A stretch of DNA of 64,000 nt from Felis catus (lineage: Eukaryota): positions 91,576,001 to 91,640,000 of the forward strand of contig NC_058368.1 in the NCBI RefSeq assembly GCF_018350175.1. The letters are read 5' to 3'. The position numbers and the translations under genes are program-made. Positions 1-64,000 of this stretch are shown piece after piece (the first letter of the stretch is position 1; the number at the start of each line of letters is the position of its first letter). The notes under the pieces are model-generated. The model was not told where the DNA came from. It was given only the letters and a program-made list of their open reading frames with translations, and did not search any database.

Positions 1-830
1 AGGAGCTCCAGGACTGTGATTTTTTTTTTTTTTTTTTTTTTTTTTAAGGATTCCTCCTGAGCCAACAGACGCTGAACCTAAGTTGACTGGAGAAGTTACC
101 ACTCCCTGTAAAGCCCCCTTGCCTGCCTTCTGAGACATCATCCTGAGATGAATGCCATAAATCTGAAGGATTGGGTAGCATGGGGTGGATGGTCGCCAAG
201 ACTCGAGTTTTATTCTGAGTGGGGTCCAGAATTCTGACCTGCAGCTGAGATTCTGAAGTCAAAAGACAATCTAAGGATCACACTCCTGTGTGTTTGTGGG
301 AGGATGGCTGGGTTGTCTTTCACTTCACTTCATAATCATTTTTACAGCCATTAAATATGATCCCTGCATGTTTCTCTGAACTTCACAAATATTAAACTCA
401 TTCAGTCCTCAAGGTGTGTGTCATGGAAGGTGTTACTATACTCATTCGGTGGTGCAGGGTGGTACCTGCCTGGACCAGCTGCACGTCTCAGAGCTGGGAA
501 CAAATACCCAGCCCTGTGGCTCCAAGACGCTGTTAATGCTGCTTCTGAAATATTTCCTGGGACAGTCCTGCAAAATTCCTGATTTGAATGGGACGATGTG
601 TCTGCTTTGATTTTTTATTTTTAAAGCTCACTTATTTATTTTGAAGGGGGAGGGGCAGAGACAGATTGGGAGACAGAGAGAGAATCCCAAGCAGGCTCTG
701 TCTGTCAGCGAAGATCCCAGTGTGGGACTCAAACTCACGAACCGTGAGATCATGACTGGGGCTAAAGTTGGATGCTTAACCAATTGAGCCACCCAGGCAC
801 CCCTGGCTAACTGTTTAAAAAGTCTTGAAG

Positions 831-1040
831 TCTGGGTGGCTCAGTCGGTTGAGCGTCCGACTTCAGCTCAGGTCACGATCTCGCGGTCCGTGAGTTCCAG
901 CCCCGAGTCAGGCTCTGGGCTGATGGCTCAGAGCCTGGAGCCTGCTTCCGATTCTGTGTCTCCCTCTCTCTTTGCCCCTCCCCCGTTCATGCTCTGTCTC
1001 TCTCTGTCTCAAAAATAAATAAATGTTAAAAAAAATTTTT
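831..1040 (+). mobile_element. Young CanSINE with intact TSD
   Basis: TTTAAAAAGTCTTGAAG at 814-830 and 1041-1057; many CpGs retained. Confidence 0.9.
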
Positions 1041-1619
1041 TTTAAAAAGTCTTGAAGAAGGAACGGCAAGGTCAGCCAACTGTCAACTTAAGGCATACTG
1101 TAGAGTCAGGGGTCTCCTACAGCCACAGGAAAGAGTGTGTTGAAAATAAGACTCACTTGGGGCACCTGGGTGGCTCAGTTGGTTAAGCATCTGACTTTGG
1201 CTCAGGTCATGGTCTCATGGTTCTTGAGATCAAGCCTGGTGTTGGACTCTGCGCTGAGCAGGGAGCCTACTTGGGATTCTCCTCTCTCTCCCTCTCTCTC
1301 TGCCCCTCCCCTGCTCATGTTAGCGCTTACTCTCTCTCTCTCCCTCTCTCAAAATAAATAAGCTTTTTTTAAAAAAAATATTGTCTTTTCAGTCTACCTC
1401 AAGTGACCAAATAAGTCACTTATTTAAGTATATACATATCCTTAAAAATATGTACCAAAAAACCAAAAAACAAAAAACATGTACCATAGTTGTGTTTTTT
1501 TTAAAAACGACAAAAATGACATTTTGTTATAAATCACATTTTCTCTTTCACTCAACGTTATCAGGTGTGTATTGCTATATGTCAATTTAGTTCATTGCTT
1601 TTAACTGATGTGTAGTCTA

Positions 1620-1944
1620 CAGTTGACTCTTGAAAACACTAGTCTGAACTTATATGTGTCTGTCTATACGTGGATTTTCTTTCAATAAATAGTCTAGTAC
1701 TATACATGTATTTTCCTTATGATTTCCTTAACATTTTTTCTCTAGCTTATTTTATTGTAAGAATACAGTATATAATATATATATATATATAATATGTTAA
1801 TTGTTTCTGTTATGTTGGTAATGCATCTGGTCAACAGTAGGCTCTTAGCAGTTGAGTTTTGGGGAGTCAAAAGTTACATGCAGATTTTCAAATGTGCAGC
1901 AGAGGTCGGTGCCCCTAACCCCTGTGTTGTTCAAGGATGGACCA
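1620..1944. mobile_element. Tigger2a-like TcMar DNA transposon remnant
   Basis: Starts cagttgactcttgaa after TA and ends ...cccctaacccctgtgttgttcaagg with a degenerate inverted terminus. Confidence 0.75.
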
Positions 1945-3933
1945 TATATGCATTTTACTACTCCCCTAGTGATGAACATCTATCTACATTATAATTTTTC
2001 TTCCTATCACAAAATGTCAAAGAATATCCTCACACGTTTCCTCATGGGGTTAAATGAGACTTTCAGTGGGCTTTTGTTCCATTCTTCACATGGTCACCTC
2101 CTTTCCCTTTAGCCCTGCTTGTCCTATCTGCCAAGAGTCCTTCTCTTATCATCCTACCTAAAGACCACCCTCCTTGGTTATTGTTTCAGTCCCCAGCTTG
2201 TTTCCTTCATAGCATATATAAAAAGTTGAAGTGTTTTATTCTATTTTCTTTCTCTCTCACCCACTGGAATCTAAGCTTTATGAGGGCAGATACTTTGTCC
2301 TGTATGCTCAGCACCTATGTAGCCTAAGTCCATGAAATAGGAAGTTGACAACGATCCATTAAAGAAAGGGTAATCCCAGAAGATATGAAGACAAATATAT
2401 ATTACATATTTTCATGCTTTTATGTATGGTTCTACAGTGTTCACAAGAAATTAAGGATTTAGATAAATATATGTTCCCTTCAAAAGTTTCACTGGATGTC
2501 TGATAGTTCAGACTGTTGGTAAGTGGGGGTTGAAAAAGTAATTTACAAACCTTTTCGTTGGAGGTAGTGGAAATTCACAGGGAGAGTGGAAAGACCAGCC
2601 TATCCTATACCCTCCAGAACCTCTCAATTAAATCACTTCCAGGACCCTTTTACTCCCCTGCTCATATATATACTTACACACTGCAAAGTGCTTTGTGCAT
2701 CAGGGAACTCCTCTAGCACTGTTTGGTGGGACCGAGCCTATATAAGAACCCTGTGTTGTGCTACTCTCCTCACAACCAGTGTCAGGAAACACTGGAGGAA
2801 CCTGGGATGTTATTCATCTTGGGCAGTGTGGAATGAATGGGAGTCCTTTGGGACTTGCTGTTGAACAGTGAATGAAGCCACTGGGATCTTTGATGACCCT
2901 GATGTGCTGGAGATAAGCTGTCCCATTGTTTCATCATGAGGAGCCATAGATGATACATCACCTTGGAGAGGGGGTTGTTGTTGTTGTTGTTGTTGTTTAA
3001 GACAAACTCCTTCAGGGTTGCTGAAAGATGGACTCAGCCTGTTTTCCATGATTCCTAAGCAAAGTAAGTTGCTATGAAACTTTGCTGTATGAGGTAAAGC
3101 AGTCAGTAGAATGGTTACACGCAAGCACCTTGGAGCAAGGTCTAAGGCCTAAGACCGATCCTTGGTTCTGGTACTTGATGACTGTGACCTAGAGCAAGTA
3201 ACCAAAGATCACTTTACAGGATTGTTTAGATTATTAAATGAGGAGATCATGAATATACAGTGGTTAGCACAGAATGGATATTTAATTGATTGCTAAAAAC
3301 AAATGAAAAATCTAATTGAATACAGATTGGTAATTCCCAGTAATAGGCAACTTACAACAAAGGTTATAATCCCATAAAGGTTTGTTTACACCTTTGTAAA
3401 GTTTCCTCTATATAGATGGTAAGTTTTTGTTAAAAATTAATTTACTGGATGGGGTGCCTGGCTGGCTCAGTCAGTGGAGCATGTTAACTCTCGATCTTGG
3501 GGTTGTGAGTTTAAGCTCCATGATGGATGTAGAGATTACTTAAAATTAAAGACATCTGGGGTGCCTGGGTGGCTCAGTCAGTTGAGCCTCCAACTTCGGC
3601 TGAGGTCATTATCTCACAGTTTGTGGGCTTGAGCCCCACATCATTGGGCTCTCCGTTGTCAGCGCCAAGCCTGCTTCAGATCCTCTGTGCCCCTCTCTCT
3701 GCCCCTCATCCGCTAGTGGTCTCTTTCTCAAAAAATAAAAAATAAACATTAAAAATAAATAAACAGGGGCGCCTGGGTGGCTCAGTCGGTTGAGTGTCAG
3801 ACTTCACCTAAGGTCATGATCTCACTATTTGTGGGTTTGAGCCCCACATCAGGCTCTGTGCTGACAGCTCTCGGAGCCTGAAGCCTGCTTTAGATTCTGT
3901 GTCTCCCTCTCTCTCTGCCCCTCCTCCACTCAT

Positions 3934-3968
<35 letters not shown>

Positions 3969-4512
3969 ATAATAAACATTTAAAAAATTAGAATAAATAA
4001 AAATAAACAAACAAATAAAGAAAGCAATAAATCTGGGGCAGTTGGGTGGCTCCATCAGTTAAGCATCTGACCTTTGATTTTGGCTCAGATCAATTTGTGG
4101 GTTCAAGCCCCTCATCAGGCTCTGCGCTGACAGCATGGAGACTGCTTGGAATTCTCTGTCTCTCTCTCCCTGCTCCTCCTCCTTCTCAAAATAAATAAAT
4201 AAATACTAAAAAATAATTTAAAAATCTTAAAAAATTAATAATTTTCTGGACAATTTAGGCTTTTTCTCTGGAACTCTGCTCTCACAGATGACTGTTTTCT
4301 GTCTGAAGATAAGCCTGTAGGATATCTGTGCTAGCTCCATGATAAGAATATTCCTCTGGTTGTTCTTCAGAACTAAGATTTTCTTTAAATATGGTTTAAT
4401 TTAAGGGTTTGTTTTTTTTTTTTGGACATATGTGTTCTTCAGTAGAAATGAAGCTACTAGATTAGGCAGTTTTTCACTGCTGTGAGTGGATTCTCAGAAA
4501 TTTAGATAGACT

Positions 4513-4715
4513 GGGGCACCTGGGGGCTCAGTGGGTTAAGCACCTGACTCCACTGGGGTCATGATCTCACAGTTCATGAGTTCGAGCCCTGCATCGGGCT
4601 CTGTGCTGACAGCTCAGAGCCTGGAGCCTGCTTCAGATTCTGTGTCTCCCTCTCTGCCTCTCACCCACTCACACTCTCTCTCTCAAAAATAAATAAACTT
4701 TAAAAAAATTTTTAA
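4513..4715 (+). mobile_element. CanSINE with intact TSD
   Basis: AGAAATTTAGATAGACT at 4496-4512 and 4716-4732. Confidence 0.9.
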
Positions 4716-6989
4716 AGAAATTTAGATAGACTTCTTCATTAAATCTTCTGAGCAAAGGTGTTCATTTTCCAGGTAACTGACTTAATAGTAACTTACTTGA
4801 TAGAAAGGGTTGAGGTGCCATGTAAGATTGTTACACTAACTGGCACAGGGATTCTGGGAGTAACTTCCTAGCTTTTATTTAATCCAACTTAAAGCAACTG
4901 AGCAAAATAGCCAAAATAAATAACCTACAATAGGTCCTGGGTTTGGGGCACTGAGATACTAAAGACAATATAAATGAGGGCCTTGTCTCCAGTCAAAGCA
5001 TGTAAGCCAGAGAGAGCAACATGCTCTCAAAGCACGTAAGGCAGAGAGAGCAACAGCCAGTGCTGTTACATGTAATAGAGACACGAGTCGTAGGATGTTC
5101 TCAACCTCCATCTGATCACTACACAATTTCAAGTATTTGTCCCCTTGGTGTGGCACACTTAAGTTTGAATACTAAAAATGCCACTAAAACACAATAGCGG
5201 CAACTGCAAAGCAGACCCTGCTATTGGGTGACACTATTCTGTGATGGCTATAAATACCTCTGTAGGTGGCCTTTACACTTGGCTGCCTTTTCATGTTGCA
5301 TTTGCTTGTTTGAGCAGAACTGTGTCCTGTCCTGACCACATTCTCTTATAACCTCTTGAGACAAAGATCTCTTATACTGTAGCAAAAAGAAAAATGCAAC
5401 TTTTCTTTGGTGCCAGCTTCAGTTTATACCTCTATATATTCAGCAAGCTGAGCCTCACTTTACCTTGCAAGAGAGCCCAATCCACTTGGTTCAACATTCC
5501 ATCTGACGTCCCTGAAACAGTACGTGTAACCCATTGCAGAACCAGTACATTTCACTTATTGGGCACAATTGATTGACGTATCTTGGTGGCTCCAGGTGCA
5601 ACAGTATGCCTTGGCCACCCGTTTCAAGACCTCATCTCTAACTGGAGGTGTTAAGAGCAGTGTAATGGTTGGGAACTGATATAGTCAGGGACAGCATCTT
5701 AGAGATGGACCTGGTAGGATGGGCACAATTTAAATTTGTAGATACAGAAATGTTGGCTATTCCACATGAGAATAATACTGTCTGTTTCATTCTATAGCAT
5801 AAAGAATTTTCACTTCCAATTTTCCAATTATCTTTTCAACTTCACTTCTTCGCTTCTTAAAGTGTAGCACAATTTCCACAATTCATTTTATCCAAAGTAG
5901 GTGGTGCAAGTTTGTAAGGATGTCAGATCACTAAATTACAGTGACTTCCTTTCACTTAACAGTATACAAGAGTTCAGGTCATCCCCCTGCTATCGGGTTT
6001 ATGCCCATAACCATCCAACCCTGTCCTCCCAAATTTGATTTCTGGCTTTCCCTTTTATCCAGGGAATCCTTGTCAGGATACAGAATCCCCTTGACACTTT
6101 TTTTTTTTTTTTTTTTTTAAGTTTAGCAGGGGCAGAGAGAGGAGAGAGAATCCCAAGCAGGCTCCTTGTGTCAGTGCAGAGCCTCGATGCAGAGCTCGAA
6201 CTCAGGAACTGTGAGATCATGACCTGAGCCCAAACCAAGAGTCACACACTTAACCGACTGAGCCACACAGGTGCCCCGACACTTTGCACTACTAAGGATA
6301 CCTGACCCCTTCCCTGCATTTGGCACTGCCAGCTTTTCCCTCATTTAAGCCCTTCTCCCCTTCCTTTCTCTGACACCATACTCTTGGTTCTCCTCTTATG
6401 ATCATTCCTTCTTCGGTTGTTTTCCTCTGTCCCTTAAAAGTGTTTCTTAGGGCTGGGACTGCTTCTCTTTTCTCACTCTACATACTCTCCATGGAGAACT
6501 GTCTAGGGGTTCTTAGGACTGCAAAATGCCTCAGTTGAAATCAGCAAGCCTCTTAATAGATGCTCACTAGCTCTCAGACATCACTCTGCCTCCGTTTAAT
6601 GAAACACACCTACAGGGACAAAAAAAATGGGAGCTTTGTTAGGGAAATTTCCAGCTACCCTCTCCTCAGGAAGAACACTGTAAGGAGTCTCAGTTGAAAC
6701 TTCATTTTTTGTTGTTGTTGTGTTCTTCTGATTAGTAGCACAGGCCTTAAAAAAAGTATAAGCAACCCTGAGCTTGTTTTCTGAGACGTCCTCTTTATCC
6801 CACTCCATTTTAGACTGAAGCTCCACACAGCCTGGACTACTCGTGTCCTGTTCACTGAACTGCTCCCAGAACCAGCTCGGGCCTGGCACAGGGTGGGTTT
6901 GGGGTCTTCGCTGTTGCTTGCTGGCACTCTCTACAGGCGAGGTCCCCAAGGGGACTCAAGGGACTGCCGCCCAAAGGCCATGGTGCTGT

Positions 6990-8180
6990 CCATTTGAGCG
7001 GGAGAACAAGAAACAGGGCCACGGCTGGCTCTGCCGAGTGGTGCCGCACTTAACTCCATCTGAAGGAGCAGACACGTGCCACCGGGTGAGGGCAGGGCAC
7101 ACGCATTTCCCCTGGATTTCATCCTGACTGTCCCACAACAAAAACAACCTCAAGGGTTCCCTTCCCCCAACCAGGCCTGGGGGGGGGGGGGGGGAGGGGG
7201 GCGGTGCTGCCCTGTCTGACTCGCGCAGCCGCAGTGTGGAGGGCCGGACCCTTCCCTTTCGGCGCACAGGGAGCTCCGCCCCTTACGCAGTGAGGCGGGA
7301 GCGCGCGAGCCTCTGTCACGCAGGCGCGTTCGCGCGGCGTAGGTGGCGCTAGAGGCCGCCTGGGGGGTTGTAAGGAGACGGCGCTGCCGCCATTTTGTGG
7401 GGTGTTTGTCGCAGCGGGTGGAGAGAGAAGACGGCGGTTTGGCGACGTTTCTCGGCCAGAGGGCCTTTTCCTTTTGCGGAGGTAAGGTTTTGGGTCGGCT
7501 GGGCTGGGCCGTTTCCAGTCTTTTAAGTCTCAAAGCCAGGTGTTGCAGAAACGACCCGGTTCGGGGCCTTGGCGACCGGGATTTCTTCGGAGCACAGCTG
7601 GGTTGGTGGCCTTCAAAACCTAAAGTTGCTCAGTTGCCGTCGTAGATTTAATGTCCTGGGGCGGACAGGCCCCGGTTCTGCCGCTGAGTCTTCTCTGAGG
7701 GCCCCGGCCTCTCGCATCGCGGCTCCAGAGGCCCTGGCTCGTGCCGCCGGCGAGGGCGAGGATCTGTCGGGAAGACCCTTCGAGAGCCGTCCTTGGGGGT
7801 TTGTGTTGTCTGAGATCAGGTTCTCCCCTGACGGCTTGGTCTCTGCCGTTTGTAGCATTTGCCGGGGTGGGGGTGGGGGTTGGTTCCAGAGTCCAAACAT
7901 CTGGCCCTATCTGTGAGTGCGCTAAAGGCACTGGCCAGGTGCCCTGGGGCGGGGTGGGGGAGGGTGGGGACTGGGCGTCTGAGAAACCGCCGGTCTGCTC
8001 GAGTCCCGGTGGTGGAACCGAGCTCGTGCTTGTGCGAGGTAGAGATGCGGAGAGGTTCGTCCCTTGTGCAACACTTATTCCCCCTGAAGTGGAACATACC
8101 ATTGTTGCACTGGTCTGCGTTTTGATATTTTTGCATCTTGTTATCCTGGATTACCTAAGTAGCCTGCCCCGCTGACCCGG
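6990..8180. promoter_or_regulatory. CLK4: CpG island / TATA-less, possibly bidirectional promoter of CLK4
   Basis: Sharp rise in GC and CpG density against AT-rich flanks. GC boxes, a G-run at 7179-7201 and a YY1-type motif GCCGCCATTTT at 7386-7396. Boundaries estimated by eye. Confidence 0.9.
7386..7481 (+). other. CLK4: CLK4 non-coding exon 1 (5' UTR); start approximate
   Basis: Ends at strong donor GAG|GTAAGG (GT 7482-7483) inside the CpG island and contains no ATG. The TSS cannot be read from sequence. Confidence 0.8.
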
Positions 8181-11100
8181 CCACCCACCTGGTCTTGCTT
8201 TATAGCTCCCCTTTTAAGATTCTGCTCCATAAACACACACCTACCTGCGGGCTGCTCGTTGCCCATTAAGTGCAGTCCTTCTGGAGCCATCTATGTAATC
8301 GTGGCTTTAACCTGTTTCGATTTTTTTTTTTAAAGCCATATACATTGAATAAAATTGACGGGTATGAAAGGGCAGGGAGAGAATCCGATTTCTAAGACGT
8401 GTATATACATACAGATCCATTGTGTCTGATGTTTTTAATGAAAGATATGTGGGGATTCTAGCATGTAGGATTATTTAATTAAAGGTAGTGTAATAATTCT
8501 AGATGGGTTTTCTTATGGATGTGAAGGAACTTTATCTGTTAAATATGGGTCTGGGATTCTTTGCCTCCTGAGACAATATTTCTGAACATGGTTAGGGAGA
8601 AAAGCTTTCTAACAGGCGAATTAAATTTAAAGTAGTGAACTTAACTAGAGAAATAAAAAATCATCGGCCCTCCCAAGATGCTCATTCTTAATGTTTTGAG
8701 TATTGATAATTTTGGTTGTTTGAGAATTCTGCCTTGTTTGAGGTGAGCTGGTTGTGGCTGACTGACAAGGAAAAGAAAGCTAAAGCAGACACAAGTTTTG
8801 TAAAAATTGCATAATAATGGATAGTTATAATAATCCTCAGTCATCAGATGTTGTAATTTTGCTGGCTGTGATTTAAGAATGCTTAAACAATTAAAAAAAA
8901 AAAGAATGCTTAAACAATCTATTTTAAAGAGTTATGTGGTTAAAATACAGTTGGGGTAATTGAAGGAAGTGTTGGAAGAATTCCACTAGAAATAACAATT
9001 TTAGATGGCTTTTGTGATGGCCTTTGCCTCAAGTTAATTTTTAGTGTCATTCATTTCATTTTCCCATTTTGAAGTGACTATAAAATCAGAATGCTCACTT
9101 AATAATTTCCAGTGAGAATCCTTTTTAATTTTTTAATTTTAGAGAGCAAGAGAATGAGTGCAAGCGGGAGAGAGGGGTGGGGGGGTAGGGGGGTGGAATA
9201 GAGAAAGAATCTTAAACCGGCTCCACAATCCGCGCAGAGCCGGATGTGTGGCGCATGCGGGGCTGGGGCTTGATCCCACAACCCTGGGATCATGACCTGA
9301 GCCAAAATTAGGAGTCAGACACTCAACCAACTGAGCCACCCAGGTGCCCCTCCAGTGAGAATCCTAACTAGTTTTAGGATTTTTTATTTATCTGACCAAT
9401 GCACCCTCATTCTCTTTTTTAAGCAAAAGTTATGATACAAATATTTTCTTAGGGAATACTTCCCAGGAGAATCACAGCTGCCTCATTTCGAGTCTTTTTT
9501 TAATCCGTTTGAAATCATTTAAATTTTTACTTGAATTTGTTTGCTTGTTACTGAGTCATTTGGGCAAGCTAAAAGCAGTTAACTAAGCTGGATTTGCTCC
9601 ATTTTTTCTTTTTTTAGCTCTTTCCTTGAGCTGTGAAACTCACCCTTTCCCAGCAGCTTGGATATCATGGATAAAAACTGCTTATTTGTAGAAGAATTAA
9701 GATGGGGAGCAGCAGATAGGGATTACATTGTTAGAACACAGATCCTGAGCCTAGAGGGAACCTATGCTTTAGAGGTTGTAGATGGAGGCAGAAAATCAGG
9801 GAATTGTCAGTATCATCATCCCATTTCACTGTGACCATGTGCATCCTTGTAGGTTGGTTTTTTCAGTTACCCCAGATCTACAACAAATATGTTTTCGTTT
9901 TAAGGCTAATTGCAAGATGATCTGAAAATAAACATGTTGGATAGAGAAAATGAGTTTATACAAGCTTTGCTTTTTCAGTCTCTGAATACTGTGTTCCACT
10001 CACCTCCTAGTTTTTTCCCCAAAGCTTGGAGTCATCCTGAGATGTAGCAAAAGCAATTCTCTCTAGTTTTTGAGAAAAAGAAGCTTCATTACTGGCTCTT
10101 TACTTGTAAGACGTCATCCCCTATATTTAGTATACCTGAATGTTTCTCTGACTTCAGTTGTTTGTGTTACAGAATTTTGCCAAAGCTGTATGGCACGCTA
10201 TTTCTCTCTCTCTTCTTTTTTAAGTTTATTTTGTGAGCGAGTATGTGCCAGGGGAGAAGGGGCAGGGAGAGAGAGAATCGCAAGCAGGCTATAGACGCAA
10301 GGACTTCATCCCAGGAATCCTGAGAGCAGACCCAAGTTGAAATCAAGAGTTGGGCACATAAGTAACTGAGCAGCCCAGGCACCCCATGATATTTCTCTTT
10401 AAAATATATTTTTTAAATTTTTTAAAGTTTGTATTTTGAGAGAGCACATGCAGGAGGGGCAGAGAGAGAGGGAGAGAGAAGGAGAATCCCAGGCAGGACT
10501 TGAACTAACAAATTGTGAGATCATGATCTGAGCCAAAACCAAGAGATGGAGGCTTAAGCTACTGAGCCACCCAGGCTCCCCTAAAATAGCTCATATTTTA
10601 AAGATAACATTTTTTGGGGGGTTATGTGCCCACTCTTGATATCGGCTCAGGTCATTATCTCATGGTTGGTGAGATCAAGCCCCAAGTTGGGCTCTGCATT
10701 GACAGCATGGAGACTCCTTGGGATTCTCTCTCTCCTTCTCTCTGTGTCCTTCCTGTGCTCGTTCTTTCTCCCTGTCTCTAAGTAAATATTTTAAAAATAA
10801 ACATTTTTAAAGGAAATCATATCAATAACTTAAAAGGAGATCGTTGATTATAAAAAGAAGGTAAGGGGTGCCTAGCTAGCTCAGTTGTTGTAGTGTGTGA
10901 CTCTTGATCTCTGGGTTGTGAGTTCGAGGCCCCAATGGATGTAGAGATTACTTAAAATCTTATTTTTTAAGATAAAAATGAATTAAAGCCCCCAAATTAT
11001 TAATTTCTAGCTGGATATTGTTGTCTACTGGAGGTTCTGAGTCTGAATCCTGGCCCTTTTACTGTTTTTACAGTGGCAGTTAGCAAGGGTTAGTTGAAGA

Positions 11101-11377
11101 TAAACACTAAGCTGCTAATTAATCCAGAAGAACTGAAAGAGAACGTATTGTTAAGGTCTCACAATGTTATGCATAATTTAGTACTCGGTCTGTATGCCAC
11201 TTACAGTCATCTGACACACTGTGGAATGGTGTCGCATGCCTTGGGAAACATCATCTACAAAGATTTTAGAACATGTATGACCCCATGTGCTGAGTGTTTT
11301 ATTTAAATAATGTGTAATATTTTATTTACTAAACGTAGCCATCTATAACCTCCACAACTTTTCATTTCCGTTAACAG

Positions 11378-11538
11378 ATGCGTCATTCCAAAAGAACTCA
11401 CTGCCCTGATTGGGATAGCAGAGAAAGCTGGGGACATGAAAGCTACAGTGGAAGTCACAAACGGAAGAGGAGGTCCCACAGCAGTACGCAAGAGAACAGA
11501 CATTGTAAACCACATCACCAGTTTAAAGAATCTGATTG
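11378..11538 (+). CDS. CLK4: CLK4 exon 2 (start codon; MRHSKRTHCPDWDSRESWGHESY...)
   Basis: ttaacag|ATG acceptor, 161 nt, donor TG|GTAAAT. N-terminus recognisable as CDC-like kinase 4. Confidence 0.97.
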
Positions 11539-13711
11539 GTAAATCACTCTTGAATCAGTAACATTTTACCACTAGTAGTTTTAATGATTTCTCGTTAGCT
11601 TACGCAGCTTTATTCTGTCAGATTGTTTTATATTTAAGTCAACAAATATTCAGTTGATGTTTATTGAATTCCTATTACAGGCTAGGCACTATATAGGTGC
11701 CGAGACTACAGCTGTGAGCAAACCTTATTTATCTACATCTATCTGGGAGTGGTGGGAGATAGTTGAGTCCCAGCTGCCAGTAATGTAGTTGGGGTGGTGA
11801 GACACACAAACAGTTAAGTAATAGTGATGATAGAATGTCCAGTATGTGCCTTTAACTTGTATGTAGGAGGAGATATGTATTTTGGGATGCTTGTTTAGGT
11901 TCCACAAGGGAGAGAGAATGAGGGGTAGGGAGAGTTCAACTAGATGAGAAAACCAGCATGTATTATTTGGGAATGGTAAAGTACATAGAGGACTCGTCGC
12001 TTACACTGTGTTCTGTAGGTTACATTTGTAGATAAGGCCAGTGAATGTGTGTAGGTTTTTTAGAAGGTTATTGTAAGAACCAGTAATTTAGGGAAAGGCT
12101 TCAATAAAAATTTTTCAGTAGCATGTGTCCTGTTTAATTATACTCTTACTGTAAAATTTGGAGGTAATACATTTACAGAGAATTAAAGGAATTTTAAAGT
12201 ACCTAAATGATTAAAGAAAGGCTAGGTGAGTAGCATTTCTTTCAGTCTGTCTTCCATTAACTTCCCTTTCTCATTTGTTTTGTTGGTTCTATGTTTTCTC
12301 CTTGTTTTGTAGATGTTCCATTGAAACTGTTTGCCAGATTGCTTTCTAAATTAGCCAGCTGGGGTTACTTTAAAAAACAGTATGTAATTTTTTTCCTTCT
12401 CCATGCTAAAACAGACTTGTTCTGCGGAACAGTGAGCTTGTGGGTAGTCACCACAGATTAATCTTTCTTCATCACACACTGTTACATGGGGAAGAGGGAG
12501 GGTTTGCGCCAGGATTGCAATGACCTGAGCTAATTAATGCACTGTAGAGAAACATCTGTACCCTTTTATTAATAAATACAGAATGTCCTGTAAGTCTTAA
12601 ATTAACATCATAGTACTAATGATACATAGGTTTCTTATGTAGGAAGGAAGTGATTTGAGTGGACAGTTCTTGTTTATTATTAACTACATAAATATACTAC
12701 GTCAGTCCAGTTAAACAGCAGGCCTGTGTAGTCTTTGACATTGACACCAGAGGTGTCTAATGGTAATTGTTCTCCATAATGTGGAATATTCTAATATCTG
12801 ATAGTCTTTTTGAAGATAAAAAAAACTTTACAACAGTATTTTTTACAAAATTATTGAAAAGAATGAGAATTGCCATAAACTGTAAAGAAGGTGTCCTTGG
12901 GAGGATCCTAGACCCCCATTATTCTATTCTTAAAAAAATCTTTCTATGTGAGTCTTTGCCTCTGATTATTTCCTGAAAATAGGTTCTAAGAAGGGACATT
13001 TAAAAAAAACTTTTTTTTTTTTTTTTTTTTTTTAATGTCTTACTTATTTTTGAGAGAGAGAGACCGCGGGAACAGGGGAGGGTCAGTGAGAGACGGAGAC
13101 ACGGGATCCAAAAACAGGCTCCAGGCTTAGAGCTGTCAGCACAGAGCCTGACAGGGGCCTCAAACTCATGAACCGTGAGATCATGACCTGAACCAAAGTT
13201 GGACACTTAACTGAGCCACCAGGTGCCCCTGAGAAGGGACATTTTTAAATTAAAGGGTGTGAACTCTTTAACGGTACAAAGCTCTTGCTACATATTGATG
13301 TCTTTTTTTTTGAAAGTTTGTACCAAGTTGTACAATATACTCTTTCTTGCTCTTACCAATATTGGCATTTTGAAATGCCAAGAATAGTGTTTTAATTTGA
13401 ATTTTTAAATTTTTAGTGAGTTTGTCCAATGCCCATTTTTTTCTCTTACAGAGTATTTTACTGATTTATAAGAGCTTTTAATATATATCAATTTTTAAAC
13501 CTTTTTTTGTATGTATTGCAGAGTGTCTCTTCTTTCTTATTTGTCTTTTGCCAGTAACCTGTGAATTGGTCTCCCTTGTTACAGGTTTAATTAGTTTTGT
13601 ACTAATTCTAGTTCTGTATCAGGAAGACTGATATGGCTTCAAACAACTTTATATATTGTGTTAATAGTTTTTACGTGTTTTCTTATGTAATATAGAGTAT
13701 CAAGTCTTAAA

Positions 13712-13882
13712 CCAAAGATTCTCAAACTTTAGTATGAACAGAAGTGTCTCAGAGGTATGTTTAAAATGCATATTACCATATATAGATGGAGTTAGTCTGA
13801 CCTGGGGCTGAGGGATCTTCATTTTTAATAATTCCATATTTTGATATGATTGATAAACAGACCACCCTTTGAGAAACACTGT
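13712..13882. mobile_element. MER5A-like MITE remnant
   Basis: ttctcaaactttagtatg...gaccaccctttgagaaacactg. Confidence 0.65.
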
Positions 13883-15020
13883 TTTAAACGCCTTAGCCTG
13901 GCATGCAAGATTTTGCATGATCTGTTTCCAGCTTATTTTATTTGCTTCTGTTCATTCCCTATGTGAACAGTGGTCTTGCTGTAGTGTCCATGCACTGTTT
14001 CTCAAGTAATACGTAGACCACCCATCTCCAAGCCATTGTGGCTACAGGTGATCTGTAAGTGTGAGATGGTCATACGCTATTCTTCTCCCCTCCCATTTCT
14101 TCTGCTTGCCACCTTGTCCAAATCTTGACTTCCCTTTAAGATGCAACTCTTTGCTTTTTTATGAAGTCTTCTCTGACCATTTTAAGCAGTTTGAGTTTTT
14201 TCCCCTCTATGATCCTAAGCACTCGTGCAACCTTTCAGCATTTCCTGCATTGTCGAGTTTTGTTTTTATGTGAATGATCTCAAATTGTTCATTATTTGTT
14301 GGCAGGGATTTTGCCTTATATATATTTTTTTATCTTCCACAGGACCTGTGTGGAAATAAAAACGAATGCCCGTAGCCTCATTAGTCTTGGCTATTTTGAA
14401 GGACTACAGTAAAATATTCACTGGATATTCAGTGAATATTTTAGAATTTAAATCAATCTGTTCATCTTGTCTACTCTGTCCATACATGGCCTTTATGATT
14501 CTGTAGACTTTGTTTATGTAATCTCTAAGGCTTGGTTGTTAGAGATTGAAGAGGTCCCTCATTTTTCTAGTTTATCCTCATGGCTTCACCTCATGTTTGT
14601 TAGTCTGTAGATTGTTTATGGATTATCTGCAACTCTAATTTTATGCACTATTCCAGCTAAAGATTATTAGTACTATTTTTTTCTGATAGATTTTGGACTT
14701 TTATAGGAAGGACGCCTTACAGAATTGAAAAGGATGCCCTTGAGAGTATGGTAATTTCTAGGCTGATGTATTACAGATCTCTCCCTGACAGGTCCAAACC
14801 AAGTCGACTCACAGTCTTACCCTGATACCCCAAGTTGTTTCTCCAATGGTTAGAACTTAAGATTGACACTGGGGAAAGGGAGAAGGGGGTTTCTGCATTT
14901 CCTCAGCCTGGATATTCTGCCAGCCCTGTTGAGTAGCAGTTTAGAGATGCTTTCCCTTTATTTCTGCCTAAGCCAGCCCCTGGGAAAATGAACAACAGCA
15001 TATTCTGGGGAGAGAATGAG

Positions 15021-15195
15021 GTTGGTGAGGGCAGTCTAGTCAACATCTGTCACTCCATTGCTTGTCAGGATTCTTTTAGCCGATTTGTCTGACTGGGCAG
15101 GTGTCCCCTCTCTCCCTCAGTGCTCCATGTGCATCCCTCTTGAAGCTTCGCACTCTGTTGAAGAGGACACCATCCCAGGTAGAGAGGGGGACGGG
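15021..15195 (+). pseudogene. 7SK snRNA retrocopy, 3'-truncated (about the first 200 nt of 7SK)
   Basis: Colinear with 7SK as recalled: gtgagggc...acatctgtcactccattg...ggtgtcccctctctccctca...ctccatgtgcatccctc...gaagct...gaagaggac-accatccc...tagag. Many CpG transitions; 3' third of 7SK absent. Confidence 0.9.
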
Positions 15196-15239
15196 AAACT
15201 GGGCCAATTGAATCTATGTCCTTTTCTTTCCATCAGATC

Positions 15240-15398
15240 AAGGATACTTAACTGGGATCCATTGACTTCCTGAGGTCCGTGACCTCTGTGAAATTCCTTG
15301 CCAAGTTTTGTTTATGCATTTGTGCATTTCTTAAGTGAGAGGGTCCATAGCTTTCATCAGATTTTTAAAGGGATCTGTGGATTCAGAAGTTAACCACT
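15240..15398. mobile_element. hAT-Charlie (MER5-family-like) MITE remnant
   Basis: gagagggtccatagctttcatcagatt...aaaggg...gttaaccact terminus. Confidence 0.6.
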
Positions 15399-16294
15399 AT
15401 GGCACTAGATGATGCGGTTTCCCATGTAGAATTTTTGAGTATTTTGCAAGTAAGAATGACAGGAAGTTAGAAATGCAAAGGGAAGTAGGGTGGTGGGGGT
15501 GGGTCTGTTGTAATCCTAGGCAAGCAATTAACAAGATCCTTTTCTCATTTGTGGGGGGGATGTAGTTTAATATCTTTGGCACATGAGGCAGCCTTCAAAA
15601 GCTATGTTGTCTTTCTCAAAGAGGAGTAACAGGAAGCTAGGAATACAAAGAGGAGAGAAGGTGGCATAGGTGATATGTGATATGTGTAATAAAATTGGCC
15701 CTTATAATAGGAATTAGAATGCTCTACAGCCATGGCAAATCATTGTCCTTGGGATCTTAATTTAGTCATCTGTAAAATGAAAGGTCTGGAATACATGTAA
15801 GATCACTTCGAGCTCCAGTACACCTTTCATGAAAGAGTTATGTGTGTGCCGGGGATATCTAAAATTCGCTTAACATTAAAAGAGAAAGGAATCCTGTTTT
15901 GCCTGCCTCTGATTGTGTGTGGCTCTCTGAGAAAAGAAAGCTTAGTTACAGTTGCATATATCATAAGACTGGTGAATTTTTGGTGTTAACTTTCTTCAAA
16001 AGGTACAGGGACACTTAATCAAGTAAACACTGAACATAATTGACTCAAGCTTTGTTCTTTGATCTGAGGTGTTTGATAGCAGTCTATCTGATGGAGAATA
16101 TGAACTCGCTTGTTGGTTAAAGTAAAATTATGTCTTAAGTTTGTGAGATAAGTATAAATTCTAATTCATCAATTTGAGGTTTTTTCTTTTTATCAAGTTA
16201 GCTGTTTAAACCAGGAATTCTTGAGAGAATGTTTTGTTTGAACCACAGTTCCAGGATGAAGAGAATAATTTGAAATCCTTTAATGTGTTTGCAG

Positions 16295-16517
16295 TCATTA
16301 TTTAGAAGCGAGGTCCTTGAATGAGAGAGATTATCGGGACCGGAGATATGTTGATGAATATAGAAATGACTACTGCGAAGGCTATGTTCCTAGACATTAT
16401 CACAGAGACGTTGAAAGCAGTTATCGAATCCACTGCAGTAAATCTTCGGTCCGAAGTAGGAGAAGCAGTCCTAAAAGGAAGCGTAATAGACACTGTTCAA
16501 GTCAACAGTCACGTTCG
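16295..16517 (+). CDS. CLK4: CLK4 exon 3 (Arg/Ser-rich region, HYLEARSLNERDY...SRRSSPKRKR)
   Basis: tttgcag| acceptor, 223 nt, TCG|GTATGA donor; frame continuous with exon 2. Confidence 0.97.
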
Positions 16518-17631
16518 GTATGATTGATTTTGTTTTTATTTTGGGTGGATGCTTATTTGTGTGTAAAAACTCTTAATGAGCCAGTAAGTTTGAAAAAGTT
16601 TATATATATATATATATGTAATATTATTTGGATATATTATAAATGTGTTTATATTACTTGAATCCTTAAACATCCAAATTTTCATAGCTAATCTGTATTT
16701 ATTAGGTAGCCTTCGTTTGCCCATATTTACTCATTTTCTGCAATCCAGATCATGAGTTCTTGATTTTAATATTAAATTTTAATATTAAAAATATTTTTAT
16801 GTTTTGTAATATAATCTTATGAAAAATTAAAGCACCCATCTTTTCTTTTATAGTAAACTTTTTTTTTGTTTTTGTTTTTTACTTTAAAAGAAGCCCTTTT
16901 CCTAATGGTTGGAAACATCTCTAGAACTTTGCACTGGTGGATACTTAAGTGTACTCTATATATAGCATAGTCCCAGAGCACAGTGCATCATTGTCTGCAG
17001 CTAGTTGCACTGAAATTCTGAAATGGGTGCTGAATGGAAAGTGCGTTATCCAAAAAGTTTGCCTTTTTTTACACTCAGACATCTTCACCTGTTTAATCAG
17101 TAAACTTTGAATAAATTGTTTCCTTCCCCAAGTTTTGATTAGAGTGAACATGGAAATTAACTAGCTTTTATTTCCCCCTTTAATTATGTGTATTTTAAAA
17201 TATTGCTAAATAGTTTCAGCTAATTTTGACATTTTAAAACCTCCCCCCCCAACAAACTAGACATCTCAATTCACAGCATATGCTATTTTATAACAAGAGA
17301 TAAGTAGATCATGACATTGCATTCTTTAAATTTCAGACTTCAATTAAATCAGTATTTTAAAGAGACAATTGTGTTGTTTTTTTTCTATTGCCACTTTAAG
17401 TATCTTATCTGAAAATCTGTTCCTTGCCATGTTTTTCTTCTGTAACATAAACTGTGCCCTGTGAATTTCTGGGGACTGAATTTGAAATTGCTCCTGCCAA
17501 CTGTTCGTGGCCTGGTGCTTATCTGAATGCCTGAATATCTCCCCGCTGAATGAATTGCGTATTCTGCCCTGAATTCACTCTGATATATTGATTGGCTGGA
17601 CGATCTTGGTGCTGCCCACTTGCCGTTCCAG

Positions 17632-17722
17632 AAGAGCCACCGAAGGAAAAGATCCAGGAGTATAGAGGATGATGAGGAGGGTCACCTGATCTGTCAAAGT
17701 GGAGACGTTCTAAGAGCAAGAT
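17632..17722 (+). CDS. CLK4: CLK4 exon 4 (alternatively spliced; KSHRRKRSRSIEDDEEGHLICQSGDVLRAR)
   Basis: ttccag| acceptor, 91 nt, weak donor GAT|GTATAG; frame continuous. Confidence 0.97.
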
Positions 17723-18116
17723 GTATAGAATATTTTTCAACACTTTTTTAACTTTGCAGACAGAATAATCTTTTTAAGAATAGTTGTCAGCGGGGGGCTA
17801 AAGAACTCTTCATTGCTTTTTTGTTTTGTTTTTTGTGGGTTTGTTTGTTCTTTTGTATTTCTTCTTTTCTATAGAATTTAAATATTTCTACTCTAAAGTT
17901 CCAAAATAATCAGTGGAATTTGAGCTTAGAGCAAGAAAGATAGCTCTATCTAATTGTTTTTGTAGCAGCTGAAAATAAAATAATTTGAGTGCTGAAACCT
18001 TAGTTATGCTTTAATAGACATCATTTGAAAATATTCCACACTTAAGTATTCATTGTTTGAATAACTAGATAATTTATACTCAAGTACTTACTCCTTTTTC
18101 TCCTCCCTTACTTTAG

Positions 18117-18183
18117 ATGAAATCGTGGACACTTTGGGTGAAGGGGCCTTTGGCAAAGTTGTAGAGTGCATTGATCATGGCAT
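18117..18183 (+). CDS. CLK4: CLK4 exon 5 (Gly-rich loop LGEGAFGKV)
   Basis: ctttag| acceptor, 67 nt, |GTAAGT donor. Confidence 0.97.
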
Positions 18184-19727
18184 GTAAGTTTGTTTTTTCC
18201 TTTTTTGAACATTCTGATATTTTGGGTAGGGAAGGATCTGTGATTTAAATGAAATGGCATTTTTAAGAGGTGGCCACTTGTTTTCCTAGGTGGTATAAAT
18301 ACCCAAAATTTCTTGAACTGTGTCTGGTTATTTATCATGGGTGTGGGTTTTGGTCAAGAATGCAGATGAATTTCAGGGTTCCTGGCTGGCTCCGTTGGTG
18401 GAGCACGTGACTCTTGATTTCAGGGTTGTGAGTTTGAGCCCCATGTTGGGTGTAGAGATCACTTAAAAAAAAAACAATCTTAAAAAAAAACAAAAAAAAT
18501 TGACAAATTCTATCAGATGGGGTGTTGAAATTAAAGTGAATCTTTGAGTAAAGGAATTTCCCAGAACTTAGGCCTTGGCCCTTATGTGAGATTTAGAGTG
18601 CTTTACTTTAGTTTTGAGTAGCAGAGACAATAAAGTTTGTCTAATCTTGGTCAAAAACATTTATTCCCGATCTGAAAATTGCACATGGAAGAAATGGCCT
18701 AGTAAAAAGCAATCTGCTCTGTAGTGTAGCTAAGGGAGTAGAAGGGAGCATCTTGCATTTAAGAGGTTTAAGAACATTCTATTTAGCTTTATTTTGGAAC
18801 AATCCATAATTATCTTTGGAGAAGAAGTAGTCTGCTATAAAGTACTAGCTATTACCTGAAGAATGTTATTTTATCATTTTTTTCATTTGTGCTGTATCAT
18901 GCCGATTTTGTACACTGTTTCTTCAGCCTTCATGAAATAAAAGTATTTATGGCAACAAAATAAAACAAAAATCTTCATTCCCAAAGGATAATATTTGCAT
19001 ATTAAGAGTTAGCATCTTAAACTACGAAGGAATTCTGTTACTTTAAAGCCTGCAGAAAAAAGTCCAAATTCTTTAATGACTTAGTAAAAGCCCTTTGTGT
19101 TTTGACCCTGTGTCTCACATCAACATTTTCCTCCAGAACCTCTGTTCTGTAGTTTGCAGACTTTTTAATAAGTAAACCTGTTTTAAAACACAGTTCATTT
19201 CAGCTGCACATTTCTAATGTTTGTTTATTTTTGAGACAACGCAAGTGTCAGAATGCAAGCAGTGGAGGGGCAGACAGAGGGAGACACAGAATCTGAAGCG
19301 GGCTCTAGTCTCTGAGCTGTCAGTCCAGAGCCCGACGCGGGGCTCGGACTCAGGAACCATGAGATCATGACCTGAGCCGAAGTCAGACGCTTACCTGACT
19401 GAGCCACTCAGGCGCCCCTCAACTGCACATTTCTTTTTTTTTTTTTTTTTTTTTAAATATATTTTTTTAAATGTTTGTTTATTTTTGAGAGAGACAGAGA
19501 CAGAATGCGAGTGGGTTAGGGGCAGAGAGAGAGGGAGACACTGAAGCAGAAGCAGGCTCCAGGCTCTGTCAGCACAGAGCCCGATGTGGGGCTCTAACTC
19601 ATGAGCTGTGAGATCATGACCTTAGCCAAAGTCAGATGCTCAACCGTCTGAGCCACCCAGGGGCCCCTCAACTGCACATTTCTAAATTGACATTTAAAAT
19701 TTTTCATCCTAAAATGGTTGGGGACAG

Positions 19728-19857
19728 GGTGGGAGGGAGGGGAGGGTGGGTGATTGGTATTGAGGAGGGCACCTTTTGGGATGAGCACTGGGTGTTGTAT
19801 GGAAACCAATTTGACAATAAACTTCATATATTGAAAAAAAATAAAAAATAAAAAAAA
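19728..19857 (+). mobile_element. 5'-truncated young LINE-1 3' end (felid L1-like)
   Basis: G-rich tract, ...gatgagcactgggtgttgtatggaaaccaatttgacAATAAA, A-rich tail; perfect 18-bp TSD TAAAATGGTTGGGGACAG at 19710-19727 and 19858-19875. Confidence 0.9.
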
Positions 19858-22488
19858 TAAAATGGTTGGGGACAGATATAATTTCCAGCTTATTTAAACA
19901 TTAATATATTATTTAAAAACTGTTCTTAAGTATATTTGAGAATCTAAATATTATAGCAATTTGATAGCTACCTTTATTCATGAACCAACTCTTGAATGCT
20001 TAAACATGTTTTATTCTTGAACATATTTTCATTCCATTTTCCATAAAGTATATTATCCTAAAGTTCATTATCACACTGTCTTTTCAATAAAAATGTGAAT
20101 GTGAAGTCCTATTTTTTTTAACGTTTATTTATTTTGAGGAGAGCACAAGCACATGCACAGGGGAGGGGCAGGGAGAGAATCCCAAGCAGGTTCTGTGCTG
20201 TCCGCACAGAGCCCGATGCAGGTTTCAATCCCACAAACTGTGAGATCATGACCTGAGCTGAAACCAAGAGTCAGATGCTTAACCAACAAACCCAGGAGCC
20301 CTGTGAAGTGAACTTTTGAAATATTTGCAGACTCCTAGAATTTTCTGGAATAGTTGAAAAAATTCCCATATATCCTTCACGCAGATTCCTCATGTTAACA
20401 TTTTACAGTATTTTCTTTATAATTTGCTGTATACATTCATGTGTTATATTTTCAAATTTTGCCAGCTGATCTACAGATCTTACTCAGACTTTACCAGTTG
20501 CCCTATTAATGCTCTCTTAAAACTTGAGATTCCAAGAGAGTACTTGAGATATTCCAGTAAACGGTATTCAGTTGATCAAGTATAAATCTATTGCGAATTT
20601 TGATGGTTACTGGGACTAAATATAAAATTTAATTGGAAATGTGTCTTTTATTGGGTTGGTTGGGATTTCAAAAAAAAAAGTACATGTATTCATAAACATC
20701 TTAAATGCTTTAGCATTAAATGTGTTTCCTTTTTTTTTTTTTTTTGAGATATAGTTGTTTGTAATGTAACATTGTGTAAGTTTAAGGTATACGTCTGTTC
20801 ATTGCAGTTAATTACTGTAGTGGTGTTAGCTAACATCTTTATTTTCTTTTCTAGAGCCATAAGCACCAAGAAATCTTGGTCATATATTAAGAGTTAGAAG
20901 GGAGTTTTGTCACAGCGGTTTCATAGCAACCTTGAGATATATGCCAAATGTCCTAGGGAGATTATCATCAAAATAAGTTTTAATGATTTATTAGCCCACA
21001 ACTTCGTTGGGGCTTTGGTGAAAGCAGTAAATTGGAAACCACCGGACTTAGAGAAAGGCTTGCTATCCAGCTACTAGAAAAGTTTGTTTGTCCCAAAGAT
21101 TTTTTTTTTTTTTTTTTTTTTACATTCTAGGTTATATATCTTAATAATGAGGGATGTATGAGGTTTTCTTACATCAAATGGAAGGGCCATAGTTTAAAAA
21201 AAAACAAAAAAAAGAGGCTTGAATGCTGGTTCATCTTCAGGAAGATCAGATTTAGAAAAGAGGATAGGGGCACCTGGGTGGCTCAGTCAGTTAAGCGTCA
21301 GACTTCAGCTCAGGTCGTGATCTCACTCTTGGTGAGTTTGAGCCCTGCTTCAGGCTCTGTGCTGACAGCTTGGGGGCTGGAACCTGCTTCAGATTCTGTG
21401 TCTCCCTCTCTCTGCCCCTCCTCTGCTCACACTCTGTCTCTCTCTATTCCCTCTCTCTCTCAAAAATGAGTAAACATTAAAAAATTCAAGACAAGAGGAT
21501 AAAAGGAATTTGAGAATTTAGAAATCCATTTTCTCAAAATCATTTGTGGCTTGATACTTTTTAGGAAGTATTATAGGTAACCAATCTAGAGCTTATGCTC
21601 TAGTTATTTCTACCTACTTGTATCAGTGAATGTGCTAGTAAGCATTTTCTCAACTTCATGACTTACTGATGGTATCTCCTTTAATGAATGTGTTCCTTTT
21701 CCTCCCACATTTTATAGGCTGCTGGCTGTCTTTCAGGGCTCAGTTGTGTGTCACCTCTTCTTTGAATAAATTAGAGCTTCCCCTCTCTAATTTTTTGGCT
21801 CTCCTACCTCTTTGTATAAGCTCATACCAAGCATTTGCAACACTGTCAGTTGTTCATGTGTTTCTTTTCTGTTAGGCTGTGAGGTACATAGTGATGACCC
21901 TCGTCTTGACTAACCCCTGTGCTCTACACACCTGGCACAGGGCAGGTCTGTCTAGGTGATTGAGCAAATGCTTTCAGCAGTAGCATATTCTGTTTGAGGA
22001 TTTATTTTTATCTTAATTATTTTTTTAGTGTTTGTTTTTGAGAGAGTGCGCCAGAGCCAGAGTGTGGACAGGGGAGGGGCAGAGAGAGAGGGAGACACAG
22101 AATTTGAAGCAGGCACCAGGCTCTGAGCTGTCAGCATAGAGCCTGATGCTGGGCTCAGACCTCGAACCATGAGATCATGACCTGAGCTGAAGTCTGACGT
22201 TTATTAACTGAGCCACCCAGGCACCCTTTTTTTTTCTTTTGGTATAAAATCTAGATAAAATTCTGGAAACAAACATTAAAATTTGTATTAAGGGAATTAT
22301 CGCTCCATAGAAAGTGTGTTTTGCCAGACTGTTTTGAAGAAATGTTATATGGAATCTGGTATAAAATGCCCTGAAAGATTATTTTAGAAAAATAGCATAG
22401 AGTAATTAATACTCAGTAAGATGATGCTTTAGGGATACGTGTTTTCATTCTGCTCCTCTACCGTTTTCATCTTAATTTTGTTTTTAAG

Positions 22489-22605
22489 GGATGGCATACA
22501 TGTAGCAGTGAAAATTGTAAAAAATGTAGGTCGATACCGTGAAGCAGCTCGTTCAGAAATCCAAGTATTGGAGCATTTAAATAGTACCGATCCCAATAGC
22601 GTCTT
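22489..22605 (+). CDS. CLK4: CLK4 exon 6 (VAVK lysine and alphaC helix)
   Basis: ttttaag| acceptor, 117 nt, |GTAAGT donor; DGIHVAVKIVKNVGRYREAARSEIQVL. Confidence 0.97.
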
Positions 22606-22694
22606 GTAAGTATAAACTTGAATTGTGATCCATCATCTTGCCTAAAATAATCAGAATTCTCTGAACTGACTCATTTTTATTTGCTCTGTTTTAG

Positions 22695-22861
22695 CCGATG
22701 TGTCCAGATGCTAGAGTGGTTTGATCATCATGGTCATGTTTGTATTGTGTTTGAACTGCTGGGACTTAGTACCTATGATTTCATTAAAGAAAATAGCTTT
22801 CTGCCATTTCAAATTGACCACATCAGGCAGATGGCATATCAGATCTGCCAGTCAATAAATT
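22695..22861 (+). CDS. CLK4: CLK4 exon 7 (hinge, VFELLGLSTYDF)
   Basis: ttttag| acceptor, 167 nt, |GTAAGT donor. Confidence 0.97.
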
Positions 22862-23059
22862 GTAAGTATACTTGATAAATTTTTAAACACCAGAAAATTA
22901 AAAGCTTTTATTATACAAGCAACATGTCAAAACATTGTCACTAAAAATACACGTTACAGGTAAAGATGAAATCCCTATATCCACTACTGATCCTTCTTAT
23001 CCCCCAATACAGATGAAATACGTAGGTGAAACTAATGATTTCTTTTTGTTTTCTTGTAG

Positions 23060-23154
23060 TTTTGCATCATAATAAATTAACCCATACAGATTTGAAGCCT
23101 GAAAATATTTTATTTGTGAAGTCTGACTATGTAGTCAAATATAATTCTAAAATG
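23060..23154 (+). CDS. CLK4: CLK4 exon 8 (catalytic loop HTDLKPEN)
   Basis: ttgtag| acceptor, 95 nt, ATG|GTAAGT donor. Confidence 0.97.
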
Positions 23155-23408
23155 GTAAGTTAAAGACTTGTTTTAATTTTGGTGGTGGTTTTTAAAATTA
23201 ATTTAGCTTGGTGACCCTTCGATGAGTAATTTTGACTTCTAAGACTGGTTATAGCCTGATTTTTAACCTAAAAGGATCATCCTTCTTTACCTTTTGCCTG
23301 GAATTATGTTGAGAATCAAAAAGATGCTCATATGCAAGCCTTTTGAAATATGTAACGTTTTTTGTGTCTTTACTGATCTTCATGTTGACTCAACTCTTGT
23401 TTCTCTAG

Positions 23409-23538
23409 AAACGTGATGAACGCACTCTGAAAAACACAGATATCAAAGTTGTTGACTTTGGAAGTGCAACATACGATGATGAACATCATAGTACTTTGGT
23501 TTCTACACGGCATTACAGAGCTCCAGAGGTCATTTTGG
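23409..23538 (+). CDS. CLK4: CLK4 exon 9 (DFG...STRHYRAPE)
   Basis: ctctag| acceptor, 130 nt, G|GTCAGT donor. Confidence 0.97.
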
Positions 23539-24339
23539 GTCAGTAGACACTACTCTTCCTGATACTGTAATTAAAGATGAGGTTTTCTTTTCTCCATGCC
23601 TTTTACTTAGGGGATGGGTGTGATTTTCTTAGTGTACAGAAAATAGTAACTATCTTAAAAATTGGACATTGCTATAAATATTCTTCCTGAGTGGGAAAAA
23701 TGGGATACCATTTGTAAAGATATTCCAGGTGGTTATTTTTTAAACATGCTAATCTTACAAGATCCTGAAAGGGCAAGTTCTTTTGGCTAAGTACATCACA
23801 GCAATGTGATTTTTGAAGTGATGTGGGTACCTATTTTCATGTCACAAAAGCATGGTACTATAGAAATGCTAAAGGTCTGGTTGGCAGACATCTGAGTCAA
23901 GGGCCAGGCGGAGGTCAAGAAGAAAGAGGGGGCTAGTCTAAGAGGAGAGCTTCTTTGATAATCATTGACACCAGAAAGGTTAAAGAAGAAAGTGACTTAA
24001 GGTGCGGAGTTTGGAAGTAAGAGGGAACTCAGGGAGTGTGTATCTTATGTCTTAAGATGTCAGAGACTAGGTCTTGTTTATGGAGTGGAGGAGAAGAGGT
24101 TGGGGGCTTGGAGAGAGTGGGAGAAGTTTAGATCAGATGCTCTTGAGAGATACATGGAATAAGCTTATTAGCCAAAAGTAAGGTCCAACTGAGTTTGCTA
24201 GTAGAAATTTTAGAGTCAGTTTCCAGTTTTCACATGTGCTGGTAGGAGTTGGTAATTCAGAATAAGAGTAGGAAAGCACACTAACAGTTTTTACCCACGG
24301 TGGAGGATTGGTAAAGGTGTAAGGAAATTGAGATTAGGC

Positions 24340-24535
24340 AGTGCTTGTCAGTAGTACTTTCCATGTGATGGAAACCTTCTATATCTGCATTGTCCAGTAT
24401 GGTAGCCATTGGCCACATGTGGGCTTCTCTGTACTTGCAGTGTGGCCACTGTGACTGAGGAACTGAATTCTAAATTTTATGTTAATTTAAATGTTAGATG
24501 TAAAACAGCCTCATGTGGCCAGTGACTACAAAGTT
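24340..24535. mobile_element. MER3-like MITE remnant
   Basis: gtgatggaaa...ctatatctgcattgtccagtatggtagccattggccacatgtgg...gtgactgaggaactgaatt. Confidence 0.65.
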
Positions 24536-26778
24536 AGCAAAAATTTCGAGCTTGTCTTTGAAATGAATGATCATACCATTTCTGCTTCATATGGTCTGAA
24601 AGGAGCTGTTGTGTTGCAATAGTTTAGGAAAGGAGTGTGGGAAAAGTTTGTGGACAGAGAGGCATTTTCAGAGCTTAAAAAGACATAACTTTGTGTGTTG
24701 TCAGTTTTAAGAGGTGGATTCCCCCCTCACATTTTAACATGGGGAGCACAACACAAAATAATTGGCATTTTTGCTTTGTTATTGGTGCATAAAATAGTCA
24801 TACATCTTACTGACCTCCTAGATTGGATAAGATATAGTATTCTTAGTAGTGACAATAACACAGTTCCAAGTATGGCCAGGCTAGAAAGATCGATCATATA
24901 AATTCAAAATTGGGGTTATTGGTTTTGAGGAAAAGAGGTTGGGAAAGGTCCTTTGTGTTTTTGTGGAGTGTTAATCCTGAGGATTAAGGCAGAATTAGGT
25001 TGGAGAGGAAGATGTAGTCATGCAGTTGGTCTCACGTGTCTGGTATTGTAGTAAAGACATGAAGCTGGGAGAGGTTGGTAGAAGTGAACGATGGGGCATT
25101 CCAAAGAGTATGAGGACCAACTTCTCAGAACAAGATGATTTAGAATGGTGTGTGGCAGAGGGTTACAGTCACCTAGGAAGAAGCTGGATAAGAATGGCTG
25201 GAGAAGATAGATGTTCATTTTAGGTCCAAGATCTATCAATTGCAGATTTTTTTATGTGTCACTGTAGGTGGACTCCTGCTCAGTTACCCATTTGTTGAAA
25301 TGATAGGCACAGGCACTGTGAGGGTTAACTAAAATGACTTAAAAAAAAAAAAAGTGAATAAATAAAACAACCAAAATCATAGTTAAGGTTTTTGAACATT
25401 TTGTTTATTCCTTTTTCTTTAAATTCGTTTATGTTACTGAAAGTAATTAAAATGTCCTTTAAAGTAGGTTTTATTGGGCCACTTAGGTGACTGGCTCAGT
25501 CAATTAAGCATCTCAACTCTTGATTTCAGCTCAGGTCATGATCTCACAGTTCAAGGGATTTAGCCCCAAGTCAGGCTCCATGCTGACAGCACAGAGGCTG
25601 CTTGGGACTCTCTCTCCCTTTCTCTGCCCTGCATGTGCATATGTGTGTACATCTCTGTCCCTCAGAGTAAATCAACTTAAAAAATGATAAAGTAGGTTTT
25701 ATTTATACATTATTGTTTTACTAAGTACTTGATCTTTAAAATTTTGAAACATCTGTATGATTTACTCTTCTCCTTTCTAATTAAGTACCTTAAGACTAGG
25801 TATTTTATTTTTTCCTGAATAGTATTGCCATTGAGAATTGTGAAGGTGGAGGTATATATAATCATGTACAGACAGCCTGAAAAGTACATAGATAAGTAGA
25901 TCTCTCTCTGTGAACTTTAAATAGCTCTATAATTCTTATAACATAACTGCTTATAATACCCATTTATAATCTTAGTTTATCTAAAACCATGGTTTTTTGT
26001 TTTTTTGAGAGAGTGGGAACAGGAGAGGGGCAGAGGGAATCTTAAGCAGACTCCACGCCTAGCACGGAGCCCAAGGGAAGGGCATGAAATCATGATCCTT
26101 TTTTTTTTTTTTTTAAAAGTTTGTGAGAGAGAGCAGAGTGCATGAGTGGGGGAGGGGCTGAGAGAGAGGGAGACAGAATCCCAAGCAGGCTCCATGCTGT
26201 CAGTGTAGAGCCCACTGTGGGGCTTAATCTCATGAAGCAAACCCTGAGATCATGACCTGAGCCAAAATCGGGAGTTGACGCTTGACCCACTCAACCACCC
26301 AGGCACCACCACCCCCTCCCTGGTTCTTGTTGTTTTAATGCAAGAAGTAAACTCAGGCATTAAGTTGGTAAGTTGAGAAGTGGTTAGTAGTTACATTCTG
26401 AGCTTGTCAACCTGTATTTGCTATAATAAAATGTAAAATTTCCTAGAACCATCATGAACTGCGAGTAACAATGCTCCCCATTGCACACAGATCAGAGAAT
26501 ATGGAGTATTTGCACAAATTGATAGTTATACTTGGAAAATATTTGCTAATCTCTCTCTTACTTTACATAAAATGCTCCCTCCCCCACAATAAACACTAAT
26601 TTGATGTAAAGATATGGAGAATTGTGAGAGCATACCGAGTAACATTTTACGTGAAACTAAAATATAACCCTGGAGTTTACCATCTTATTTATTGTAAAGA
26701 GAGCATGCATAGAGGGAAGGGATATGGTACATTGGCAGTTAAAAATTGTTGCGTATAGAAGTGTTTTTGTTTTTACAG

Positions 26779-26861
26779 CTTTAGGTTGGTCTCAACCTTG
26801 TGATGTTTGGAGCATAGGGTGCATTCTTATTGAATATTACCTTGGTTTCACAGTCTTCCAG
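26779..26861 (+). CDS. CLK4: CLK4 exon 10 ([14 protein letters not shown])
   Basis: ttacag| acceptor, 83 nt, CAG|GTATGT donor. Confidence 0.97.
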
Positions 26862-28740
26862 GTATGTATTTAGTAAATGCCATTCCATAATTAATTTTCA
26901 GTGTTAAGAGCATGTTAAAATTTTGGCCTGCGTTTTGAAAAGTTGCTGTAGTGTTAATATTAAAACTTACATAAAATGGGGAGGCTGGGTGGCTCAGTTT
27001 GTTGAGCACCTCTTGATTTCGGCTCAGGTCATGATCCCAGGGTTGTGGGATTGAGCCCCGTGTTGGGCTCTGTGCTGTGTGTGGAACCTGCTTGGGATTC
27101 TCCCTCTCTTTCTCTTTCCCTCTGCCCCTGTCCTCCACTCATGTGCTCTCTGTCTCTCTCAAATAAAAAAACTCCCCAGAAAACCCTTATATGTGCAGAA
27201 TGGTCATCCTCTAAAACCATAGTTGGATGAAATACTGCTCTTGGTGAGTGTTCATAATTCTGTTTTGCATGTGATTGGAGTTTTTCTCACATGGTTCATA
27301 TTGTCTTGTGTTCTCATTTTTTTATTGAGCTCCTGCATAAATTTGTATTAGCATTACTGTGGCCAGTGATAATTCAGTTCTGGTTGTGCTGACTACCACG
27401 GCCATGAGCAAGTCACTCCGTTTTATAAAATAATTCAGGAACAAGAAGTCATATTTTATTGTGACATCTTAGGCACATTTTAAGGCACTATGTGTTTAAA
27501 GTTGGAAAGACAACATCTCTGTCCTCCAGGTAGTCATGTAAAAGATAAATGTGGGAAAGCTTACAGTGTAATGTGTTATTTGCTATAATGGAACAATGTA
27601 GAAAGTGTAGTGGGAACCCAGGAAAGATGGAGGGTTAAATTTCTTCAGAGAAGGTGTCACCGAGAAAGTAAGGAGTTTAAGCCAGTTGCCAGAAGGATGG
27701 TTAGAGGTTTGTCAGAAAACTGGAGAGAGTGGGGGCCAGCTCAGGAAGATCTTGTACCCATAAATGTGTAGATACACAAAAGAGCATTCTCTAGTCAGGG
27801 AACAGTAGTTAGTGCTGTCAGACTGTCTTGCATAAATGGGGAAGTGAGGTCAGGCAAGGACTGACTCATCATGGACTTGTTTGGATAGAAAGGTACTTGT
27901 TTCCTAGAAGTTCATGGTTTCCAGAATGTGGACTAATCCAAAGTGAAAATGATTTTGTAAGTTTGTCATTCTGGCCTTTATTTCGAGATTATCCCTGTAG
28001 CTTTTTTGTTTTGGGTACTGAAATGTCCTTTTCATGGAATGATGATAATAGTTGTTGATAGTTAATTTTCTAAAATTAAAGTCCTGATTTGGCAAAACAA
28101 AAAGTAGGAAGCCATATTTAAGTCTCTGCTTTTTTCCCTTGTAATTCTCCTTACAACTGACATCTAACAGTCTTGGAAGATCTAGGTTGTGCACCCACTG
28201 AAGAAGGGTTCTAATGTGGTCAAAGTGTTGTGATTTGTTGTAGGGGTCAAGGGTGCAGATTTGGTGGATTCTGGTTCCTGCTGTTGAGGTTGATTTGAAG
28301 TTGGGGGCCATGCAGGGTGGAGAGGAAGCTATGACAAGTAAGAGTCACTTAGGTGGTGGCTCTTGTAGAATGTGTGTTCACTGCTTGTTGGACCCCGTTG
28401 TCAGACTTCTCCTGTTTCTAATCCATTGATCCATAGAGACCCTATTAAAAGTACTCTGAGTTCGTAGACAAGCTTGATACCTACAACCATAGTGACTACT
28501 CAGTTCTTGGAGGTGGCATCTGGTCTTGTAAGCTGAAGGTCAAGAAAAAGTTGAGTAGAGTGCGTGCATGATTTCTTCATTCTGACACACAAAATAGTTG
28601 CTTCACATAATCTGTGATTATAAATCACTCTGTGGTCATAAGTGCAGATTATTAACATTGGTTTGAGATAAAGTTTCTATTTGGAATTGCATCCTCCAAA
28701 ATATTCTTCAACTAAGGAACTTCTTAAAAATGTGGAGCTA

Positions 28741-29618
28741 GCTCTTTGCTGCATCTACTGCAAGAATGAAGACGATTCTTGGCAGTCAGACCATCGACAT
28801 TCCAGAAAATGTCAACATCACTGTGAAGGGAGGCACTGTTACTGTGAACCGCTCCAGAGGAACCCAGTCATCTCCGTGTACTCTGTCTCCTGGGAAAGAA
28901 AAAGAAGAGGCTCTAGGTTGACAAAAATGGTGGGGAATTAGTGCAAGCAGAGTAGCCAGTTCTTTTTTGTCCATACAGAACATGGTCAAGGGTGTTACGC
29001 TGGGCTTCCATTAGAAGATGACGTCTGTGTATGCTCATTTCCCCATCATCGTTGTTACTCAGGAGAGTGGTTTCTCTTGTTGAAATGCAGAATTTCTTGG
29101 GTGAAAAATACATCTGCAGGATTCAGATGAGGCCAGGTGTTGCTTGTTCAGTATCTCTCAGAAGCCCAGAAAGATGAGTTCTTGAAGGAAATGATATTGA
29201 ACTTGTATCAAACTCAGCCGCTTTGATTTAGCTAGTTACAACAGTTAAAAACAAGGATATCAGAAAAGTTTGGAGTTGTATCTGAAAAAGGAACTGTTCA
29301 ACAGACTTGTGAATAAGATCTAAGTTGTCCAGCTACAGAATAACAAGATGCTGGATGATTTTTCAACTTCTTTGTGATACGTATTTTTAAAAATTTATTT
29401 TGAGATAGCATGAGTGGGATAGGGGCAGAGAGAAAGAGAGAGAAAAAACTCCAAGCTGCACTGCACTGACAGTGCAGAGCCCAGTGCAGGGCTCGAACTC
29501 ATGACGCTTAACCTGAGCCGAAGTCGGATGCTTAACCAAGCCACCCAGGCACCCCTTATTTGTGATATTTTAAAGATGCAATAAAAGCTGTATTGGTTTG
29601 GAAAATAAAAAAATAAAA
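28741..29618 (+). pseudogene. RPL9: Processed pseudogene of ribosomal protein L9 in CLK4 intron 10
   Basis: Pyrimidine-rich 5' end, ATG 28766 ([22 protein letters not shown]), intronless match to TAA 29314-29316 with deletions and stops. AATAAA 29580-29585, A-rich tail 29602-29618. Degenerate TSD AAAAATGTGGAGCTA 28726-28740 / AAAAGTGTGGGGTTA 29615-29629. Confidence 0.95.
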
Positions 29619-30505
29619 GTGTGGGGTTAATATTACTTAACTCCTGTCATGAATTAGGGCCTTAACATTTTGGAAGCAATGTGCTAGAAACAATAGGTTG
29701 ATAGATTTTAAAAAGCCTCTGCTCTTCAGATTGAGGAGTTGGCAGATGATATTCTGTCTGATGCCTGCTTTTAAACAAAAAAGAATATGTGACACAGACC
29801 ATTTGTAACCAGCCAGGTCTAAAATATTTACTGTTTGGACCTTTACAAAAGTTTGCCAACCTCTGATCTAGGAGCATACCGTTCCAGCTCTAAGCGTGCC
29901 AGTTTTCTCTCTTCCACTTGAGCCAAAACTCTGTTCCTATTATGATTGAAGATGAGTTTTGACTTAGATTCATAGCTACGTTTTCTCATTCATGAGCTAT
30001 ATGACCTTGGGCTAGTATCTTAACTCCTTTGAAACTCATGTTCCCACATAACGAGCTCAGGATTGTTGTGAGAATTATTACAACTGTATTTTTATTGCCC
30101 AGGAATAGTAAATGTTAACACGTGGATCTTCATTAGTGAATAAAGTCAGTTTTGGGTCAGCAGCTGATTAAATGAGGAGACCATTTTTCTGGTACTGTTC
30201 CCTAGTCATTCTTCAGTAAACAGTGCAAGAAATGAAAACAAATAAGGAAATTGTTCAGTTTCACATTAAATTATGTGTCTAATCCACTTGCTATACAGAA
30301 CTTACGTTGGATATCAGACTTTAGTTTTATTGGTTTATACCAGCTAATATAGCTCATTCAGTATTGTTCCATCTTTGAAGTAGAGGGTGATATAAACTAT
30401 GCAGCTCTCTAGTCCTTTTGTGTCAGCGCTGTTTTCTTATATTTTCCTTTATTGTGCAAGTAGGGGAAGGGAAAGTGCTAAATTTCTTTTTCCTTTGTGT
30501 TTTAG

Positions 30506-30585
30506 ACTCATGATAGTAAAGAGCACCTGGCAATGATGGAACGAATATTAGGACCCATACCAACACACATGATTCAGAAAACAAG
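30506..30585 (+). CDS. CLK4: CLK4 exon 11 (LAMMER signature [11 protein letters not shown])
   Basis: ttttag| acceptor, 80 nt, AAG|GTATGC donor. Confidence 0.98.
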
Positions 30586-31240
30586 GTATGCTCTAAGATG
30601 AAAGCCCTTTCTTGGGAATGGGCAGTGGCCTGTATTCAAACTACAGAAAACGCAACTTTGTTGTTATTGCTTGTTCCAGGACTTCAGATTTCGAATTTTT
30701 TTTCCTCCATAAAGTCAAATTTTTAACAAGTAATGCAGTATGTAATGCAGTAATGTGATCTAATAAACAAAGCGTCTTTTTACACTCCAGTTAAACTTTG
30801 CAGAAGTGTTTTCCTAACTTGCTATAAACATAATAGAGTAGTAAAAAACAGCTTGATTTTTGGAGAGTTCTAGCAGTTTACGTTTGTATTCCATACTATC
30901 ACTAGCTAGCTGTGTGTCTTTGCACAGGATGCTAGAGTGGTTGGCAAATAGCTTCACCCCATTCCAAACCTAGTGAAATCCACATTCACAGGAATGGATC
31001 CATGTGCGGTACATGAACCACTCAGGTGGGGCACGAGAGCCTCAGAGGGTGCAAGATTAAGGAAGATGTTTTAGAAAATATGTCTGATCTAGTATGTCAT
31101 TGCGGGAATTTAAAAAAATTGTATGCGTGTGTGTGTGTCTACATAGATAGATGTTCATGCTTCCAGCTGTTCCAGTGAGGTCAGAGTAAACGTGTGGCTC
31201 TTGTATTGTTTTTACTGATCCAGACTTCTTTTTCTTGTAG

Positions 31241-31331
31241 AAAACGCAAGTATTTTCACCATAACCAGCTAGATTGGGATGAACATAGTTCTGCTGGTAG
31301 ATATGTTAGGAGACGCTGCAAACCATTAAAG
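31241..31331 (+). CDS. CLK4: CLK4 exon 12
   Basis: ttgtag| acceptor, 91 nt, AAG|GTAAAA donor; [30 protein letters not shown]. Confidence 0.97.
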
Positions 31332-31422
31332 GTAAAAAGAAAACAAAAAGATTATAAAGGTTAAAAAAAAAGTTTTTAAAAATTTTAAAATCTTTCTTCA
31401 ACAAAAATATTTCTTTCCCCAG

Positions 31423-31563
31423 GAATTTATGCTTTCTCATGACGAAGAACATGAGAAACTGTTTGACCTGGTACGAAGAATGTTAGAATATGATCCAGTG
31501 AAAAGAATTACCTTGGATGAAGCCTTGCAGCATCCTTTCTTTGACTTATTAAAAAAGAAATGA
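31423..31563 (+). CDS. CLK4: CLK4 exon 13 coding part (ends [10 protein letters not shown])
   Basis: ccccag| acceptor after a 91-nt intron; TGA at 31561-31563. Summed exon lengths give 1446 nt. Confidence 0.97.
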
Positions 31564-32205
31564 AATGGAAATCAGTGGTCTTACTATATACTTCTCTAGA
31601 AGAGATTACTTAAGACTGTGTCAGTCAACTCTAAACATTCTAATATTTTTGTAAACATTAAATTATTTTGTACAGTTAAGTGTAAATACTGTATGTTTTG
31701 TATCAATAGCATAATTACCTTGTTAAGCAAGTATGGTCTTGATAATGAATGAACTATACAAGTTAAATTTTTTTCTTTTTGAGATTAATTACCATTTTTA
31801 AAGACCTTTGGAATATTCTTTGTGTCCAGTGATAAACGTGATTGATCTTGTCTTTTGTACATGGAGGTCAACTCTTTGAAGTGATTTTTTTGAGTAAAAG
31901 GAAATCTTGACTACTTTATTCTTAATGAATATTCTTTATATACCTCAAATCCAGAACTTTTCTTAACTTTAAAGTTTTTTTCTGTAATTGTTGAACAGGT
32001 AATAAGTATTATTAACTCCCAATAGGCAGGTATTGGAAACCAAAACCCATAGGAAATGTTTACTGTTGGAATTTCATTAAATTTTAAGAATTGTATTTTG
32101 TCTCCTTGGGTGATGTCAGTGGTGAGAAGTAGAATTCATGAAAAGGCATCCAATTTGTCGATCATGACAGATGTTTTTTAATAAAAGCACATACTTCATT
32201 TAAGA
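31564..32205 (+). terminator. CLK4: CLK4 3' UTR with candidate poly(A) signals
   Basis: AT-rich, repeat-free sequence after the stop; ATTAAA at 31657-31662 and AATAAA at 32180-32185. Confidence 0.75.
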
Positions 32206-32928
32206 TTAAAGTCCCAACTGGACAGTCACATCAGAAATAGGAATTCTGATGCCTCTGAGGGTTAATTTTTTTTTAAGTTTATTTTTGAGAGAGACAGTGT
32301 GAGTGGGGGAGGGGCAGAGAGAGGGAGACACAGAATCCAAAGCAGGCTCCAGGCTCTGAGCTCTCAACACAGATCCCGATGCAGGGCTCAGACTCAAAAA
32401 CCGTGAAATCATGACCTGAGCTGAAGTTGGTTGCTGAACTGACTGAGCCACCCAGGTGCCCCTGAGGATTAATTTTTAATACCAAATCGTGAGGAGTCTT
32501 GAAATTTTCTAGCATCAGTTTCCGTATTAAATGAAGTAAGTCACTTCACTCAGCCTATGAGAATTAAGGTTATTAAGCAATTTATATTTGTGATAATCTT
32601 TACTGGAGCAAAAGAATGATGTGATTGGAAAACACTTAGGGAAGAAACCTCTGCAGAAATTTCCAGACCATAATTGGTTGGTTAACATGATAGTTTTTGT
32701 TTGCCTATAGGTGTTTTTTCTTACTGTTACCTGTTTTCACATTAGAAACTATAGGGTAGGGACACCTGAGTGGCTCAGTCTGTTAAGGTTCTAACTTTGG
32801 CTCAGGTCATGATCTCATGGTTTGAGCCCTGCATGGGGCTTTCTGCTGTTGGCAGAGCCAGCTTTGGATCCTCTGTACCCTCTTCTCTCTGTTCCTCCCC
32901 AGTGTGTGCACTCGCGTGCATGCGCTCA

Positions 32929-32932
<4 letters not shown>

Positions 32933-32989
<57 letters not shown>
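32933..32989. repeat. (CT)n microsatellite expanded in a SINE tail
   Basis: Directly visible. Confidence 0.95.
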
Positions 32990-32992
<3 letters not shown>

Positions 32993-33419
32993 ATTAAAGA
33001 GGAGGAGGAAACTACATACATGTTAATTTAGTAAACAAGAACTGCCAGGTAGAAATATTTTTGGTTGTAGAATCCATAATTATTTAGATACAAGGGTTTT
33101 TTTATCGAAAGTATTGTCATTTTATGTGCACTACACTAGAATTTAAGTAGTCTATATATTTTAAACATAGAACACATGGAATTTTTTCATATGACAAACC
33201 ACGAAACCAGGCTGGGTTCCCTACATTATTCACAGGCAGCATTGGCCAATATAACAAGGTTTATGTTTCAGAATTTGACTAGAAATTTAAGAAAGCTGAC
33301 ATTTTACCATAGAATCACTGCGTGAATTATGCTTACGCTTCTGATGCAGTCCAAATATAGTAAATGTGCCCTCATAATAGTTGAACTATATTCTGTGTGA
33401 CAAGGTTTTTTTGTTTTCT

Positions 33420-34585
33420 CTCAAGTTTTTATTTAAATTCCAGTTAACATACAGTGTAATATTTGTTTCAGGTATAGAATTTTGACTCCACACTGAACAA
33501 TACATAGTGCTCATCACAGTTGCAGTCCTTAGGTGAGCCTGAGTGGCTCAGTCAGTTAAGTGTCTAACTTTGGCTCGGGTCCCTATCTTGTAGTTCGTGA
33601 GTTCGAGCCCTGCATTGGGCTCTGTGCTGACAGCTGGGAGCCTGGAGCCGGCTTCAGATTCTGTGTCTCCCTCTCTCTCTGCCCCTTCCCCGCTCACACG
33701 TTCTCTCAAAAACATTTAACCAGCGCGCTCCTTAATCCCCGTCACCTGTTCAACCCATCTCCCCCACTCACCTCCCCTCTGGTAATCCATCAATTCTTAG
33801 TTAAGAGTCTTTCTTGGTTTTCCTCCCTTTTTTTTTTTTTTACCCGCTATGTTCATTTGGTTTCTTAAAATCCACATAGGTATTTATTTTGACTTACTTC
33901 ATGTAGCATGATACTCTAGCTCCATCCATGTTGCAAATGGCAAGATTTCATTCTTTTTTATGGCCGAGTAATACTCCGTGTGTGTCTGTGTGTGTGAACA
34001 CACCTTTTGTTTTTTGGGAGAGTGCATGCATGAGCAGGGAGAGGTGAAAGGGAGAGAATCCCAAACAGGCTCCATGCTGTCAACACAGTCCAATGGGCTC
34101 GATCGCACAAACCATGAGATCATGACCTGAGTGGAAATCAGGAGTCAAGACATTTAACTGAAGCACCCAAGCACCCCTTACATCTTTACCTATCATCTTT
34201 ACCCATCACTTGATGGGCTCTTTTCCATAATTTGTCTATAGATAGTGCTGCTATAAACATCAGGGTGCATGTATCCCTTCAAATCTGTATTTTTGTATCT
34301 TTTGGTAGATACCTAGTTGTGCAATTGCTAGATCATGGAGTAGTTCTATTTTTAACTTATGAGGAACCTCCATCCTGTTCTCCAGAGTGGCTGCACCAGT
34401 TTGCATTCCCACCAGCAGTGTAAGAGGACTCCTTTGTCCATATCCTCACCAGCACCTGTTTCCTGAGTTGTTAATTTTAGTCATTCTGACAGGTGTGAGG
34501 TGCTCCTTGTAGTTTTGATTTGTATTTCCCTGACGGTGATATTGAGCATCTTTTCATGTGTGTCTGTTGGCCATCTATATGTATG
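33420..34585 (-). mobile_element. Carnivore LINE-1 3' portion interrupted by two CanSINEs
   Basis: Minus strand gives an ORF2 C-terminal remnant (EYYSAIKKNEILPFATWMELE) and a typical L1 3' UTR. Confidence 0.85.
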
Positions 34586-36587
34586 ATGAGGATTTTTAAA
34601 GGAGCATTTGATGTAAAGAGATTTTCCCTGACCCTAACAATGTTGCTATGGAGGTTAAGGTGTCTGCCATCCTTGATTTTCCCCTCTATTTCTATTCTAC
34701 CAGTGCTGCCATATTACCTAAGCCTCTGGCCTATTCCTTACAAGTGCTTCAATTCCCAAATCAGTGTTTGCTTTCTTCATCAGAAATTAACTTTCTCTGA
34801 GTAGCTGAACTTAAGATGTAAGAAGAAAAAAATATCCATGCTATTTTTAAGAAGTTAATGATTGCTAACCCACATTCTCTTCTCAAAAGTATTTACATTC
34901 TTCACAGAGTGTTTGCTAATTCCTAGGTAAAATTTCTAGAATTTTGGAAATTATAGTGAAATTTCACTAAAGATAGAAGAAATGTGTTAGTAGTTAAGGT
35001 GGTACCTCTGGGATCATTATGTATCTATTGCCAACCTTCCCTTCTGTGAGCTCTGAGGTTCTTAGGGATTTATTTATATTTAGCCTTGTGCTTCTGAACT
35101 GATTTCCTTTCTAAGTTTGTTTATATTGAGAGCTTGAGCGCACACGATTGCGGGAGGGGCAGAGAGAGGGACAGAGAATCCCAAGCAGGCTCCGTACTGT
35201 CAGCACAGAGCCTGACACGGGACTTGAACTCATGAACTGTGAGATACGACCTGAGCCAAAATCAAGAGTCGGATGCCCAACCGCCTGAGCCACCCAGGCC
35301 CCCCTGAACTCATTTTCTGAAAGCACCAGATTTTTACCTGATAGTGCCCAGAGCTTCAGCACTGATGGAAAAGTTTAGAATGGCCAATGAATATATATGG
35401 GTCATTTGCAATTAGGTGTTTTTCATAATAATTTGATGCTTCATAGTTTACTGTTTCTAAAACAATTGAAGCTATTTGTTTTTTAAAAACTTTTAGGGGC
35501 ACCTGTGTGGTATGGTTGGTTAAGCGTCTGACTCTTCATCCCGGCTTAGGTCATGACTTCACGGTTCATGAGATTGAGCCCCAAGTGGGTCTTCATGCTG
35601 ACAGTGTGGAGCCTGCTTGGGATTCTCCCCCCTCCCCTCTCTGCCCCTCACTCCCCACTCAATATAAATATCTTTAAAATTTCTTTAATTAAGGCATAAT
35701 TGACATTTTAGTTTTAGGTGTACAGTATATGTATATATTGCAAAGTCTAGTTAACATCCATTACCACACAGTTAAAATTTTTTCTTGTGATGAGAACTTT
35801 AAAAGAAAATTGTTTTTAACATTTTTATTTATTTTTGAGAGACAGAATGCAAGCGGGGGAGGGGCAGAGAGAGAGGGAGACACGGAATCTGAAGCAGGTT
35901 CCAGGTTCTGAGCTGTCAGCACAGAGCTCAACGCGGGGCTTGAACTCACAGACCACAAGATCATGACCTGAGCCAAAGTCGGACATTCAACCGACTGAGC
36001 CACCGAGGTGCCCCGTAAACAAAATATTTTAAATGTAAACATCCAGTGCAGCTTAACAAGTTACATTTTCTTTTTTTTTTTTTAATGTTTATTTTTTAGA
36101 GAGAGTACACACACACGAGAGGAGGGAGGGAGAGGCAGAGAGACATAGAGACACAGAATCTGAAGCAGGCTCCAGGCTCTGAACTGTCAGCACAGAGCCA
36201 GATCTGAGGCTCGAACTTAGGCACCATGAGATCATGACCTGAGCCAAAGTCGGATGCTTAACTGACTGAGCCACCGAGGCACCCCAACAGGCTACATTTT
36301 CAAATACTATGGTCAGAAGGATTCATTACAAATAATAGTATCAACAGTGGTATCAGTAATTGTTGGCTTAGTAGACTGAATGTTTGCAAATAAATAGGTC
36401 GAAACAATTTTAATTCTTAAAAGAGTTGATTATTTTACCTTTTTTTTAAAGTTCATTTATTTTTTAGAGTGTGCATGGAGGAGAGGCAGAGAGAAAGAAT
36501 CCCAAGCCCTGATCATTTTACCAATTTTAAGAGGTTGCTGTCTGCAGCTAAATCCTTAAGCTAAAGCTTTGCTTGGTTAGCTAATTG

Positions 36588-36592
36588 GTTTT

Positions 36593-36659
<67 letters not shown>

Positions 36660-36690
36660 CTTTCTCTCTTTCTCTCTTTCTTTCTTTTTT
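36588..36690. repeat. (CTTT)n microsatellite
   Basis: Directly visible. Confidence 0.95.
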
Positions 36691-39600
36691 TGATAGAGGG
36701 AATGTAAAGTGAAAGACTGGTTAGTTTGGGGGCACCTGGGTGGCTCAGTCAATCCAGCCTTTTGGGATATAGGTATTAAGAATACACTTAATTTGAGTCA
36801 TTTAGGGAAGCTGGCTAGCTCTATATTGATAATTAAAAAAAAAAAGTTTTTAGAGAAAGTGTGCAAGCAGAAGGGCAGAGAGAGAGGTGGAGAGAGAGAA
36901 TCTTAAGCAGGCTCCATGCTCAGCACAGAGCCTGATGTGGCTTGATCCCACGGCCCTGGGATCATGACCTGAGCTGAAATGAGTAGGAGGCTCAACCAAC
37001 TGAGCCACCCAGGTGACCCTACATTCGTAATTTTTAAAAATATAATGCAAAAGTATAATAGAATAATGAACTTCTAAGTGCATACAGCCCAGCTTCAAAA
37101 ATTAAAAACATTTTTGGGGCACCCGGGTGGCTCAGTTGCTTGAGACTTTGACTTTGGCTCAGGTCATGATCTCGAGGTTTATGAGTTCAAGCCCACATCA
37201 GGCTCACTGCTGTCAGGGTGGAGCTTGCTTCGGGTCCTCTGTCCCTCTCTCTGCTTTTCCCCTGCTTGTGCTCTCTCAAAAATAAATAAAACATTCTGCA
37301 AATTTTGTTTCGTCTCTTCCTCAACCTATTTTCTTGTTGTGTTTAAATACAAATGCCAGATACCATATCATTTCACCCATGATATTTCTGTATACCTTTT
37401 AACAGATGAGTTTTAAAAAATGTAATCCATTGTCATACCTAACCAAATAATTCCTTACCTGATATTGAGTCTATATTTAAGGTTCATCTTTAAAAAAAAG
37501 TCATTTTATAGTTGATTGGTTTGAATCAGGACCCAGTCAGGGTCCACACATTACTAATATGTCTCAGGTCTCTCAGAATCACAAGATGTATCTTTTGCCC
37601 CCCACATTCTGTTTCTTTGCTAATGAAACTGGGTCATTTGTCTTAAAAGAATTTCCCATATTCAATATTTCACCATTGGAGTCCATTTCTCTAGTCCTCA
37701 CTGATCCTGTAAACTGATGGTTGATGAAGGGAAAATTTTTAAATAGAATTCCTTCTAGTAAACACAGAAGTTTTACTAGAAATACAAAATGAAATACAAA
37801 ATGTTAGAAAGACATTATGTTGTAACTCTTAATGAAATAATGGATCCAGGGGTGCCTGGGTGGCTCCATTGGTTAAATGTCCGACTTCGGCTCAGGTCAT
37901 GATCTCACGTGGGCTCATGCCCCACCTCAGGCTCTGTGCTGACAGTTGAGTCTGGAGCCTGCTTCAGATTCTGTGTCTCCCTCTCTCTCTGCCCCTGCCC
38001 TGCTCATGTTCTGTCTCTCTCTGTCTCTCAATAATAAATAAATGTTAAAATTTTTTTTTTTTAAACATCTAGCAGATTACTTGGCATTTAGTGGTCCCTC
38101 TAATAAATAGCAGTTATTTTGTTTTCCATAAATGTTTTAACCCAGATGCCACCCACCACGTTTTTAAAAAATTTAACAAGGGGCGCCTGCCTGGGTGGCT
38201 CAGTCGGTTGGGCCTCTGACTTCAGCTGAGGTCATGATCTTGCGGTCTGTGAGTTCGATCCCCATGTCGGGATCTGTGCTGACAGCTCAGATCCTGGAGC
38301 CTTCTTAGGATTCTGTGTCTCCCTCTCTCTGCCCCTCCCCTGCTCATGCCTCTGTCTCTGTCTCTGCCTCTCTCTCTCGCAAAAGCAAATAAACATTTTT
38401 TTTTTAATTAAAAAAAATTTTTTTAACAATGTTAATTGTTCCTCTTTATGGCACCAGAAAGTACTAAGCTACCAAGAATTCTATTTTTGACCCCCTAAAA
38501 TTGTAGCTTTTATTGTAACATTTCACTGAAATGTCACGGGGAATAGAATTTTCAAAGAAATTTTGTTTGGTTTACCAGTCAAGAATGTCTACTGTTCAGA
38601 TACATTTTCTTAGATTCACTCCTTTCCTGGTTTTAGTTTGGTTTTAATTATTGCAATTGGGGGGGAAATCATACATAATTAAAAGACCAAGACATAGATT
38701 TAATTATGAAGATTTGAAACCGCCTTAAATATCTGTTGAGATAAGCCTCTCATAGGCTTAGTTCTTTCAGATACTATTAGCAGCAGTTACATGTAATGAG
38801 ATGAACTAAAGGTAAATTGTAGATTTTGGGCAATTCCCATGCTCCCCCTCCACCCCACCCTGTGACTTAAAATGTTTCCCATTAGAAATATAAATGAAAA
38901 AATTACTGGGGTGCCTGGGTGGCTCAGTCAGTTAAGCATCTGACTTCGGCTCAGGTCATGGTCTCCCAGTTCAGGAGTTGGAGCCCCACATTGGGCTCTG
39001 TGCTGACAGCTCAGAGCCTGGAGCCCGCTTTGGATTCTGTGTCTCCCTCTCTCTCTCTCGGCCCCTCCCCGACTCACACTCCGTCTCTTTCTCTCAGGAA
39101 ATGAATAAACATGATAAAAGAAAAAAAGAAATATAAATGAAAATTACTTTTTTTTTAAACTTAAAAAATCCCATGCTTTAAAAAAGCTGCTGGATTTTCT
39201 CTTAATTAAAGACAACATGGGCAGATATAATTTTGAATAAATGACAAGAACAGGCCTAACTGACATTTACAGTATGCCATCAGAAGAGGAATTTAATTTT
39301 AAAAGATCTTACTATTTCTTTTTTATATTTTTATTTTTTAAACTTTTTAGTGATTTTTTATCTTTGAGAGAGAGAGAATGAGCAGGGAGGCAGAGAGAGA
39401 GGGAAGACACAGAATCCGAAGCAGGTTCCAGGCTCTGAGCTGTCAGCACAGAGCCTGATACGGGGCTCCAACCCACGAACCGTGAGATCATGACCTGAGC
39501 TGAAGTTGGACACTTAACTGAGTCACCCAGGTGCCCCTCACACTGCCTTTTCTATGCAACAATTTCCTCAGGTCATTGAAGCTTAGCCCTTTAAGCCTCA

Positions 39601-40027
39601 TAGCTTAATTTAAATCATTTTCACTGATAATTAAAAAATATGAGTAAGTACCTTTGCCTTCTTAAACAACATTTTGAACATATGTGAACGTTTTCAGTGT
39701 TAACATTATGATCTTCTGCAGTGGTCATCAACCCTATCTGACCCAAATAATTCCTTTTTGATTTTTGACTTACTATTTTTTATATAAATTTTTTTATTAT
39801 TTATTTTTGAGAGAGAGGCAGCCTGTGAGCAGAGGAGGGGCAGAGGGAGAGGGAAACACAGAATCTGAAGCAGGCTCCAGGCTCTGAGTTGTCAGCACAG
39901 AGCCCGACGTGGGGCTCAAACCCCCAAACCGTATTATCATGACCTGAGCTGAAGTCAGACACTTAACAGACTGAACCACCCAGGCAACCCTTATTATTAT
40001 TTTTGAGAGAGGGAGGGATAGAGAGAG

Positions 40028-40045
40028 AGGGAGGGATGGAGGGGG

Positions 40046-40097
<52 letters not shown>
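40028..40097. repeat. (GA)n microsatellite in a SINE
   Basis: Directly visible. Confidence 0.95.
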
Positions 40098-40099
<2 letters not shown>

Positions 40100-40995
40100 C
40101 CCAAGCAGGCTTCATGCTCAGCACTGAGCCTGACGCGGGCTCAATCCCACAAACCGCGACATCATGACCTGAGCCAAAACCAAGAGTTAGACGCTTAACC
40201 AACTGAGTCACCAAGGTGCCCCAATAATTCCTTTTTTAATAAAACATTTTATAACACCCTTTTATCCTGACGAATCTGAGCTCTTGTCAACCAGCAGGCT
40301 GCATTGCTGCACACTGCTGTTCACGGCCACAGGGAGGCGCAGGGGTACCACAAGGTGCCTGGCATATCCCTCCCTGCCCACACTGTATAGGAGCAACCCC
40401 ACCTCCTCCTGCTGGTCAGTGTCAGTTACCCCCACCCAAATGATGACTCATTGACTTCAGGTCCCCGGACACAGAGCTCAAAGTGCCCCGGGTGGCAGCC
40501 AGAGCTTGTAGTCGAATGGCCCCTTGGTGTGACCCCTTTGAGGGGCGCCTGTGTGGCTCAGTCAGTTACACGTCCCGCTCTTGATCTCGGCTCGGGTCAC
40601 GATCTCTCATTTAGTGGGATTGAGCCCTGTGTCAGGCTCTGCACTTGCAGAGCAAAGCCTGCTTGGGATATTCTCTCTTCTCTCTCCTCTCTTTCTGCTC
40701 CTCCCCTGTTCTCTGTCTCTCTCTCTCAAAATAAATAAATAAACTTAAAAAAAAAAAAAAAAGAGCATAGCCCCTTGGAGAACTAGGATCTCCAGACTTG
40801 CAGGACCTACAGTTGGGAGGACAGCAAGTTCAAAATCCCCCAGCGAGTCATGGGGGGTGATGGTGTGTTCGGGCTACTCTCGCTCCTACTCGGTTCCGAG
40901 ATTCCTGTATTACCTGGAACAGAGCATCATGTAGAGGTTCCTTATTTAATGCATATGCCACGACCTGAAAGGTGGCCCTGCATCCTTTCAGAGGA

Positions 40996-41452
40996 CAGTA
41001 GCCCTCTCTTATCCATGTTTCACATTCTGGGGTTTCAGTTATCTGTGGTCCACCATGGTCTAGAAGGAGATGATCCTTCTGGTGTATCATCAGAAGGTCA
41101 ATAGTAGCCTAACGCTATGTCACAAACCCCTGTGCCATTCACCTCCTTTCATCTCATCACGTAGGCATTGTATCATCTCACATCGTCACAAAAAAGAAAA
41201 GTGAGCACAGTGCAATAGATTTTGAGAGAGACCACAGTCACATAACTTTTGTTACAGTATCCTGTTATGACTGTTCTATTTTTTATTGTTGTGAATCTCT
41301 TGCTGTGCCTAATTTATGAATTAAACTTTATCACAGGAATGTACATACAGGAAAAACCACTGAGTATCTACAGGGTTTGGTGTGATCTGCAGTTTCAGGC
41401 ATCCCCTGGGGGGGTCTTGGAATATATCCCCCGTGGAAAAAGGGGCACCATT
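40996..41452. mobile_element. MER44-like TcMar-Tigger MITE
   Basis: cagtagccctctcttatcc at the left end and ...cccccgtggaaaaagggg at the right end; internal phrases typical of MER44. Confidence 0.7.
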
Positions 41453-42201
41453 GGGTCGCCTGCACCTTTGAAATGTAGTTCCGGTATTCTGTGAGCCTGG
41501 CTGCTTCCGGCTCGTGGAGGATGTGATACAACCAGTGGATTCCAAGGTCATGGGCTCACTCCCACTGTAAAGTGGGCCCCCTGCTCCAACGCTACGTTGT
41601 AGGAGATCCCATACCTATGGATCGGGCAGCCTGTGAGGTTAGTGGTGCTGGCTGAGGCTCTGCAGCCAAGCCTGGCTGAGGCTCTGAGCCAAGCCTGTAC
41701 CTGGAATAGCTAGCTGTCCCCATGAGCGTCAAACTGCTTGCCCTTCCAGGCTAGAGGGAATCCAAACTAGCTGATTTGCCACCCAATGGCCAGTTGGTCT
41801 CCCTGAGGAGTAGTGCCTGTTGCTGGCACGTTAGCCATTCAGAGGCAGCAGTAGCTGTATTGAGCGTTTACCAACAAACGTCACCAGCAGCTTAGGTAAT
41901 GTGGTGGGTCTTCTCTTTTTATTCTGCCACACAGCTGCCTTATATCTCTCTGTCTGTCCTTAGCAGGCTGATCTCTTGCATGCACTGCATTGTCGGGGCT
42001 CCCTGCCCTGTGGGTTTGGTCAGTGGGAGGTAGGAGACCCAGCAGAGCAGAGAGCAGGAGGAGAGAAAGACTATCCCCTCAGTTCCCACCTTCCAACTCA
42101 TGGTTTTGCAGAGGTGATGTCCCTTGACCAAAGGTCACAGCTCCTCGTATGCAGAACTTTTTTTTTAATTAAAAAAAATTTTTTTAATGTTTATTTTTGA
42201 C

Positions 42202-42234
<33 letters not shown>

Positions 42235-43076
42235 GAGACAGAGCATGAGCAGGGGAGGGGCAGAGAGAGAGGGAGACACAGAATCGGAAGCAGGCTCCAG
42301 GCTCTGAGCTGTCAGCACAGAGCTCAACGCGGGGCTTGAACTCACAGACCACAAGATCATGACCTGAGCCAAAGTCGGACATTCAACCGACTGAGCCACC
42401 GAGGTGCCCCCCCCTTTTTTAAAGCTTATTTTATTTTGAGAGAGAAAGAGAGAGAATGAGCAGAGGAGGGGCGGAGAGAGAGGGAGACAGAGGACACGAA
42501 GTGAAGTGGGCTCTGTGCTGAGGGGTGAGAGCCCCATGCGGGGCTCAAACTCACGAACCCAACGAGATCATGACCTGAGCCGAGGTTGGACACCTAACCA
42601 ACTGAGCCACCCAGGCGCTCCTCTTCCTGGACTTTTAAAGTGAGCTGCAGGCAGTAAACCTATTTTCACCTTTCCTTAGTTGATTTGGCAAATATTTATT
42701 GAGCATCAACCATGTGTCAGATCCTGTCCTGTTTTTTTGAGAAAACAGTGGTGAGCAAGACAAAGGGGTAACTTTGTCTTTCTAATGAAAAGGTAACTTC
42801 AAACAGTGATAAATGGCCTGATCCCCTGAGTAATCCTTTGGAGGGGGGCAGTGGGTTCAGACACCCTAGGTTGGGCAACCTGGGAAGGTCTCTCAGAGGC
42901 AGTGAGGTTTGAGGACCTGGGGACTTTGACCTGAGGGAAAGGCTTACTGTTCAAAGATCTGAGAGCAGGGGCACCTGGGTGGCTCAGTCAGTTAAGTGTT
43001 GGACTCTTGATTTGGGCTCAGGTCATAATCTCACAGTTTGTACGTTCAAGCCCTGACAGTGCAGAGCCTGCTTGGG

Positions 43077-43123
<47 letters not shown>

Positions 43124-43239
43124 GTTTCAATCAATGAACTTAAAAACAAAAAAAGATATGAGAACAGAACATTCCAGATAGGGAGGTAGTAGACAAGGGC
43201 AAAGTCCTAAAGGACAAATGAGCTTGGCTTTTTTAAAAA

Positions 43240-43670
43240 AAAAAGTTTTTATTTAAATTCCAGTTAATTAACATACAGCGTTATGTTATATATATGTCCT
43301 ATATGTTATACAGTGTTATATTAGTTTCAGGTGTTCAATTAGGTGATTCAACCCTTCCATACAACACCGGATGCTCATCACAGGTGCCCTCCTTAGTCCT
43401 TGTCACCTATTTCACCCATCCTCCAGCCACCTCCCCTGTGATAACCATCGGTTTGCCTCTGTAGTTAAGAATCTGTTTCTTGATTTATCTCTCTCTCCCC
43501 CCCCCCACATGATGGTTTGTTTTGTTTCTTAAATTCCACATATGAATGAAATCATATGGTATTTGTTTTCCTCTGACTGACTTATTTCCCTTAGCATAGC
43601 ACTCTCTAGCTCTATCCACATCATTGCAAATGACAAGATTTCATTCTTTTTTTTTTTATGGTGAATATTC

Positions 43671-43708
<38 letters not shown>

Positions 43709-43800
43709 TCTTCCTTATCTTTTCATCAGTGGATGGACACTCCGGCTGCTTCCATAACTCGGCTATTGTAGTAGATAATGCTGCTATAAACATCGGACAC
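43240..43800 (-). mobile_element. Carnivore LINE-1 3' end with internal (TG)n
   Basis: Similar to the 33420 copy (atttaaattccagttaa...gctcatcacag...ttcttaaattccacatatgaatgaaatcatatggtatttg). Confidence 0.85.
43673..43707. repeat. (TG)n microsatellite
   Basis: Directly visible. Confidence 0.95.
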
Positions 43801-44789
43801 ACAGTAACATCAACATAGGTGATGGGCAATTAAGCTATGTGTCTGTAATAATATTGAGGTGCTAACCTCTAATATGGTTTGACCTCTTTCAAGCCGAGGA
43901 TCTAGTTTGCTTAGCAAGCACTTTTCAGAGGATTTGCGGGGCATGCGCTGCATTTTAGCATAGTACCAGGACCTACCTCTAGGATAATCAGCTAACCATA
44001 ATCCCAATTTACCTAAGGTCACAGCTATGAAGTTGCAGGGGTAAGATGCCAATCACTTCTGTTTTATTCCAATCTCAGAGGTGGCTTTTCCCTCTGAATT
44101 AAGAGAGTAAGGAGGAACATGTCAGGTGGAGGCTCTCAACAGTTATCAGAGATAAGTAATGTATCCGCAGAAATTAATAATCCACAGATACCCAGGGAGC
44201 AAGAGGGAAGATCTAACAGGTCTTTCCCTCCCACCCCCCAAATTGGTTGTGGAGTTGCCCAAATTACAAAGATCTAAGTCAGCAGTTTTGCTTGTTTATT
44301 TTAATATTACAGGCATTAGTGGAAGCGACATGGTGAGACCCATTTTAAGACATGAATACACCTGGTAGGAATTCGCGACCAAGTGGCGAATGGACCTCAC
44401 TTCCAGCCTTTCTTCTCTTTCTTGAAAAGACTGAGAGGGCCTTTTTATTCTCATTCAGCCTTTCCTACCTTAACCCTGTGATCTAAATTTGCAGCAGAAT
44501 CGTAGTGTAGGCTGAGTGTGGTGCATACTGGCTTATTTTTGGCCAAATTGTGCTTCCGCTACAGAATGAAGCCATCGCTGGCACAAAAGTTGGAGTTCTT
44601 TCCCCATCTTCCCCATTGATCAATTTTCTCAAACGAACACCCTCTCTAGGTCAGGAACAAGGTCTTACAATTTCTGCCACCAGCACCACACACCTGGCAC
44701 CTAATAAATGGTGACAGCACTAAGATTCTGAGAGGTATGTTTCTGCTGGGCAAAAGCGCAACCTTGACTGGGTCTCTCAGTGTGATTGC

Positions 44790-46270
44790 GCAGTGGTCGT
44801 TTTCGGCCACGGAGCGGCGCTAAGGCACCATCCAGGACCGATTCACAAAGTTCCACGGGGTTTGAAGTTCTGAACTTTTAAAAAAGTGTCAGAAAGGTTA
44901 ATTCACAAGTTTTAGCGGCATTGCCCCCAGGCACGAACGATGCTCGGGCCAGAGGTGGGCTGCGGAAGGCGCTCTGAGTCTCCGGACGCACCGCAGACCT
45001 CTGGGGACCGCAAGGGACCTCGGGCTGGGGAGTCGCGGAGGTGCGCGCGCGGCAGTGGGGTTGCTGCTGGGCGCCCGGGACAGGTGAGGTGGAGATGCGC
45101 GCTGCGCCGGGGGTCCGCCGGGCGCGCGCGGGGGGCTCGGAAGAGCCAGCTCCCTTCCCTCCCCCGCCCCTCGGCGCGCGGGGCCGGCCGGGCCGCTCCT
45201 CCCCTGGGTGGGTCCCGGCTCCTTTTCTGGTAGGATCTATTTGCATAGAGGAAACTGCCCAAAGTGGCCGCTGTGGAGGAGCTGGCGGTGGAGTGGGGGG
45301 CGTGCGCCGCAAGCCGCTGCTGCCCCGAGGCCGAGCCCCGCGCGCGGCCGGCCTCGTGCCTCGGACTCTCCCGCCTGCTCCCCGCGCGCGGGCCAGCACC
45401 CGCGGCTGCGCACCGCCCCCTCGGAGACCCACGCGCGACGAGCGCGCCATGAGCCAGGGCCAGCGCGCCGGCGGCGACGCGCGTAAGGGCGGCCCGGCGG
45501 GCGGCTGCGGCGGCGGGGGGCACCCCGCGACGACGGCCGGGGCCTGGGCGGTGAGCGCGCTGTGCCTGCTGCTCTCTGTGGGCTCGGCGGCCGCCTGCCT
45601 GCTGCTGGGCGCCCAGGCGGCCGCGCTGCAGGGCCGGGTGGCGGCGCTCGAGGAGGAGCGGGATCTGCTGCGGCGCGGGGGGCCGCCGGGCGACCTGGCC
45701 GCCTGGGCCGAGCCGCACCTGGAGCGCCTGCTGCACGAGGTGAGGGGCGCGGGGCGCGCGTGCGGCAGGGGAGCGTCTGTGCGCCCGGGGCGCGGGCACC
45801 GCGGCCGTCTCTCCCCGAGGAGCGGTCGCCTGCCCTGCGTGCGTGAGTCCCTCCCGGCGGCCTGAGCGTCTGGCTGGGGGTGCCGGTCCCCGAGGGGGTC
45901 CTGCCGCCTCCGCTCCGGCCGCAGGGTCACATTGCAGGGCGCAGCGGCCGCAGGAAACGCGAGTCAGAAGGGCTGTTTCGGGAGCGAGTAGTGCGGAGGG
46001 AGAGAGAGGAAAGACCACGGGCTTAGAAATAGTGACAGACCTGGGGGGGGGGGGGCGGCGAGTGTCCACCGGGGTGTGCGCTCAGACCCGTCGCTTCCCG
46101 CCGGAGGTGAGCGCCTGGCTCCTCCTCTGTGCCGGGCTAATGACCAGGCTCGTGTGGGAAGTGCCTGGTGGGTGACTCGTCTCCGGTGGCGGCCACTGTC
46201 CCGATGCTGCTGTACTCGGAGAAGTGGCGGCCCGGTGGAGGGAAGCCTTAGACGGACCCGAGGGCCAGGG
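44790..46270. promoter_or_regulatory. COL23A1: CpG island / promoter of COL23A1
   Basis: Extremely GC- and CpG-rich block with GC boxes surrounding the first coding exon. Confidence 0.9.
45449..45739 (+). CDS. COL23A1: COL23A1 exon 1 coding part: cytoplasmic tail, type II transmembrane anchor and start of the juxtamembrane coiled coil (97 codons)
   Basis: Kozak gcgccATGa; AVSALCLLLSVGSAAACLLLGAQAAALQGRVAALEEERDLLRR...WAEPHLERLL matches collagen XXIII as recalled; donor GAG|GTGAGG. Position downstream of CLK4 on the same strand matches known mammalian synteny. Exon 2 not found in the window. Confidence 0.95.
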
Positions 46271-49200
46271 CCCTTGGAGGGTTCCGGTCAGCCGGACCTT
46301 CCCTGTACACCTTCTCCCAGAAAGGTTTGTTTCCGAGCAGCTCCATTCTGGAGATGCTGTGTTCTGGGGCTCTTAAATGCGTACTCAGTGCCCCGGAAAC
46401 CTGAGGCGACAGCCGCCTCGGCTTGGCTTGGTAGGATGAGGGGAATTAAACACCCGGTTTCTGCTTTTAAGCGATGCCACCTGGGGAATGCAGCTACATC
46501 CTGAGTTTCCTCGCCCTTGTTGGAAGTGTCGAATGAGACTCTGCGACACTTCTATGAAGGTTGCTGCTGTGGCCTCAACACCCTCATCCGTCGTGTGCAT
46601 CAAAATCTCCACGTTCTGTGCACCAGTGCCCGACCCTGGTAGAACTGAAGACAGGCGGGTGGGCTGGCCAGGGGTCCCCCGGATGAGCTCACCTCCGTGG
46701 CCTGAGCCACACTCTTCCTCCTGGGAGAGGTGGATCCCAAGTCTAGTGCCCAGAGGGGCATCCTTCACTGTATCCTGAAAATCCCCAGTGTTTCAAGGTA
46801 GGGGAGAGGAAGGCCAGGCCTGCTGCTACCAATTCCCCCTAAACCGTGCTGGCTGTGATCTTCATTAATGCATTGAGCTGCGTGTTCTTTGAGGAGTTCC
46901 TTCGGAATCTTTTGGGGAATGGGAGAAGGCTGGACCACACCTTCTAGTCCACCCTACCTGTTTCTTAAGCCCCTTCCATTGAAGCCAGCCTTCCGTCTCC
47001 TCCAGCATGGTTTTGGGCAGAACTGCTGCTGCATGAATTGATTTCCTATTATTGCCTTGAACGTGCCCGCAGACTTCGGAACTGGCAACTGGTGGTGAAG
47101 GTTTCGTAATTACAGCCCATTATCTTTTGGCAAATCCCTAGAGACCGGGGTGTTGACTTGATTGATGGAGGACCAGTAAAATTTCTATCTGTAAGTGCAG
47201 TAACCGGAGCTGTTCTCTCCCCTAGGAGGCCCCTCTTAGGAAAAATAAACTGGGAGGCCTGATTGAGTAAATCAGAAGTCCTGGTACAAGCAGCTTATAA
47301 ATTTGTGTCCATGTTAATGGCAATGGGGACAGGGCAGATGTCCTGACAAAGCAACCCCAGCTGAAAAGTGTGGATTCGCAAATCCTAAACTCTGAGGATT
47401 AAGGATCTGAGGGGACAGAAGGCAGTGGCTTCATCCTGCTCCCTCCAGTGGCACCGATATTACCTGGGTGGGACGGTAGTGCTTGGGCTAGTAGTTACTG
47501 GGCAGAACTTAATCTCTCTTGGGCTCTGTCTCTCTCAGTCTCTCTGCTCTTGATTTAGGAAGGCAAAGGGAATATTTCACATCCTGGGATTTGCACTTGA
47601 AGTTGGCCATACCATTCAGCAGGCTGGCGTTAGCACAGGATGTATGTGAACGTATGCTTGGTTTGGTTAGGTTTGAGTTAAAGTGCATGTGCTTGGAGCA
47701 CAGACTGGCTGGTGGACTGTCAGAGATGCCGTGGCATGAATGCACTTGGAGTTGGGCTTCTGGCTGTTTGGGGGTCCCCTGTGGGAGGGCATCTCTTTCC
47801 TAGGATATCCGTCTGTTCCTGCCAAAAGCCATTCTTCTCACAAATGTCACCAGCTGGGAAATGTCCACAGCCTGGTGGGCAACACCTACACCCCCTCGCT
47901 GAGATGAGGGAGGCACATAATGAAGAGTTGGTAATTGGCTTTAAATAGATGTGGGGGCACCTGGGTGGCTCAGTCGGTTAAGCGTCCGACTTCAGCTCGG
48001 GTCATGATCTCACGGTCCGTGGGTTCGAGTCCCGCATCGGGCTCTGTGCTGACAGCTCAGAGCCTGGAGCCTGCTTCGGATTCTGTGTCTCCCTCTCTCT
48101 GACCCTCCCCCGTTCATGCTCTATCTCTCTCTCAAAAATAAACACAAATGAATAAGTAGATGTGAAGATACTTTTTGGAACCGTTAGATATGAAGGACAA
48201 AGAAATATTGAACTGCAAATCTCTTAAGGAAAGACCGTTTGGACTTGAACGTGGTTTTTGGTTCTGGTTTGTTTTCAGTGAAGCCTGTGCTGAAGTTGGT
48301 ATGTATGCGAGGGTGCCTGCAGCTCGTCCTTTATCAACAAGCTTGTTTTCAGAGTTTCGGAGGCAGAAACCACATCCAAACCGAGGAAGAGAAATCCTTG
48401 CCAACCACACACAACTTTAATGTCAGGGAAAAATATTTAAAAATAAGCCAACAAAAGCCACTGTTAATATGCGACCCGATGTCTTTGTTCCCTTGGGAAC
48501 AGAGCTGTGACATAACTTTGTTGGGACTGGCTGATGTGCCTGATAATGTAGATACAGAAGCTGCAAAAAAGGGAATATTCATGTTAACATGGGATTATTA
48601 AAGAGCCTTCCCATGGTACAAAATGAAAGAAATGGTTTTCAGAACATAAAAGTCATTAACGATAGTATCTTCATTATGACCCAAAGATATTCAATGGAAA
48701 ACAAGCATCTGATATTATGCTATTAAATGTGCCTTAAATGGGCTAAGTCACCAACCGCCCATTGGTTACACCTATAATTACAGCATTACAACAGCCTGAA
48801 TTTTAGAGTAAATAAAATAGCTTTCATACTACAGTAACAAATTTAATGGAAGGATTAAAGAAATATTTAGTTGTATTCAGAGGAGACCATTTCCAGCTTA
48901 CAATGGATTTATTGTTGGCTCCCGGTCCTCCATTGTCCAGACCAATCAGTTTGAAAACAAGAAAAACCCAGAGACTCTGGGTAAAATTCAATTTCCTTTC
49001 CTACCATCAACGACTATACGTATTGGTTAAATTACCGTAAAACCCAGAATCACATGTAGCTTTTTCGGCCTCTGCGGCAGCCTGTCACTTTGTCGGGACC
49101 GCTCTGTGGGGCACACTTGAATAAAGATCCAGTTTTTGAATCCCCTAGCACAACAGGAGATGAAGAGTCCATCATAGCTACGTTTGTTTCCTTGACATTT

Positions 49201-51359
49201 CCTGGCTCTCAAACTCAAAAATTTCTTCCCAGTGACTTCCTGGCAGGCTCACTTTCTCTATTCATTCTTTTTCTTTCTGGTGGAGGTGGGGGAACAATTT
49301 GGGAGAACTTTATAAAACAGCAACGTGCTTAGAGCGAGCCAACCGTCGGGGGCATTTCTTTCGCAAACATATTTTGGAAATGTTTGAATTGGACCTCGAC
49401 GTTCTGGTTTTGAAGATTAGCGGCACAGCTCCTGAAGTTGGGCAGTCTGTAAACTGAATGATATCAGCAGGCAGAGAAGAGTTTCAGTCGTGCCATTTTA
49501 CTAGCTGTGTCCTCTAACCTCTGCATTTTCCTGGGTGGCCACTCCCTCTTTTCTTTTTTAAACTTTTTTTTAATGTTTAGTTTTAAGAGAGAGAGAGGGA
49601 GATAGAATTCAAAGCAGGTTTCAGACTCTGAGCTGTCAGCACAGAGTCCGATGCGGGGCTTGAACTCACGAACCATGAGATCATGACCTGCGCCCAAGTC
49701 AGACACTTAACCGACTGAGCCACCTAGGCGCCCCTCAGCTCCCTCGTTTCTAAGGGTCACAACAACCTCTGTATTGACAAGCAAATAATAGAGAGGAAAG
49801 TGTTAGTCTGTAAGTGCGCTTCTTGATGGTAACAGAATATTTGAGGGTGGTCGCTTAAAAAACTCGGTCATTGGATTACCTTGCATAACCAGAGATGCCC
49901 AGAAGTTAGTTCCCGAGTTAGTTCGATGACTTGGCCACCAGTGGGGGCCAGGTCAGTGTTTGCCATTCATTGTCTTGGCTTTTCCTCATGGTGTCAAGAT
50001 GGCTGCCGCAGCTCCAACCATATGTCTTCACACAAGAGTAACCAAGGTAGAAGAGAAGGGAGCAGGAAAAAGAGTCATCTTCTCAGTAGGCTTTCTCTTT
50101 TGTTTGAGTCAGAGCAGGGAAGCTCCCAGTACCTCTCAGAAGACTTCCAGTGTGGCCACCAACCAGAGCCAAGGCCCATGACTGCCATCATCCTTTCACT
50201 GGCAAGGGTAATGGGGTTGCCACAGGAGTGGCCAATCTTTTTTTTTTTTTTAAGTTTATTTGAGAGAGCCTGTTGGCAGGGGCAGAGAGAAACAATCCCA
50301 AGCAGGCTCAGCACCATCAGCCCAGAACCTGATGTGGGGCTCGAACTCATGAATGAGATCATGATCTGAGCCGAAATCAAGAGTCAGACACTTAAACGAC
50401 TGAGCCTCCCAGGCATCTCAGCTTCGGCCAATCTTGATTTCTCCCCAGGCACAGGCTGGGCACATTGCCACTATTACAGAATTGTGGTTTTGTTAGGAAG
50501 GAAGACAGGGAATGTTTTGGGGAGCAACCAACCGTGTCAGGTGGGTGCTGTTGAATGTTACCCCAGAGGAGGGTTTGGGTGGGGGGCAACGGTCCTCCAC
50601 TGGCCTCCCAGTTTTCATAACCATACCTCCTTTGGGAACACTCCACAGCCACAAAATTTCAGTTTCCCTCAGTCTCCAGCTCTGCCTTCAGCCACAGTCA
50701 AAGTCAAGGTTGGCGTGTTCATGAATTCTGTCTGGCACAACCCCATTCTTTGGCGCTTATGGTCTTTAACCCTTCGGTGGATGCCATTTTGACCCCAGAG
50801 TGACTGGCTGGGGTGGCCTCCATGCTGGGAAGGCATTTTCAGTCTCTGCTTCCCAACTTTTTCTGCACCACAGCTCACACAGGGGAGAGGATACCTCTGT
50901 CACCGTGCAGTAGATGGAAGAGGTTGTTCCGAGGACAGGGAGATCAGTACACCCCAAATTGTGTATGGAGCCCTGTATCCATTAGATGTGCCCCAACAGC
51001 TCTCCTCTTTGTCCTCCCCTACCCCACTGCCATGGGTCTCCTTGGCTTTTCTCAGCAGCCATATGTCACCGTGGCCCCCAAAGTCCCCTCCAGAGTGTGT
51101 GCCATTATAACCGTGGTCCCCAGGGCAGGATGGCCCTTTTACCCTCACCAAGCATCATCATCATCCAGCCTTTCTACATGTCTTTGGATTCTTGCCCCTT
51201 CACATGGCAGTGTGACAAGACCCTGCCTCCGACTGGCTTAAGTTAAAAAGGGAATTTATCAGCTAGGAGGTTGCCACAGCCTTGCCTGGCACCGTGTGCC
51301 ATGGTGGCTTTGCGGGCCTCAGTTTGGGAGAGGAAAGGCTCTGGATGAGGAGTCAGAAG

Positions 51360-51910
51360 GCCACTGTCTCAGACTGTTCCAGCTGCCATAACAAAATACC
51401 GTGGACTGAGTGGCTTAAAAACAAACATTTCTTTCTCACAGTTCTGGAGGCTGGAAGTGCAAGATCAAGGCCCTGGAAGATCCAGTGTCTGGTGGGGGCC
51501 CTTGTTTCCTTGTTCACAGGTGGCTGTCTTCACTGTGTCTTCACACAGCAGAAGGGACAAGAGAGCTCTCTGAGTTCTCTATCTCTCTCTCTTTTTTTTT
51601 TAACATTTATTTATTTATTTATTGAGAGAGAGGGGGAGTGGGTAGGGGCAGAGGAAAAGGAGGAGAGAGAGAATCCCAAGCTGACAGGGGCTGACAGCAC
51701 AGAGCTGACACCGAGCTTGAACTCACAAATCCATGAGATCATGACCTGAGCCGAGATCAAGAGTTGGATGCTCAACTGACTGAGCTACCCAGGCACCCCT
51801 GAGGTCCCTTTAATAAGGGCACTAAGTCCTAATCATGTCCCAAAGGCCCCACTTCCTAATACCATCACATTGGGGATTAGGTTTCAACACGAGATAGGGG
51901 GTGAACTCTG
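51360..51910. mobile_element. MLT1 (ERVL-MaLR) solo LTR split by a CanSINE
   Basis: gctgccataacaaaatacc...tctcacagttctggaggctggaag...aataccatcacattggggattaggtttcaaca. Confidence 0.8.
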
Positions 51911-54789
51911 GGCACCCCGTCCCCTGTCTGTCACCTCCAGGGCCGCACAGGGCTTTGATATAATCCTGTACCTTCAGAGTAGCTTTCTCCTTCACCAGCT
52001 TTCTACACATTTCTCCCTTCTCCCTGATTAATTCTAACTCCCACCATGAGTCATTGATAGGTGTTGCTGGGAAATAGAGTTCTTTCAAACCTGCTCTTTG
52101 CAGGGCAGGTGTAGACCTTTTTGTCTTTGCCCCTTGGCTCTCCAACTCCCATGGCTGCTGAATTGTGGCCACTTCCTTATATAGGATGTTATACCCAGTG
52201 TAGAGAAACAGCTTGCCAGCTTGGCTACCCTTCCTTTTCCTCCTTCTCTTTTAAAAAATTTTTTTTAATGTTTATTTATTTTTGAGACAGAGACAGACAG
52301 AGCATGAACAGGGGAGGGGCAGGGAGAGAGGAAGACACAGAATCTGAAACAGGCTCCAGGCTCTGAGCTGTCAGCACAGAGCCCGACGCGGGGCTTGAAC
52401 TCACGGACCGTGAGATCATGACCTGGGCTGAAGTCGGATGCATAACCGACCAAGCCACCCAGGCGCCCCTTTAAAAAATAAATAAAATAACCAAAGAGTA
52501 TGTTGATTTAACATGATTAATGTTCTTGATAATCCCACCACCTTAAAACAAGAACTATTTAACTTTTTGCATAATCCTTATCCTGGGACAGATTTACACC
52601 TACCCAATGCTAACCACAGAGTGTGTCCCATTTGTACATTGCTTGTATATATTTCAGTCTTGTATCAACATTTTTCCAGGTGGGCCCCCGGGTGGCTCTG
52701 TCGGTTAAGCATCCGACTCTCGGTTTCAGTTCAGGTCATGATCTCCCGGTTTCATGGGTTTGAGCCCTATGTTGGGCTCTAGTGCTGACAGTGCAGAGGC
52801 TGCTTGGGATTCTCGCTGTCTCTCTCTCTCTCTCTCTCTCTGCCCCTCCCCCACCCTTGCTGTCTCTGTCTCCCAAAAAACAAACAAAAACTTCAAAAAC
52901 ATTTTTCTAGGTGCTGCACGATCGTTATGGTCATGTTTCACAACTGCATCTGATCCTGTCAATGGAATCTGCATATTTCTTTTTTTTAATATATATTTTT
53001 TTTCATTTTAATGTTTATCTATTTTTGAGAGAAAGAGAGCACAAGTGGGGAAGGGGCAGAGAGAGAGGGAGACAAAGAAGCTGAAGCAGGCTCCAGGCTC
53101 TGAGCTGTCAGCACAGAGCCTGATGTGGAGCTTGAACTCACCAACCATGAGATCACGACCAGAGTCAAAGTCGGATGCCCAACTGACTGAGCCATCCAGG
53201 CACCCCTTTGTTTTCATTTTGGAGAGAGAGTATGAGTGGGGAAGAGGGGCAGAGGGAGACAGAATCTCAAGCAGGCTGCATGCTCAGCGCACAGCCTAAC
53301 ATGGGGCTCTATCACATGAACCATGAGATGATGACCTGAGCTGAAATGGAGAGTCCCCCGCTCAACACACTGACCCCCCCGGCCCCCCAGAATCTGCATC
53401 TATCAACACAGAGAATTGAGGCCTCCCCCACATTTTTGTTGGCACAGAATACAGTGTAGCCAGTGGTTTCATGGGGCAAGTTTCTTACTTGCGTTATTCT
53501 TTAGGGTGTAAGTAACTGCCTAAGGAAGAACATCTTTAGGGCTTTGCTTTTTGTTTTGATTTTAGATTATCCAAATTTGTCCAGGCAATCCACATTTATC
53601 CTCCTGTGGTATTCCAAACCTGTACCCTTGTGAAGTCATGTTTCAAGTTTTATGATGGGCAAAGTGGATTCAATCTATCTTTTGGTTGAGAGAAACATTT
53701 TTTTTTTTTTTTAAATGGGCTTCATGCCTAGCAGAGAGCCGAATTCGGGGCTTGAACTCAGCACCCTGAGATCAACACCTGAGCTGAGATCAAGAGCTGG
53801 ACACTTGATTGAGTGAGCCACCTGGGCGCCCCTGGTTGAATTTTTAAATTTTCAGTTGGATTTGTTGTTGTTGAAAGCAAAGGGCAATTTTGAAAACTGA
53901 AGATTTCATCTGATAATTAGGCTCATTTTTTTGGTTTGGTGCAGACCCCTTTCTTGAGCAGCATTTAGCCGAGCCAGGTACTGCGCTCAGTCTGCATGAG
54001 TTCTTTCTAATTCTGTGAACAAATGTAATTCGGTTTGGGGAGTGCTGTCTGGAGGCCACACACGACCTTCAGCTCCTTCCCCATTCGATTTTCTCCATGT
54101 GGAGGATCAGGATTAATCTTTAATTGTTGACACAGGCACTCAGAAAACATCCCTTCAGCATGTCCGGAAACATATTTCAGGACTAAGCACGAATCATTGG
54201 GAGAAAAAAATAGGTTTGCAGATGTAGTTTTAAAGAAAGACCCGTCAGGGTGCTCCTAGAGGCTATAGGGGAAATGACCGAGTGCCTCTCTTGTGGATAG
54301 CCTGCGCAGAAGTGTTCACATATACGTCCTCACGGTTTTTCTTTTTTTTAAAAATTTATTTATTTTGAGAGAGAGAAAGAGCTTGAGAGCAAGGGAGGGG
54401 CAGAGAGAGAGAGAGGGAGAGAGAGAGAGAGAATCCCCAGCAGGCCCCACATGTCAGCACAGAGCTGGATGCAGAGCTCCACGCACAACCGTGACATTGT
54501 GACCTGAGCTAAGGTCAAGAGTCAGATGCTTAACGACTGAGCCACCCAGGAGCCCCGCCCTTACAACATTTGTTAACAGCCCCATCTCAGTCCCCACCCC
54601 CCTATCAGGGGGGCACTTCACCCCTTCCAGAAGGGGTAGCGACTGGCCTCAGGTGGCAGTGTTTGTCTGAACCCAAGTCCTGGGTCCTTTCCGCAGCCTC
54701 ATGGCAAACTCTGTGGCAGCACTAATTGAGTTTGGTTCAGTAGCAACTTTTTCTGCCAGTGTAGACATCCTCCATACATGACTTGTTTG

Positions 54790-54990
54790 TAGGGTCGGGG
54801 GGAAGACTTTCACTTTAGGTAGACCCGGGTTGTATCCCCGCTCTGCCATTTCCCAGCTGTGTTACTTTCAGGTAAATGACTGGTTTTCTAAACCTCTGTT
54901 TGCCCGTCTATTAAACAGGGGATTATAATATTTGCCTCACAAGGTTTCCGTGGGGATTAAATGAGCTGATATAATCCAAAGTGTTCCAGA
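54790..54990. mobile_element. MIR SINE remnant
   Basis: agacccgggttgtatccccgctctgccatttcccagctgtg...ctctgtttgcccgtctattaaacagggg...ggattaaatgag core. Confidence 0.65.
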
Positions 54991-55937
54991 CATCATATAC
55001 ATCCTGAAACTGGCTGTTCTTATTAGAAGGCTTTCTGTGGCTGAATCCAGAAGGAGTGTGTATGTCTGTTTGCTAATTGAAGAGGCGGTCCCATGGTCCT
55101 TTTAATTAACGCTGAGATCCCACCATCCAAGGGAGGCCAGACAGAAGTGAAAAAGGTATTAACTTACATCAGTCTCTCAGTCAATGATGGGAAATGACTT
55201 CGTTCCTGAAGGAACGCAAGGACTGAATTGGCTTCATAATTCCCACTTTTTTTCTCCTTCCAGTTTCTCATTTAAGCAGAATGAGATTTTTTCATTTAAA
55301 CAAAGAAATTTCCCATTTGATGACCAAAATCAAAACGCAATTATTCACGAAAATTAGTATATGGATTTTTCATTGCAGAAGGGCCCCAAACACCTAATAA
55401 ATTCATTTTAAATAATAAGTCTGTTCATGTGGTTGTGCAATATGGCACGAACACCCCCAAATGCTCGTGATTAACCTGATGGATTAGAGGCCCCACACAC
55501 ATCTGCTTTAAGTCACATTGGTAAATGAGAAAATCTTTACTTTTTTTTTTTTTTTTTTTTTTTGATGTAGCCACAAAATCGGGAAGGAAGGGAAGTGCTT
55601 TCAAATGGGTAATTTCAGCTTCTAAAACTAACTATGGCTCCAACTTTGAGTTGTGAAACAAGTCATAAAACAATTATAGTGATTTCTGGGGGTTTTAGAG
55701 GACAGTTTAAATAAAACCTCCTCTGCTTCGGGCCTCCCAATAGGACTATCACACAAAACGCGCAGTCTGTCCATTCATTTCACGGTCCTTTCTGGGGGAT
55801 GGCGATGGCCATCCATGGCGTCTCCTTTTCAGCTGCGTGGTGTAGCTTAGTCCAGCGAAGGGCAAGTTCACCTGGCAATTGGGCTGGAGTATGTGGACTA
55901 TGAGGGCAAGCCACTGTGAGGGCGGGAGGGCACAAGG

Positions 55938-56095
55938 GTGTACACATGCACATGAAAGCAAGGGTGCACACATGTGAGTGTGCACACACGTGAGTGCCTG
56001 CCTTTGCGTGCATACATGTCTGTGCACACATGCATGCGTGTGTATGTGAATGCTTATGTGTGCATACACGTGGGTGTGCGTGTGCACATATGCAC
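55938..56095. repeat. Degenerate alternating purine-pyrimidine tract (TG/CA mix)
   Basis: gtgtacacatgcacatg...gtgtgcgtgtgcacatatgcac. Confidence 0.85.
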
Positions 56096-57384
56096 CACAG
56101 AGGTTGTCCCACTCAGGTCCTCCTGAAAGCCCCTTTAACTGGACCCTCACAGCTCAAGCCGTGGGCTCTAGAGTTGTGAGATCTGGGTCTGAGTCTGGAG
56201 ATGCCTGTAAACTGGCTGCAGTTGGGACACCTGGGTGGCTCAGTCGGTTGAGCATCTGACTTTGGCCCAGGTCATGATCTCATGGTTCACAAGTTCGAGT
56301 CCCACATCAGGCTTTGTGCTGACAGCTCAGAGCCTGGAACCTGCTTCTGATTCTGTGTCTCCCTCTCTCTCTGCCCCTCCCCAGCTCATGCTCTGTCTCT
56401 CTCTCAAAAATAAATAAAAACGTAAAAAAATTAAAAAATAAAATCAACTGACTGCAGTGCCTTGGAGACCAATGAGTTGGCTTTTCCAAACCTCCACTTC
56501 CACCTCTGGAAAAAGGGTGACAGGGGTGTCTGGATAGCTTAGTAGGTAAGTGTCCGACTTGGTCTGAGATCTCATGATCTCATGACTTCATGATTTCACG
56601 GTTTGTGAGTTCAAGCCCTGCGTGGGGTTCACTGCTGTCAGCACAGAGCCCATGTCAGATCCTCTGTCTTCCTCTCTCTCTGCCCCTCTCCGGCTTGCAC
56701 GTTTGTGCTCTCTCTTTCTCTCTTTCTCAAAAATAAGTAAACTTAAAAAAATTTTTATAAAAGGAAAAGGGGGACAGTGTCTGCTTCACTCTTTCCCTGA
56801 GGATGACGTGATACTCACTTCCTACGACAATGAGTGAGAAGTCACGTCACCCCCTACCCACACCCTGCCTTGCTTATCCTGATGGTGGGTGGCTGCTAGG
56901 ACTGTTCATTAACATCCAGTGCCAGGGCCCTTCCTGGGGATGGTTCCTCCTCCTCCTTGTGCCTGTCGTAAGGCTCACACCTAGGCCTGGCTTCCAGGGA
57001 ACAAGCTGGAAGAAGATGGCTCTACCCAGCTGGCTGGTCCTGTGATCATTTCTTCATGGGCTTTCTTCTGTCCCCTTCCTTTAGCACCTGGCCTTTCTGG
57101 AAATGCTTTGTCTCTCTGGGTCCTGTCCCTCTGTGCCTCGGGCAGGCCTGGCCACTCCTCATTCTTCTTGTCCACTTCCTAGATATTCTCAGTGGAGTTC
57201 GGTTCTCTCCCCATCAACCCTCAATGCCTCCTATGGCCTGTGGGCCCATGAAGAGAAAGCACCTCACTCAGCTCTGCGGTCAGGCCTCCATGTCCTTTGA
57301 GTCTCCCCTTGCTCCAAGATGCCTCCTTGCCCATCCATCCCCATAGGCAGCAGGCGGGGTGGGGTGGGCTTTTGGGGAGACCCC

Positions 57385-57960
57385 ATCTGTCTTTGCTCAG
57401 GCTGCCATTACAAAGTACCCCAGTCAAGGGGGGTGTAAACCACGGAGATTTATTTCCTCACAGTTCTGGAGTCTGGAAGCCAGAGGTCAAGGTGTTGGCT
57501 GGATTGGCTTCCCCCGATGCCTCTCCTTGGCTTACAGATGGCTGTGCCCTTGCTGTGTCCTCACACGGTCTCCCCTCTATGTGTCAGTGTCCTAATCTCC
57601 TCTTCTATTAAGGATGTCAGTCACATTGTATTAGGGCCCACCTTAGTGACTTCCTTTTGACTTAATCACCTCTTTAAGGTTTATTTATTTTGAGAGAGAG
57701 AGAGGGAGAGGGAGAGCATGAGTGGAGGAGGGGCAGAGAGAGAGAGGGAGAGAGAATCCCAAGCAGCCTCTTGCACTGTCAGTGAATTGTGAGATCATAA
57801 CCTGAGCCGAAATTAAGAGTGGGAAGCTTAACTGACTGAGCCACCAGGCACCCCTTAATCACCTCTTTAAACATTGTGTCTCCAAATACAGTCACATTCT
57901 GAGCTATTAAGGTTAGGACCTCAACATATGGACTCTGGAAAGACACAAGGCAGCCCAAGA
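57385..57960. mobile_element. MLT1 (ERVL-MaLR) solo LTR split by a CanSINE
   Basis: ggctgccattacaaagtacc...ctcacagttctggagtctggaag...ctccaaatacagtcacattctgag; ttaatcacctctttaa duplicated around the SINE. Confidence 0.8.
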
Positions 57961-58929
57961 CACTGTCTAATCAGATGACATGCCAGGGTAAACTGTAGGC
58001 ATTCCCTGTGGACAAGACCAAGAGGTCAGGGTCAGCGAAAGCAGGTGACCTCAGTGTGGGGATTGTGGCAGGGCCTGGCTTGGTGACCTGGGGTCACTGG
58101 AGAAGACCTGCCATTGTGTGGGAAGGCTTGGAGGCTCTGCCCAGGGACAGCCCGAGGACTCTCCTCAGTCTGTCAAAACCTGTGGTGGAGACCATCCACT
58201 CTCTACCCAGGGCCACTGATGGGATTTTGTTCTGTCAGCCCAGTATGGTGAACCGTGTGATGAACCGTAGCAGATTCTGACAGGATGAGATGTAGGTCTT
58301 TGAAAAATCATAAATGGAGGGGCAAAGGGGCATGACTGGGTGGCTCAGTCAGTTGAGCATTGATTTTGGCTCAGGTCATGATCTCATGGTTTGAGAGTTC
58401 AAGCCCTGCATTGGGCTGTCTTCTGTCAGTACGGAGCTGGCTTCGGATCCTCTGTTTCCCTCTTTCACTTCCCCATTCACTCTCTCTTTCTCTCTCTCAA
58501 AAATAAACATTAAAAAAAAAGAAAAGAAAAATCATAAAGGGGAGCACGAATGAGGATCGCTGAAGAATTGCATCTTGCTTACAGACTAAACCTTTTGAAG
58601 CACACTAACGTGTTTCAGGGCTCAGGAGTGACCCCTATGGAAATGTGTGCCCATGCAGTTTGGAGGTCACTCAGTGTGCCAGTGGGAGTCACTGAGTAAA
58701 CCCCATGTTCCTTAGGAAAACATTTCTGAGCTCCTGCCAAATGCCTGGGTTGGGCTGGGTGCTCTCACTGGCTCTTCACTTGACTCTGCTGGGGGTTTAC
58801 CTGGCACTGACCAGGGTGGACCATGCAGCCCAGTGGGGTGAAGTGATGCCCTTTGATCCCGGGGCCCCTGCTCTACCATCCCATGGGAGCCACGACTGTG
58901 GGAACCGGGACCCAGGTGTTTTGTAGTTT

Positions 58930-61470
58930 AGTTTGTTTTTTGGGTCTATTTGACACATAATGAACTCCAAATATTTTAAAGTTACAGTTTGATAATTTGT
59001 GACGTATGTGTGCATATGTGAAACTATCTCTACAGTCAAGGTAGTGAACATATCCATCACCCTCAAAGCTTCCTCTGCCCCCTTGACTTCTGTCCCTTCC
59101 ACCTGCCACTCAGGTATTGCTGATTTCTCTTGTTATTGATTAGTCTTTTTTTTTTTTTTGGATTTTTATATGAATAGAATTATACAATATTTGCTCTTTG
59201 GTTGTGTGTGGGTGTATTTGGTTTCCTTCAATCAGTATAATTATTGAGAGATTCATTGATAGTTTTGCATGTATTATCATTTCATTCTTTTTCATTACCA
59301 AGTGTTATTTCATTATATAGATAAACCATAATTTGTTTATCCACTCACCTGTTAATGGATATTTGGGTTTGTTCCTCGTTTGGAGCTATTACAAATAAAG
59401 CTGCTTTATTAACATTTGTGTACAAGTCTTTGTATGGACATGCTCTTTCATGTCTCTTGGGTGTAAGTACCTTGGAATGAAGTAGTTGATCATCTGATAG
59501 GTGTAGGATTAACTTTTTTTTTTTTTTTTAAGTTTGTGTATTTTGAGGTGGGGAGGGGCAGAGAGAGAGAGGGAGGGAGAGAATATCAAGCAGACTGTGG
59601 TTTCAGTGCAGACCCTGAGGCGGGGCTCAATCCCAGGAACTGTGAGACCATGACCTGAGCTGAAATCGAGAGTTGGACGCTCAACAGAGTGAACCACGCA
59701 GGCGCCCTACAAGATTAACTTTTCAGGAAGCTGCCCAACTCTTGTTGAAAGCCATTGTATCATTTTATATTCCCACTAGCAGCATAAACAGAATGTGAGT
59801 TCTGTTTATCCACATAATTTGCCCTTTTACCTCTGGCTGCTTTTGACATTTTCTCGTGATCACTGGTTTAAGCAATTCAAATGTGATATGCTTTGGTGTC
59901 ATTTTCTTTGTGTTTATTGTGCTTGAGTTTCACTGAGATTCTTGGATCTGTGGGTTTATAGTTTTCATCAAACTTTGAAAAATGTTGTGGCCATCATTTC
60001 TTCAAATACTTTTTTCTGTCCTACTTTTTCTGTCCCCCAATTTGGGGACTCCACTTACATGTGCATTAGGAGACCCAGAGTTCACTGATACTCTTCTTTT
60101 TTCTTCTCTTTTCTCTTTTCTTTTCTTTTCTTCCTTTCTTTCTTTTTTAAAATTCTTTCTGTCTGTCCATTTTGGATAATTTCTCCTGCTGTCTTCAGGT
60201 TCACTAATCTTCTCTTCTTCAGTGTCTAATCTTGTCCTTAATCCCCCCTACCCTGTTTTTCACCTCAGACATGGTAGTTTTCAACTCTAGAATTTCAGTT
60301 TAGAGATTTTGATTTCTTTGATGCCTCTGCTTAACTCTCTGAACATGTACCACATGGTTATAATTTTTGTTTTATAGTCTTTGTGGGAAAATTCTAACAT
60401 CTATGTCAGTTTTGGGTTCATTTCGGTTAACTAATTTTTTTCTGCCCCTTATGGGGCCTATTTTCCTGCTGGTAATTTCTTTTTCTAAAATTTGTTTAAA
60501 AAAATGTTTACTTATTTTTGAGAGAGAGTGAGCACCCGCGTGTGAGCAAGCATGGGGGAGGGGCAGAGAGAACCGGAGACACAGAATGGGAAGCAGGCTC
60601 TAGGCTCTGAGCTGTCAGCACAGAGCCTGATGTGGCTCTCAGACCCACGAGCTGCGAGACCTCAGTCAAAATCAGATGCTTAAACTGACTGAGCCACCCA
60701 GGTGTTCCCTCCTGCTGGTAATTTCTTATTGTATGCTGGACATTATGAATTTTACCTCATTGGAGGTTGAGTATTTTGTATTTCTGTAAATTTTCATGAG
60801 CTTTGTTATGTTACAGTTATTCAGAAACAGTTGGACCCTTTGAGTCTTGTATTTAGGATATGTGAGGTGGGACCAGAGCCACGGTTAGCCTAGGGTTGAT
60901 TACTCCTTATCTCTGAGGCAAAAGACCCTCCTTGGTGCTCTACTCAGTGATTTATGAGTGTGAATTAGGGGTTTCCCGGTTTGGCTGGGGGAATGGGCAC
61001 CCTTCCCTGCCCCATGTAAGACTGAGGCACTGTTCCCTGCATCTTTTTGGGTGGTTCTTCTCCCTGCCACGGGTCATTGCCTCCTACACATGCTGATCAG
61101 TGCTCCACAGACATCTGCAAAGAACCTCACAGATCTCTGGTTCTCTCGGGTCCTCTGCTCTGTAGTCCCAACTGCCTGGCATCCCTGGACTTCCAGGTCC
61201 ATCTTTCAACTTTGGATAGCTGCCAGGCTTCATGTGTGATTCCCCCTTCCCTGTGCCCAGCCTGGAAACTCTCCCCAGGCAGGAAGCAAGAGCAGTTGTT
61301 CTCTGTCTGAGATCACTCTCCTTTCCTGCTCGGTATCGGTATCCTCAAAACCTCTGTTTCATGTATTTTATTTGCAGAATTTGTTGTGGTGGTTTTTTGA
61401 GTTTTTGGTGGTATTATTTTATGCAGGGAGATAAATATAGTCATTGCTCCTGTATCTTGCCTAGAAGTAG
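58930..61470 (-). mobile_element. Old LINE-1 (L1M-type) fragments interrupted by CanSINEs
   Basis: T-rich degenerate sequence with typical L1M phrases (ccactcacctgttaatggatatttgg; ttcttggatctgtgggtttatagttttcatcaaa). Confidence 0.7.
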
Positions 61471-62024
61471 AAATCCACGATGTGGCCTTTAAAATGTTTT
61501 GGAATAATTCTAGATTTATAGAAAAACATAGTTACAGGGGTGCCTGGGTGGCTCAGTCAATTGAGCATCTGACTTGGACTTGGGTTGTGAGTTCGATCCC
61601 CATTTCAGGCTCTCCGGGGTCAGCATGCAGCCTGCTTCAGATCTTCTGTCTCCCTGTTTCTGCCTAGCTCCTGCTTGTGAGCTTGCTCGCTCTCTCTCTC
61701 TCTCAAAAATAAATAAACATAATAAAAGAAAAATATAGGGGCGCCTGGGTGGCTCAGTCAGTTAAGCATCCGACTTCGGCTCAGGTCATGATCTCATGGT
61801 TCATGGGTTTGAGCCCTGCATCCAGCTCTATGCTGATAGCTCAGAGCTTGGAGCCTGATTCGGATTCTGTGTCTTCCTCTCTCTCTGTCCCTCCCCTGCT
61901 CACACTGTCTCTCTCAAAAAGAATAAACATTAATAAAAATTTTTTGAAAAAAATGAAAAATGTAGTTACATATGTACATAACTGTAACACATTTGTCCAA
62001 AGTAAGAAATTAACTGTAATAACT

Positions 62025-62562
62025 TACTGTAGCAGGCAGAGTTCTAGGACAGCCCTCAGGATTCCCACCCCTTGTTGTACACACTTTGTATAATTCCCTC
62101 CCCGGTGATTATGACGGTATCACTCCTTTGAGTTGCCAATGAGTTGGCTGAGTTCATTACAAATCTTATCTTTGGTGGGCCTGACATAAGCAGGTGAGGT
62201 CTTAGAAGGGACTGGGTCCTTCCTGAAGTCAGAGGGATCTGAAGCATGAGAGCATGTGTGGAGGGGGCACATGTCAAGGAACTCTGAGTGGCCTCTAGAT
62301 GCTGAGAGTGGCCCCTGGCCAGCAGCCAGCAAGAGAATGGGGCTTGCAGACCACAAGGAACCACATGAGTTTTAAAGGGGATCCAGAGGTCTAGAAAGAA
62401 ACACCCAGCTGATGCATTGATTTCAGCCTCAAGAGACCATGAGCAGGGAAGCAAACTTGGCTGTGTTCAGACCTTTGACCACAGAAAGCATAGTAAATGT
62501 GTATTGTTTTAAGCCACGGATTTTGTGACAATTTGTTACACGGCAATTGCAAACTAATACAA
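62025..62562. mobile_element. MLT1-type solo LTR
   Basis: tgtagcaggcag...ccagcagccagcaag...gatttcagcct...ttgttttaagccac...aatttgttacac...aactaataca. Confidence 0.75.
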
Positions 62563-62717
62563 TTACTATTAACTAAAAAGGACCAGGTCGAATTCCTTAG
62601 TAACAATATCCCACTGTTAATCTAGCAAGGTTTCAACAAAGACCTCTGTGAGGAGCAGCATGAAGCCATGAGTCCATTCCCACCACCTATGATTTTTTAA
62701 AAAAATTTCTAATGTTT

Positions 62718-62919
62718 GGGGCGCCTGGGTGGCGCAGTCGGTAAGCGCCCGACTTCAGCCAGGTCACGATCTCGCGGTCCGTGAGTTCGAGCCCTGTGTC
62801 GGGCTCTGGGCTGATGGCTCAGAGCCTGGAGCTTGTTTCCGATTCTGTGTCTCCCTCTCTCTCTGCCCCGCCCCCGTTCATGCTCTGTCTCTCTCTGTCC
62901 CAAAAATAAATAAACGTTG
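62718..62919 (+). mobile_element. Young CanSINE nested in the tail of an opposite-strand CanSINE
   Basis: Perfect TSD AAAAATTTCTAATGTTT at 62701-62717 and 62920-62936; host element continues to about 63158. Confidence 0.9.
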
Positions 62920-62941
62920 AAAAATTTCTAATGTTTATATA

Positions 62942-62991
<50 letters not shown>

Positions 62992-64000
62992 CATGAGCTA
63001 GTGAGGGGCAGAGAGAGAGAGGGAGACACAGAATCCGAAGCAGGCTCCAGGCTCCGAGCTGTCAGCCCAGAGCCTGATGCAGGGCTCGAACCCCTGAAAG
63101 GTGAGATCATGACCTGAGCCAAAGTTGGACACTCAACCGACCGAGCCACCCAGGTGCCTGCTTCACCACCTCCAATTTTTAAGATGCTTTTAATATACCC
63201 ATATTATATCTTGGTTGGAGATGATTAGAATTTTGATCAATAATAGATCTGGCATATGAGAAAATATTTGGGAAATCATATATCTGTTAAGGATGTAGTA
63301 TCCAGAAAATATAAAGAACTCTTACAGCTCAGCAACAAAAAGACAACCTGATTTAAAAATAGGCAAAGGGGGGTGCTCAGGTGGCTCAGTCAGTTAAGCA
63401 TCTGATTCTTGGTTTCGGCTCAGATCATGATCTTGGCGGTTTGTAGGTTCGAGCCCCAAATCTGGCTCTGTGCTGACAGTGCAGAGCCTGCTTAGGATTC
63501 TCTCTCTCTCTCTCCCCCCCCGCCTTCTCTCTCTCACCCTCCCCTCCAAATGCCCCCTCTCAAAATAAATAAATAAACTAAAAAAAAAAATTAAAGTTGT
63601 TCACTTAATTTTATGTGATGTGAATTTTACCTCAATTTAAAAAATACATGTGATATTGAAAATAACAAAGCTGTATCTTAGTTGTTCTTAAGTGACTTTG
63701 TGATTTATTTTTTACCCATCTTTAAAAAGTGAATGACAGACTTTTTTTTCAGATCACCCTAGTTTTTCCTCTAATGTCCCATTCCTACTCCAGAATCCCA
63801 TCCAAGGCACCACATTTGCATTTCATTGTTATGTCTTCCTGACCTATAGCATTTTCTCAGTCTTTCCATGTTTTTCATGACCTTGACAATTTTTGGACAT
63901 AGTGGTCAGGTATTTTGTCGAATGGTCTTCAGTTTGGGCCACTCTTATGATTAAAGTAGGTTATGCGGGCTTGGGAAGAATAGCATCAAGGTAGATTGCC

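Follow-up and report, generated by a model that had tools for sequence, protein, structure and literature searches.

Intron 2 of CLK4, a gene for a splicing kinase, contains in the cat an old copy of the 7SK snRNA carrying what look like a branch point, an acceptor and a donor. Is this RNA fossil used as an exon, and if so, does its use serve the RNA, the protein or neither? The original prediction was that the copy had acquired its splice signals by substitution and forms a poison exon, i.e., one whose inclusion shifts the reading frame and sends the transcript to nonsense-mediated decay (NMD). We followed it up in the window, that is, the whole 64,000-nt stretch of Felis catus DNA analysed here (NC_058368.1, positions 91,576,001 to 91,640,000).

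The + strand of the window encodes CLK4. A 12-exon coding model starting at ATG 11378 yields 481 amino acids, 472 of which are identical in human CLK4 (P0026) and 476 in a carnivoran entry. The exons flanking intron 2 are as follows.

11378..11538, + strand: CLK4 exon 2, 161 nt, start codon at 11378
16295..16517, + strand: CLK4 exon 3, 223 nt

Several features of the surroundings may be mentioned here. The segment 17355-17846, comprising intron 3, exon 4 and intron 4, aligns with CLK1 (L031) at 87% identity over 498 columns, and its core at 91%, far above the remaining paralogous introns; the likeness of the two genes in this segment has been described previously (PMC3187705). One contig (C17) was suspected of carrying a CLK4 retrocopy and proved to be CLK1. 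Downstream, positions 45001-47000 form a strong CpG island (79% G+C, 143 CpG per kb), probably the start of the next gene, which by human synteny is presumably COL23A1. Rfam tRNA matches at 47959-48043 and 61542-61611 are heads of a tRNA-derived SINE, which has about 55 matches within the window, and not tRNA genes.

The copy itself lies in the sense orientation, and the Rfam match extends beyond the part whose homology can be demonstrated.

15020..15190, + strand (sense): old 7SK snRNA copy within intron 2 of CLK4, covering 7SK from nt 1 to about nt 172 (Rfam RF00100, alignment to RN7SK, shuffles)
15191..15299, + strand: stretch covered by the Rfam extension, where homology to the 7SK 3' half is unsupported (low posterior probabilities, shuffles)

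The RF00100 match spans 15020-15299 in sense (80.6 bits, E 3.6e-19). As the reference 7SK we used the genome's own RN7SK gene (L012), chosen among the 20 best Rfam copies as the only one that lacks a poly(A) tail, has a TATA-like box upstream and ends in a T-run. The copy at 15020-15190 differs from it by 36 mismatches in 168 aligned positions (132/168 identical) and has lost 13 of the 14 CpGs of 7SK. Its 5' half outscores 1000 of 1000 shuffles, and full-length homology was rejected, since the score of the 3' half was reached by 739 of 1000. Hence the predicted 7SK origin stands, with demonstrable homology confined to nt 1 to about 172. The alignment begins exactly at 7SK nt 1 and, unlike L012, the copy has no TATA-like box in the 80 nt upstream; by homology and this promoterless start, it is a 7SK retropseudogene (RN7SKP). 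Neither a poly(A) tail nor a target-site duplication was found at the copy; the best repeats, situated about 470 nt beyond the homology, are chance-like, and erosion of such marks is expected at this age. CLK1 has no 7SK copy, and the exon discussed below is absent from four of four marsupial CLK4 entries, too few to prove absence in that lineage.

Two observations made along the way concern other 7SK copies. The loci L011-L030 include many near-perfect full-length retrocopies with poly(A) tails and target-site duplications, differing from the majority sequence at 0-19 positions, which indicates recent 7SK retroposition in the cat lineage. A pattern scan of metagenomes returned two matches, both of them unrelated bacterial-looking contigs with only 23 matching nt.

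The first candidate role for such a copy is that of its source, a 7SK-like RNA that would bind HEXIM or P-TEFb, which we consider extremely improbable. The GATC (GAUC) motifs of the 7SK 5' hairpin have a role in HEXIM binding, and all three of them are changed in the copy. While 31 of the 44 predicted pairs can still form, the other 13 are broken and none is compensated; the 3' half is missing, the 3' hairpin being undetectable, as is the upstream TATA-like box. The fold of the copy is no better than that of shuffled sequences, though folding z-scores are uninformative, since RN7SK itself does no better (1.08). In favor of an RNA function, a recent preprint calls conserved 7SK pseudogenes potentially functional (bioRxiv 10.1101/2024.12.08.627405).

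The splice signals and their neighborhood are listed below from 5' to 3'.

15067..15068, + strand: upstream alternative acceptor AG, into which pangolin (P0021, P0075) and horse (P0093) entries read from exon 2
15089..15093, + strand: branch-point-like CTGAC, A at 15092 (-29), from 7SK G74>A (alignment; predicted branch point)
15103..15118, + strand: polypyrimidine tract, 14/15 pyrimidines, from the 3' arm of the 7SK 5' hairpin (alignment)
15119..15120, + strand: acceptor AG, from 7SK C102>G (alignment to RN7SK)
15121..15178, + strand: exon X, frameshifting cassette exon of 58 nt (orthologue in the human GTF, mouse AAT72062.1 and 17/101 proteins)
15160..15168, + strand: purine-rich GAAGAGGAC, identical to 7SK nt 142-150
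15176..15184, + strand: donor CAG/GTAGAG, GT at 15179, created by 7SK C160>A and A162>G; its intronic part is weak
15186..15203, + strand: three G-runs right after the donor, missing from 7SK at the same place

The predicted positions of the branch-point A, the acceptor, the exon and the donor GT all hold, and so does the claim that each of the three signals arose by substitution. The alignment to RN7SK proposed as a check bears this out: at the four substituted positions (74, 102, 160 and 162), the window base is carried by none of 20 other 7SK copies, and position 74 retains G in all 20. No YTNAY other than the CTGAC pentamer occurs in the 60 nt next to the acceptor, and the translated footprint of the branch-point region is kept in 14 of the fetched proteins. 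Mouse (P0092) and bat (P0080) entries enter exon X precisely at this acceptor. Purine-rich motifs of the GAAGAGGAC class act as SR-protein enhancers, and the one inherited here is a candidate for such a role. Similarly, the G-runs, whose translated footprint is kept in four orthologous ORFs (P0001-P0004), are candidate intronic enhancers that may assist the weak donor. Use of the upstream acceptor gives a long form, 15069-15178, which in the window has 110 nt and shifts the frame to TAG 16303-16305 in exon 3; in pangolin models (517 aa), it is in frame.

How readily would such signals appear by chance? An exact-pattern search, biased to young copies, found the acceptor AG in 2 of 70 7SK copies of the same genome, and the other AG-bearing copy, L035, has neither the branch-point A nor a GT at the donor. 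This locus (G000:C11:42391913-42394932) is a younger 7SK copy that gained the same AG independently. In a home-made simulation of neutral decay with our own thresholds, without MaxEntScan and with a hand-set CpG rate of 0.42 (probably low), 20000 copies were left to decay, and the full set of branch point, tract, YAG and donor appeared in 0.8% of them when the first 190 nt were considered and in 3.7% over the full length; with the branch point not required, the range was 2.6-14%. The set is thus uncommon, yet a few instances are expected by chance across many old 7SK copies. Since the signals can arise by chance, the case for exon X rests on its use and conservation in other mammals.

The consequence of inclusion can be read from the frame. 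Joined to exon 2, exon X shifts the reading frame, and translation ends after 82 aa at TGA 16322-16324 in exon 3. This stop lies 1114 nt upstream of the last junction, well over the distance of 50-55 nt expected of a poison exon. The predicted frameshift and early stop are thereby confirmed by computation. The exon is 59 nt long in the 7SK register and in most placental gene models, and hence its 58-nt length in the window represents a derived deletion. The 59-nt form still poisons the main frame: the mouse product ends after 76 aa.

This mouse product is deposited as a "clk4 truncated isoform" (AAT72062.1, P0092) and corresponds to exon 2, exon X and exon 3 joined together, matching the exon 2-X frame of the window at 15 of 16 residues within X. 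The paper linked to the entry is reportedly that of Garcia-Sacristan from 2005. In human, Boutz et al. (2015) hand-annotated 33 genes from ENCODE junctions (PMC4281565), and their Data S3 places an exon at chr5:178046840-178046897 (hg19) in two CLK4 isoforms, CLK4_NMD_1 and CLK4_NMD_2, the former of which also carries exon Y, described below. The distance from this exon to exon 3 is 1060 nt, compared with 1116 nt in the window. The NMD label in that GTF was predicted from the reading frame, and some of the GTF coordinates deviate by one base; in particular, exon Y is written there with 66 nt, as against 67 nt in the window, and the donor varies by a base between rows, so that the length of human exon X, written as 58 nt, is uncertain (PMC4281565).

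Exon X is joined to exon 3 in 17 of the 101 fetched proteins, 87 of which are CLK4-type. They come from elephant, sheep, bats, pangolins, rabbit, rodents and lemurs, i.e., from Afrotheria, Laurasiatheria and Euarchontoglires, and many are gene models, some of them ab initio. In addition, an assembly ORF found on five contigs of another species (P0088) represents the 58-nt form spliced to exon 3: of the 25 residues in its tail, 24 fit the spliced frame of the window, the single miss being a TAG that the gene caller read as Q, and 17 fit the unspliced frame. In calling the exon a candidate, the original prediction was too cautious: it is a real, spliced and frameshifting exon in other mammals, annotated as NMD in human and deposited in mouse.

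An apparent GC donor in three ORFs (P0002, P0083, P0086) was rejected, as they have Q where the window has TAG and their cluster mates end at that codon. The same substitution of Q for the window TAG occurs in the Logan/ENA ORFs P0001, P0002, P0083, P0088 and P0089, an artefact of the gene-caller code that mimics a splice-site change.

Forms spliced on one side of the exon are also seen. P0088 is unspliced upstream of X and spliced downstream, while the horse entry P0093 shows the reverse; the human GTF lists CLK4 forms detained on each flank of X (Data S3), and the mouse intron between X and exon 3 is listed as detained (Clk4_intron_6, 1204 nt, ending at the 223-nt exon 3; PMC4281565). These forms would be expected if the 7SK-derived sites acted as a decoy, engaging the spliceosome without completing the reaction and so holding intron 2 in the nucleus, with inclusion and NMD as a by-product. 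We regard this as unlikely, though it deserves some weight, since products with X spliced to both exon 2 and exon 3 are on record (mouse P0092; human CLK4_NMD_2); moreover, it overlaps with the poison-exon reading, as both cut productive mRNA.

In 10 named taxa, the peptide encoded by exon X agrees with that of the window at 13-15 of 15 residues (0-2 differences), and in ORFs of the flanking intron, the share of matching residues is no more than about 45-62%. At the peptide level, conservation of the sequence across placental mammals thus appears strong. Third positions of the frame opened by the internal ATG of the exon changed between mouse and window at 1 of 16 sites; in rodent exon 2, taken as internal calibrator, the figure is 7-9 of 34 (P=0.10; P=0.015 against an assumed neutral rate), a pattern that leans towards constraint at the RNA level and is not decisive. 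By its coordinates, which pointed to the right rows of the human GTF, the human pseudogene RN7SKP70 is probably the counterpart of this locus. RN7SKP70 has been reported as an extreme conservation outlier (bioRxiv 10.1101/2024.12.08.627405).

These data bear on the trivial explanation, that exon X is a cryptic exon which arose by chance, is included at low frequency and removed by NMD, and is tolerated without having any selected role. The frequency of chance signal sets in the simulation (0.8-3.7%), the second 7SK copy with an AG and the internally calibrated P=0.10 are all compatible with it. Nevertheless, it seems very unlikely for two reasons. Firstly, the exon and both splice sites are near-identical from elephant to mouse, which the flanking intron ORFs are not. 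Secondly, RN7SKP70, if it is indeed this locus, is a conservation outlier (bioRxiv 10.1101/2024.12.08.627405).

Conservation could alternatively reflect a protein, and the exon does contain a start codon.

15127..15129, + strand: ATG already present in 7SK (nt 109), with pyrimidines at -3 and +4; its frame in the cat genome does not join that of exon 3

In lineages with the 59-nt exon, this ATG would start a 445-aa kinase without exon 2, or the upstream acceptor would add 37 in-frame residues; the conserved entity would then be the protein, and the cat lineage would have lost it. Six fetched proteins are CLK4 models of 445-446 aa starting in exon X, the form being found in sheep, horseshoe bat, elephant, Mus pahari and lemurs; these are gene-model ORFs, and in this form the isoform starting in exon X that the original prediction mentioned for another mammal does exist. 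Also consistent with coding are the 517-aa pangolin models and the peptide identity in the 10 named taxa. On the other hand, the ATG and its frame are a 7SK heritage, as 10 of 15 codons are unchanged from 7SK, with no stop, and the mere presence of the ATG is hence no evidence of selection. The start has a weak context and lies behind two upstream ATGs in exon 2, and third positions are conserved like the rest. Furthermore, the open frame into exon 3, present in the 59-nt lineages, is absent in the cat genome, where it is one base short of joining exon 3, as predicted, and ends at TAG 16303-16305 after 20 aa; in vespertilionid bats (P0027, P0080), another deletion has broken it, and splicing persists. 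Since the frame was lost at least twice, a new N-terminus is the less favored reading compared with a poison or detention exon, and we consider a coding role quite unlikely. The proposed lineage contrast between an alternative N-terminus and a pure poison exon was likewise overstated, given that the 59-nt form is also a poison exon and that the ATG frame came ready-made from 7SK.

Exon X is one of three alternative exons in CLK4 intron 2.

12313..12379, + strand: exon Y, second cassette, 67 nt, whose junction with exon 2 forms a TGA
14343..14411, + strand: exon Z, third alternative acceptor, with a provisional 3' end (cat P0091, primate P0094 and P0097)

Exon Y is carried by 19 of the 101 fetched proteins. 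As it forms a stop and is found that often, exon X may be partly redundant. The TGA at the exon 2-Y junction overlaps an ATG, and in gene models of 484 aa, an out-of-frame ATG in exon 2 (11436) opens a reading frame that continues across Y and joins that of exon 3. For exon Z, the cat entry P0091 matches the window at 22 of 22 residues (14344-14409) and its exon 2 letter for letter; with a candidate donor at 14409, the exon would be 66 nt long and in frame, but the cat entry continues past this site to a stop.

The 7SK origin, the derived sites, the frame and the splicing in other mammals are observed, and around them we propose, with a probability of about two in three, that exon X is an SR-sensitive poison exon whose inclusion or half-spliced detention would divert CLK4 RNA from kinase production. 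Before the placental radiation, a 7SK retrocopy, probably of the L1 type, would have landed in sense in CLK4 intron 2. 7SK would have provided the pyrimidine tract and the purine-rich exon body; point changes then presumably created the branch-point A, the AG and the GT, and the intron side gained the G-runs, resulting in a cassette exon with a weak donor. Inclusion of X, alone or with Y, would cause the frameshift and the early stop in exon 3 and probably direct the RNA to NMD, while splicing of only one flank would leave a detained-intron RNA. In either case, the share of productive CLK4 mRNA would be lowered, most likely in response to SR-protein activity, to some presumed benefit in fitness. 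The exon would thus be a CLK4-only brake added to the exon-4 switch shared with CLK1.

A study of poison exons by Thomas et al. (2020) reportedly included CLK4. No data on exon X under NMD block or CLK inhibitors were found in the literature searched, in which the published CLK4 switch is exon 4, and the available parts of the supplements of two AS-NMD papers list no CLK4 entry (PMC6547761, PMC7726792).

A broader version of this proposal, which we think unlikely, is that sense 7SK copies are pre-built exon cassettes offering a tract, an enhancer and an ATG, and that the one in CLK4 came to act in two ways, as an SR-sensitive exon serving poisoning or detention and, in the 59-nt lineages, also as the source of a 7SK-derived N-terminus or 37-residue insert, with the cat lineage and vespertilionid bats keeping the off-switch only. 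If so, a splicing kinase would owe some of its regulation as well as some of its protein sequence to an snRNA that controls Pol II elongation.

How does exon X compare with known systems? Its closest relatives are its own orthologues. The mouse product AAT72062.1 has the same exon 2-X-exon 3 structure, differing in a 59-nt exon and 76 aa as against 58 nt and 82 aa in the window. The human CLK4 NMD isoforms resemble it in position between exons 2 and 3, approximate length, NMD class and detained flanks; unlike the present analysis, the rows and passages available give no origin for the exon, and the CLK4 switch of that paper is exon 4 (PMC4281565). RN7SKP70 is likewise a conserved 7SK copy and, by its coordinates, probably spans the human exon. 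The preprint describing it considers a possible functional ncRNA and, in the part available, leaves CLK4 unmentioned (bioRxiv 10.1101/2024.12.08.627405); here the constraint is put down to splicing.

Retroposon exonisation is a familiar process, and exons from antisense Alu elements are another case of it. In LF-SINE exons, e.g., that of PCBP2, retroposed sequence has similarly become an alternative exon (PMC9148063). Both are, like exon X, Pol III-derived, needed few substitutions, often introduce stops and had a ready-made pyrimidine tract. Exon X differs in its source, a sense copy of a non-autonomous housekeeping snRNA with the tract coming from a 7SK hairpin arm, and in its host, a splicing kinase, as well as in having been kept across placentals. 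Within the kinase family, CLK1 and CLK4 skip exon 4 and detain introns 3 and 4, so that unproductive splicing sets kinase output in the same gene (PMC3187705, PMC4281565). Exon X has the opposite polarity, inclusion being unproductive, and it is younger and confined to CLK4.

Poison exons were already known, as was retroposon exonisation (PMC9148063), and so was the exon itself, being annotated in human NMD isoforms and deposited as a mouse truncated isoform. For its 7SK origin, no paper was found in the literature searched, most subscription papers lying outside it. What the origin adds is a dated, base-by-base history of a conserved unproductive exon; as the ancestral 7SK is still in the genome, a minigene could be used to undo each of the changes that made the exon. 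A simple explanation is also at hand for a reported conservation outlier among snRNA pseudogenes, namely host-gene splicing constraint and not a new ncRNA, which is a caution for the pseudogene screens prompted by RNU2-2. For the CLK family, exon X would be a CLK4-specific layer of control missing from CLK1, which may prove useful for paralogue-selective splice-switching. More generally, the locus would provide a clear case of an RNA fossil recycled into gene regulation.
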